A stretch of DNA of 63,992 nucleotides, the filler included, from Basidiobolus ranarum (taxonomy: Eukaryota), in the NCBI GenBank assembly GCA_040143965.1. It is 7 parts of 7 records of this genome, joined end to end, with 100 filler letters (N's around TTAATTAATTAA, not from the genome) between each part and the next. Parts side by side here need not be neighbours in the genome. Positions count along the whole stretch, not along the records: positions 1 to 9,205 come from JASJQH010000860.1; 6 more parts are not named here. One strand, given 5' to 3'. The notes beneath the pieces were generated by a model. The model had not been told where the DNA came from and searched no databases. It saw only the letters and a list, made by a program, of their open reading frames with translations. Below are positions 1 to 63,992 of this stretch, one piece after another (the stretch's first letter is position 1; each line of letters begins with the position of its first letter). The position numbers and the translations under genes were made by a program.

Positions 1-2333
1 AGATTGTCTTCGAAAGGCTGTCGGCATCATCCACTACAATAGATCCAAAACCAAAAAACACAGGTGGAGGGCCTGATTCCAGGAAGTTTTGAAGGGAGGT
101 TGGTGGATCATACTCGCTTGCTAGATTCAAAAAGCAAAATCCGGAAACGTTAATATGTGACCCCCAGTCTTGAGGCTTAGGAATTAAGGTAGGGCTCCAA
201 CAGTAAGTATGAGGGACTCCCAGGTCCTTTACCATGTATGGTCCGACTGTAAATGGTACACCTGATAGCTGAAGTGTTCGTTTTCGAAAGTTGTTGATGA
301 TATCGCCCAGTCCTTGCCATGTAAGTGTCTCTATAGCATCGTACGAGAGGAGATTGAGAACTTGGTTGGAATTCTTGGCATAATCAACCATATTGATAAG
401 TGGGTGAGGAAAGGATCGTGTGGACGACCAAGGCATGGTAAACATAACGTGCAGCGGGATACACAGCTTTTCAGCGCAGTGAATGTGTGCGAACGTTGGT
501 GGATTTGCGATAATTGCATCTGCAAGAAAAGGAACCTGACTTTCCTCATCGGGCTTTGTGCTAACAACAATATCAGGAGTAATAGAAATATTAGATATAC
601 TATCCACCACTAAGATGAACTGTCAACTGAGCTCACCAGGAATCCCAAGCAGAATCTAATATCTCCTTGATCATTCGGCGTTTTTTCGAAATATCACCCT
701 CCTTAATGCTTTGGAGACTGGGGAGAAGGCCTGGATCTACAAAGATAGACATAACATAATGATTAAGTAATCGGCATTTAGATTGTATTAGAAATGAAAA
801 TACTGCGTACTCTTAACCATATACGCCATAAGCTCCACTGGGTCTGAGTAGAATGATTTATGAGTTAACTATCAATTCTACTAATCTACATTACTTGCAA
901 CTCACCTCCTGCAAGGGGATAGAACTCCAATCCAGCGTCTCTTACGAACTTTTGAAATGTTGCGTGTGTTGCCAATCTGACTCGATGTCCGCGTTTAACA
1001 AGTTCTTGGCCAATGGCTAAAAAAGGTTGAACATCTCCCCGACTCCCAACAATTTGAATAACAACATTAAGTGAAGGGACGTGGCGGTCGTGCGAGCTTA
1101 TAGAAGGTTCAAACATTGGGGAGGAATCTGCTAAAAATTCCTCTTCTTCGATTGAATCAGTTACAGAGGCATTAATGGTCACATCAATACGACCGTCATC
1201 GTGCATTTGTATTTGATATGCATCAGGCTGGGTCTCGAGTGCTGCAGGCGTTGGATCTTGCAAGGTAGGTTTACTATTGTATGCAGTGATACTAGGTGAT
1301 CTCGAGAACAAGGATCTCTTTCTTTTTTCTGCTGCGTAGTTTTTGATGATCTTTTGACGCCAATGTGCGTACTCTAGTGGTGTTCCACAAGCCTAACTAG
1401 TTCCAAGATTCTTAGAGACAGCCTGAAAAAATCAATCAACTTGGGTGCTTAATTTGGCAATGGCCTACCTTATCAACGACTGGGGCGTAGATATTTTCTC
1501 TTGGCCTAGCTCTACTTACTCTCGCTTTCCAGAATGCCTTATCGTCCACCATCGCGACCACAAAATTATCCACGAAAGTACGACAGTTATCCCATGCACA
1601 GTTGTATTTTTGATGAGAGGTATTCCAAAGTTTAATAAAGTTAACAGCATCTGCAGGGCTCTGTATGATTCAAAGGTACATCAGTCGGCAAGGTTTGTTG
1701 AGATTGCTAGGTGTTATGACCGAGTTGATACCTTGTAAGTCGAACCTACTTCCGTGACAGTATCATCTGGATTCGCTTCTCCCCATGTCTTGAGAAGGTC
1801 GTCAACAGTTGTTTTTCCAGAACTAAGCTCTACCATAGATGTTTCCATTGACTACAAATACGCAATATGATATGAAAACCTGAATATGTTGTGAGGATAA
1901 GAGCGCTTCAATACAAAGCACTTTACCTTGAGTTGAAGGTCCACCAAGAGAATTTCGTACTAACAGTAATATTTTCACATTAGTAAAATCCAAAATACGC
2001 AAAGCACCGTTTGTAGGATAGTATGCCTTAAGTATGCCTTATTGCGTCTACCTTAAACAATTTTACTACTCCGGCTTCTTCATAGTCTTGCCAGGCGATG
2101 ATGCAGTATGCATGTCTTGATCTTTGATCATTGTATAGTTTTTTCTCGATCCCCCTCATTGCTGACACAAAGAGCCCGGGTTCAAGCAACGCTGATGTAC
2201 CGACAAACACTCGACTAGACGTTGTGGCCGAGGGAGTCTTTTTCAGGAAATCTGAGGAATTGCAAGATGATGGTGATTCTCTCCCGGCATTCTCGGAAGA
2301 TGCTTGTTGTGGATCGTAATTACACCCTTCCAT
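1..2333 (-). CDS. Sterol 3-beta-glucosyltransferase-like (GT28 N-terminal domain, UGT80/ATG26 family) with an N-terminal His/Cys permuted-papain-like domain; 3' end truncated at window edge
   Basis: Manually spliced exons 2333-2052, 1959-1927, 1851-1732, 1660-1469, 1392-906, then further exons to base 1, all with GT..AG introns. Motifs: [88 protein letters not shown]. The start is uncertain (ATG 2333, or a further upstream ATG at 2620). Confidence 0.9.
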
Positions 2334-3777
2334 ACTGTTTTCAAATGAAATCTTGGTCGTAATTGTTTTTGCTGTAAACCTGAACTTCAAGATATATATA
2401 TAGTAATCACAGTCTTGGCAGTTGGAAGAGAGGCTATTTTCGGAGGTGACGTCAGTGAATCCGAATCTGAATCTGAAACCGACACGGTATTCATTGCATT
2501 TGGTCTAAAGCACTGCTATGAAAAGAATACCGAAGGCAGTATTAACATTAGAAATAATGCAGACCTAGTGCTATCAGTGGTTGTACCTTTGGCGTAGGTT
2601 TCATTCGAGTCGGTGTCCATATAATACGAAATGTATACCCATTCTGCCCATGCTGTTTCTCACATTAAGTTAGAAAATATAGTTGACACAAATGTAACTG
2701 ATGAAGATTGTCTATTCAATTGGGTAGCTTAGTAACCTATTGCTCGATGGATCCGATTTATCGTTAAGATTAGATCTTATTTATAGAAACAATCGAAAAA
2801 ATGTACTCTCTTACTAAATCCACTTCCGCCACATTCAAGCCTTCACTACCAAAATAGACGTTATTAAATCTAATCACAAAATTGGTCGCCTCTACAACTT
2901 TCGTCACCCCATTGTGACCCTTTCCACTAAATGCTATCTTTAAGCTCACCACCTCGGATACCCCATCATCGAATATATCCAAACTAAGCCTAAATATGTT
3001 CCCAACAACATCGCCATTGACACTAACAATCAAGGCAGTACCACTCCGTGAACTGAGGCGGCAAAGCTAGTCTCTTCAAAACTTGTGGCCTCTTTATCAC
3101 CCTTGCTCAAAATGAGCTTCTTCGTCTCCACCTCCTCCCTCGAATATACTCCATACAACTCCCTCATGACTCGCATACTTGGCAAAAATAATATCTCATA
3201 ATATTCTCAAATGTCAATCCTCCTTCATCGCCTAAATGTCCGACCTTCGTAATACCCTCATACGATCTAACCCCACCACCTTAGTCCTTGCCAACGAAAT
3301 TGTTCATGTTGTAATCGTGCTGATAATATGGTAGATTGTAGAGTAAGATATCCAAGGAGAATTGAAGGTAAACCGAAATATATTTGATTTTGAACTAGTT
3401 ACTAGCAATATATTGTTGGAGAAAATGATGAATTGCCTAAAGAATGCATTGCAAATCAGTCACCACATTCAACAATAAGGTTACTGATAATCACAGCAAG
3501 GATTTGGCATGTGCGTTTGTATTCAATGTTGGCAATATTAAATAAAACGGAATATAAAAAAATTCCAATTATGTACCATGTTTAAAAATCTCAATATTAA
3601 GCCTAAGGTTAGGTTCTATTCTGATATGCTTGTTCCTATAGAGTAATTGCTAGCTAATATGAACCTATTCCCATTTATTGGGCTTGATAGTAGCATATAT
3701 ATAGTATGGGATCGAGTTTTCTCAAAGCTTATACGGTGCAGTCTGGTGTTAGTTGACACTTTCTGGCATGTACAATA

Positions 3778-4009
3778 TGTTGAAGTATTTTGGGAGTTGT
3801 TGGAAGTGATTTGGAGAACCAGAAGAATTGGTGGTTTTACTTGCTGATTTATTGCGTTCAGGTTGACATTTATACTTTTGTCAAGAAGTAGATATAATAA
3901 CATGTTGAATATGTTTAGGAAGGTCCCAGGAACATGTGTACGAAGTTTGAGGTCGTTTGGACAAGTTTGGGTTAGGCCATTTCTGACAAACTCCCAAAAT
4001 ACCTCAACA
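3778..4009. mobile_element. Partial copia LTR (family 1) closed by an inverted copy of the same LTR end
   Basis: 3778-~3969 resembles the LTR at 20277-20624. The left end TGTTGAAGTATTTTGGGAGTT matches the reverse complement of 3989-4009 at 20/21 nt. Confidence 0.75.
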
Positions 4010-4928
4010 TTTTTAACCCCTACTTTTGAAATAACCCAGAGGCACATCCTTGTTGTTGATTTTTATCATTTTGTTGTATGCAATAATTCATATTTTCAAT
4101 CCAATAGAACAACCAGTGCAATTCACATGTTTCTTCCCATTATCCTAAACATTCCCGATTCATCTCATATATTCACAACAAGATTTTGGTGAGATAGAGC
4201 CACACAGCCCCATACAGTGCTCAATTAAGAAGCCCGAAATCAACTTGAATTCAATGTCTACGCAGACCAATCATTTGTAAAAAGTATTATCAATAACCAG
4301 TTGCGCCCTTAATACAATCTTTTGGGATATGTTGTTTGTACCATTGGAAAACATATTGAGCAGATGTAGAATTCATGACAGCAGTTGAGTTCAAACCCCA
4401 GGAACGCAAGGTTGATAGAAGTCTAGGCTATATGAAAAGTGCTATACAGTATACAATTCGTGTATTTCACCGGAATATCCATCAAGCGGAGTTTTTTACT
4501 TTGTCGTAATATCATTGGAAGTTTGCCAGATTGGTAGCTATTTATTGAATACGGGCCAAAACGGATTAGATATTTAGTAGTAAATATGAGATTGAATAAT
4601 CTTTTCACACTGACCATTAGCGAAAGTGGATGTGTAAGTCATTCTTCGTAATATTGATTTAAGAGAATGTGAGTGATTTGTATGAGCAACCGTCTATTCC
4701 AACTATACTGTTGCATTTGAATGCCATTTGAGCCTACCAAACTGGATTCATCTACAATGCAAATTATATACCAGTGACTGCACATAACGTATAACATAAG
4801 CTTCTTGTCCGATTCACGCTAACATTTCATATGGGTTCAGGGATTTGCAAGTACAATTATTCGATAGGTATTTGAAGTGTTGGGAATATCAATCTTCCAG
4901 GCTTAGCAGCATGCGGTATATAGCGTAC

Positions 4929-4954
4929 ATATATATTTATATATATATATATAT
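4929..4954. repeat. (TA)n microsatellite
   Basis: Run of atatatatttatatatatatatatat. Confidence 0.8.
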
Positions 4955-5248
4955 GCGATCTGATTTCATGTCAACAGCCATTTTAGGAAGGATGACGTCG
5001 TGTGGTGATACTCCACATGGACACAATATCCTGAATCAGCAAGGATTTAATATGCATCCTCAGTTCATCTGGAAGAAGAATACTGAAAGTTGGTTGGAAT
5101 CGAACTTTCCATATCACTGTGCAAGGTAGATGCGTCTTGGGTGAATATTTCTGCTCGCTTCGATTTAGTTGGTCGGTGAGTTAATGCCCTATATAATAAG
5201 GCAGTCTGGCATAGATAGTGCAACTATTCTTACTGCCAATATTCCCCC

Positions 5249-6349
5249 ATGATAAGTATTATTCTAACTTTCTTGTCAGTGAGACTTCTGGAGAGGTATA
5301 CACTGGGAAGAATCGGGAATGTCCCAAATGGTTTTGGCGTAGGCAAACTGATCGCCGCATGCTTCGTTGTCTTTTGTTTTCCTATGGTTGCTGTTAGAAA
5401 CATAATCACCCAGTTTGTGGAAATTAGGTGGGCAAAAGATAACCAAAGTCACGTGGAGTCTGCCCTGAGATCAGCCTACGATGGAACTGGATTTTGGGTG
5501 AATGCGTGCCCAAAGAACAGGTCAGCTCGCCTGATCAACAGAAACGAAATCTGTCTCGATGGATCCTGGAAAAAAACCATTCTGTCCTATTTCCAAAGGC
5601 CTACAATTTGTGTCCCACCACAATGCGAAGTATTGACTAAAATCCACGAAGAAGATGTGCCGCTTCTATTAAAGCACAAGATCTGCATCTCCCAGAGTCG
5701 TATCGTGAAGGATACCTCCCCCACTACCAAGATATGCTTGATTATTTTTACCCTCTATTGGGCATACGTCATCAGTAAGTACACTTACTGTCTTTGGATG
5801 TTCCACTATATACCAGAAAGCTACCAGGCGCAATTCATGTTTCCTGTAAGTATATTTATCCCATTACTGTACTCTTCGGGTAAGTGCATTGCTCCAGTCT
5901 TTGTCACCGTGGAATCCGACCCCCATTCATTGCGCAAGGATTTTAATATAATGGGAACAGTAAACCAAGTTAATGAGGATGTTTACCAGGAAAAGATTTC
6001 CGACTCCAAAGAATCTGCTCGCAGGAAGATATTGATCTGGTACCGGATTGAGCAAGTCTTAGGTTCCATCGTTTACCTAGTTTTGCAATTTGGAGCATAT
6101 TATGGAGTCGGTCAATTGATGGTCTTTGGAGTTGAGGGGACTTTTCCACAACGGTCTCCCCCCATGGCCCTGGTAGCTATGGTTTCGGCTGTATATGTAG
6201 AAGCCATAGCGCATACTACATTGTGTTTGATTCAACTCGGAAAAGCGTATTTTACTAATCGGTTTATCTTGCTACTGCTTTCTCTATCTGGCAAAGTTTG
6301 GAGGTTGATTACTATCATAGCTAGGGTCTGTGTTGTACCAATAGCATAA
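5249..6349 (+). CDS. Hypothetical multi-pass membrane protein (366 aa, intronless)
   Basis: Long ATG-initiated ORF with several hydrophobic segments and a TATA-like tatataa about 60 bp upstream. No family motif recognised. Confidence 0.65.
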   Translation: MISIILTFLSVRLLERYTLGRIGNVPNGFGVGKLIAACFVVFCFPMVAVRNIITQFVEIRWAKDNQSHVESALRSAYDGTGFWVNACPKNRSARLINRNEICLDGSWKKTILSYFQRPTICVPPQCEVLTKIHEEDVPLLLKHKICISQSRIVKDTSPTTKICLIIFTLYWAYVISKYTYCLWMFHYIPESYQAQFMFPVSIFIPLLYSSGKCIAPVFVTVESDPHSLRKDFNIMGTVNQVNEDVYQEKISDSKESARRKILIWYRIEQVLGSIVYLVLQFGAYYGVGQLMVFGVEGTFPQRSPPMALVAMVSAVYVEAIAHTTLCLIQLGKAYFTNRFILLLLSLSGKVWRLITIIARVCVVPIA

Positions 6350-6600
6350 TTATTAATTTATACCAGTTTTGGAAATACCAATTAAACATGTTCTATCTTC
6401 AAATGTTCAACTAGATGAATTATTACTTGCTAATAGTTTGATTATTATGTCCTTACATCTTGGTTTAGTCATCACTGAATCAATCTTGGTACTTTGATAT
6501 CTCTAATGATGTAAAGTAGTTTAAAAAGTTGCAAGAAGGTTTCACGTATTGAACTCAGGTCTCTAAAACCATATAGCCTCTAAATTGACAATACTCAGTC

Positions 6601-6666
6601 AAAACAGTGAATTAATTACCATAAAATAGTGAATTAATTACCATAAAACAGTGAATTAATTACCAT
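6601..6666. repeat. 22-bp tandem repeat x3
   Basis: AAAA(C/T)AGTGAATTAATTACCAT three times in tandem. Confidence 0.9.
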
Positions 6667-7562
6667 GCTGACAAACCTAACAAGTAAATTGTAGCAAATA
6701 ACTAGTATTCCTCTTAATTGTTCATATAATAGGATTTCATACTTGGCAAATTGCTGAAGATTAGGAAGGAGAAAGAAATGAGTTTCAAAATTTGTTGTAA
6801 GAATTCTTAATAGAGAGAAACGTCTAAAGTTCTCATTGATTCCCCAAACTTTGCACACTCTTCCCCAGATCATCTGTAGGTTACTCTTATTTTCTTCAAA
6901 GATCTACGAAAGAATTTATGCCCTTTACCAAGTAGTTTGTATTCAACTCAAAAAATGCAACTGATATTAAATACACTAAATCCATTACAAGTTCTGATTT
7001 CTACTTGTTTGCTTATTATTCAACCTGTCATAATTCCAATGTCTGAAGGTTTTATATGCATATGTTGTAGTGGAGTTCCCAGCCTTCTTAGTTACAACTT
7101 AGTGTCTTGAGCAATGGCCATACACCTTGAGAAGACTTCGGCACAGAATATCATGACGAGCGTTACTTCAGATCATTGTCATGGTGCATTTTCTATGGGA
7201 AAAATGAAGCAGCTGGCAATTAGATAGAGCTTATTCATTCATTAAACTAGATACGGACAGCATATTGCAACTGATAGTTTGAATATACACTGTAACTTGG
7301 GCACGATAAAATACTCCGTAGAGATCAAGTAATGCTTTGAATGTATGCCAATTATATGCTAATGATGAGTCCATTCCCCTTTTTAATAGAAGAGCAATTG
7401 GCTCATAACTTGCGTAGTCATAAAATAATTAATCACCATGTCAAGATTTTGCAGCTTTATATTTAATGCGAGCTAATAACTGAAATTGCAAAGAAGTTTT
7501 ATTGACTCTAATCAAGCAGAATCGAGTGTGGTTTGCTAATTAGCCAACCTTGTACCCATCAT

Positions 7563-8099
7563 TTAATCTTTACGATGAGCGGAGCATATATACCAAGAAG
7601 GCTGGAGAGTTTTCCAGGTTTTTATACCTAGCACCTTCAACGCCATACGAGCAGTTTTAATATGAGGATTTGCCATTCTTTCCACTTCCTTCATCATGTT
7701 CCTTTGTAACAAAATACTCTGCGGGAGCTCACAAGCCAGAGAATACTGCGCAAAATATAAGTATGGAAGGACTTTCCAGTCATCATAATTGGGATCTCCA
7801 AGATTATCAAATCCGAACTTGAACTCTCTTGGAATAGAGATGTCATACTTGGATAATTCATCCCTTTCCTCTGAGTGATCTCGCTTCCCAAGAGCTATCT
7901 CGTCAGAAGAAGATGCGGCATTCACATCCTTTGATTTTTCATTCATTAAACTTTTGCATTCAGTACTATCCCTCCAAAAGTCCATTAGATCTCTCGGGTC
8001 AGGATAGTCATCACAACATTCTAGTTTGGTAAGTTGCTTTGCATACTGGGAGAGATCAAATCCGTAGTAGAATCTAGCGTACCCTACTTCCATACCCAT
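7563..8099 (-). CDS. Hypothetical protein (178 aa, intronless)
   Basis: ATG-initiated ORF with protein-like composition and a TATA-like motif about 65 bp upstream. No family recognised. Confidence 0.6.
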   Translation of the reverse strand: MGMEVGYARFYYGFDLSQYAKQLTKLECCDDYPDPRDLMDFWRDSTECKSLMNEKSKDVNAASSSDEIALGKRDHSEERDELSKYDISIPREFKFGFDNLGDPNYDDWKVLPYLYFAQYSLACELPQSILLQRNMMKEVERMANPHIKTARMALKVLGIKTWKTLQPSWYICSAHRKD

Positions 8100-9205
8100 T
8101 GTTCAAGTTAGCTTCTGTACTATATTTTCACTTACCACCTTATGTATGTCAGCCCTCCGAGCTTATATTTATGGGATACTGTAGAATAGTTGCTTAGTGC
8201 GTCAGTTTATTTACACTGACATAGGCCAAATGGACTGCGGCAACTAGGGATTACTCACCGTAATTGGTTAGTCGCTGCTCCTTATCCTGTATTGGGCCCC
8301 AATCAAATCAATACTATATGTACTGTCTTACTCAAGCCAGTCACCCTCAGGCTTCATTAGGTTGTGGATTGATTATTTCCCAATATGCAATTTATTGATG
8401 GTTTTCATGTGGTCAAAAGTATCTCTATCATATACGTGTACAAAAAGATCTCTTTGCATTGGTAAATAGGTGATGGTGTAGAGCCCATTAGTATGATATA
8501 TCCCTAGTCAAGGAATTTTCGCAGTATAGAACGATATCAAAACACTATCAGAGTGATGCATCAAAAAGCCTGAATATACTGCCTATTATTGCACCAAGTG
8601 AATGTTGCAATCGTATACAATTGATCTCAATCAACAAATTCTATGATAAGTTGTCTACTCAAGCAACAAGAGGCGCTACTCATGCCCCGACTATGTAAGC
8701 ACTATAGGGAGCAGAAAGAGTCAAGCGAACTTCACAACATTGTGTGCTATTTACTTTAGAAGGTCAGCAGAGCTATCTTTCTCTGCGGTATAGTAATTTT
8801 TGTACTCAATGACATGCTATGAGTATATTAAAGGAATGTTATGATCTACACTAATCTTAATAAATCGTTAGACTGCGGTTTGCTCTGTCACAATTGGTGG
8901 TTGGTGTTAACGAGAGAAAGAGAGAACATTGCAGGGTTAGGGGGGATGAAAAACGCCAGGTGGTGTGGACTTTATTTAGCTTATATACTAAGCTAAACAA
9001 AGTGACTATCAAGACATTAATCTTCTAAGATATTGTGACAAAACTGGATTGTATCCATACTTAACTTGATGACCAATGTAATCCAGTTCTGAGGATGTAT
9101 ATATAGTGTCAAGGAGCAGGGGTGATAAGCAGAAAGGAAGATACTCAGTACAAACCAAATGGACAATAGGACAAAAACCTGGAATAATGGGGATCAAAAA
9201 AGGTG

Positions 9206-9305
9206 NNNNNNNNNNNNNNNNNNNNNNNNNNNNNNNNNNNNNNNNNNNNTTAATTAATTAANNNNNNNNNNNNNNNNNNNNNNNNNNNNNNNNNNNNNNN
9301 NNNNN
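9206..9305. other. Artificial contig spacer
   Basis: 44 N + TTAATTAATTAA (stops in all six frames) + 44 N. Confidence 0.99.
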
Positions 9306-9631
9306 TCTTGACAAAATTATAAATGTCAACTTTCTACTCAATAAATCAATAAGTGAAAACCACCAATTCCTCTAATTCTCCAAACCACTTCCAACAGGCT
9401 CCCAAATACTTTAACACTAAATACTTTAACAGTTTCCAGTGCAAATTCACTGATTCTTTGGTATTCACATATATCATAAAAATACAAAATATATTTGGAA
9501 TATTTTCACCAACTTGGAGATTATATGATTTTCTCAACAGAATAATGGGTGATATCTTAATGAAATATAGGATACCTAAATAGTAAGCTATATATGACTA
9601 TATAGGTGTTTGGGCAATGCTAATTTCAACA
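9306..9631. mobile_element. Two copia family-1 LTR fragments in opposite orientations
   Basis: 9306-9416 matches the LTR 3' half, ending AATACTTTAACA. ~9510-9631 matches the LTR 5' part on the minus strand (…GCAATGCTAATTTCAACA). Confidence 0.85.
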
Positions 9632-10189
9632 GAAACTTCAAAATTAACTCTTTGAAAATTCCTTTTATTCCCGCAAATGTTCCGGATACTGATTGTTTTT
9701 TCTTCGTTGTACTTTCAGAAGTAGAAGTACTTGAACTCTTGTTATAACATACATGTCTTTCGAGCTCAGACTAACTGCAAGGCTGAATAATTCTTCTACA
9801 AACGTTACATTCATATATTCCTAATGAAAATGTATACACCTTTTCTAGTACCAAATATTGTAGCTTCACGAGTTCTAATTCGCATTCAATTTTTTAGGGT
9901 TAGATTTTGTACTTTGATAAATATTCTGCTATAATCTGCTATATCTCGCTATATTCTGGTTCATTTAGTGTCCAGAATTAACTTTAGCGAAAATTGGTGT
10001 AAATCATGTTGAATATTATTTCGAAGAACACCAATCAAAATGCAACAAAACTCATCGATTTTTTTGATTTTTTTTCCTATGCTTCCATCACACATTGAAT
10101 GAAGCCTTATCTCAATAATTTTGCAAGTTTTGTTGGTTTCTAGCCACGAAAAGAACACAAGGACTTCAAAACCCCTCGGGACTTAAATC

Positions 10190-12333
10190 ATGCCTACAGT
10201 TAACGTTGATAAAGAAATTTTCTACGAAATTCTCGGAAAGCAATATTGTGAGTGTTATTGGCTTTCAGTTTTAGCTGAAGTTCCTTTTAAAGTATAAAAA
10301 CTGACGTTTTTAATTGAAAAGCCACTGATGAATTCCGTGAATTATGCTTCGACTTCGGTATCGAACTTGAGGAAGATGTATGTCCAGTTTGGTTTTGTCA
10401 GCAATTTTTCTTCTGATTATTCATCTTGGTTTTTTCACTTTATCGTAGACCTCAGTAAAGGAAATGGCTGCCAAGATGGGTGGTGCTAAGGAGGCCGAAG
10501 ATCTCTCCGAACGTGCTTTGTTGAAGATCGATATCCCAGCCAACAGGTAATTTCAGTGAGAAAATAATCTTGAAGTATTTGCTTGGAAATTCTAATATTT
10601 CTTTCAGATATGACTTATTATGTACCGAGGGTCTCTCCCGTGCTTTGTTAATTTTCCAAAACAAAATTAAACCTCCTACCTACAAGCTTGTCGCCCCTAA
10701 GGATGGCAAACTCCAGAAGATACTCGTTCGCCCCGAGGTGAGTATTAGACTCTATTACAGAACCATCTCTACTTCGATATTAATTCTATTATTGAATTTA
10801 TCCAGACTTCTCAAATCAGACCTTATGTTGTTGGTGCTGTGTTACGCGATATCACCTTCACTGAAGACAACTACAACAACTTCATTGACTTGCAAGACAA
10901 GCTCCATAACAATATTTGCAGGTTAGTATTCAGCCAGTTGCTTTGAAACTGAATTTTCTGGTTACTTACGTGTGTTTCCTTTGTATTCCAGAAAGCGTAC
11001 CCTTGTCGCCATTGGAACCCACGACCTGGATACTGTCGAAGGCCCTTTCACCTATGAAGCCTTGGCTCCTAAGGAAATCCAATTCACCCCTTTGAATCAA
11101 ACTCAAAATATGAACGGAGAACAACTCATGACTTTCTATGAAAAAGACAAGCATCTTTCCAAGTTCTTGCCTATTATCAGAGATTCTCCAGTCTACCCAG
11201 TCATCTATGACTCTAAGCGTACTGTCCTCTCACTTCCACCCATCATTAACGGTGATCACTCCAAGATCAAGCTTACTACCAAGAATGTCTTCATTGAATG
11301 TACTGGTACCGACTTGACTAAAGCCAAGATCGTCTTGAATACCATGGTTACCATGTTCTCTCAATACTGTGGTGAAAAATGGAGCATCGAGCCTGTTGAA
11401 GTTGAATACCCTGATGGCAAGACCTTCACCTATCCCGATCTTAGCTCTCGTACCGTCAAGACCGACTCTGACTACATCAATAGTATGGTTGGTATTAAGC
11501 TTACCCCTGAGGAGGTTGCTGCTCACTTGAACAGAATGTCCCTCAATGCTACTGTTACTGATAAGGAAGCCAAGGAAATTAGTGTTGAAATCCCTCCTAC
11601 CAGAAGTGACATCCTTCATCCTTGCGATATTATGGAAGATGTTGCTATTGCCTATGGATTCAACAATATTCCCAAGACCTTCCCTAAGACCACCACCATC
11701 GGTAGTGCCTTACCTGTCAACAAGTTGAGTGATTTGCTCAGAAGGGAGTTCGCTTTGTCCGGATTCACCGAAGTGTTACCTTTGATTCTGTGCTCCCATG
11801 ACGAAAACTTCGCTTATCTTAACAAGGAGGATGATGGTAAGACCGCCGTTAAACTTGCCAACCCTAAGACTGTAGAATACCAGGTTGTTCGTAACGCACT
11901 CCTTACTGGTATCTTGAAGACTGTCTGCTCCAACAAGAAGCAACCTCTTCCTATCAAGATTTTCGAGGTTTCTGATGTTGTCTTCAAGGATGACACCCAG
12001 GAACGTCGTGCTCGTAACGAGCGTCATGCCTGTGCCCTCTACTGCAACAAGACTGATAGCTTTGAAACCATCCATGGTCTTCTTGACCGTGTAATGCAAA
12101 TGCTTAATGTCAAGCTAGTTGCCCCCTCTTCGAAATCAGCAGGTTATTACATTGCTGAATCAGGAAACCCTACTTTCTTCCCCGGCCGTAGTGCTGATAT
12201 TTATTATCGTCCTGCTAAGGGCGAGGCCTCTGTTATTGGTGCTTTTGGTGTCTTACATCCTGAGGTCCTTGGTAAATTCGAAATTCCTTTCCCTTGTTCT
12301 GCCCTCGAATTCTCCGTTGAGCCTTTCTTGTAA
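10190..12333 (+). CDS. FRS1: Phenylalanyl-tRNA synthetase beta subunit (cytosolic)
   Basis: Starts MPTVNVDKE. Motifs: [91 protein letters not shown]. Several short GT-AG introns. Confidence 0.97.
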
Positions 12334-12673
12334 ATCAACCATTTAATCTCAGCAACAACATTTTTTTCATTTCGATAAAGACAGTGTTCTGGTGCTAATA
12401 TTCTAGCACCAATATTCATTGATTACTCTCATTCCAATGGACAATAAATTTCAATAATTTTGTCATTGATCTCAGCATCTAGCATAGTATTGGATCACTG
12501 ATAATAATTATCCAACAAGTACATGGGATATTTATATGCACTTAGACTTGAGATTTAGAATTCAATGTGGATAAATGTGTTTCAGCCTTAAATTATTTTT
12601 TGTTCTTTCTTTTAGTATTAATCAATAATTTTTCTGGAACGGTTTCTCCTCTACTTGTTACTATCTCAATTTA

Positions 12674-14473
12674 ATGATATTTACACAGACTTTTGTTGGT
12701 CTTACAGTACCTGCATTTTTGCTTGCGTTCATCAATTCCCGATTTTCAAGTGGAGAGCCTGTACCATTAGACGAAGAAGATCCCGACAAATCTAAAGGGA
12801 AACATGATCCTAAAAAATATCGTTCATTTCGCAACAAATACTTGGTTGTATATTGTTTAGTGATGGGTATGTATAAAACTTGGTTCATTCTCGCTTCTGT
12901 GACTAATGAATGTCTTCACATTAGCGGGAGATTGGCTTCAGGGGCCATATGTATATGCTCTGTATAAAGGTCACGGTCTAGATATGTACTACATTTCGAT
13001 TCTATTCATTACCGGATACCTTACAAGCGCCTTGTTTGGGGCTCTATTGGGCTCTCTAGCGGATAATTAGTAAGAGATTTTTGAGCCGTTTTTCTTGGAC
13101 CGTATTAACTGTATCTTTTGATTTTCCAGTGGAAGAAAGCGTGTATGTTTATGGTTTACGGCTTTTTACTCCATTTCTAGTATTTTGGCCACCGTTCCAA
13201 ATTTCACCTTACTATTTATTGGAAAAGTATTTGGTGGCATCAGTACTTCTCTTCTTTACTCTATCTTTGAAAGCTGGATGGTTAGTCAACACTTCAAAGA
13301 AGGTTAGCCAATAATTCTCACGAATTTCGTCTCTCTACGTTTACTAATACCCGAATTCTTGCGAAGGGTTTTCCCCTTTTTCACTATCGAAGACATTTTC
13401 TTGGGCGACCTTTCTGAATGGAATCACTGCTATTAGTTGTGGATTATTTGCGGATAGTGTAGTAGGGAAGCATGGGGAGGCAGCACCTTTCTATGCTGCA
13501 GTAGCATGTTTCGTAGTAGGAGCTGCGTTGATAACTATTTATTGGAGTGAGAATTATGGCGGCACTGAAGTAAATATAATGTGATAGAAAGTTGGTAATT
13601 TGTTGATAATTAACTGATACCCTTTAGAAATTTGAGACCACGAAAGACTCTCTGCACCGTGGTATAAAGTACATCGTTCAAGGTAACTATTTTCATGGAA
13701 CTGAGTATTTGAGGCGGTGGTTGATGCTCTGATTTCTTATAGATCGTCAAGTGGCCCTAGTAGGGGCAGTTCAAGCCTTGTTTGAGGGAGCTATGTTCAG
13801 CATCATTTCACTGTGGGGCCCTATTCTGGAAGCAGCTGATGGTAATTTCATTCAGAACTCTCCAATATTTAAGCGAAAGATACTGAGTAGGATTATTCGT
13901 ATAGTGAACAGTGAACTACCTTACGGGATTATTTTCTCTAGCTTCATGGTATCCATGATGATCGGCTCCTCAGTATTCCAGTTTTTCATCAACCTAGGAT
14001 GGGATCCCAGAGCTATTGGGAAAATCACGTTCTTTATTTCTGGTGCTGCCTTGTTAAGCACCAAGTTGATCGCGGTAACGTACCAAATTCTTCGAATGTC
14101 TCCAGCTATTTACTTAAACTAACGGATGGTTCATTTCCACTGAGATCAGACCCAGAACTGGATATTTCTATGCTTTAATATTTTTGAATTTGGATGTGGA
14201 ATGTACTATCCGATGATCGGGACCTTACGAAGCACCTATATACCTGAAGATTCACGGTCTACCATCATGAATTTCTTCACCATTCCTTGGAATGTTTATG
14301 TTATCTTCATTTTGTTAGCAGTAAGTAAAGCCAGGATGATTTTGCTGATATGTTCAAATTGACTCACCGCTTCTATTTAATAGTCTGCCACTACCTCGGC
14401 TCCAACCTTGCTAACCATATGTAGCATCAATTTATTCTTGGCCCTTATCCTTATTCACTTTCTGCGCTCATAG
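12674..14473 (+). CDS. MFS transporter, MFSD5/MOT2 molybdate-anion transporter family (multi-exon)
   Basis: YLVVYCLVM|ADWLQGPYVYALY, GSLAD..GRK, GGISTSLLYSIFESWMV, WSENYG, LFEGAMF, LPYGIIFSSFMVSMMIGS, LRSTYIPEDSRSTIMNFF. Confidence 0.9.
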
Positions 14474-14748
14474 TTGTTGACCCCTTTTCGATACCTGTTG
14501 TATTTATTTCTTTCAACGTGTTATTGAGTTCAACACATGTATTCATAGTTCCTTAAACATATATCCATTAGAGTAAAAACTAGTATATAAATAAATATGG
14601 AGCGAAGTCTTCATTCCAGGCTATTTATTCATGAGTATAAATAGGGGTGTATGTGCTTGATGACCATGTCTTGTTGGCTCCAATATCTTTCAAAAATACA
14701 CTCGAAATACCTTTTGTGTTTGTGCAACTAGTAGAAATCATATCATGT

Positions 14749-15691
14749 TCATGTAAAGGATCGAGTGAGGGTTTCCTAATAACAATTGTGAGGGAGAGTT
14801 AGTATTAGATGAGTATAAAGCGGATATTCCAAATAACTTACATGCGTGAAGAAGATGATCGCACTAGTTGGTGCACTCTTAGCTATAGTGATACCACAGC
14901 CACGATAGAACCCAGTTAATCCTTCATTCTTCAATGTATGCGAAATAATCGAAAATGGACCGGTAAAACGAGTAGCAGGATTTCTATTTGAAATGGAGGC
15001 TTCATACATGCGAGCTTCTTGGACCTGTAGCTTACATTTGATAAGTTCTATAGGAGTTAAGACAAAAGCAGCCGCGATTCCAGAAAATCCTCCAGCAAGG
15101 CATAGCTCTGGTAACGTCAGTTTTGGAAGAGCTTCCAAATCTTCTAAATCATGCTCACCATGTAAGAACTTCCGTATAAGTTTCTGTCCTTGAGCATAGC
15201 CAACAAATAAAGCGGAATTTTCAAGCATTGCGCCTACCAAAGGCGAGGAAAGACCCTTACGGTGGATAACGTAAAGGTTATACTTCATTTCTCCAAGAAA
15301 GAAATGGACAACAGTGGAAGATATATTAACATACCCGATATAGCCCATAAAAACCCTCACGTTGAACGGTTTTTTTTAAACAATCTAAAGGACCTTGAAA
15401 CATTTTATGTCCCATAGGTTGTGACTGGAGTCGAACTTTAACAGTGTCCAGTGGATATTCAATGAGTTTACCCAACATTCCAGCAACCTAACACAGTCAA
15501 ATGAGTTTATTAGATAAGTTGTAGGGAAAATTCCCACCCCTCCTATATTGGACCGTTTCTTATTAACGAACCGAACCGAATAGTAAGTCTGCAACTGTTG
15601 AACCTTTTTCAAATAACTGTACTCCACTTTCATTCGATAAAACAAAACCTTTACCATCGACTTCAGGTTTTTCATTTTGAGTAAAATCCAT
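14749..15691 (-). CDS. Mitochondrial carrier, ORT1/Arg11 ornithine-carrier-like; only two of three carrier repeats (~237 aa)
   Basis: Four exons give MDFTQ…[26 protein letters not shown]…[21 protein letters not shown]…[13 protein letters not shown]…[32 protein letters not shown]. Confidence 0.85.
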
Positions 15692-16317
15692 TCTCGAAAT
15701 TCTCTATGCCTTTAACTGAAGAAAATGAATAAGAACAAGAATACGATAAACACACAAGTTGAAGTAATATCTGGTCTAAGCCATTTAAATATAGAATATT
15801 TAGTGGTCACACGATGAATACATGTAATTTCTTGTTTTTAATCGTAACCGACGTTGATAATATGATTACAATTAATTGAAAAGCCAAACGACGCTATTCT
15901 CCGACTTTGTCTGGAGAGTAGGTTTATATTTCTGACATTCGTTTGAGATAATATCATACGAAGTAATGCACTAGGGTTAAGGTTAAGTCACAAGGCCTTA
16001 TCTCTAAAGATGGATGATTATCAGAGTAAAGATGTAGATAGATTAATTCCAATCAATTCGATTTGACTTTAATACCAGTTTAACCGACTCATCCAGATAA
16101 ATCACTTTCTTAATACTAAATGTAAAACCAAGGTAACGAAAAAAAGCCTAGAAAAATTTAATAGAACATCTGAATATACTGTCAAAAGTATACTTTACAG
16201 TTCAGTTCGTTGTGTGACCTTTTTTTGTTCGTTCAGCACACCCCTCAATACGTAGTTTCATTCGTTGAATTTGATAACTTCCTTTCAAGGTGATAAACTT
16301 TATACCCCTGTGAGACG

Positions 16318-18323
16318 ATGAAGAGATCTGGCGATGAATCTATTGATGACCAGCATGAGCACAAACATCCACCCAGTTACGGTACTAGTCCTTCCAATAC
16401 TTCCAATGGGACTTCCCAAACTGTTCCTGTTTCTCCATACATAGCTAGTAGTCCAAGTACTGCTTCTCCACTGTACAAACAGAGAGATTCCAAAAAGTTT
16501 ACTGGTTGTTCACGTTATGAAGACTATGAAGTAGAGAAAAAGCTCGGGGAGGGTACTTTTGGGTGAGTTAAACTAGTGAAAATGTTGCTTCTATTCTTGT
16601 TGAACTAAATCTTTCTCAATTTGATCTGTTGACTTGAAGTGAGGTTCATAAAGCACGACATAAGGTCACCGGTGAAGTAGTGGCTCTTAAACGCATTTTG
16701 ATGCACAATGAGAAAGAAGGAGTAAGCGAACACTTTTTCACTCCCAAAATTTTATTCCTTTGTCCAAATATTCTCACTATCCCTTACATCCTGATACACA
16801 CCATGGCACTTATGAATACTTTGGTTCATTAGGTTCCTATCACTGCTTTGCGTGAAATCAAGATTCTTAAATCACTGAATCATCATAATGTGATAAACCT
16901 CACAGATATGGCCATTCTAAGGGGTATTATTCTTCAAAATGCACCTTCGAATTGTCAATGCTCTAGCAAGACTCACACAGATTTTAGGTAATCGACTTCA
17001 TAGACAACGCGGTGCCATCTATATGGTGTTTCCGTACATGGACCATGACTTAGCAGGTTTATTAGAAAACCCTAATGTCTCCTTTACCGTGCCACAAATC
17101 AAACTCTACATGCGGCAGTTACTAGAGGGAATGATGTATCTACACAATGTATGCACTATGTATTGGCTATGATTCCAAGTTATTGATATTGATGATTTCT
17201 ATTCAAACAGAACAAAATACTTCACCGAGATATGAAAGGTGAGCAGCATTAGTTTGTTTACTGTGACGTTAGACATATCCTCGTTCACCGACTTACCAAC
17301 AAGTAACGGTCTGATTTTTTTAGCTGCCAACTTGCTGATCAACAACCAAGGTGTACTTAAGATTGCTGACTTTGGCTTGGCTCGTCCGTATGATGTCGAA
17401 CTTCAGAAGGAGTATACAAATTGTGTTGTTACCAGATGGTATCGACCACCAGAGTTGTTAATGGGCGAGAAGAAATACACCACAGCCATTGATATGTGGG
17501 GCATAGGGTAAAGTGGACATGATCAATGTAGCACATGATCCATTTGTTTATTAATTTATGGGTTGTAGATGCGTATTTGGTGAGATACTGAAGGGCAAGC
17601 CAATCCTGCCAGGAAGCTCCGATATTGACCAGTTAGACCGGATATTTAGGCTCTGTGGTTCACCATCGGAGGATTCAATGCCTGGCTGGAGAGAACTCGG
17701 TGGATGTGAGAATATAAAGTCATTCAAGTTTTATGCTCGCAAGTTGAAAGAAGAGTTTGAAAGGTGAGAGTTACATCGGTACACCCACAGCATGTTATCA
17801 GCGTATTCCTCATCACATTCTCACACATCAGATATGGTGCCCTCGCGGTAGATCTGTTGGATAAGCTGTTGACACTTGATCCTAAGAAGCGCTTGACTGC
17901 CAGAGAGGCATTGGATCATGATTACTTTTGGTACGAGCCTCTGCCAGCCAACCCAAGCGAGTATGTTTAAATCCATCATAGGCCAATCACTTAGAAGCCG
18001 TTACTAATCGATCACCATCCCACGACTCTAGCTTACCCGTATATGAAGCCAGTCATGAATTTGATCGAAGAAGGCAAAAGCAAGACGAAAGGAACCGCGA
18101 TGGACCCAATCATCAGTTTAGCCGAAACAACAACAATAACGGCACAGATCCATATGGATCTTTTCGACAGCCCTACGACAACAAAAGAAGCGGAGGCTCT
18201 TCTTACCAAGATCGTAGGGACAGACAAGCACCTACGTCTCATTCTAAGAGCCACAGCAACAACTACAAGCCTCATCCACTTCCACCGAAACCGGTCACTC
18301 GATTTGAGGATGCGAAGAAGTAA
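16318..18323 (+). CDS. BUR1: Cyclin-dependent kinase BUR1/CDK9 (multi-exon)
   Basis: [80 protein letters not shown]. Confidence 0.95.
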
Positions 18324-18503
18324 TCGCTCTTTCTTATTTGTCGAATCTTCAAAATACATATTACTGCCTTCTCTCCACCAGAAGGATACCATGGAAAGAA
18401 TTTTGGAGTGGCGAAGAAAGCACATTTAGTCTCACTGAAGGCGTTGGATGCAGATGGTTATGGTTCGCTGAGCAATGTTTTACAGGCCGTGGATTGGATA
18501 GTG

Positions 18504-18603
18504 NNNNNNNNNNNNNNNNNNNNNNNNNNNNNNNNNNNNNNNNNNNNTTAATTAATTAANNNNNNNNNNNNNNNNNNNNNNNNNNNNNNNNNNNNNNNNN
18601 NNN
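18504..18603. other. Artificial contig spacer
   Basis: N44-TTAATTAATTAA-N44. Confidence 0.99.
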
Positions 18604-19957
18604 CTCACTCCCAGAGCATCTAGTGGCCAGTTATCTCCCATATACACCTTCTTGTTTATGTCATTTTGAGTGACTAAAACCAGTTTTTTGATTAGAGAAA
18701 AGTTGAGAGGCTCCAAAATCAATATGCCATGTCCTACAGTCTTGTTCAGAGGTCACTGATAGGGTAGAAATGAATAAAACTTCCTCTTTGGTTGAAACCT
18801 GATTTGCTTGTTCTGACTTCTCAGTTTTGTTGTAATTTCTTGATTTGCAATCTTTTAACTGGTGTCCTGGTTTGTTACAACTATAGCATTAACCTGGTTT
18901 CCTTCTTCTGTTACCTTTGTACTTGCCAAAGCTATGTTTTCCAGCTCCAAAAAGAGCCACTCCCTCAGATTCTTTTCCAAATTCTTACTTCTGAGGTGTT
19001 GATCCATTAGTCCTGCCACCACAAACTCCAAAGATAACATGTCAGATCTTGCTTCTAAAGCTGTGACCAAATTTGAATACTGTACTGGTAGACTACTTAG
19101 AAGAGTCATAATTACATCTTCTTGCTATAAAGTTGCACTAATATTTTCCAGTTGTTTTGCCAAAGATCTCACATTTGCAATATGAGTAGCCATGCTTTGA
19201 GACTTTTCCATCTTTATATTGAAGAATTTTGGTCTGAGAAAGAGTCTATTAGCAAGACTCTTTGCTTCATAACACTCTTCCAATATAGTCCAAGCTTGAT
19301 GGGAAGTCCTTGCATATTGAATATTCACAAGTTGTGAATATTCAATATTTGACAAATGACATTAAAGGCCTGCTTGTCTCTTTTCTTGTAAGCTTTCAAT
19401 AAAGAAGGGACAAAGAGTTCCTTTTCATCTCTGGAGACTACATCCCAAAGCTCCCTGTCTTCCAGTATGATTTGCATCTTGAACTTCCAGAAATTGTAAT
19501 TTTCTCCTTTAGGCTTTTCAACACTTGAGTTAATGAAAGTAGAAGTAGTGGTTTCTGTCATGCTGTAAAGGTTAGAACATGGGGCTCATAACCTGTTGGG
19601 AAGATATGGGCTGTTTGGAGGAACTTTAGAAAAGTGGAGTTGTGAATAGCTTTTGTGAGATAATTATTTATTGTCCAGAAATGAAGCATTTATACATTTT
19701 GGTAGAAATACAGAAAACTAACACTGGGGTTATGTTCAAAACATCTGTGGGAGTTAAGTGAGCTAAATTTGGGCAATTTGAACAAGTTTGAGTTTTCAAT
19801 ATGGAATTGCTAATTCTCACATTATTCACATATATATATAATATATGTTCTGATTTGCAGTTAACTGATATATGACTTAGTAATCTTAACTAGCTTATAT
19901 GTGATATATGAAATAGGTAGGTGTATAAAGATAGAGATAAAAAATATGATAAAGACA
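18604..19957 (-). mobile_element. Degenerate Ty1/copia element, family 2 (putative 5' LTR 19594-19957, PBS, gag, protease)
   Basis: PBS GGTTATGAGCCC at 19582-19593 (minus strand). Frameshifted gag (NYNFWKFKMQIILEDRELW, ANRLFLR, LLSSLP) and protease-like WHIDFGASQ. The LTR sequence differs from family 1. Confidence 0.85.
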
Positions 19958-20624
19958 ATAAACCTCAAGATTCCATACCTTCTTGGCAGTTATAGCTCTT
20001 GAACATTGAATTAGCAATTTGTGTTTGACATTAAGACAAATTGTGTTAAAGGCACTTTGTTCTTTTTTAAATTGGAGTAAAGTTTTAATTTCAGAAAGTA
20101 TTGCATTGTTTTCTTCTCTTACAACAGTGTACCAAAGACCTTTTTCTTGCAGCAGCATTTTCATTTTAATTTTCCAAACTTGATAATTGGTACCATCCAA
20201 TTTTTTAGAAGAGGGAAAATTTCCATAAATTTGAGAAGTAGACACTACAGAGAGTGCAAGCTTGGGGCTCATAACCTGTTGAAGTATTTGGGATCCTGTT
20301 GGAAATGGTTTGGAGAATTAGAGGAATTGGTGGTTTTCACTTATTGATATATTGAGTAGAAAGTTGATATATATAGATTTGTCAAGATGTAAATAAGTCA
20401 ACATGTAGAATGTGCTAAGAAAGATTCCAGGAGCATGTGTGCAAAGTTTGGGGCCTCTAGCACAAGTTTGAAAAATCTATATATCTGAGAACTTCTAAGT
20501 TGGTAAAAATATCTCAAGTCAATTCCAATTGAGAATAATTGATAATATCTTAGTTCAGTATAAGATAACTAAGTACTAAGCTATATATGACTATATAGGT
20601 GTTTAGGCAATGCTAATTTCAACA
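19958..20624 (-). mobile_element. Ty1/copia element, family 1: 5' LTR (20277-20624), PBS and gag start
   Basis: 348-bp TG..CA LTR, PBS GGTTATGAGCCC, and gag MSPKL…KLDGTNYQVWKIKMKMLLQEKGLW, homologous to the copy at 44967. Confidence 0.9.
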
Positions 20625-21206
20625 TTCTCAAAATTCACCAACTACAATACTTTAAATTAATCAAAGTCACATCAAATTAGCTAGAAATCTCACTTTTCAT
20701 ACCAAAAGCAAAAACAGACATATTAGGCATAACTTTATTAGACTTTGGAAAATAAGTTCATTAATATAACCTAATGCTCTACAGAAGATATAAATACTGA
20801 TGTATTAACCAAACCATTAGCTAGAAAAAATTTGAGAAATTTGGACTTTCCTTAGGATTAGTTTATGACTATTTAGTTGAGGGAGAGTGTTGAAATTAGC
20901 ATTGCCTATATAGGTATATATAGCTTAGTATTTAGTTATCCTATATTAACCAAGATATTGCCCATTATTCAATATTGGAATTTACATAGAAGCTCTGTAC
21001 TATATAGATTTTTAAGCTTGTGCTAGAAGCCCCAAACTCTGCAGACATGTTCCTGCAACCTTTCTTAATACATTTTACATGTTAGTTTGCTTAGATCTTG
21101 ACAAAAGTATAAATGTCAACTTTCAACTCAATAAATCAACAAGTGAAAATCACCAATTTCTCTAATTCTCCAAACTAATTCCAACAGGCTCCCAAATACT
21201 TTAACA
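20625..21206 (+). mobile_element. Ty1/copia family 1 3' end: RNase H remnant, PPT and 3' LTR (20888-21206)
   Basis: Decayed RNase H-like coding (…TDVLTKPLARK…), polypurine tract GAGGGAGAG, then a TG..CA LTR. Confidence 0.85.
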
Positions 21207-21602
21207 TCTAAAGCATATTTGATATATATATGTTGAACATTTGAAAAATCAAAGAGGTTGATGCTGTAGCATATAATTCAAGTATATCTTAGAAGGATTA
21301 AGTCCAAAATTTCCCAAACATATTCCACACAATTTTACAATAAACAAGAGGCTAAGATTGATGCCAATATTATTTCTATTTTCACTGAAATATTTCATCA
21401 TTAGGCTTACGTGCCTCAAGTTGAGTCATCTAATAGGTAACCTAAATACGTATGGTGGCTGATTTGCGATTTGATGAAGTGAGATTTAGGTCATTATAAC
21501 ATTTCTCGTGACCTTGCAATGCACAATAGAGTAAATGTTCACATATAAACAGCAAAACCAAGATTAACTTCCTTGAAACAACCATTCGTGTACATTACTA
21601 CT

Positions 21603-24600
21603 ATGTACAGTGAAAATAATGAGAGTGAAGCTCACCACGATACTCTACGAGAAGTACTTCACAAACTATCTGCTGATTCCTGGGAACCTTGGAAGTTAAG
21701 TATAACAGAAGTAGCCGATAGACTAGCAGTGGATCCTAGTGTTGGTCTTAATGAACAAGAAGTGCCAACTCGATTGGACTTATTCGGTGAAAACCTGCAG
21801 ATTAACCTAAAACGTCGGCTTGAATGGTATCAGTTTGTCTTGCTTGTGTGTAGGGATCCTATTATTATACTGTTAATAGCAGTTGTTGGGTTGTACCTAT
21901 TTTGGGGGGAGAGGGTTGAAGCAATAACAGCAGTTGTGGTTATCATATTTGCGCTAGGACTCGAAGTAAGAACTATAGCAAGTTAAACATTCTCTCTTTT
22001 GAATTTGTATTTATACTTTTGTCTTTGGTATAGCTGTTAATTGATTGGAAAGCAAATATTACCATCAACTCGCTTTCAAAGGAAGTTCCGGAAAATATCA
22101 TGGTAGTCCGTGGCGGTCACGAACATATTGTAGTGTCACGAAACTTGGTTCCAGGAGATATCGTGATCATTACGCAAGGGCAAAGAGTTCCTGTTGATGG
22201 TGTACTCATCAATTGTAGGGAGCTTGGTGTCGATGAAAGTCTTTTCACCGGAGAAAATGGTCAAGTCCCTAAGTCCTCTCTATATGAGGCATCCGAAACA
22301 GAAGGTATCTCAAATAGCCCCTCTTATGATTCTCATCCTAACCCTATTAAATAACCATCTCATCCTAACCCTATTAAATAACCATCCACCTTGCGGTATT
22401 TTGCAAAAGATTCCACTATACCCTCTGGTTATGTTTGCTCCGGAAGTGTGGTCACAAAAGGAAAAGGTAAAATTTTGCACATTCATTCAAGCATTTAAAA
22501 GTATCACCCAGGTTTACCTAGTTATTTACAGGGGTTTTACTGGCCACTGCCACGGGTAAGCATACACGCTTAGCTACCATTCAAAACTCTACAATCAGTG
22601 AAAATGAGAAAACTCCATTGCAAATACTTGCTAGAAGTCTCACTAGATACTTATCAATCTTGGGGTTACTCGTATCCATTATCTTGCCAGCTATTAGTAT
22701 AATGAAAGGAAAGAGTTGGTGTGAGGCTTTACTTGCTGGAATAGGGTTGGCTATAGCGACCATCCCTGGCGCGCTATTATCACTGATAGACATCATCCTT
22801 GTCGTATCTTCTCAAGAACTATCCCGGAAAAATTTATTGATACGTAATCTAAAAGCTGCAGAATCTCTAGGTTCTGTCTCAGCTATTGTGACGGATAAAA
22901 GCGGGACCTTGACCTCCAATATTCTGAGAGTATCCTCAGCAATAGTTCTCACGCGACCTGACCAGCATTCTGACCAGAGTTTTCAGATTTGTTGTCGGAG
23001 AATTGCTCCAAGTTCTAACAAAGATATGACCCAATATCTACTACCGCTTACCATTCTTTGGGCACTTTCGATGGATCAATTTGCATGTGACAAGCTGTTT
23101 CAACTTGTTCGTGAAGGGGATACAACAAGCTCTGTTGACCACTCTCCTCTTCCGCTAGCAACCGGAATTGACAAAGATACGTTTGATTCAGCTATATTTG
23201 AACTTTTCAATTCAAGTGAGACTTCAATGGAAGTACAACGCTATTTGATCCGATCAGCGCTGCTTGTTTTCTCTAGATTCCCAGTACCCATTTACGAAGT
23301 GCCATTTGATATCTTGAATAGGGTGTCTTTCAGGACTCGAGGATCTACATCAAACAAAAACAGTGGAAACAAAATCACCATTGTCAGAGGAGCCCCAGAA
23401 ACTATACTTAATCTTTGTGATCGAATTTGGGTGAGTGGCTATGAAAAAGAATGCTCAGAAAATGAAGTTCATCATCACCCTACAATAGATACTGAGATGC
23501 TCAACGATGTAGAAGTCTTGACTGGGTATATTACTTCAAAACTGATCGAATCATTTAATGACGTCGCTAGGAAAGGAAGACGGGTCTTAGCCTACGCTTA
23601 CTCAACTACATCTCATGCTGAAGGAGAAGAACCTCCTAATGATTTTATATTTGCTGGAGCGTACGTGTTTAGCGATCCTGTGAGAGAAGAAATACCTGAT
23701 GCCATTAAAGAATGTCAAAATGCTGGAATCAGAGTTGTTATGGCCACCAGCGATCATCCAGAAACTGCCTTGGCCGTTGCATCATATACCGGAATTAGTG
23801 CAATAAATTCTTCTAATGAGCCTGGGCGAATTCTTCTTGGACAGCAACTTGATAGTGTGGCGAGTAATGCTTTGGTAGCTGAATTGGTTAAGAAGACCGA
23901 TGTCTTTGCTAGACTTAGTCCAGATAATAAGCTTCGTATTGTTAGATCTTTGCAAGCAGAGGGTCATGTTGTTGCCTTCATCGGTGACGGAATTAACGAT
24001 ATTTCTGCGTTAAATACTGCCGATGTTGGTATTATCATAGGTGGTGTAGCCACTACCGCGGATATTGCTTTAGATCATGCTTCACTAGTCATACTTGGAC
24101 ATCGTTTTGAAGCTGTGGTGTACTGTTTAAGAGAAGGAAGACGCATGCTTGAGAACATTAACAAAGCCATCACTTTCTACTTGGCAAGCAAACTTGCACT
24201 AACATCTCTATTTACCTTGGTATTTGTGATACGAGGCACTTTCCCGTTAAAGACTATACATATCATACTACTCGAATTGTTTGTTAACCTAGGAGCTAGT
24301 ATCACATATGTTATTGAAAGAGCTGAATCGAATATCATGCTGACTCCTCCACCCTCCATGAATCGACCCAAAGGATGTCATGGTGCCTTCAAGTCAAGCA
24401 CCGGGCTACAAATAATTTACTCCGCTACTTTACTCTTTTTATCTACAGGCAGCTCATACTTGTATGGTGCTATTTATGATACGGAGAAGAGACTTAGTAC
24501 AACCATGTTGTTTATATCTTTTCTTGTGAATCACCTAGTTCTAGGTTTTGTCTTGCGCTCAAATACGACACCTATCAGAAAACAAGGGCTTTTTACCAAC

Positions 24601-24840
24601 CGCAACTTTCTGCTTTGGCTTGGCCTGGTATTAGGCTTCATACTGCTATATGTTTTTGTTTCAACTATCCGATTAGCCCTTGACCTCTCTACCCTAAACA
24701 AAGATGAATGGATAGTGATAATGACAGGTGCAGGACTTCAGCTAATCATATCGGAAGTATGGAAGGAACTTCGTTGGCAGTATTTCAAATGTGAAAGAGC
24801 ATTAGTGAGTTCAGAGCAATTACCGCTCCTGTCTAATTGA
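21603..24840 (+). CDS. P-type (type II-like) cation-transport ATPase with atypical motifs
   Basis: LVPGDIV, VDESLFTGEN, KTPLQ, DKSGTLT, RGAPE, DPVR, VFARLSPDNKLRIVRSLQ, GDGIND. Introns at ~21966-22034, probably 22305-22409, and ~22467-22531. Confidence 0.9.
22331..22384. repeat. 27-bp tandem duplication, probably intronic
   Basis: TCTCATCCTAACCCTATTAAATAACCA twice. Each copy has a CTAAC branch-point-like motif and an in-frame TAA. Confidence 0.9.
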
Positions 24841-24982
24841 TTTATTTCCATTATGTTTCCCACACTATTGTACAAAGAATTTTAGAGACTTAACAAGACA
24901 CTACTAGTTAGAGACTTAACAATGCAATAAGACATTACTGGTGCGTGTGCGTGTGTATGTGTATGTGTGCAAGACAATAAAA

Positions 24983-26101
24983 TCAAATCTCTCTGGCATA
25001 GATATAGAATTTATGGAGCACTGGATGATTTTGACCAGAGGTCTGATTCATGGCATCTGGTTGATCCCTCCAATCGATGATTTCCATATGAATTAATTTG
25101 AATTTAGCTTCAAGCATTTCTTGTTCGAACAATTCGATTTCGGCCAAGTAGCGATTCCGCAATGGAAGAACAAAATAAACACGTGAGGATGCTGTCCGGC
25201 TCAAAAACAATTCCAAGACGATGGGGATTGCGCGAGCTTGCCATGTGTCGTAAATAGCGTCTGTAGCGATTATATTCTCAAAATGGTCTCTGTATAATTC
25301 CTCATCACTATTGAGATCAATGGGTATATTGCGGTTGATATTGTCAATATTCTTCGAACTGTGCTTAAAGTACTCCCACCAGTCGAGTTTGCGTACCTGG
25401 CATATCTCTGAATATCCACTAAGATCGATATTTATCTGGACGTTGTCAAGAACACTTGGGTGATAATCGGTCATCGTTACATGGGATGCTCCTAGTTTAG
25501 CACACATCAGTCCAGCAAGTCCAGTACCACAACCTAACTCTAATATTCTTTTTCCAGATAAATCCAATTCGTAACCTGGCTCTCCGACTTCTACTTTACG
25601 TTCGTAGCCTTTTGTATGTCCACATAGTAGTTTTCCCATCACAATACTAGCAGACCAAGTTCGACAACCTAGATCAGCTTCAGCGAAAGTAGGCTCTCTA
25701 ATTTCCAACTTGATATTTTCTATGCCCTTTCGCTGACATTCGAATATCCAGAGTTGAGAGACCGGTCCTGTGGCGGCCCTACCACAGCGATTAGCTATCA
25801 TAGAACTTAACCGCTCCATCAACATGTCCTCTTCAAACATCCCTTTTGCACGGCGCTTCATTGTATGAACGACCCACTCATTGCACATACTTTTAACATA
25901 TTCTGTATTAATAGAAGATTCAGAAGACTCTTCTTCAACCGGTAAACACTGTGAACGATCCCATATTTCAATAGCAGCATTCTTTTCACCAAAATGCTCA
26001 TCTATTACATCTAGTAGTGAAGTCACCTCAACTTCATCCATAGGATCGCAACGATTCAGTCGTAAAAGTAAGGAAACGTCCTCATTGTGTGTAGTCTCCA
26101 T
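24983..26101 (-). CDS. SAM-dependent protein-lysine methyltransferase (Methyltransf_16, EFM2/METTL21-like)
   Basis: DLGCRTWSAS, ILELGCGTGLAG, MTDYHPSVLDN, LDW, IIATDAIY. Confidence 0.9.
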   Translation of the reverse strand: METTHNEDVSLLLRLNRCDPMDEVEVTSLLDVIDEHFGEKNAAIEIWDRSQCLPVEEESSESSINTEYVKSMCNEWVVHTMKRRAKGMFEEDMLMERLSSMIANRCGRAATGPVSQLWIFECQRKGIENIKLEIREPTFAEADLGCRTWSASIVMGKLLCGHTKGYERKVEVGEPGYELDLSGKRILELGCGTGLAGLMCAKLGASHVTMTDYHPSVLDNVQINIDLSGYSEICQVRKLDWWEYFKHSSKNIDNINRNIPIDLNSDEELYRDHFENIIATDAIYDTWQARAIPIVLELFLSRTASSRVYFVLPLRNRYLAEIELFEQEMLEAKFKLIHMEIIDWRDQPDAMNQTSGQNHPVLHKFYIYAREI

Positions 26102-26716
26102 AACTGAAATGTCTCTGGAAAAGTGATAGATTCCAATTTCTAATACAAGTGATTACCTTGTAGTAGAAAGAATCATATTGAAGGATAGCCGAGATTGAAA
26201 AAAAAAGTGATGTTAATTTGAATTGATCTAGAATCAAGCTTAAATACTACAGTTGCAGATCACTGGCATTCATAGGTAAAATCCAACCAAGGATCATCGT
26301 TGAGTGAATTTGGCCAGAATTATGGTAGGATTTAATCAACACTAATCGAGAGTTGTCTCATCAAAATAAAAGTTCGCAGGTAATGATCAACCTTCGGTAA
26401 ACTGGAATAGACTTATTAATGTAAACATCTTGGTACAGAAACCCGAAATGAAAGAGGTTCTTGAACTGAGAATAACCTGAATCCCACTTCTCTCATAGAA
26501 AACTTGAACGAAGTTTGAGTAGATCAATCTGGTGTGACTCCTGATGTTCACAAGAAAGCCCTGTTTGGTTATATGGACTTTTGTCCAGTGGACCTACATC
26601 TAGTACTGTATCTCTCCGCTTCGAAGAGGAAGACATGAGAAGAAAACAATATAAAAGTCAGCCATGGTTGGCAATGTCCAAAACATCATCCATCTGTCAA
26701 AGCCAATACTCTAGCC

Positions 26717-27346
26717 ATGCTAACCAAGCCAGCCTTTGTTGCCATCTGTCTCCTGGGATTATGCTCAGTTGCATTGGGCCATATAGAGATGATTCAACCG
26801 CCACCTCGCCATTCAAGATACAATCCCACCTTTAAAGGCGACCCTGATTGGAACATGAACTTCCCACTCAGCGCTGATAGATTCCCATTCCCTTGCCGCG
26901 GGTATGAACAGGGAGGGGTCGTCCAAACCGTCAAGGCAGGAGATTCTATAGATGTTAACTTGTCTGGTGGTGCTAAGCATTCTGGCGGCCATTGTCAATT
27001 TTCTCTGTCGTTTGACAACGCTAAAACCTTCGTCTCCATCATGGACGTTATGGATGACTGTGTCATTGCAGCCATGAGCTATCGTATAAAGATTCCCACC
27101 TCTGCTCCATCCAGTAAGAATGTGCTATTCGCTTGGAGCTGGGTTAACAAAGTCGGTAACCGTGAGTATTACATGAATTGCGCTGACATTGAAATTCAAG
27201 GTACAATTGGTGGATCTATTACTGGACCTCAGATGTTGGTTGTAAATTACCCCGGTTATCCTACCATCCCCGAGTTCCCTCACCCAGGCCAAGACACCGG
27301 TAAGAAACTCTTTGATGATAGACCCATTATCACCATTAGACCTTGA
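26717..27346 (+). CDS. Secreted lytic polysaccharide monooxygenase, AA11-like
   Basis: Signal peptide ending ALG followed by His1 (HIEMIQPPPR). Motifs GGAKHSGGHCQFSLS and FAWSWVNKVGNREYYMNCADI. Confidence 0.88.
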   Translation: MLTKPAFVAICLLGLCSVALGHIEMIQPPPRHSRYNPTFKGDPDWNMNFPLSADRFPFPCRGYEQGGVVQTVKAGDSIDVNLSGGAKHSGGHCQFSLSFDNAKTFVSIMDVMDDCVIAAMSYRIKIPTSAPSSKNVLFAWSWVNKVGNREYYMNCADIEIQGTIGGSITGPQMLVVNYPGYPTIPEFPHPGQDTGKKLFDDRPIITIRP

Positions 27347-27796
27347 ATGCACTCTTGGAGAAATCTTTTGACCTGAATAAACCATTGACTCAGATTAGTA
27401 GTTCATGTTGCATATTTACTAGAAATAGTGTTTCTGACACACAACCAACAAAATGAAACACCTTTTCAGGATCTGCATCCAGAATTTCGTGGTTGCACTC
27501 ACTCTTAAGCATGGTGGTATATGTTTATTTAATGATGGTTCCAGTACATCTTTAGTTGGATTCATGCCATGGCATAGTGTAGTCATAAAAGAACCTAAAT
27601 GGGGATTTCTATCCTCAATGGTAATACTGTATAACAAATACGAAAGAATAAATTAGAATAGTATTGATTAGTCAGGACGATCAAACCAACTCTGGATACC
27701 ATTCTGCTTTCATTCTGCTCACATATTCAGTCAAATTACTATGATTCTTCACAATACTCACTAGATCATCCCATGTATTGAACTCGAGGATAAACA

Positions 27797-27896
27797 NNNN
27801 NNNNNNNNNNNNNNNNNNNNNNNNNNNNNNNNNNNNNNNNTTAATTAATTAANNNNNNNNNNNNNNNNNNNNNNNNNNNNNNNNNNNNNNNNNNNN
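27797..27896. other. Artificial contig spacer
   Basis: N44-TTAATTAATTAA-N44. Confidence 0.99.
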
Positions 27897-28382
27897 ATAA
27901 GTTTATTGACTTAACTTATTGTTCTACAGAAGACACAATTGCTGATATATCAACCAAACCATTAGCTAGACAGAAATTTGAGAAATTTATACCTTTATTA
28001 GGATTAGCTTATATGACTATTTAGCTGAGGGAGAGTGTTGAAGTTAGCATTGCCTAAAATCCTATATTGTCCTATATAGCTTAGTACTCAGTTAACTTAT
28101 AATTTACTAAGGTATTATCCATTATTCTCAATTGGAATTTTCTTAGAATATTGTTACCAATTTAGAAGTTCTCATATATGTAGATTTTTCAAACTTGTGC
28201 TAGAAGCCCCAAACTTTGCACACATGTTCTTGGGACCTTTATAACACATTCTACATGTTAGTTTGTTTATATGTTGACAAAACTATAAATATCAACTTTC
28301 TACTCAATGAATCAATGAGTGAAAACCACCAATTGCTCTAATTCTCTAAACCACTTCCAACAGGCTCCCAAATACTTTGACA
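27897..28382 (+). mobile_element. Ty1/copia family 1 3' end: RNase H tail, PPT, 3' LTR (28036-28382)
   Basis: YCSTEDTIADISTKPLARQKFEKF, then GAGGGAGAG and a TG..CA LTR homologous to 44616-44962. Confidence 0.9.
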
Positions 28383-31382
28383 CTAATGATGGAATTTGTT
28401 ACATTCTCAACAGAAGTCATTATGGTACATATATTCCACTTGCTCTCTGTTGTTGCCTATCTTGGCAACAGTGAGAAAGAACATGTTGCTTAAAATCTCT
28501 GCCAGCCTTGAAATTATGTCTGTAGCAACTTTGATTACAAATGTTTATATGCATTTGTATGACTATTTTGTGCTTTTCAGACAAGCACTTGTTTCTTTAG
28601 TACTCTAAAAATACTATTAAGCATGATCAATCACCTTCCCAAAACTCTGTTATGAGTACAAAAAGTCAGCACCAATGTTAATCCAAAGGGTTGTACTAGT
28701 CTGGATATGCTTCACCATTTGTACATGAGGACGCTATGTTTGAATGATCTATGTAAATCAAATGATGATATGCATATGGTGAAATTAACTGCTGGCAGCA
28801 CTGATTAAAGTGATTTATAAGATGCGAAAGGAGCCATGTTTGACTATTTTGTGAAAGAAAAATTCTCAACGAACAGATTACGCTCTTATTGACCATATTC
28901 AGCCATGTTTCTGTTCTTTTTATATGCTTCAACCATGTTGAGTTTGATACATAAACATAGCAGCATTTAGTTAGACTAAGGAATGTACGAAATGAGTATA
29001 CTTATACCTCAATATCGTCATAATCTCATCTAGTGATAGATATCTCGAGTACACATGCAAAGTTGATTCAATTAAATTAACCAGAAGACAACAGAATGTA
29101 AAAGTATTGCTCAACTAACACGGTATTTGACTTTGATCAGATTTGGATTGAATCAATTTTGAGATAGTTGAAAGAAGTCAAGAAACTCTTGTAAGTCTGC
29201 ATAATGGATTCAACCTTATGACTTCTAAGTAGATCGAATATTCTCCCACGTAGTGGAGTTTTTGATTTAGAAAGCTAATGACAATAGCAAAGGTTAATGA
29301 TACATGTAGATTTTTGCGCTTCTTTGGTGGTGGTCAGGGCATTTTGTACTCTAGCTTATAGTAAGAAAGACACGCTTGGTAGAAGGATTATTTCCAACCA
29401 AGTATAATTATATTTGTAAAGACGTTGTATTCGATCCCAACTACCTTTTTGATGCTAGTTGTATGCAGGCTAAAAACGGTTTTTGATGAGATATGGGACC
29501 TGTGCGACTAGATATAGTGCAGCCTTGGTTTCTTCCGTGGTTACAGGGTGAGATATATGATACATCATTTGATTCGTAAGCACTACAATTTGCAGTATAT
29601 TATCGAATTTTAGACAATATAGATGAGTATTACTCCTGGATACTGCCAGGAACCTCATAGTCATTTACCTAATTGAGTTGCACATCACCAAGCAATGTAG
29701 TTCAGTTTGTAAGCAATAAGTTGGGGCGCCTTTCAGACCATGTGTATCTATTAGAGAAGGGTCTGGATTGGAACAATAAACTGATGTGAGATATAGCCTA
29801 TGTCTGGCTGGATCAACAAGAACTATGATTACTTGTTCAGGTGCGTGGAGTTCGTCAAGTAGATGTTCTTGCCAGCTGCCTCTCAATTGCTCAATCCGAA
29901 ACCTAATTAGAAGAGTGTCTTAGCTATTCATTTAACTACAAGCCCCTCTATGTTTACACCCTTAATTTAAACAACACCTCCTCGTCATTGGCATCCCTAA
30001 TTACTCACACTTATGACGCGACTCAGGGTAATAAGTTGAATGACAAACTATCTCGGAATCCAAATTAACTGTCATCACTAGCTAAATGCAAATGTTAGAG
30101 TAATCGTAGACTCGGTCTAAACGCCATTAACAAATAGAGAGTTATGGGTTTGTAGCATATTCTACGACGTTATTCTACTTTCGGCAGAGATGAGTAGAGT
30201 ACTTTCCCCATAAATATAGAAATGTTTCGAAATCCCGTCCAGTGTAACAGTTGTAAAACATGTCGTACCATGGCTAGCAGGGTATTTCCATAAAATCTAA
30301 TAATCAGCCAAGCGCTAATGTATTGAGGTTTCACTCGTTCAAGCTACGTATTCCATGATGACAGTGAAATGAATGCCACTTAACACTACGGAAACCCTGA
30401 TTACCCATTGTCATCTATTTGTCTTCTCTGCACGTATCTCATTACTGCGAGTAGATTTGTCTCCAGAACACGGAATATTCCTGTGAGAAGGATGCCCAAA
30501 CATAATAGACGAATTTACAATTTACCCTAAAAATAGTGCTTGTGGAAATGCTTGATAGCATGTACAACTCCCACTTGTGTTGTAAGGAGTTAGGAGTATG
30601 CGGCAAGCTAACAAGCATGCCTTATGGTTAAGTGGTCATTGTAAGCGCTCAGCTGTTGTTACATCCATATTGGACATTCCAAGTAGTTGTCGATCTGGTT
30701 GGGAAATCATGGCACACGAGGGTTCGGAATCAAGCGCATGATATTTATGTATGCGTTAGATGTGGGTAATAGCAAGAAACCTTATTTCCATCATTCATAC
30801 ATTTTCTCTGTTCCTAGCCAATTTGGGGTCTTGTAATACATGTTCCAGGAATCTCTAGCACTGATTGGTCCGTATTTTTACTGGCATCCAAATAAGGATA
30901 TAATTCGATGTAGATATTGTAGCAATATATACTCTAGACTTGAGAACCGCTTAATTTACACAGCTACTTTGATGAAAATTACGAGCCAATCAATTTAATT
31001 GGATAACATACAGAGTAATACTACTAGATATAGTCATCGCACACAAAGCATCTGGGTAACCAAATCAAAATTAGTCTGTCCCAATTTAAAGAGCTTGGTC
31101 CTCAACTCATCAGAGCAATCTTCAACCTACTCGAGCCAGTCTCAAGAAAGTCCTTGTTAAGGTTTATTATTTTCTTTCTTGTGCTACTAGATAAGTGGTG
31201 CCTTTAACTACTGTTCTTTGAAACAGTTATGTACCTACCCCTTTACATTCTCAACGAATAGTTTTTACCTTATTTTACCGACAATACAATTAATTTGAGC
31301 TTTTCACTCATCTGTACAAGCCATCTTCTCCCGATTTTGTATACACTCTATTCTTCTCTTATCATATTCCTAGAAAGAAAAG

Positions 31383-34248
31383 ATGCCCGGCGCCAACCTT
31401 GCACGCGGGAAGACTCTAAGTCGGCCGGACAGAAGTCATGCTCCTGCCCCAATGTTGAGTGGCAAGGACCAAAGAGCAACGTTCGACCCCTGGGTTTTGT
31501 TCTCAAAAATAGTCACTTTTTGGGCACCTGGCTTTCTCCTCGCTAAATGCGGTCTACCTGATAAGCAAATGCAACAAGCATGGAGGGAAAAAGTAGCCCT
31601 CTGCTTTATTGTAGCTTTCATTGGTGCTTCAGTGGTATTTCTTACGTTGGGCCTCCCATATGTATTTTGTCCAGCGTCTACAGTTGCAAACCAACAGAAT
31701 TATCAATCTGCTTCACCTGGTGTAGCTGGTAAGTCTTGTATATCTATACTCTCTACTTTTTAGACAGTGTAATAATCTTTATATTGAACCAGGTCAATTC
31801 GGAGTTGACGGTATCATGTATAGTATAGTTGGACAAGGTATCCCTGAATTGGCGTCTTTGGCACCAAGCGCAGATGCCAGTTTCAAGTTCGTACATGCGC
31901 CTATTGATGAATGTACCAAAGCAGCAAAGTACAACTACGCTGCTGTTTCTTTCGATATCTGTAAGACAACTACCTGTTTACCTTTTTCTGACTTATCTCA
32001 AAATACAGTTCAGAATAGTACTCGCAGAGTTGGTTTTGATTGGAGTCACCTCCCTGAAAACCACCTCGTTCTGGATGGACGAGTTTTATATATGAATCCA
32101 TATATGACTCAAAATACGGCTCCACTCCCGAACGACCTTGCAGATCGAATAATCCGTGACAGTATCAAGAACGGCATCGTAGATGTCACTAGGTCTTTTA
32201 TGCGTCGAAGTGAATTAGAGAGCGCGAGTAAATGTCTGGGTAAAAAATATCTAGCTGGATATTTGAGTAAATCTACACCTGGTTGTTTTGGTGTTCAGCT
32301 CTTCTTCGTTGTATCTATGGTTGTCATTCTTGGAATTGTCATGGCAAGATTTATCATGGCAGTCATTTTTGATTGGTTCATTTCGTTTAGATTATCCAAG
32401 CCACCGCCAAGGAGTATGCTCAAGCCTATAGTTGCCTCTAACAACGTCCCATGGGCCACTCAGACTTCCAATGTGTCCCATCTCCGTGCCCCAATGCCTA
32501 GTCTAAACCCCAACGAATTGTTTACCGTACTTCTTGTGACATGTTATTCAGAGGGTGAAAGTTCACTGCGGTGCACCCTAGAAAGTTTGGCTGCTACCGA
32601 GTATGGAGACGACCACAAGTTACTTTTCGTTATCTGTGATGGAATAATTACTGGTAGTGGTAATGATCGCAGTACACCTGACATTTGCGTTGACCTCTTA
32701 GAGCTCGATCCCTATTATGGACCAGATCCTGAACCCCAAAGCTATATTGCTGTTGCGGCAGGTTCTAAGCAACACAATATGGCAAAGGTTTACGTTGGAC
32801 ATTTCCATCATAAGGGACATCGTGTGCCAACGGTGGTTGTAGTGAAATGTGGTCCACCCGAAGAACAAAGCGCACCAAAACCCGGAAACAGAGGAAAGCG
32901 TGATTCACAGTTGATTTTAATGAACCTCTTCAGTCAAGTCATGTACAACGACAAGATGACCCCTCTAGATTACGATCTCTTCAAGAAAGTCACCCATCTA
33001 ATGGGTGTCACTCCTGACTACTTTGAAATTGTGCTGATGGGGGATGCCGATACTAAAGTCTACCCCGACTCTCTACGTCTTTTGATTAATTGCGTACAGA
33101 ATGATCCTATGATTATGGGACTCTGCGGTGAAACTAGAATTGCCAATAAGCGAGACTCGTGGGTAACGGCAATTCAAGTTTTTGAGTACTACATTTCGCA
33201 TCATCTTGGTAAAGGATTCGAGTCAGTATTTGGTGGTGTAACGTGTCTTCCGGGCTGTTTCTGTATGTATCGTTTGAAAGCTCGTAAAGGTGATAACGAT
33301 TGGGTGCCCATCATTACTAAACCTGAAATCGTCCAGGAATATTCTCAAAATGTGGTCGACACTCTTCATCAAAAGAATCTGCTACTGCTGGGTGAAGATC
33401 GCTTCCTCACCACTCTTATGTTACGTAACTTCCCCAACCGTAAAATGATGTTTGTTCCTCAAGCAGTTTGTAAAACAGTGGTTCCCGATGAGTTTCAAGT
33501 GTTATTATCTCAACGTCGTCGTTGGATTAATTCTACCATTCACAATCTCATGGAGCTTGCTCTGGTCCGTAATCTTTGCGGTACCTTTTGCTTCTCTATG
33601 CAATTTGTCGTAGTTATGGAATTGCTTGGTACCGTTTCCTTACCTGTAGCTATTATTATGACTTTCGTTTTGATCTTCAGTTTGGCTACAACGACTTTCA
33701 CAACTGCCGCTAGTTATTTCCCGTTGATCTTACTATTACTGAATTTGTTTCTACCCGCTATCCTTATTTTATTTACCACGCGCAAATTGATTTACATTGC
33801 TTGGATGTTTGTATATCTACTAGCCCTGCCCGTTTGGAATTTCGTACTACCTGTTTATGCTTATTGGCATTTTGATGATTTCTCTTGGGGTGAAACACGT
33901 AAAGTTGCTGGTGAGGCTAAAGGAGATGATCATGGCAAGAAGGATGGTACATTTGATGCTACTAAAGTTCCACTTCGACGATGGGAAGACTACGAACGTC
34001 GCCATTTACGTTCCATTAAACGCCGAGAAAGGAAGCAACGTAAGGAAACCCAAGCAGTCACTTCCAACAACAGTATGTATCACGAAGACAATGAATCCGC
34101 AGGGTTACTAGTCAGCGATTCCAATCAACTCCCACATGGCTCGTTTAGTGCCCGGGATTCCACGTCAGAGTTAGAATATTACGAAGAAGGATTTGATCAG
34201 CAATATGATTATCATGGGAAGGGAATTGAGCCTAGACATTTGTTCTGA
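31383..34248 (+). CDS. Chitin synthase, division 2 (class IV/V-like, no myosin motor domain), one intron ~31729-31792
   Basis: [78 protein letters not shown]. Confidence 0.97.
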
Positions 34249-36894
34249 GAGTAAATACCATCTATTATCATTCACCTAAAAACATCCCCAATCCATCAAA
34301 ATTTATACTCACTTAGAAAGGACTCTTCTCAGTAAATGTGTAGTTCTCTCACGTCTCCCATGAATTTCTCCAAACAAGCATCACTCTGATCTCTTGTAAT
34401 GAACAGAAGATTTTTATTGGATGTCCGATATTTCCGAATTTTACTCCATATACCTCCCACTTTTTAATCGCAACTATTATTTGCTGGCAAACGAACCATC
34501 ATATACCATTATGACTTCTTAGGAATAGTTATCGGTTAAACATCGCTTCCTTCATAATAAACACAATGATGTCAAAGTCTCTGGATAATTAATATCAAAT
34601 AATCTTGACCAATGACTCCGGCTCTTTTCGATAATGAATGGCTGTTGCTATAGTTGCATGGGAACTCGATTGCTTTTCATCTTGCTAGTGATAGATTATT
34701 GACTCCATTTTCGGAAATGTTTATGGGGCCTGAATGATAATTGGCTAGTTATAGAAATGAAAGTCGGGCACGGATCCCATCTAACCAACCCTTGTCATTT
34801 ATTAGAATCACCCAAATCCAGGAACTGGCCAGTATTCTCCAGTAACCACACTTGATCTGAAGTCATCTTAATATGATTGGAATATACAAAAGATTCTAGT
34901 TCATCATATCAAAATCACTACATTGGCCTCGTATAGTTTGAATCTTATAAATGATTTCCGCGGTTTAGTTTTAGAGTTTTTGTTGTGAATGGAATCTATG
35001 CTCAGAATTTAGATGGAAATAATGAGATCAGTAGTGAGTGAAATTGAATGTGACTATTAGGTTAATCTGTAGATAATTCAATTGAATTAGAATGAAATCA
35101 ATCTAGACAACTTTTAGCAGGGTCTTTGGGAGCGCATATAGAACCCGCATACAGTACGACTTACCTATACCTTAAGACGTATGATGTTTTGTACATTGCT
35201 CATGATGATCCGGATTTTAACTTGCATTGTTAGTTCCATTGTCATGTCGTTGAATTCTGATACCATTTCTTGGATCTTCAGCCAATTGCGAATGAAATCC
35301 AATTTATTCAAGTACTATTCAAGATTTGGTCCATCAAGAAGCTATCGAAAATGGGTATACCAAGAGATATGCACATGTTTCTGTTGAAATGAATGCAAAC
35401 CCAACATAAAATTGCTGCACAAAGGAAAGGACTGATGAAATAGTATAAGGATGAGGTAACAAGCATATTCTTCCGGTTATTATGTGAATTATGAGTCAAG
35501 TTAACTTCTCAGTGTGAGAAATACATGGGGGACATTACTGAATTGAAGTTGAAATGGACACCACTTGAAATCCTATGGTGGAGGTTGCGGGATTGGATAG
35601 GATTCTGGAAACCAATGTGAGTGAAAGGTCATGAACCATACATGAGTTCCAGTCATAATACCTGAACACCTACCAGGCTCTCCTATATTGAGAAGGAACA
35701 AATAATTTGGACCGTTACAGATGCCTAGGAGAAATAGATTAAATGTTTGATAGAGCCAAGCGTCACATGAAATAGATATTAATTGGCTACGGCAAAGGCG
35801 GGATACAGAAAGAAAATAACCGGATGTTTTGGATATGAATATAGATCCTATGACTACAACTCATCCTCAAACTTGTTTAAACATTCATCGTCATATTTCT
35901 ACTATGCAAACTATTTGGAATTCTTGATATCCTGGTCGTATCCTTTAGTTAGTAATGTATTGGATTTTAGTATATGCATGCCGACACAAGGTTGAAATGG
36001 TCCATCTTCACAATGACCTGTGTATTGAATTGGATGTGTATTACTGAGATGTATTAAAGATTTATTGAGGCAATCCTTCTCCCATGGAAGTACATAGTGC
36101 ACACATAAATATGTGAAGCCAATATAGATATCCCTGGTCCTGGAGCAGCTGTATTGTATGATAAATTGAAAGTGCGTAGAATAACCAGCAGTATAAGAAG
36201 CAAAATTATGATTTTGCGCATGTGGAGAATTAAATGGAAATAATAGGAATATAAATATACTAATTAAATGGAGGGGATATTTTGAGAAGCTTTGGTCATG
36301 CTTGTACTCCTTACCTTCTTTAATGTTGGTGCTATCAAAGAAAATCTCACCTGTGTGGATTGATAGGTATATCAGTATTTGAGAGTGTAATGTGTTCATA
36401 CTTACTATCTTTATTAATTTTACAAATTGTACTCCTGGAGAGTCTGTGTTAGTTGAAAATTGGAAAGAACATTAATTGGCCCAAAAATAGGCAATGTTCA
36501 ACTTGATATTTTTAAATTGTCAAAAATAAACCCAGATCAGATGGTGTTGGATATTCAAAGCTTCACCAAGTTGTATATCCAAACTCTTCTTTAATATAGG
36601 TGAACTATAGAAGAGTCAGTAAATTGAACTTGTGCAAACTAGTAGTAAGATTGCAAATAATACCCTCACATATGTTCTGAACACATCTCTATCATTTGAC
36701 CTTTGTCTTACTCTCAAAGGCACAGATGCTTCAAATGAAAAATCCGAAGCCTCTATTTGCAACTGGTATTACACATTTTGCCAACACTCTTTATAAAAAA
36801 ACTATTAGATGTGTAGATACCGGAGCACTCTGCTTATTTCGAGGCAGAATTTCCAAAGCAGGATCTATTCAAACATATTCATCAGCAGTGTCTT

Positions 36895-37070
36895 TGTTAA
36901 AGTATTTGGAAGCCTGTTGGAAGTGGTTTGGAGAATTAGAGGAATTGGTGATTTTCACTTATTGATTTATTGAGCAGAAAGTTGACATTTATAGTTTTGT
37001 CAAGATGTGAACAAACCAACGTGTAGAATATGTTAAGGAAGGTCCCAGGAACATGTGTGCAAAGTTTGGG
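36895..37070 (-). mobile_element. Partial copia family-1 LTR
   Basis: TGTTAAAGTATTTGGAAGCCTGTTGGAAGTGGTTTGGAGAATTAGAGG… matches 20277 onward. Confidence 0.9.
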
Positions 37071-37086
37071 TAAGTCATATAAACTA

Positions 37087-37186
37087 NNNNNNNNNNNNNN
37101 NNNNNNNNNNNNNNNNNNNNNNNNNNNNNNTTAATTAATTAANNNNNNNNNNNNNNNNNNNNNNNNNNNNNNNNNNNNNNNNNNNN
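37087..37186. other. Artificial contig spacer
   Basis: N44-TTAATTAATTAA-N44. Confidence 0.99.
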
Positions 37187-37650
37187 GATTCAGTTGTAGC
37201 CTTTGAAGGTTTGTGAGAGTCAGTAGAAGCTTCAGCAGACTTGTGAGATTCAGTAGTGGCTTTTGTAGTAGAGGCTGCAGTGGCCTTGTGAGAGTCAGTA
37301 GAGGCTTCAGTAGACTGGGGAGATTCGGTAGTGGCTTTAGTAGACCCGTGAACCTTAGCAGTTGCCTTTGAAGTAGAGGCTTCAGTGGCCTTGTGAGATT
37401 CAGTTGTAGCTTTTGAAGGATTTTGAGAGTCAGTAGAGGCATCAGTAGACTTGTAAGACTCGGTAGCGTCTTTTGTAGTAGCGGCTTCAGTTGGCTTGTG
37501 AGAGTCAGGAGTGGCTTCAATAGACTTGGGAGTAGAAGAGGCCTTAGTGGGCTTATGCGATTCAGTGGTAATTTCAGTAGACTTGTGGGATTCGATATTA
37601 ACCTTAGTAGATTTATGCAATTCAGTAGTGACTTCGGCGTTAGAAGCGGT
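37187..37650 (-). repeat. Coding minisatellite (~30-bp units)
   Basis: Variants of ttcagtagacttgtgagagtcagtagaggc in tandem. Confidence 0.85.
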
Positions 37651-38010
37651 GGACTTACTTTCAGTAGGCTTGGGAGTAACTTTGTTCTTATTGTACCAAG
37701 CGCACATTTTACCTTCGGTGCTATATTCGAAGGGAAGCCTTTGGAAGAGCCAGCAGCCTTCGTCCATACATGTGTTTAAACTGTTTATAAATGTGGTATG
37801 TCCAGGATTAGTAGAATCACAAAGACAAGACAGAGATTCCATAAAGTTAGGGCTGTTTGGATCCTCAGTATAGTCAGCATAGCACACCTTTCCAGCTTCT
37901 TCGTTACATGTGGCGACACAACTCGGCCAATAAGTGTAGGGAAAGTCTACAGCAGCTGAGACGAATCCAAAGGCAGTAAGACCTGCAAATATCGACGTAG
38001 TAAAATGCAT
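37187..38010 (-). CDS. Secreted protein: Cys-rich N-terminal domain plus Ser/Thr/His-rich tandem repeats; truncated at contig end
   Basis: Signal peptide MHFTTSIFAGLTAFGFVSA. Domain FPY…CVATC…AGKVC…YTEDPNSPNFMESLSCLC…CM…C…CAWYN. About 10-aa repeats such as EASTDSHKPT and KATTESHKAT. Confidence 0.85.
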
Positions 38011-39699
38011 TTTACCAAACTTTTTTCGGCGGCTTTCACAGGAGATACTCAAAGCATTTATAGTATTTCGATTTTCAGATATCAAAATGTCTTGGCATAG
38101 GTGAAGCACTTACTAATGAGTGATATTTGATGTTTATTGTTCGGTCACGCTTAAGTGGAGCCCTAATGGGAAACAGTCTATAGCATATGCATAAACCTGG
38201 ACTATGGTACAGATAAGGCTTATTTGAAAATGTTAGGAAATCAATTTTAATAGTAAGCTCACAATTTTAGTCAGCCACCATGGACACTACCAATGCATAT
38301 AATAAGGATTGAAACTGTTGGATTATCTGCTTAGAACGACACCAACTGAAAACCACAGCCACTTGATAATGTGTTAGAAAGCGCCAATAATCTGAGAACT
38401 GTTGGAAATTTCTAAATTGACTATGAAGTCTGTGATTAATGGAATGTAAAAGCTACATAGCCTCTAGGTTGTTCTCTTTGGGAACAGAGTCCTCTAAAAA
38501 TATTGATGATATCATCGGAATATACTAAGGAAATCACCGATAAGGTCTTGATTCTGGCCGGTGATAATAGAACGTTTATTCTCAGCGCCGAGTTAACATT
38601 TTCTTCAGTATAAATATAGAGCCCTTCTAGTCTGGTATGCAGTGTGATCATTTCCAAGACGATAAATGATAATTACCTAGGTTTTTACCTGACCGATGAC
38701 CTATTTGTAAATGGATTCTAGGCTGTTGCTTAACATATATTTAAATAGTTTAGAAGAAGTACTAAGATAAAACGTTATGTGCTCTTAGTAAATGCAGGTT
38801 TAGCAGCTGTAAACTTTGGAACTTTTATCTTCTTGTTTGTTAAGATAATCATCTACAAGATTTAGCATGCAAAATCATTTGTTTTATTCGAATCGGAATC
38901 TTGCGTCATTAAAGTGGTCCACCTAAATGGGCAAATATTTTCATCCACACAATTACTTCATTGAGCAGGATCACGTATCTGTACACAGACCTCATCCTCG
39001 TCATACAGTATGCCATTAATGGTTAGTGCTAATTCTGACGCAAATGTGAAAAGGGCTATCGGATTGAGACTTATATTTATATGGCATATCGATGTTTTTT
39101 ATTAAGTGATCTTTATTACTTTAACATTTTATCCCACAATATACAGTCTGTTGGGCTGTCAAAGATATTTAGTCGCATTGATCTCACTTTGCTACATGGA
39201 TGTTTAATTGCAAGGCAAACACAACTTGTATCCATCAATTGTATTTGTGATTTACTAATTTTTTTCACTAAAATTAAGTAAACTGTCAAAATAGCAGTAG
39301 GAGATACTTCTAAGTAGTAACTTTCACCAGCGTTGTACAGTGAATCAGTATCTTCCTTCTATATATCCATTTGCAATCATGGATAATTTTAAGAAGTATT
39401 ATGTATTAAAAATTTGCTCGTATGGTTGACTCTCATCCATGATTGAACAACTCTGAGGGATGCGATTGGTACTAGTGAGCAGGCTATATATTAAACATAT
39501 AACGAGAATGGCTTAAATTGTAATAAAAACAATTTGGATCTAAAAACGCAGTATTTGGGAGTGTAGGCAACAATTTATAATTTTAGTGTAAGACATGTTG
39601 AGCTCAACACTGATTCTTCAACTCTAACAAAATGAATGTGTGCAACATCATATGAGTAGTAGAATCCCCAGCATTGTACCAAACGCATATCTTACTTTC

Positions 39700-40110
39700 T
39701 TCAGTAAAACCAGCAAGTACCTTAGTAGCAAAGTACATTCTATAAATCCTTGTGCTGATTTGCACAATTCTAAGATGAGGGTCAATGTATAGGTTACTTT
39801 ACGAATGTCTTGGCATAAATGATGGCTTGGTGCATTCATCTCCCAAAGTTCACCTCATTTTTGTTCATTGACATAGTTTGCCAGTCGTAGATAGGACTTA
39901 TTCGTCTAGTTACGATCATTTATAGTGAATATTTAACTAGATGCATCGGGAAAATATCTAACAAACTCCAGATTATTAATTTTAGTGCCACATTCTAAAC
40001 TAGATACAGAACAGAGCATTTGCAAATTTAGTTCGTAGATCTAGTTTCCACTGAGATTGGTAGCCGTTGAAGAGTGACCATATTTACCACTACCAGTACG
40101 AAAAAGGCTT
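39700..40110 (-). pseudogene. Duplicated promoter plus first ~12 codons of the Cys-domain secreted protein family
   Basis: Homologous to ~41808-42290 (shared gcacaattctaagatgagggtcaatgtataggttactttacgaa). ATG at 39738 gives MYFATKVLAGFT, then similarity is lost. Confidence 0.7.
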
Positions 40111-40616
40111 GATAAGCGAACTTAGTATTCTCCCAAATAGGGTAACCCAATTTCTTACATCTAGACTCAGATGTAGATGTGACATTTACAAATCAAAATG
40201 CCATTGCCACTTACCTCCATTATTGATTATAGTAATACTAGCGTCAACTACAGCATATCAACCACAGCATACTGTACCTGGAACGTATGCCTAAAATGCC
40301 AAGAACTCTTGTAATGCGAGATATGTGCATGCCACCTGCAAGATACTACATCTAATCTATTGAGCCACCGCCTTAAAAGTATGGTTTTAGTATGCAACGT
40401 TAGTGTATATATTTTTGCCGTGGAGCCGCACCTTGGTATTTTATACAAGTACCATGCAGAATAGGTGTCGCCAATTGACGGCATGTCGAATATTCCTAGG
40501 TAACCTTTATGAATATATTAGCGCTGCCGAATATAGAGTTCCTAGTTGAGCATGTCCAGTGTACAGCAAGATCCCGCTAGTCCAACAATATGTTGTTTTA
40601 AATAATTCATCAGGAG

Positions 40617-41844
40617 TTACGAAACAAGCAATGATTCATACAAAATCAACTTGTGAGACTCGTTAGTGAATTTGGTAGATTTGAGAGAGGCGGTAGAGGC
40701 TTCAGTAGACTTGTGAGAGTTAAAGGTGGCTTCAATGGACTTGTGCAGGTCAGTAGAGGCTTCAGCAGGCATGGGTGAGCCAGTAGTGGCATATACGGAT
40801 GAAACTAGACAAATGTATCCATTTACCCACTGCCTTAAAAGCATAAGCTTAGGATGTAACATTGGTGACGATGTTTTTTCAGGCAAGTCATGCTATGATA
40901 TATTTTGACAAAGCAAGGCATCCATGCAGAGTAGGAATCGTTGACGGAATGTTAGCTATTGTTCGTCAGCAAGATATTTTGGATAAATAAATTGGCGCTT
41001 CCGAATAGATGTCCAGAGAACGCCAAGACTCTACTAGTCCAACAACATGTCTTGAATCGTGCGGCAGTAGCCGTGGAGCCAGTAACAATTCATGCAAACT
41101 CATAAATGTGGGCAATTATTTAGCAGGAGAAGGATTGTACAAAGTAAGGACTATTTTCATCTTGCGTATAGTGAGGCCAATATTTGTTTCCTGCTTCTAT
41201 GGAACAGTTATTGACACATTTATTGGGGTCATGGAACGGGAAATATTTAGTTCCCTTTGTTCCGGTAGGCTGACTCTCAGAGGTTGTGGTAGGCTTGTAA
41301 GATTTGATAATAGCCTCAGTAGACTGGTGAGCGTTAAAGAGGCCTTAGTGGGCTTGTGTGAATCAGTGGTAACTGCAGTAGACTTATAAGAAGCAATAAT
41401 AGTCTCAGTAGATTTATGCAAGTCAGTAGTGGACCTGTGGGATACAGCAGTTACTTTTATAGACATGGTAGGATTTGCTCTAGGTGTTTTCGATTTGCTT
41501 TCGGTTGCTTTTTTTTGGTTGTACCAGGCGCATATCTTACCTTCTGTAAAAGCTTCAAAATGCCACTTAGTCCATTCGTCCCTCCAACTATAATTATCCA
41601 TGCAATCATCTATATCAGTATAGAATTGCTCATATCCTGGATTATTTGGATCACACAGACAAGCAAGTGAATCGACAAAATACGGACTGTTGACATCTTG
41701 TGTATAGTGCGAACAACATTTTCTTCCAGCTTCTAAGGAGCATGACTCCACACATCCGTCTGGATAGCTGTAAGGAAAGTGTATTGCTGCGGTAATGTGT
41801 AGAACGGCAGTAAGACCAGCAAGTATCTTAATAGCTAAGTACGT
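40617..41844 (-). pseudogene. Paralog of 37187-38010 with two Cys domains and repeat linkers; ACG in place of ATG, frameshift and stop
   Basis: Domain 1 HFPYSYPDGCVESCSLEAGRKCCSHYTQDVNSPYFVDSLACLC…CAWYN, then S/T/H repeats with a frameshift near 41330. Domain 2 YFPFHDPNKCVNNCSIEAGNKYWPHYTQDENSPYFVQSFSC*. More EASTDLHK repeats at 40640-40770. Confidence 0.75.
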
Positions 41845-42554
41845 TCTATAAATTCCTGTGTTGGTTTGCACAATTCTAAGATGAGGGTCAATGTATAGGT
41901 TACTTTACGAACGTCTTGGCATAAATGATGACTCGGTACACTCTTCTCCCAAAGTTTACCTAACTTTTATTCATTGACATAGCTTACTAGTCATAGATAA
42001 GACTTGTTTGTCTGGTTATGATCATATACAGTCAACATCTAGCTTGATACATCAGGAAAATATCTATCTAACAAGAATTCAAGCTCTTTAATCCTTTGTG
42101 TCTTCGTTCCATGTAAAGACACTTTCACGACTGGTCAAATCGTACCAACTTATTGGATAATCAGGTAGGAGGCAATAGCACCTGGAAAACTATTATTCCA
42201 AACTAGATACAGAATATGTGCTGCAGGTGTAAATCTAGTTTCTACTTGGATTGGTAATCATTGGAAAGCAACCATACCTACTACAAGTAGTATAGATATT
42301 GTGCTTGATATGTATGGTTGAAGTGTACAATTGAAATATCCCAAGAATTCATATAATGCGGAATATATGCATGAAAGTTGTAGATGATAACTTAGGATCT
42401 AATCGGAAGAGCTGAAGTATGGTTTAGAGATTGATAGGTGAATTTGCAATTAAATAAAGTTCATATATTATGCATGCTTCTTACATTGAAGCTACTTGCT
42501 AGCATTTCTAAGGTTTACTTATTAAACAACTCTCAAGAAACTATATATAAACCA

Positions 42555-42901
42555 TTTAAGTATTAGGGATTCCTGTCAGGAGTGGCTTAGAGAATTAGAG
42601 AAATTGATGGCTCTCACTTTTTGATTTCTTCAGTTGCAAGTTGACATTCATAGTTTTGCTAATATATAAACAAATAAGTCATAGAATGTTTTAACAAGGG
42701 TCCCAGGAGCATGTATGCAACGTTTGGGGCTTCTTGCCTAAGTTTGAAAAATTAGTAGATCTGAGAACACTTAAGTTGGTAAAAAATATTCTAGGTAAAT
42801 ACCAAGGGAGAATAATTGGTAGATTCTTGGTGATATATAGGATAACTAAATACTATGTTGTTCATCACTATATAGGTGTTTAGATAATGCAAATTTCAAC
42901 A
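42555..42901 (-). mobile_element. Diverged copia family-1 solo LTR
   Basis: Colinear with 20277-20624 and ending GCAAATTTCAACA, with many substitutions. Confidence 0.8.
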
Positions 42902-44615
42902 ATATTCACCCTGACTTTCCCAGTTTAATACACACATTTATATGATGTATGTCTACAACAAAGGAATATTCCATGGTTTCAGATGAAGGACTGTGCTTGG
43001 CTGTAAGCTAGCTATGCATATTGAAGCTTGGCCAAAATCAAAAAATCTACACAGAACATTCCACAAATTCATTAGCCACTTGGCCACTATGTTATGTAGC
43101 ATTTGATGTGCCTTTTTCAAGTTAAATTAAATTTTAATCAATTTTTTGAGTTTCAGGAGTGAAATTTTAAGATCTTGCAAACTAGTTGCACATGATTGGC
43201 TACAATCTCAGAAAACTATGGATCAACAAATGTAGAAAAAACATAACATAAATTGTGCACATTTACCACTGTTGCTAAATTGTCACCTGTAAGATCCCTA
43301 GTTTCTTTGATATATTCTCCAAAAAACTTCTATAGAGTTCTTTGTACTCAAAGTACGATGATTCTGATCTTGGCATACACATCAACTGCAAATGAAATTC
43401 TTTAATGATTAGATTATGACATCATATTGGCTGTGTCATCCTTTCTTGGCAATTTTGTGCTAGTTCATCCAGGTTACCTTATCTGGAAGTCATGTTGTTT
43501 CAAATCCTCCCTCAAGCCAAACCAATCCTATCATCCTACAAATGATATATATTGGCCAAGACTTTCCATGGAAGGTCACCTGATTATCCTTACATCATCC
43601 CCATTTCTATTGTTCCTTTTAGTCCCCAACACTTGAATTTGCCATAGTATATTCCCTATTCAGTGTATTATGTTTCACTCTGCAATATCAAATATCAGCT
43701 TCCTGTTTTCCCTGATCAGACTGAGGTCAGATCAATGCCAGTTATCAATAAAAATACTAGCCAAAGTATCTTCCCTGTCCAGTTTTGTCTTTTCTTGCCT
43801 TGTAGTCTAAATGCAGTACTATCTTGCTTTCTAGCCTCTTGTCTCTGTGCCTTGTCCTTGTTCAGTTGCTTTTTGTGACACAAGGTTTTGCTCATATCTA
43901 ACACATGTTTGTATCAATATCTCCATCAAAGCTTACCATTGCATCAACAGTTTTCCAGCCATCTCATGGATACCCTGTGATTTTGTGGTACTGTGTATTA
44001 AGTTCTTCCCAAATATCTGCACAGTCAAGGCCAGACTCAATGTCAAGTTGGATGTTCTTCTTCTGAAGCCACTTTCTGCATACTTGCACTGTGATTTTAT
44101 CTTAATACTCTTGAAAATACTCTTTAAGCACTTTTACTATTCTTTTATTGCCTTGTAGTGAAATACCACTCAGTGTGCTCCATGGTGCTTGGGTGGCTTT
44201 TTGCTTGCCATTAAGTTTAGGGCCAATTTAATACTTTGATAAGTACAGTTTAGGTTGGAGAACTGTGGGTTTTATTTGCTGGTCCTTTAACTTGTTGACA
44301 AATACTTGATGTTTGATTGACTTTGGGCTTTTGCATGCTTCCAACTGGTGTACTTGGTTGCATCATATAATCAACCCTTTTTGCTAGTATATCTACTTGC
44401 ATATCTGACTCCAGAATTACAGATCTTTATCACAGTGTAAAAAATTTGGTAAGTAAGACAGTAGAGCCTAAAGTCACTGGTTCCCTTGCTTTTTGCTTGG
44501 GTTTACTAACTTTTGGCTCCTTGAAGACATTCCTAGCTGCTTTTCTTTCAAGTCAATAATTGCATACATTTTCAAAATGTTTCATGAATAGGCAAATACT
44601 GACCCAATTGCCTTT

Positions 44616-46373
44616 TGTTGAAATGAGCATTGCCTAAACACCTATATAGTCATATATAGCATAGTACTTAGTTATCTTATAATTCACTAAGATATTATCC
44701 ATTATCCCCAATTGGAATTTACTTCAAATATTTTTACCAATGTAGAGGTTCTCAGATATATGGATTCTTCAAACTTGTGCCAGAAGCCCCAAACTTTGCA
44801 CACATGCTCCTGGGACCTTCCTTAACACATTCTACATGTTAGTGTGTTTACATCATGACAAAACTATAAATGTCAACTTCCTATCCAATGAATCAATGAG
44901 TGAAAACCACCAATTCCTCTAATTCTCCAAACCACTTCCAACAGGCTCCCAAATATTTAACTGGTTATGAGCCCCAAGCTTGCACTCCCTGTAATGTCTA
45001 TTACTCAAATCTATGGAACTTTTCCCTCTTCTGAAAAATTGGATGGTACCAATTATCAAGTTTGGAAAATTAAGATGAAAATGCTGCTGCAAGAAAAAGG
45101 ACTTTGGGACACTGTTGTAGGAGAAGAAAACAATGCAAAGCTATTGGAGACCAAAATTTTACTCCAGGTTAAAACAAGAATAGAGTGCATTTAACACAAT
45201 TTGTCCCAATGTTAAAGACAGAGTGCTAATTCATTGTTCAAGAGCTAAAACTGCCAAGAAGGTATGGAAAGCCTTGGAAGACACCTACCAAATAAGCTCT
45301 GCTGCCAACAAGATGTATTTGAGAAGACAATTTGCTAACTTAAAGATGAAGTCAGGAGAAGACATTACAACAGTAAATAAAAGAGTCACTATTTCAGTGG
45401 ATGAAATGTAATACATTGGAGTACCTACCACTGCTCAAGATATTATAGTTAAAGTCCTGAATAGCCTGCTACACAAGTTTCAGAGCCTAATAATGGCTCT
45501 AGAATCAAGAACTGGAAATATGACCTTAAATTATATATTTGGCAGACTTCTGTATCAAGATTTATGCAAATCAGGTCTCAACCAAAAGAATGAAGAAAAT
45601 GTTTTAATTGGCTATGGGAAACCTTCCTATAAAGGTCAAAAGCACTTTAAGAAGAGAAGCAATGCATTCTGTGATTACCGCAAAAGAACTGGCCATTTAA
45701 GCAAAGAATGCTTCAAAGGAATTGCAAAACAAGAAAAATATACTCAATCTGGAAATGTGGTTACAACAGGAGATCACTTATTCATATCTGCTCTATCTAT
45801 GACTACCAATAAGGGTCTCAGATGTGGTATGTTGAATCTGAAGCTTCCCAACATTTCACAAATGAAAAGCATTGGTTTGTGGATTATGAAGAAATCCCAA
45901 TTTAAAAGGTTTACTTGGGAGATGACCACATATTGGATGCTATTGGAATGGGAACAATCCAAGTCAATTAAACTGGAGCTTCTGAAGAGAAGGTTTATAC
46001 TTTTAAGGAAGTACTACATGTTGCAGGTGTTGCCAAGAACTTATTATCTGTATGCAAGGCCACCTGAGAAGGGCTCAAGTTCAATTTTGATAAGTTGGGA
46101 TGCACCATCACTGATCAAAACGGGAATTATTTAGCTTTGGGAGAAAAGAATGAAAACTTATGCAAACTTACATATAATCCAAGATGGTTATGTGTAAATA
46201 TAAGTTATTCAAATCAAGAAACTATTCAATTATGGCATAAAATATTTGGCCATATTAGATTTGATTATTTGAGCAAAATGATCAAAAATTGCCTAATTTC
46301 TGGAATTCAAATTAACCCCACAACCAAAATGAAATTTGTGAGGGTTGTATATATGCAAAACTAGCCAGGTAAC
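44616..46373 (+). mobile_element. Ty1/copia family 1: 5' LTR (44616-44962), PBS, decayed gag-protease-pre-integrase; truncated at contig end
   Basis: PBS GGTTATGAGCCC 44963-44974. gag KLDGTNYQVWKIKM, AANKMYLRRQF, degenerate knuckle CDYRKRTGHLSKEC, inactivated protease WYVESEASQHF, LWHKIFGHI. Stops and frameshifts present. Confidence 0.92.
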
Positions 46374-46473
46374 NNNNNNNNNNNNNNNNNNNNNNNNNNN
46401 NNNNNNNNNNNNNNNNNTTAATTAATTAANNNNNNNNNNNNNNNNNNNNNNNNNNNNNNNNNNNNNNNNNNNN
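46374..46473. other. Artificial contig spacer
   Basis: N44-TTAATTAATTAA-N44. Confidence 0.99.
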
Positions 46474-47113
46474 ATTAAGTGCTGTCCCGATGCTTAGGTA
46501 TCATTGTATCATAGGTTACCCGTCACAATGAGGTTTTACATACATCGACGTACTTTCTGGGGCAATGTCTGGCTGCTTCTCTCATGTATAAGCGAGAAGT
46601 AGAATTAATTTGCCCACGTATATTCGTGAGATATACTGAACTATTGAGCTCCATGTTCGGTTTTGTACTCTCTACACCATCGATGAAATTGTGGGATTTA
46701 ATAAAAACCAGAAATTTGGAAAACGATTACAATTCTGATTAGTTTGTATAAAATCATCGCATTTGAAGTGCATGTAAACCATAGTCTTAATTCTTATTGT
46801 TTACCCCATGGATAATAAGGAATTTTTTGGGGGAGGACTTAAAAACAGCATATACTACGAATCCAATAATTCTAAAGATTTTAGAACTTTTCAAATCCAT
46901 TTTCAATCCAATAAGATTGATTAAACGAATCGATCTCTTGTTTGTAAATACATCTCACCCCTTCAAAAGATAACCGACACTGACGCTTGTTGTGTATTCT
47001 AGTCACTTCGAGTGCGGGAAATAAGAAGTGTAGCCAGAAATTCCCTAAATTAACCTTGACTACAATTACCCACATTTCTGATATCATTTTAGTCTCTTGA
47101 TTATCAAATCAAT

Positions 47114-49036
47114 ATGTATAGAGCGAATACTCGTAAATCTACCGCAAGTGTTACCTCCAATTCACGGGAGACAGACACTGTCTCTGCTGTCGAAAGTACT
47201 GCTAGTTCAGCCCGTCAGAGACAATCTAAACGGGATGAGATCATTCGTAAAAAAGCTGAAGCTGAACTTTCCCGTAAGAAATCCACACCTAAGCGACAAA
47301 ATACTCGTTCTAAAAAGAGTCCTGGTACCGTGTCCGCTTTACACCATTCTCCCGCCTTGACCATTCGCGAAAACATATCGATTATTGAGGCGTCTCAACT
47401 TATGGCTGCTAAAAGAACTGATAGTGTGTTGGTGGTAGATGCTGACGAGCATTTGTGCGGTATCTTCACCTCGGTAGATCTCACATATAGAATTGTGGCT
47501 CATTCTCAAGATGCCCGTACTATGCCAGTTTCAACTATCATGACCAAGAATCCATTGTGTGTAACCAATGATACATCGGCCAATGATGCTTTAAATATCA
47601 TGGTACAGCGTAATTTCCGTCATCTTCCCATTTGTAACGACGAGGGAGATGTGGTTGCTTTACTCGATATTACAAAATGTTTGTGTGAGGCATTGGATAG
47701 AATGGAACGCGCTTATGGCTCTAGTAGAAAGTTGTATGATGCATTGGAAGGAATTGAAAAGGAGTGGTCTGTACAACAAGCACCTATGTTACGTTTTATG
47801 GAATCGATGCGCGATAAAATGGCCTGCCCAGATTTATCTATCTTACTTGATGGAACTAATCCACCTGAAGTTTCACCTAGAACTAGTGTCCACGATGCGG
47901 CCAAAATAATGAAAGAACAAAGAAGTAACGCTGTCTTGGTCATGGAGAATGGCCAACTCGTTGGTATTTTCACTACTAAAGATGTTGTTTTGCGAGTCAT
48001 TGCTGCTGGTTTAGATCCTACCAAATGCAGCGTCGTAAGAGTAATGACTCCTCATCCTGATTGCGCTAGCGTAGACTTGACTATTCTTGAGGCTTTAAGA
48101 AAGATGAACGGTAAGCTTATAGTTTTGATCATTTCATTAAGAAGGCTAGAGATTTATAATTCTCCCTTATAAAGATGGTAACTATACCAATCTACCCGTC
48201 GTCAATGAATCCGAGCAAATCATTGGTTTAGTGGACGTTCGCAAGTTGACTCACGTTACTCTAAAGACTGTACGTATGAACACAAAAATCGATGACAAAC
48301 ACGTACCCATAATTAACATATGCATTTATAGCTTGAGAACATCCAAAGTGGAGATACCGAATCTGATGGAGGACCTGTATGGAGTAAATTTTTTACTGCT
48401 TTCGACAACGATGCCGAATCTATTGTCTCTGACGCTCGTAGATCTGAGGGTCAGATGCCTGGAACCCCAGAGATTTATCCCCACGAATCCGCCTCTGCAG
48501 TTGAAGAGACGACATCCGGTATATACTCCTCATCTTACCTTCATTCACAAGATGGTACTTTTGTGTTCAAGTTCAGTACCGCTGATGGTAAAGTCCACCG
48601 TATCATATCCGAATCCAACAATTTCGAGAAACTTCGAGATATTTTGTATTCAAAGGATCACAGCCTCGACCCTCAGAATCTCTTGGACATTTGTTATGTT
48701 GACGATGAAGGAGATATTGTGGTTATTTCTAGTGATGCTGATTTAGAACATGCTGTCAATATGGCCAAACATCATGGTCTGGATCGATTAAAACTCTCTA
48801 TGGGGGCAGAGTTCATTGAAAATCCACTTGAGGAGCCTCAGGCCGAAATTCGTGAACCAACTCCCACGCCAGCTCCTGTTCTGATTCCCACTCCTCAAGA
48901 GTCCACTCCAGCTCCTCCAACTCCACAGCCTAAAAGTTCATTCGGATTACCTATTTCTGATGAATTATTGTATGGTCTTGGAGGTGGTTTTGCAGTTGCT
49001 ACCATCATGGGATTTATAATGTCTAGGATGAAATAA
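47114..49036 (+). CDS. CBS and PB1 domain protein (S. pombe Mug70-like), two introns, C-terminal TM
   Basis: RQRQSKRDEIIRKK, PGTVSAL, EASQLMAAKR, GIFTTKDVVLRVIAAGLDP..CSVVRVMTPHPD, FVFKF….GKVHR, PB1 YVDDEGDIVVISSDADL. Confidence 0.92.
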
Positions 49037-49551
49037 TTCATTTTGGGCACCCCACTCCATGCACCACTGCTAGTCATCATGTAAGTCACCATCTATTTAC
49101 TCCAACTACACCTCTAACTGAACAAATCCACACTAAATGTTCTCTCACAACATTCCAATTCACTTTTGAATTCCAACCATACACAATAAACCTCTAACTA
49201 CCTGTCAAATAATTCAACCTCGTGAAGACTTGATAGTATATGTATATTACATGGCATGAATAGTTTATGAATTTGATATACGCAAATAAACGCGAATTGT
49301 TAGGTACAGTTTTGGCAGGTATATTTTAATGGTTGAATGATTGAGCATAGATGGAGGGTTCCTAGAATAAGAGTCCAATTTACATGTTGATGAGGCTACC
49401 GAATGCAGGAAGAATGTAGGAATATTCTTATCATCAACCATACTTCAATTAATGTGATCAAAGAGTGGTCTTCAATATTATATCTTGCAATGAATTATGA
49501 AATACTCGCTATAACTTATGAAATACTCGCTATAACTCTTGAATCTTATGT

Positions 49552-51513
49552 TTACTTCTTTTTCTTCAATACCCGATCCAGATTGAATGCTGCCGAAATC
49601 AAAGCTATGTGTGTGAATGCTTGTGGGAAATTGCCTAGAGATTCGCCGCTCTTGTTGATCTCTTCGGAATAAAGTGATAGATGGTTGGCATATCCTAGCA
49701 TTTGTTCGAACATCACCATGGCACGATAGAGTAAGGTTTTGTCGTACTCACCAGCTCTGGTCAACGCTTCTACCAACCAGAATGTGCATAATGAGAAGCT
49801 ACCTTCTTCACCACCCACTCCATCCTGCGACAACATATGATTGTATCGGTAAACAAGGTTATTCTCTACGAGACCTCCTTTCTCAGGAGTTTTCATGATA
49901 CCCTGGATGGTTTTCAGCAAACGAGGATCACATGGCGAAATGAAGAACACTAGTGGCATAATCAGAATGGCGGAGTCTAGTGTGTCCCGTGATTCATATG
50001 ACTGTGAGAAATGTTCCCGTTCAGGGTTCCAGCCTTTTTCCATGATCTCCATATAAATGGTATCTCTTATTGCAACCCATTTCTCCTTGTCTGGACATGG
50101 GAAGTTGCTCCTTTTCTCTGTGAGTCTAATGGCACGATCTAACGCAACCCAACACATGACTTTAGAGTAAGTGAAGTTTTGTTTCGCACTACGGACTTCC
50201 CAGATTCCCATATCAGGCTGATCCCATGCATTACATACGTAATTTACCAAGCGAGTGATGTATGTCCACATACCATACGAGATAGGTTTCCCGTTTTTGT
50301 TGTACAGATAGATGGCATCCAAAAGTTCTCCATAGATATCTAACTGTAAGTGATCAGCTGCACCGTTTCCGATACGCACCGGTTTAGACTCACGATAGCC
50401 TTCCAAATGATCCAACTCTATCTCATCCAAATCTTTATCACCTCGTATGGTATACATGATTTGTAAAGAGCCATCGGGGTTCATCGTGGAGAGTATATGC
50501 TCTAAATACCCCATATACGCCTCTGCCTCCTGTGAAAAGCCTAGGCGGAGCAACGCATAGATGGTAAATGCAGAATCTCGAATCCATGTATACCTATAGT
50601 CCCAGTTCCGTGAGCCTCCCAAGCTTTCAGGTAAACTAAAAGTGGGGGCAGCGACAATGGCCCCAGTGGGTGCAAATACCAAAAGTTTCAAAGTTAAAGC
50701 ACTTCTTAGTACCGTTTCACGCCATTTACCTTCGTATGTTGACCCACCAATCCAATTTCTCCAATAAGCCAACGTACCAATCAATAATAGATTAGCAAAG
50801 TGGTTTGATAATGGAGGGTCTAAAGAGGATTCCTCAGGTACTTCGCGAAAAATAAAAGTAATCGACTGTCCTTCCGATAGAGTGATTTTGGTGGTAACAC
50901 CAGGACCAAGTAGACCTTCTCGATCCTCGATATCAAATTTCCAAAATGGACATTCATGCTCACCACAATCGTAAGTGAAACGTAGATCCATAGTCAAATT
51001 AGGCGACTGAAATTCTACCCGCCCAGGGCCCAGGTGATCATCGCTGTTGAGGTTGTCCGTTGTGTGAATCGTAGTTGTGTGACTATCTCGCGCATAATTA
51101 AATGCTGGAAAGCATTCCACATCCACCTCGATAGAACCCCTAATCGCTTCGACTTTACGCATCATCCAGGGCAACAGCTCATTCTTTTGGCCAGGGATAT
51201 CTTCTGGATGATTCATGAAGTCAGTGATTTGCGATACACCATGATCGCTGAGGAACTTTGTAGTGAGTATATTGGAGTTGGGTAAATACTGCTGCTTGAT
51301 GGATGTGTAATGTTGCGGAGTTATAGAGAAATGACCTCCCTTATTTTTGTCCAAGATGCGAGCAAACACAGAAGGACTATCAAAGTGAGGGTAGCAGAAG
51401 TAGTCGATTGCCCCATCCGTTGAGGCCAGTGCAACCGTACGCATATTGCCAATCAACCCATAGCTTTCAATGGGTAAATAGCCCGTATCTTTACGGTCTT
51501 TATATGCAAACAT
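49552..51513 (-). CDS. Glycoside hydrolase family 15 (trehalase/glucoamylase-like), intronless
   Basis: YLPIESYGLIGNMRT, FDSPSVFARILD, AAPTFSLPE, RNWDYRYTWIRD, VRIGNGA..LQLDIYGE, GIWEVR, LGNFPQAFTH. First ATG at 51513. Confidence 0.93.
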   Translation of the reverse strand: MFAYKDRKDTGYLPIESYGLIGNMRTVALASTDGAIDYFCYPHFDSPSVFARILDKNKGGHFSITPQHYTSIKQQYLPNSNILTTKFLSDHGVSQITDFMNHPEDIPGQKNELLPWMMRKVEAIRGSIEVDVECFPAFNYARDSHTTTIHTTDNLNSDDHLGPGRVEFQSPNLTMDLRFTYDCGEHECPFWKFDIEDREGLLGPGVTTKITLSEGQSITFIFREVPEESSLDPPLSNHFANLLLIGTLAYWRNWIGGSTYEGKWRETVLRSALTLKLLVFAPTGAIVAAPTFSLPESLGGSRNWDYRYTWIRDSAFTIYALLRLGFSQEAEAYMGYLEHILSTMNPDGSLQIMYTIRGDKDLDEIELDHLEGYRESKPVRIGNGAADHLQLDIYGELLDAIYLYNKNGKPISYGMWTYITRLVNYVCNAWDQPDMGIWEVRSAKQNFTYSKVMCWVALDRAIRLTEKRSNFPCPDKEKWVAIRDTIYMEIMEKGWNPEREHFSQSYESRDTLDSAILIMPLVFFISPCDPRLLKTIQGIMKTPEKGGLVENNLVYRYNHMLSQDGVGGEEGSFSLCTFWLVEALTRAGEYDKTLLYRAMVMFEQMLGYANHLSLYSEEINKSGESLGNFPQAFTHIALISAAFNLDRVLKKKK

Positions 51514-53052
51514 TTTTGATGGTAAGAAGATATTAGACAAGGTAGAGCAGTAGGTTATTTATGTTTTGAGCTCCAACTTTTATACTTTTCTTCTCGGGTA
51601 TGATATCAGAAACCTTAAATGCGATAATTTGTTTTTCTTAATTTTCTATAAAGAGTATTGACGAGCCCGAGTCATATTCAGTATAGTGAGAAACATCGAC
51701 ATCGTGACGTAACAATGGCATTCTTACGATTAGTAATTCTACCGTCTACCGTTAAATCAGCCTCTAATTAATAATTCTACAGTTAGATCAGCCTCCGCAT
51801 CGATCAAAGCTGGAGAAATATACAGCCTAATAACAGCCAGCCATCACTATGATGGGCCATAGGTGACGGAAGAATTCCTACCTTACTGAGCTGATTGATT
51901 GTCTAGCTCATTGATCCTGGGCCTAATCGAACGTGATTGGAATTATATTGAAGGAAAAGGTTGAGAAAGGGCGAGAAGTGCAGCAACGGCCTACTGGGGT
52001 AGGGTTAGATCGTGAACAGATCGTGTATTTGAGTATCTCTGTGCCACCCTCGAAGCTCGGCCTTAATCATTGGTCCAATTAGACAGAAACGTGGTATACG
52101 GAAGCAGTATAGGGGCAGGAAGCAGCATTCTCTGGCGCAGAGACAATGATTCCTCGTCAAGTAAGCAGCAGTGATTGGTTCTTAGACACCAAACCAGCTA
52201 TCTAATGATACTACTTTCTGAGGTACCTTGTAATTGAGGAGTCAAGCTGATAGGAGTCCAGATATGTTAGCTCCCTTAATCCAACCATCTGGTTATCATT
52301 GCTGTAACCAAGGAGTGGAGGTTTTGTATCCTCCTTTAAAATCAATTTCTTCGCACTATCCTAGCTGATTGCTGCACTGATCTAGGGTGGTTGGGATATC
52401 AGGAGAGGAAAGCTCAGAACTGTATACTTTTGAACCAATTACATCTTCTAATCAGGGGCAAAATATCCGGAACAACAGATTCCCAGTATTTCTCGATATA
52501 TCAAGGAATATGATGACTATATATATATATGACTGTTCGAGCTTATAACGGATGGATGTGAAATGAGATTCTTGGGGTTTCAATTAAATTATTATCTGCT
52601 AACTAAGAAAATATCGATTTACCTGCTGTTATAATTCCTATTTTATTCCAGCCAGAGTCGAGGTTCGTTCGACAAATTGTTGATATCAAAAATTGCTCTA
52701 CTTATTATCCCAAAAAAGTAGGAAACCACCACACGCAACGAAGCCATCAGTCTTTCTGACTTTACGAGTTTCTTTACTTTCTAACTTTCTTGCTCTTTGG
52801 CACCTCTATTATATTATTCCCTATTATCAACGAGTCATATTTATTTCCCTATAATAACAACCAACTTACTCTCGTGAACCATCTTGATTTCAACGTTGAG
52901 CCCTCATCTCTCCTCAACTTACACTAATCAGTGTCTCTTATCAATCTAATTTTTGACTTTCAAAAAATCGAAACATTTTACTCAACACAACATACGTTGT
53001 GTACTTAATAGAGAACTCTTCTTTCACGTTGCTCACACATTGCTTTTAGATC

Positions 53053-55649
53053 ATGTCAGCACCACCTCAACCACGACCTACCCCAAAACGCGATTCTGAT
53101 ATCATGTTTGTATTCCTTCATTTAGCTAAGAGCTTTGTCTCTAGACTTAAAACTCTAAATACCACACAAATTAACTTTTTTTCCAACTCCTTCACTTTCA
53201 GGCTAAATAAATATATTTATGACTACATGATTAAAAGAAAATTTAAAGGAGCTGCTCTTGCCTTTTTGAATGAGGCTAATCTTCAATCAGAATCCCAGCT
53301 TCAAACCCATAACCACCAACGTCAGCCAACAGCTTCTCCAAAACCCAACGATTCAGGGTCTAGTCCGGTAATAAAAAAGGAACAATCCAATGGAACTACC
53401 ATCAACTTCGAAAGTAATCCTTCTCGGAACATCAAGGCTGGCACCCCCGTCAATGGTGTATCCAACAACCGGCGAACAACTCCCGGACCTGGCTCTGACT
53501 ACGAATCTTCACAAGATGTATCATTATTACCACATATACAAGTACCTATCGATGCACCCGATGGATTTTTATTCGAATGGTGGTCGGTATTTTGGGACAT
53601 TTTCAGCGCTCGTTCTAATCAACCTGGCTCCAGTAGAGAGGCTCTTTCATATATTGATATGGTTAATCAAGTTAGTTGCATTTCATTTAAAACCTTTTCT
53701 AGTTTTAATGTTTCTGCTGATTATGAATGAAGTTAACCTTTTCCCATTTTTAGATGAAGCACAGTCAACCGAATCAACCAAATCCTCAAACAATAAATCC
53801 AAATAGCCATCTCCAAACTGCCACCAACCCAAGCCAACCTTCAGGTAGATGTTGCGTTTTTTTACCTCTGTCCTAGGACTCTTCACATCTAAGCCACATT
53901 TCTAACATCAACTTAATGTAGCTCCGACGATGCATGGTGATGTTCCTATCATGAAAGTGCAAACTCCATCGCCTGCTGGTAACAACACTCTGGCAAATAG
54001 TCAAGAAGCAATGAGCGCTCATAATGAAAAGGTAATTCTTATTTGCTGACACAATGTTGATCCTCAATAGAATGATCGAGTACTTACAGTGATCTTCGAA
54101 TTTCAGCAGCGTCAAATGCTCGCCAAACAAGCCATCATGAATAATCAACAACAGAGAGCCGGTGCAAAGGGGTAAATGGGATTTCTAAGGTTTATTATGT
54201 TATTGTAGTACGATTTTCTTAATCCTGTGTATCAATAGACCTACGAACCAGATGTCACCACAACCAGGCTTTAGAGAAGGGCCCCAAGTTCAGAGTTTGA
54301 ATCCTGGACCACATCTACATCAACAGGGGGTAAGCAATTACTATTTTATACGATTTAAGACGTAACGTTTCCCCAAATGGATTAACACAAATATTCAAGG
54401 CTAAGCGTCCCTCCGCCGAGCCTCAAAATGACCCTAGTGGTTCTCCTAACATGGGCCCACCTAACTCGTCACCTCAAAAGAGGCTCAAAACTTCTCCGGA
54501 GGTTGCTAATGCTGGTTTGTAGAATCATCTGAACATATTCATTATACACTTTATAACACAGTATTCATCATTAGGGGCTGAAAATCAATCACCCAAAAAT
54601 CCCCCTCAATCTTCACCTTTATCTGGGATGCAACAACTAAATGGAATGTCCCCACAGGTATAATATCTTCAACACAATACATACTTTTCTCGTGATACTT
54701 ATCTATACTGCTTTCATAGCAAATTGCTGCACTTCAAAATGCTTCTCAGAATAGTCAAGCTCGCTTTGCATTAGCTCAATATCAGCAAAAGCTTGCTTCA
54801 CAACAAGCTGCTATGGCTGCTGCGCATTTGAATACTAATGGTCCTACCAACCCTAGTAACGCGGTGAATCGCCCAAGTCAGTCTGTTTCTCCAGGACCAA
54901 TGTCACAACAGTCGCCCAATCAAGCCAATGCCTCTTTACCACCAAATAGCGGAAATGCCAATATGATGACATCTCCTATGAATGGGATGAATAACCCAGG
55001 TGCGGGAATTGGTAATGAATATCAATATCAACAATACATCCTTGAAAGTCAGAAGCAGTTCGCTATGCTTCAACAGCAACAAAGGAACGCTCAACAACAA
55101 TTATTGATGCAACAAAAACAACTCCAACAACCTGGTGGCAACAACAATTTGTTGAACCAGCAACGAGTTGCCGCTGCTAATCTTCAACGTCAACAGATTC
55201 TTCAAAATCAACAGCGCGGGATGATTCCTCATCAAAGCGGTATGAATCCCAGTGGACCGATGGCAGGTGGTATGCATCAACTCTCTCCTCAGTCTGCTAA
55301 CGCCAACCTACCAAATATGGAGGATCCAAATATTTCTCGTGCCGGACCTGGAGTAATGGCTACTCCTATGGCTAATGGTATGGCCCCCGGCCCTAATCCT
55401 ATGAATGCTGGACGTCCGGTGATGGCTGGACGTAATATGATGAATGGTGGGATGGTAGGTATGAACATGAATCCTAATGCTATGTCACCCAATGCCGCTT
55501 TGCTTTATCAACAAAATCTTATGAGAATGAAGAACGCACAGGTATTATTGCTCCCGTTTGCGTTATTAAATCTTCGATGGCTAATCTAATAATCTAATCT
55601 ACTATCAGATGCTTCAACAACAACAATTGCAACAGCAACAACAACATCA
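53053..55649 (+). CDS. LisH/LUFS-domain transcriptional regulator (Flo8/Som1/SSBP-like), multi-exon, truncated in poly-Q at contig end
   Basis: [12 protein letters not shown]…AFLNEA and [19 protein letters not shown], followed by Q/M/N/P-rich low-complexity exons. Confidence 0.88.
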
Positions 55650-55749
55650 NNNNNNNNNNNNNNNNNNNNNNNNNNNNNNNNNNNNNNNNNNNNTTAATTA
55701 ATTAANNNNNNNNNNNNNNNNNNNNNNNNNNNNNNNNNNNNNNNNNNNN
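55650..55749. other. Artificial contig spacer
   Basis: N44-TTAATTAATTAA-N44. Confidence 0.99.
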
Positions 55750-56039
55750 ATGCTTTCCAAAAGGGCATGTTGGATTGTGAGCTCTTCTTTAAGTCAGGTT
55801 AGGATAAGAAGGTGCTTCTTGCCTTATATATAGATCATGTTGCAATAGCAACCAAATTGTCCTACGTTATCAGTTATATCTTGTAAATCCCTTGATGCCA
55901 CATCCTCAATATTGTCTCAGCTTTGACTGATTTCATTAAGTGAATACACCTAAAATACCACCCTGATGTAGTGGATCTTCTTTCTGTGCAGCCATATCCT
56001 TCTTATGCAACAACAAAAACAATTAAAGAAGCTTAGCTA

Positions 56040-57530
56040 TTATTGTCACAAATTCTTGTGCTCCGGAGACAGTAGGCTTGATAGAAAATTTTTTGCAAGC
56101 ATGATATCCCTATAAGGCCATCAGCTGCACATAGCATGGTAAGTATCAACAGTGATAAGTACACAAAGACTGCTTTAGTCTTCTTACTTGATAACAGTTT
56201 ATAGGGGATTTGGAAGTGTGTTGAACATATTTTGGATATGTGAATTAGACACATATATTTAATTCCGTAGAATATGTCCTATTGATAGTTCACTATGAAA
56301 TCAGACTAGTGGATGTGGTTATATCACAACAAACAATCCTGTATGGCATGGGTGAAAATTTGAGGCAATATATAAAAGTTTTGAGAAAATAGTAAAAATT
56401 GGCAAAAGTGCTCTAATTGGTATATCTATCAATCAGAGCAATAAACACACATTTTTGAATGGCAGAATTGAGTGCTAAATAATCAGAATATGAATACACT
56501 AACCAGTAATTAATAATCTGCTATTTACCTTATTTCAACACCACTGAGTCTATAGGTTGTGCCTAATCTCAAAGCTTTGGTTACACCATTGAAAGTAAAG
56601 TAAATGTGGAGTTACCATAGTTGTATGAATAGAGTGATGTAGGTAGAAGTTTGGTCAAGCCTGTGAGTCCAGAATACTTTGAGGACTTGATGCTAGATAT
56701 TGACCTCAATTATTCCAGTGCTGATGGCAGTATACCAGAAGATGAAAAAGAAGATTATGGCTTTGTTATAAACTCTTTGTTGTTGGCAAGCATTTCTCCA
56801 CTCATAACATCTATATTCAAGGAAGCAGCTACATTTACATAGGAGTGGAGTGTTCAATCCAATTGTAGTAAATAGCTGTTTACTGGTTTTCTTATACCTT
56901 TACCACAGTTTACTGGCAAAAGTTGCTTGCCACAGACCAGGTACAAGTGGGAAACACTTGTCAACTGTAAAACTTATAATACTTCAGTAATTAAGCTACC
57001 TTCATGTCCAAATGGTTGTTTGGCTTTTGCCAGCAATCTGAAAAACCTGGAGTCATGCACTGTCTGAGCACATATGGCAATCAATGAATCAGGTAAATGT
57101 TGCTCATATTTGGCTTACATACCATTGATTTTTTGTTTTGAAAATGTGATGAAATCAGCCAAATCTAAATCATTGATCTGGTACTGAATTACTCACCATA
57201 AAGCTGATAGTATTACAAATATATTAGTTGGAGATTACCACCGGAATCTGAAAAGTCAAGGTTTCTTTGATAACACATATGACCATGCAATTGCATTTGC
57301 TCTGAATGGTTTTAAACAAAACAAATATATCATTGGAAAGGCTTGTTGGACAGCAATTTTAATTAACTTATATTTCTCTTCTTCTGAGCAGTATGAGAGT
57401 CAGAATACTTTGACAATATCCATGATATCATAACCTGGGAGCCTTTAAATGTGGAATTTGAAAGGTTACTAAATGGGATTCAGATGGGTGAATGTGTTTT
57501 CAAAGCTAATATCATTGCTACCCACTTGCA
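56040..57530 (+). mobile_element. Decayed CACTA/En-Spm-like transposase copy A
   Basis: Broken frames give IKLPSCPNGCLAF…LESCTV, LAYIPL, ALNGF, CWTAILINL. Homologous to 62627-63716. Confidence 0.75.
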
Positions 57531-57999
57531 GGTTGATTTATTTCGATTACTAGCTCATATAACTACTATTTTCCAATTTGTATACTGTAATCCATATTTG
57601 ACTTACACATATTTTCTAGTTAATCATGTCACACTATTGGTACTATCCCCTACTATTTGAGATTTATTGGTATTAACCAACACTTATCCATTTATATTAT
57701 TGGAAATTTCAACAATGTTCCAGAAAATTCCAAAAGATTGTTAGAATATTTGATGAATGATTGAAAAATTACCCATGAAACTTGATTTTGCCACAATATT
57801 CCATGACTATCTGGATTATTCTGCAACCTTCCAGAACACTACATGGATTACTGATTTTATGACTTATGATGATATTATATCCTCAGATCTCATCCTGTGC
57901 TATTCTTAAGAACTTTCTTTGAATTCACATTAGTAATCATTTCTATCTTCAGAAAAGTACTAATAAAAGTCATATCCTTTCAATAAGTATCATCCTGAT

Positions 58000-59700
58000 T
58001 TTCAGCTTACAATTACTACTTGTGATCACCACTTATTTTTATCACTGCTTTCATAACATTTGAAGAGGAAGCTTCTATGAGACCACTAGAGACAGTTACC
58101 AGCTACGGTGGGCAAGTTGTTAGTGGCATGAGACAGACCCACACTACAGTAAATCCCAGAGTTATTTAACTATAGTTATTCATCCTTTTGACACCTCACA
58201 AAACCATTGAGGTATTTCAGTGAGAGTTGCTGCTGACACCCTAAAACAACTATACCACCATTAGTAAACATAGAGGTTCTTGCAGGCACAATGCTCTATC
58301 TTGCTGCAGATTCTGTCATATCAAAGAACTTTACTCTACCAGGCACACATATTACTACTAGCCAAATATAACACCAAACTCTGTGATTTTGCAGTCAAGT
58401 GCCTGGTTGGATTTCAATGTATTTGTTAATATTAATGCACTAAATAGTAAGTCTAACATCAACTTTAGGACTAGCAGTAAGTCTAATATTTTGTCATTTA
58501 ATGAAGTCAGCTGGAGCCAATATTTCTCATTAGGCACTATGCCCTGACTATTCAACAAAGTTACGATACTAATTACTCAGCTGTAGAGTGAAAATTCAAT
58601 CTCAGTGAGCCCTATGAGATAGGAACAAATTATGAATCAATTTGGAGAATGCCTGAAAACATTAAGATACTACCACATTTTGCCAGGACTCCCATTAGCT
58701 GCCACTCATCTAGCAATTTATTTGAATGCAAAGGCCCAATATATTGGATTTTTATATATTCATGTGTTATGTTGAAAAGATTTTTGCCTGACAGGTATTG
58801 ATTACATTGAGAGATATTTGTGGATATTGTTAATATATTCTTTTGGCATCAACTCACGTTGACAGATTGCTGCTGGATAAAGCAACTGTCCAAAGATTCT
58901 GTCAATGGATGTGACAAACTTTATTACTGGTTTATAGAATATAGACTGAATCTATGCCAGTACTGTACACATTCCCTGGTGGATCCATCACAGTTGTTAC
59001 AGATCATAGCCTCTTGCAATACATTCTGAGAGTTCCCAATGGAGTTCTCCTTGAGAAAATTATGGTCCAGGTGATATTATTAATATTACCATATACTAAT
59101 CCAAGTATATATGTAGCAGCAAAAATAGTGATGGATGTAATGCAATGGGTGAAGAAGACTACACACTGTCCTAGTCTTCAATACAAGGCTTTTTTTAATG
59201 TGCTCATGGTTTTCCACTTTATCTTAGCACAATGCCATCAACAAAACCCAATCTATAGACATAAAGTAAATACCTCAATAAGTTCAGCTATTTTTTTTGT
59301 GATGCTCCAATTATATTCTTAGGAAAGCTGCATGACATACTTCTTGGGAAGATAGGTCAAGATATGCAGTCTAATCACTTCAGCCATGAGGTTGTTTATA
59401 AAAGATGTGACACTACTATTTGTGGCAGGACATTTGTTGATTGCAAGTTGCAGATATTTTGGTTAAATTCCTAAAAGAAATTTGTAAAAATCCAAGAGCT
59501 TATTCTCATTGTCAAAGGTACCAAGAGTTAGGTATTTGCCAAATTTCAGTGCTATTTTAAAATATTGTGTGTTCACTTCTTTTTCCACCTTTAGTTTGGT
59601 GGCAAAACACATTGATGTTCTTAAGTTATGTATGATTGGTCCGGTATATGCATATGTAGAGACTGAATAGAACAAGATTCTTGTATTTTTTGACTCTGAT
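58000..59700 (+). mobile_element. Highly degenerate Ty3/gypsy-like pol remnants
   Basis: Fragments resembling RNase H (ITVVTDHSLLQYIL) and integrase (SMD…FITG, LHD…HYYLWQD) in CpG-poor sequence. Motifs are weak and the boundaries approximate. Confidence 0.4.
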
Positions 59701-60669
59701 TATGCCTGGAATGGCTTGAAATATCTAAGTAAGTGCTTACATATTAATTCAAATCAAGATAGCAATAAATCCAGTAATCTGCCATTTGAAAATTGGTTTT
59801 TTCCAAAAATTGTAGGAAGTTGAATAATGATTGCCAAATATTTAGGATCAGTATTTCCATTGGCATAATAACCATCATAATATCATTATAAACCCACTAT
59901 CATACCATCAAAATAGCTGGTAGAATATGAGCTATTGAGATTATGATGGTCCACTGATGGTGTTGTGCTCAAGATGGATGGATCCAATCCAGATCTAATC
60001 AATTTGTGTAGTTAAGGTACAGGATTGAAGATAAGTGTTTGCTGCTACCAATGTCATTGTTCTTAAATAGCTAATAAATATAGGGGGTTCAGCAAGCTAG
60101 TATTGAATTCACTAAAACTTGACTGGAATGAATTAAGGGTGATAATCCTACATCTAAACTTCAACTGTAGAATCATATGAGTAATGACTCATCTTCTGAA
60201 TACCAATCTAATTACTATATCAGAATCTAGCTACATACTAATGGGGTGGTAAAATAATGGGCCAAGACATCCTGGGGTAGCACAGCATTTAGCTGCTCCA
60301 TATTTGGATGATAGAGTCCCAAAAATAATGTGTCCTACAAGAAGGGAAGGGATAGGTATGTGTGACCTTTCATTGAATATGATATTAAGACAATCTTGTG
60401 ACCAACTAGGATTATCTACTAGATCATCATATAACTGCTAACAAACACTGAGTGCTTTCTAGATTTCCAATAACTGAAGGTACTGCTAATAATGAGCTAG
60501 GGATAATACTGACATACTGATGGTACTAATATGCTGATAATTCTAAACATTGCATAACCCAGCCAACACTTAAGCTGCTACAACTAGCAAATCATAACAC
60601 GCAATATCCCTCTTTTGCCACATGGCAAATATTTGAATAAACTCTTCTTTTGTTGTCCTAATTTCTTGA

Positions 60670-61200
60670 GCTGTGATAGCCAGCAACTCTATAGAAAAAA
60701 ATTGCAAGCACCATCTCTGTACAAAGCCACCAGCTGCACAAGGCTGGTGAGTATCAGCATTCAGAAGCTGACCAAGACTGCTTTAGTTTACCCTACTGAG
60801 TCCATTGACTGTACTTTATCTCAAAATGTTGTAATACTATTGAAAGTGAAAATATCACATAGTTGCCAGAGTACTATGATCAGAATCATGCAGGTACAAG
60901 TGCAAATTTGGTCAAGTTGGTAAGTATGGAAAACATCAAGGACATGCTACTAGATGTTGACCATGATTATTCCAGTACTGATGGCAGTACATCAGAAGAA
61001 GATGAAGAAAAAGATGATAGTTTTGTTATGGACTCTTAATATTGGCAAGCATTAGTCCACTTGCAACTTACAGTTAAGGAAGCAGCTTTGATTACTGAGA
61101 AGTGGAGAGTTTAATATCAAGTAGGCAACCAGATGTTTGTTGGTTTTCTTACACTTATACCACAGTTGATTGGCAACTGTTACTTGTCACAGACTTGGTA
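60670..61200 (+). mobile_element. Partial CACTA-like copy B
   Basis: Shares ggacatgctactagatgttgacc…ttattccagtactgatggcag… with 56680 and 62840. Confidence 0.7.
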
Positions 61201-62626
61201 AACATGGACAGCATTAGGAAGCTACCATCTCATCAGGGTGATATCTGGCAGAATACAAACCACCAATATTGTGATGGTCCTCTCATGGTTATCTGCTTCA
61301 GAAGGGTGGATACAATCCAGATTAAATCTATTTTAATTTTGTTAGGGTAAAATGGATTAAAATTGAGATGGTTTTCTGACAATAACAATTCTGAAGTTTC
61401 TGTCAGGGTTAGTTATTGTTCTATGCCTGGCCTCTGCTCTTTTCAGCCTTTTTGGTAATGTATGATGGCTCTGGCAAGATCTCTGACTCCTTGCTTGATA
61501 TATGCCCACTTGCTATTAAAACATTGAATCCTGTCTCTGATTTTCAGCATTTTTTAATTCAATAGTTTTCTAGTTTATGAGCTGCTTTTGGTTGCCCATG
61601 CTATTGCTGGCTGTTGCGGTGGATTGATAGACACGCTATTGTTTTATTTTGCTACAGTCCTCTGTTTTTCCTAATGTGATGGGTGTGATTATGGCTGAAA
61701 GCCAGGGAAGGATCCTACACACAGTGCCATATGACCTTGTTTTACTGTCAATCTGTTATCTATATCTATGACTCTACAATTAAGAATATCTGCTCTTTCC
61801 TCAATTATGCTGTTCCTACAGTACATTGCTTGTAAACCTGAGTTAAGAAATTTTACAAAATCTCATTATTGTTTTCCACAAAGATTAGCTTTAGCATATG
61901 TGTGTGTGAGAGAAAAATGTTGTTCTCTTGGTCATTACAGCTCTTTGATGGTTGCCTGGCTTCTGTTGGATATGTACAATGCTCACAAACTTTCATTTTG
62001 GTCAGGGGTAAATTTGAATTCTGCCAACTAGGCAATTCTCATAAACTTACTGAAATAGTTAATCTTAACTGGCCAAATCTCCTATACCAAAATTTTATAT
62101 TTTCTTGATTTGATTAACTTGTATCTGCACATTAATTAATCAGAGAATAGTCAAGCTTGTACAAGATATCAGTGCAGTGAAACTTTGGATGATACAGAAG
62201 GTGTGGACAATTGAGCTGGATGGAATGCAACTAAACATTGACTTGTTTGGTTGATGTTGCAGTATTATTGTCTAAAAACTCTGTTGTCCTATGCAATCAG
62301 AGTATTTATGCCTCACTTTCCATTAACTTCTAGTGGTATACATAGTTTCCCTATAGATAGGTAAACTCCTGGAATTATCTCTGGGGAGTGGGGAGCCCTA
62401 ACAAAAATAAAATTGTTTTGATCAAGACTGGATCGACATTCTGGATTGCAAAACCATCAGAGAAGCCTGACAATATTGGTGGCTTACATTCTGCCCGGGA
62501 TTTTGATGGTGAGACTGTGGCTTCTTGATAGTATTTTGATGGTGTTCACACATAATAAATGATTGATCCTCATGTTTGGCATGTGTTTTTTAATTTCCAA
62601 CAATTTTTGAAAGAAACTAATTTGTG

Positions 62627-63716
62627 AAGCCACCAGCTGCACAAAGCCTGGTGAATATAAAAAGTAAGAAGTGCACAAAATTGACTTTAGTTTTGCCCAC
62701 TAAATCCAATGACTGTACTTTGCCTCCAAGTTTTGGTAACACTGCCAAACGTCAAGATACTATGGAGTTACCACAGTTATATGACCAGAATGATGAGATA
62801 GAAATGCCACTTTGGTTGAACCAGTAAGCCCAGACATCTTTGAGGACATGCTGCTAGATGTTGACCTTGGTTATTCCAGTACTGATGGTAGTATATCAAA
62901 AGTTGAAGAAGAAGACAATGGTTTTGTTATGGATGATTTGTTATTGGCAAGCATCAGTCCATGCATAACACTTACAGTAAAGAAAGCAGCTTTGATTATT
63001 GAGGAGTGGAGAGTTCAACCCAATCTTAGCAACTAAGTGTTTATTGGTTTTCTTAAACTTTTACCACAGTTGATTGGCAACTGTTGCTTGCCACAGATCT
63101 GGTACAAGTGGAAAACACTTGTCAATTGTATGACTTATAATCCTGTAGTAATTAAACTACCTTCATGTGCTAATGGTTTTTGTCTTTCACTGGTGATCTG
63201 AAAAACCTGAAGTCATGTACTGTTTGTACACAATTGGCCATCACCAAATCTTGTAAATATTGTTCATGTTTTGCTTACATACCATTGATTCCCCAGCTTA
63301 AAGTTTTAATGAAATCACCTAAATATAGATCCTTAATCCAATACCAAAGTACTCACCATAAAGCTGATGGTATTACCAGTATTCTTGATGGATATCACTA
63401 CTAGAATCTGAGAAGTCAAGGTTTTTTGAGAACACATGTGATGATGCATTTACATTGGCTATGGATGGTTTCTTGTTAAACAAATATATCATAGGAAAGG
63501 CTTGCTGGCCAATAATTTTAATTAACTTAAATCTTCATCCTTCTGAATGATATAAGAGTCATAATATTTTGAAAACATCCATTATATTGGGACCTATATC
63601 ACCAGTGCTTATAAATAGCTTCTTGAGGCCTTTGATTGTGGAACTAGAATGGCTATCTAATGGGGTTCAGATGAATGAATGTTTTATCAAAGCTAATATC
63701 ATTATATGTATTATTG
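62627..63716 (+). mobile_element. Decayed CACTA/En-Spm-like (Transposase_21-type) copy C
   Basis: LKSCTVC, FAYIPLIPQLK, ITSILDGYHY, LAMDGF, CWPIILINLNLHPSE*Y, GPISPVLINSFLRPLIVELEWLSNGV. Confidence 0.8.
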
Positions 63717-63992
63717 ACACTCCTTACTAACAAAAATAAAATTAATTTGATCCAAATCAGATCCATCCATCTAAATCACAAATCCCTCAGAGAACCATCA
63801 CAATATTGGTGGCTTGCATTCTGCCAAGGATTTCAATGGTGTTATGGCAGTGTCTTGACAGTATTTTGATGGTATTCATCGATGTTAAAATATTGATCCT
63901 CAAATTTGGCATGCGTTATTCAATATCCAGCAATTTTTGCAAAAATATAATTTTTGAATGGCAAATTACTGGGTTTACTGCTGTAGGAATTT

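Follow-up and report, generated by a model that had tools for sequence, protein, structure and literature searches.

A predicted papain-like domain joined to a sterol glucosyltransferase in Basidiobolus ranarum and a few chytrid fungi

The window analysed here, that is the whole stretch of 63,992 nucleotides (filler included) from Basidiobolus ranarum, assembly GCA_040143965.1, carries at its start a minus-strand gene which upon splicing runs from an ATG at 2333 into the exon of a GT28 glycosyltransferase without meeting a stop. The original prediction had placed four phase-0 introns upstream of that exon, and all of them were borne out: introns 1 to 4 measure 92, 75, 71 and 76 nt, each begins with GT, ends with AG and lies in phase 0 on the minus strand, and each brings in an in-frame stop if retained, a 101-codon ORF followed by a stop being the outcome for intron 1. 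The splice 2333-2052/1959-1927/1851-1732/1660-1469/1392-906 gives 371 open codons down to position 906, and with the downstream exons 843-811, 736-637 and 560-1 the reading comes to 602 codons, stop-free. The ATG at 2333 is the earliest in-frame one past the upstream stop, the frame being open over 2504-2028. The two residues proposed as catalytic were found where predicted, with a cat codon at 2114-2112 for His74 and a tgt codon at 1585-1583 for Cys171 (numbering of the spliced protein), and Tyr164 (codon 1606-1604) precedes Cys171 by exactly 7 codons. The features of the gene are the following.

About 2402-2392, minus strand: TATA-like run TATATATATA, read from the sequence, ~60-70 nt 5' of the ATG; a possible, putative core promoter
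2052..2333, minus strand: exon 1, with the ATG at 2333, a leader of ~40 aa, the first strands of the domain and His74 (2114-2112)
2070 or 2067, minus strand: alternative 3' ends of exon 1, from the family HMM scores of other donors
1960..2051, minus strand: intron 1, 92 nt, GT..AG, phase 0; alternative donors exist
1927..1959, minus strand: exon 2, 11 aa, with the invariant Tyr-Glu, on the strand that follows that of the His
1852..1926, minus strand: intron 2, 75 nt, GT..AG, phase 0
1732..1851, minus strand: exon 3, 40 aa, whose C-terminal end is the invariant G-x-T-x-K; contains the NCBI start Met at 1848
1661..1731, minus strand: intron 3, 71 nt, GT..AG, phase 0; shared with the NCBI model
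1469..1660, minus strand: exon 4, 64 aa, with Tyr164 and Cys171 in Y-x5-N-C-R-x-F-x-D, the Cys at a helix start
1393..1468, minus strand: intron 4, 76 nt, GT..AG, phase 0; shared with the NCBI model
906..1392, minus strand: exon 5, with the conserved TPLEY..W..K helix, an acidic linker and the glycosyltransferase start GSRGDVQPF (PF03033, E 1.8e-14)
811..843, minus strand: exon 6, glucosyltransferase, preceded by an intron at 905-844; the public protein P0001 is reproduced from the window
637..736, minus strand: exon 7, glucosyltransferase, preceded by an intron at 810-737
1..560, minus strand: exon 8, glucosyltransferase, preceded by an intron at 636-561; runs off the window start

Exon 8 reaches the start of the window where the partial public protein ends; the sequence stops there and so holds neither the UDP-sugar half nor any C-terminal region. 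The reading of exon 4 agrees with the expected signature, a Tyr separated by four or five residues from Asn-Cys, with Phe following after two more residues. Very probably, the locus is one minus-strand gene of at least eight exons that combines a papain-like domain with a glucosyltransferase. The rest of the window has the look of ordinary fungal nuclear DNA (GC 0.34-0.42) and holds genes for a phenylalanyl-tRNA synthetase beta, a P-type ATPase, a lysine methyltransferase, a chitin synthase, a CBS protein and a GH15 enzyme; no tRNA genes were found in the window, nor did tblastn detect a paralogue of the domain elsewhere in it.

The 64 aa of exon 4 match one database protein at 100% identity, K7432_011299, partial [Basidiobolus ranarum] (P0001, 495 aa). 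This protein was rebuilt letter for letter from the window (1848-1732, 1660-1469, 1392-906, 843-811, 736-637, 560-about 5), hence introns 3 and 4 are already part of the public annotation. The NCBI model lacks introns 1 and 2 as well as the first 105 codons, and begins at an internal Met at position 1848; as this start falls inside the domain, the N-terminal domain is halved in the public model. To compare the gene models, a family HMM built from five chytrid domains was used. The four-intron model scores 149.2 bits, the NCBI start at 1848 yields 96.2 bits, and skipping exon 2 gives 140.0 bits (9 bits lost); exons 1-2 contribute ~53-56 bits. Two alternative phase-0 GT donors, at 2069 (152.3 bits) and 2066 (150.6 bits), score above the donor at 2051 used in that model, which leaves some play in where exon 1 ends on its 3' side; with the donor at 2051 the window carries 6-7 residues more than the homologues at the end of exon 1. 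It is most improbable that the public model is correct, i.e. that translation begins at Met 1848 and 2333-1927 is either non-coding or a small gene of its own. The start of K7432_011299 itself, and the 101-codon ORF that retention of intron 1 would close, speak for it; however, 1848 falls midway through a domain that is unbroken in the proteins of all six chytrid species, and exons 1-2 match the first half of the homologues (E 5.7e-12), the HMM giving 149.2 bits with them where it gives 96.2 without. Judged from sequence comparison, the four-intron model is correct in essence and the public one truncated.

The homologues came from an exhaustive phmmer search with exon 4 against 1.84 billion representatives (E<=0.001), which returned five proteins: the window's own, three from the chytrids Nowakowskiella sp. 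(P0002), Boothiomyces macroporosus (P0003) and Clydaea vesicula (P0004), and a repeat protein (P0005, 306 aa, E 4.2e-5) that was discarded as a repeat artefact, the match consisting of four short stretches without a GT28 domain or the His/Cys motif. Cluster members and profile searches added Lobulomyces angularis (P0010, 1015 aa), Boothiomyces sp. JEL0838 (P0006), Terramyces sp. (P0011) and P0007. In the chytrid proteins exon 4 matches the latter half of a ~180 aa domain directly upstream of Glyco_transf_28, and the search for the same architecture in other fungi found the whole domain ahead of the same glucosyltransferase in homologues from six chytrid species. The spliced domain of the window (aa 40-233) aligns in a single HSP with residues 52-236 of the Clydaea protein (E 2.7e-31), and likewise with P0003 (E 2e-32) and P0002 (E 1.7e-24), while exons 1 and 2 alone match the chytrid homologues with E 5.7e-12. 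Overall identity between window and chytrid domains is 26-34%, and the sequences are collinear over all four junctions, with no gap at junctions 2, 3 and 4. This collinearity, together with the open frame, upholds the claim that the upstream domain is fused in frame to the glucosyltransferase.

Further relatives were sought with searches seeded on exact words or patterns: among proteins of 70-356 aa only P0002 was recovered, and among longer proteins only P0003, P0004 and P0011; neither the domain profile nor P0010 picked up a relative in viral contigs, and none of 213 pattern matches in metagenome contigs was a relative. Given the way these searches are seeded, absence of more relatives is weak evidence. 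The fusion appears rare, found in Basidiobolus and six chytrid species in the searches run. NCBI names the Basidiobolus protein and the chytrid homologues 'hypothetical protein', and one UniRef entry names the GT28 domain alone.

Concerning the C-terminal part, P0001 scores 81.7 bits on PF03033 (threshold 26.2) and its residues 191-493 match yeast UGT51 (5gl5) with E 3.5e-48. The full-length Lobulomyces protein matches UGT51 over 307-732 (E 8e-83), with the UDP-sugar half present, and further downstream its residues 799-969 match VPS13A (E 2.9e-9) and VPS13C, the latter in its C-terminal part (chain residues 3434-3589; E 6.2e-6). This part of the window protein is thus predicted to be a UDP-glucose:sterol glucosyltransferase of the UGT51/Atg26 type, the sterol acceptor being deduced from homology. 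The usual fungal enzyme is described as GRAM plus PH plus catalytic domain in the relevant passage of a review (PMC9698648). As had been anticipated from the comparison with typical Atg26, Pfam found no GRAM or PH families in P0001 or in P0002-P0004, apart from a single trace of PH_LRR1 (E 0.074) in P0004, and the papain-like domain sits in their place. Relative to yeast UGT51/Atg26 (PDB 5gl5, 5xvm), then, the catalytic part is clearly homologous, whereas the N-terminus is papain-like and the full-length homologue adds a VPS13A/C-like C-terminal region.

Sequence profiles say little about the N-terminal domain. Pfam gave no match for it, neither on the single exons of the window nor on P0001 at E<=10. 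Peptidase_C97 (PF05903) was reported for one of the six domain sequences (E 0.0071), and its best whole-protein score, in Nowakowskiella only, is 15.3 bits against a gathering cut-off of 29.2, i.e. below threshold. LRAT (PF04970) likewise appeared in one of six at E 0.19, which does not amount to a Pfam match. A profile search of PDB sequences returned serum albumin and other noise (E>=0.036).

In an alignment of six domains (window, Clydaea, Nowakowskiella, Boothiomyces copies 1 and 2, Terramyces) the proposed His is kept in all six and the Cys in five, so that conservation among homologues supports the original assignment, and the full His/Tyr/Cys set is present in four, the window included. 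These four (window, Clydaea, Boothiomyces copy 2 and Nowakowskiella) show the spacing Tyr-x6-Cys; the copy-1 paralogues of Boothiomyces and Terramyces lack the Tyr, and in Boothiomyces copy 1 a Ser replaces the Cys. Positions invariant in the six domains include the His, a Trp 7 residues on, a Tyr-Glu on the next strand and G-x-T-x-K; the helix preceding the nucleophile adds one Trp and one His, and R-x-F-x-D follows the nucleophile. No second conserved His occurs in the six domains within 25 columns past the invariant one, where the invariant Tyr-Glu stands instead. A His-Tyr-Cys centre is reported for PPPDE proteins and their relatives, i.e. His38/Tyr101/Cys108 in PPPDE1 and His166/Tyr258/Cys280 in CLN5 (PMC9012467), and a Cys-His-His triad for LRAT-type enzymes (PMC10318531, in part). 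The window has the PPPDE1-type arrangement, with the Tyr 7 residues ahead of the Cys, and His74, Tyr164 and Cys171 are the putative catalytic triad.

The predicted fold tells more than the sequence profiles. An AlphaFold2 model of the Clydaea domain, computed on the six-row alignment, has pLDDT 72.7 and pTM 0.71 and contains five strands and four main helices. In model 1, strand 42-50 has His43 at its start and the first turn of helix 134-146 holds Cys135, hence the His strand precedes the Cys helix, and the matching columns are present in the window. In a fold scan of 48,161 chains, seven of the ten top rows are papain-like or NlpC/P60 proteins (6v98, 2wp7, 6r99, 7zv6, 7zot, 2if6, 3kw0), which bears out, on the Clydaea model, the expected permuted-papain match; of the solved folds, PPPDE1 and DeSI-1 come closest. 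Foldseek with the domain model returned no matches at E<=0.001, either against the PDB or against the viral BFVD; the weak BFVD matches are to hypovirus-like and picornavirus polyproteins (E 0.065-0.68). Structural neighbours in the ESM Atlas (TM 0.48-0.63), taken as leads, include clusters with LRAT, Peptidase_C97, Lnb_N and DUF3750, and 'PTB domain' clusters returned at 0.90 by its feature search were treated as chance. We take TseH, YiiX and Aichivirus 2A to be members of the permuted NlpC/P60 superfamily. Similarity of the predicted model to solved members of that superfamily suggests that the N-terminal domain very probably has a permuted NlpC/P60 fold. C92 (3kw0), C97 and LRAT are assigned to the papain-like superfamily in part of a recent survey (PMC10318531).

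With the PPPDE and LRAT Pfam thresholds not reached and the LRAT triad absent, the domain represents a family of its own, new and divergent, among the permuted NlpC/P60 enzymes. The original interpretation as a PPPDE/LRAT-type domain is supported, with a narrower placement: the domain is permuted papain-like and nearest to PPPDE/CLN5, but it is neither LRAT, having no Cys-His-His triad, nor a PPPDE protein as Pfam defines it.

Comparison with characterised relatives sharpens this placement. To PPPDE1/DeSI-2 and DeSI-1 (PDB 3ebq, 2wp7) the family is ~10-12% identical in structural alignments; it has an extra disordered loop after the first strand and is fused to a glycosyltransferase, whereas PPPDE1 and DeSI-1 are free-standing. 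CLN5 (PDB 6r99), a lysosomal cysteine-based palmitoyl thioesterase and BMP synthase, has its Tyr258 and Cys280 22 residues apart, against 7 here, and differs also in being glycosylated and lysosomal and in having an extra C-terminal domain; no sequence similarity between CLN5 and the present family is detectable. Unlike LRAT/PLAAT (HRASLS) and Aichivirus 2A, the domain has Tyr-Glu in place of a second conserved His on the strand after the first His, and unlike LRAT/PLAAT it is not followed directly by a C-terminal membrane anchor.

A pairing of the same two domain types is known from viruses. Hypovirus polyproteins, e.g. ORF2 of Trichoderma harzianum hypovirus 1, are described as carrying UGT and PPPDE domains (PMC6920978, PMC6950361, as far as their domain descriptions go). 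There the UGT is listed ahead of the PPPDE, within a replicase polyprotein and with an assumed protease role, while the order in the fungal protein is the opposite. No specific kinship was detected: the viral contigs held no relatives and the folds of hypo-like polyproteins match weakly (E 0.065-0.64). A literature search for a cellular fusion of a PPPDE-like domain to a sterol glucosyltransferase found none, papers joining PPPDE and glucosyltransferase in fungi being on mycoviruses, and the main text of the 2023 survey of papain-like enzymes, to the extent covered, has zero occurrences of glycosyl- or glucosyltransferase (PMC10318531). By these comparisons we would call the family new and narrowly distributed, within a superfamily already known, and its cellular architecture new as well. 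The chytrid homologues are already public as hypothetical proteins.

What the protein does can be approached through its parts. From the N-terminus, it would consist of a leader of ~40 aa, a papain-like domain of ~180 aa, a short acidic linker and a glucosyltransferase devoid of GRAM/PH. The best overall explanation, to which we give an even chance, is a multidomain lipid enzyme in which the papain-like domain performs acyl chemistry on a lipid or lipidated substrate next to the sterol glucosyltransferase. In such an enzyme the glucosyltransferase would make steryl glucoside at the membrane, Cys171, with His74 activating and Tyr164 positioning it, would form a fatty-acyl thioester intermediate, and the N-terminal domain would move or remove the acyl chain on the lipid or lipidated substrate; in its most specific version, the chain would be transferred to, or removed from, the 6'-OH of the steryl glucoside made by the partner domain.

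Acyl thioester chemistry is suggested by the lipid enzyme as partner, by the VPS13-like C-terminal end of the homologue, and by the activity of the nearest folds, CLN5, PPPDE1 and PPPDE2, which cleave palmitoyl thioesters with little peptidase activity. For PPPDE1 and PPPDE2 high palmitoyl thioesterase and very low peptidase activity are reported, and all three proteins cleave a 6-thio-palmitoyl beta-glucoside probe (PMC9012467). CLN5 is moreover reported, in abstracts, as a BMP synthase named beside transacylation routes, which adds to the case for acyl chemistry. With these relatives reclassed from 'peptidase' to fatty-acyl thioesterase or transacylase, a lipid role beside a sterol glucosyltransferase is chemically reasonable. 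Whether the N-terminal domain acts on fatty-acyl (thio)esters we hold to be evenly balanced; acylation or deacylation of the 6'-OH to make or undo acyl steryl glucoside, as its specific activity, is a tentative and rather doubtful proposal.

Other functions have to be weighed against this. The nearest solved folds, PPPDE1 and DeSI-1, and Peptidase_C97 as the sole weak Pfam match would suit a protein isopeptidase of DeSI/PPPDE type (deSUMOylase or deubiquitinase) acting on proteins near the glucosyltransferase, e.g. in autophagy-type membrane events, C97 members being described as deubiquitinases or desumoylases in part of the survey (PMC10318531). Such a role is quite unlikely: PPPDE1 and PPPDE2 themselves show very low peptidase and high palmitoyl thioesterase activity (PMC9012467), the fusion partner is a lipid enzyme, and the C-terminal end of the full-length homologue resembles the C-terminal part of the lipid transfer protein VPS13. 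Less probable still, and in our view very unlikely, is a cis-acting protease that frees the glucosyltransferase by self-processing, as papain-like domains do in viral polyproteins. The PPPDE domain adjoins the UGT in hypovirus polyproteins and there are the weak fold matches to hypovirus-like and picornavirus polyproteins (E 0.065-0.68), yet no viral fold match reaches E<=0.001, no conserved cleavage-type motif was seen, the stretch that follows the domain (TPLEY..W..K) is conserved and forms a helix in the model, and it is not evident why a two-domain enzyme of the cell would have to be processed.

The domain could instead be a non-catalytic module, i.e. a pseudoenzyme that replaces GRAM/PH targeting by holding on to lipid or membrane or by regulating the transferase. 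It occupies the position of GRAM/PH in the usual fungal enzymes (PMC9698648), the copy-1 paralogues lack the Tyr, one of them with Ser for Cys, and the family is highly divergent from active relatives. Retention of His in six of six domains, Cys in five and the full set in four, at 26-34% identity, is nevertheless the pattern of an active site, and we consider a non-catalytic role unlikely.

The narrow distribution of the fusion, Basidiobolus and six chytrid species in the searches run, limits generality. A wider proposal, that the PPPDE/CLN5-like domain is a steryl glucoside 6'-O-acyltransferase or deacylase and that free-standing and hypovirus PPPDE proteins are likewise candidates, is improbable at present. 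If it were true, free-standing PPPDE/DeSI-type proteins of plants and fungi would become candidates for that lipid reaction instead of peptide cleavage, and the hypovirus PPPDE adjoining the UGT a candidate for the same reaction. Should the domain be merely regulatory or targeting, it would still show that early-diverging fungi have a means of targeting other than GRAM/PH. A 2025 review states that no steryl glycoside acyltransferase gene has been identified in plants (PMC12167035), and a 2022 review, in a figure legend, that no steryl glucoside acyltransferase has been characterised in fungi (PMC9698648). The fusion may thus be a concrete candidate for the long-open gene that acylates steryl glucosides.

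The public NCBI partial model of the fusion gene, K7432_011299, starts at an internal Met (window position 1848, minus strand) located within exon 3, as opposed to the ATG at 2333 of the original prediction. Relative to the latter start it misses 105 codons, and therefore the N-terminal papain-like domain is halved and the putative catalytic His is lost. Concerning the 3' end of exon 1, two additional phase-0 GT donors, GTAGTA at 2069 and GTAAAA at 2066, lie slightly upstream of the originally predicted donor (2051); with either of them there is no 6-7 residue insertion with respect to the homologues, and both outscore the donor at 2051 by 1-3 bits when evaluated with the family HMM, built from five chytrid domains.

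Elsewhere in the window, six long open frames have matches, and the context that they provide is one of ordinary fungal housekeeping genes.

Long open frames with matches in the window
10927-12333, PheRS beta
22522-24840, P-type cation ATPase
24983-26152, Methyltransf_16
31726-34248, class IV-like chitin synthase (828 bits)
47093-48172, CBS-domain protein
49552-51558, GH15 enzyme with a trehalase-like N-terminus

The segments flanking the domain were compared in A3, an alignment of six domains including that of the window. Directly N-terminal of the domain (columns 1-12), the Boothiomyces and Terramyces proteins display a proline-rich LPPPLP-x-R motif, whose Clydaea counterpart is PPALPLR; the motif was not found in A3 in Nowakowskiella nor in the leader of the window protein. 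C-terminal of the domain, a T-P-L-E-Y-x-x-W-x-x-K segment (window 1392-1350, at the start of exon 5) is conserved in all six sequences, and is predicted as a long helix, residues 176-192, in the AlphaFold2 model of the Clydaea domain (model 1).

The Boothiomyces sp. JEL0838 homologue (P0006, 1960 aa) appears to contain the entire protein twice, as two complete head-to-tail copies, probably tandem genes fused by annotation. In its copy 1 the triad Tyr is replaced by Asn and the Cys by Ser. Copy 1 of Terramyces retains the Cys, but the Tyr is absent.

Finally, the end of the full-length Lobulomyces angularis homologue (P0010, residues 799-969) shows similarity to VPS13A (E 2.9e-9) and also resembles the C-terminal part of VPS13C (E 6.2e-6); a Pfam scan of the related Clydaea protein (P0004) did not name a VPS13-like region. 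One possibility is that this region of P0010 targets the protein to membranes or lipid droplets, taking over from GRAM/PH.
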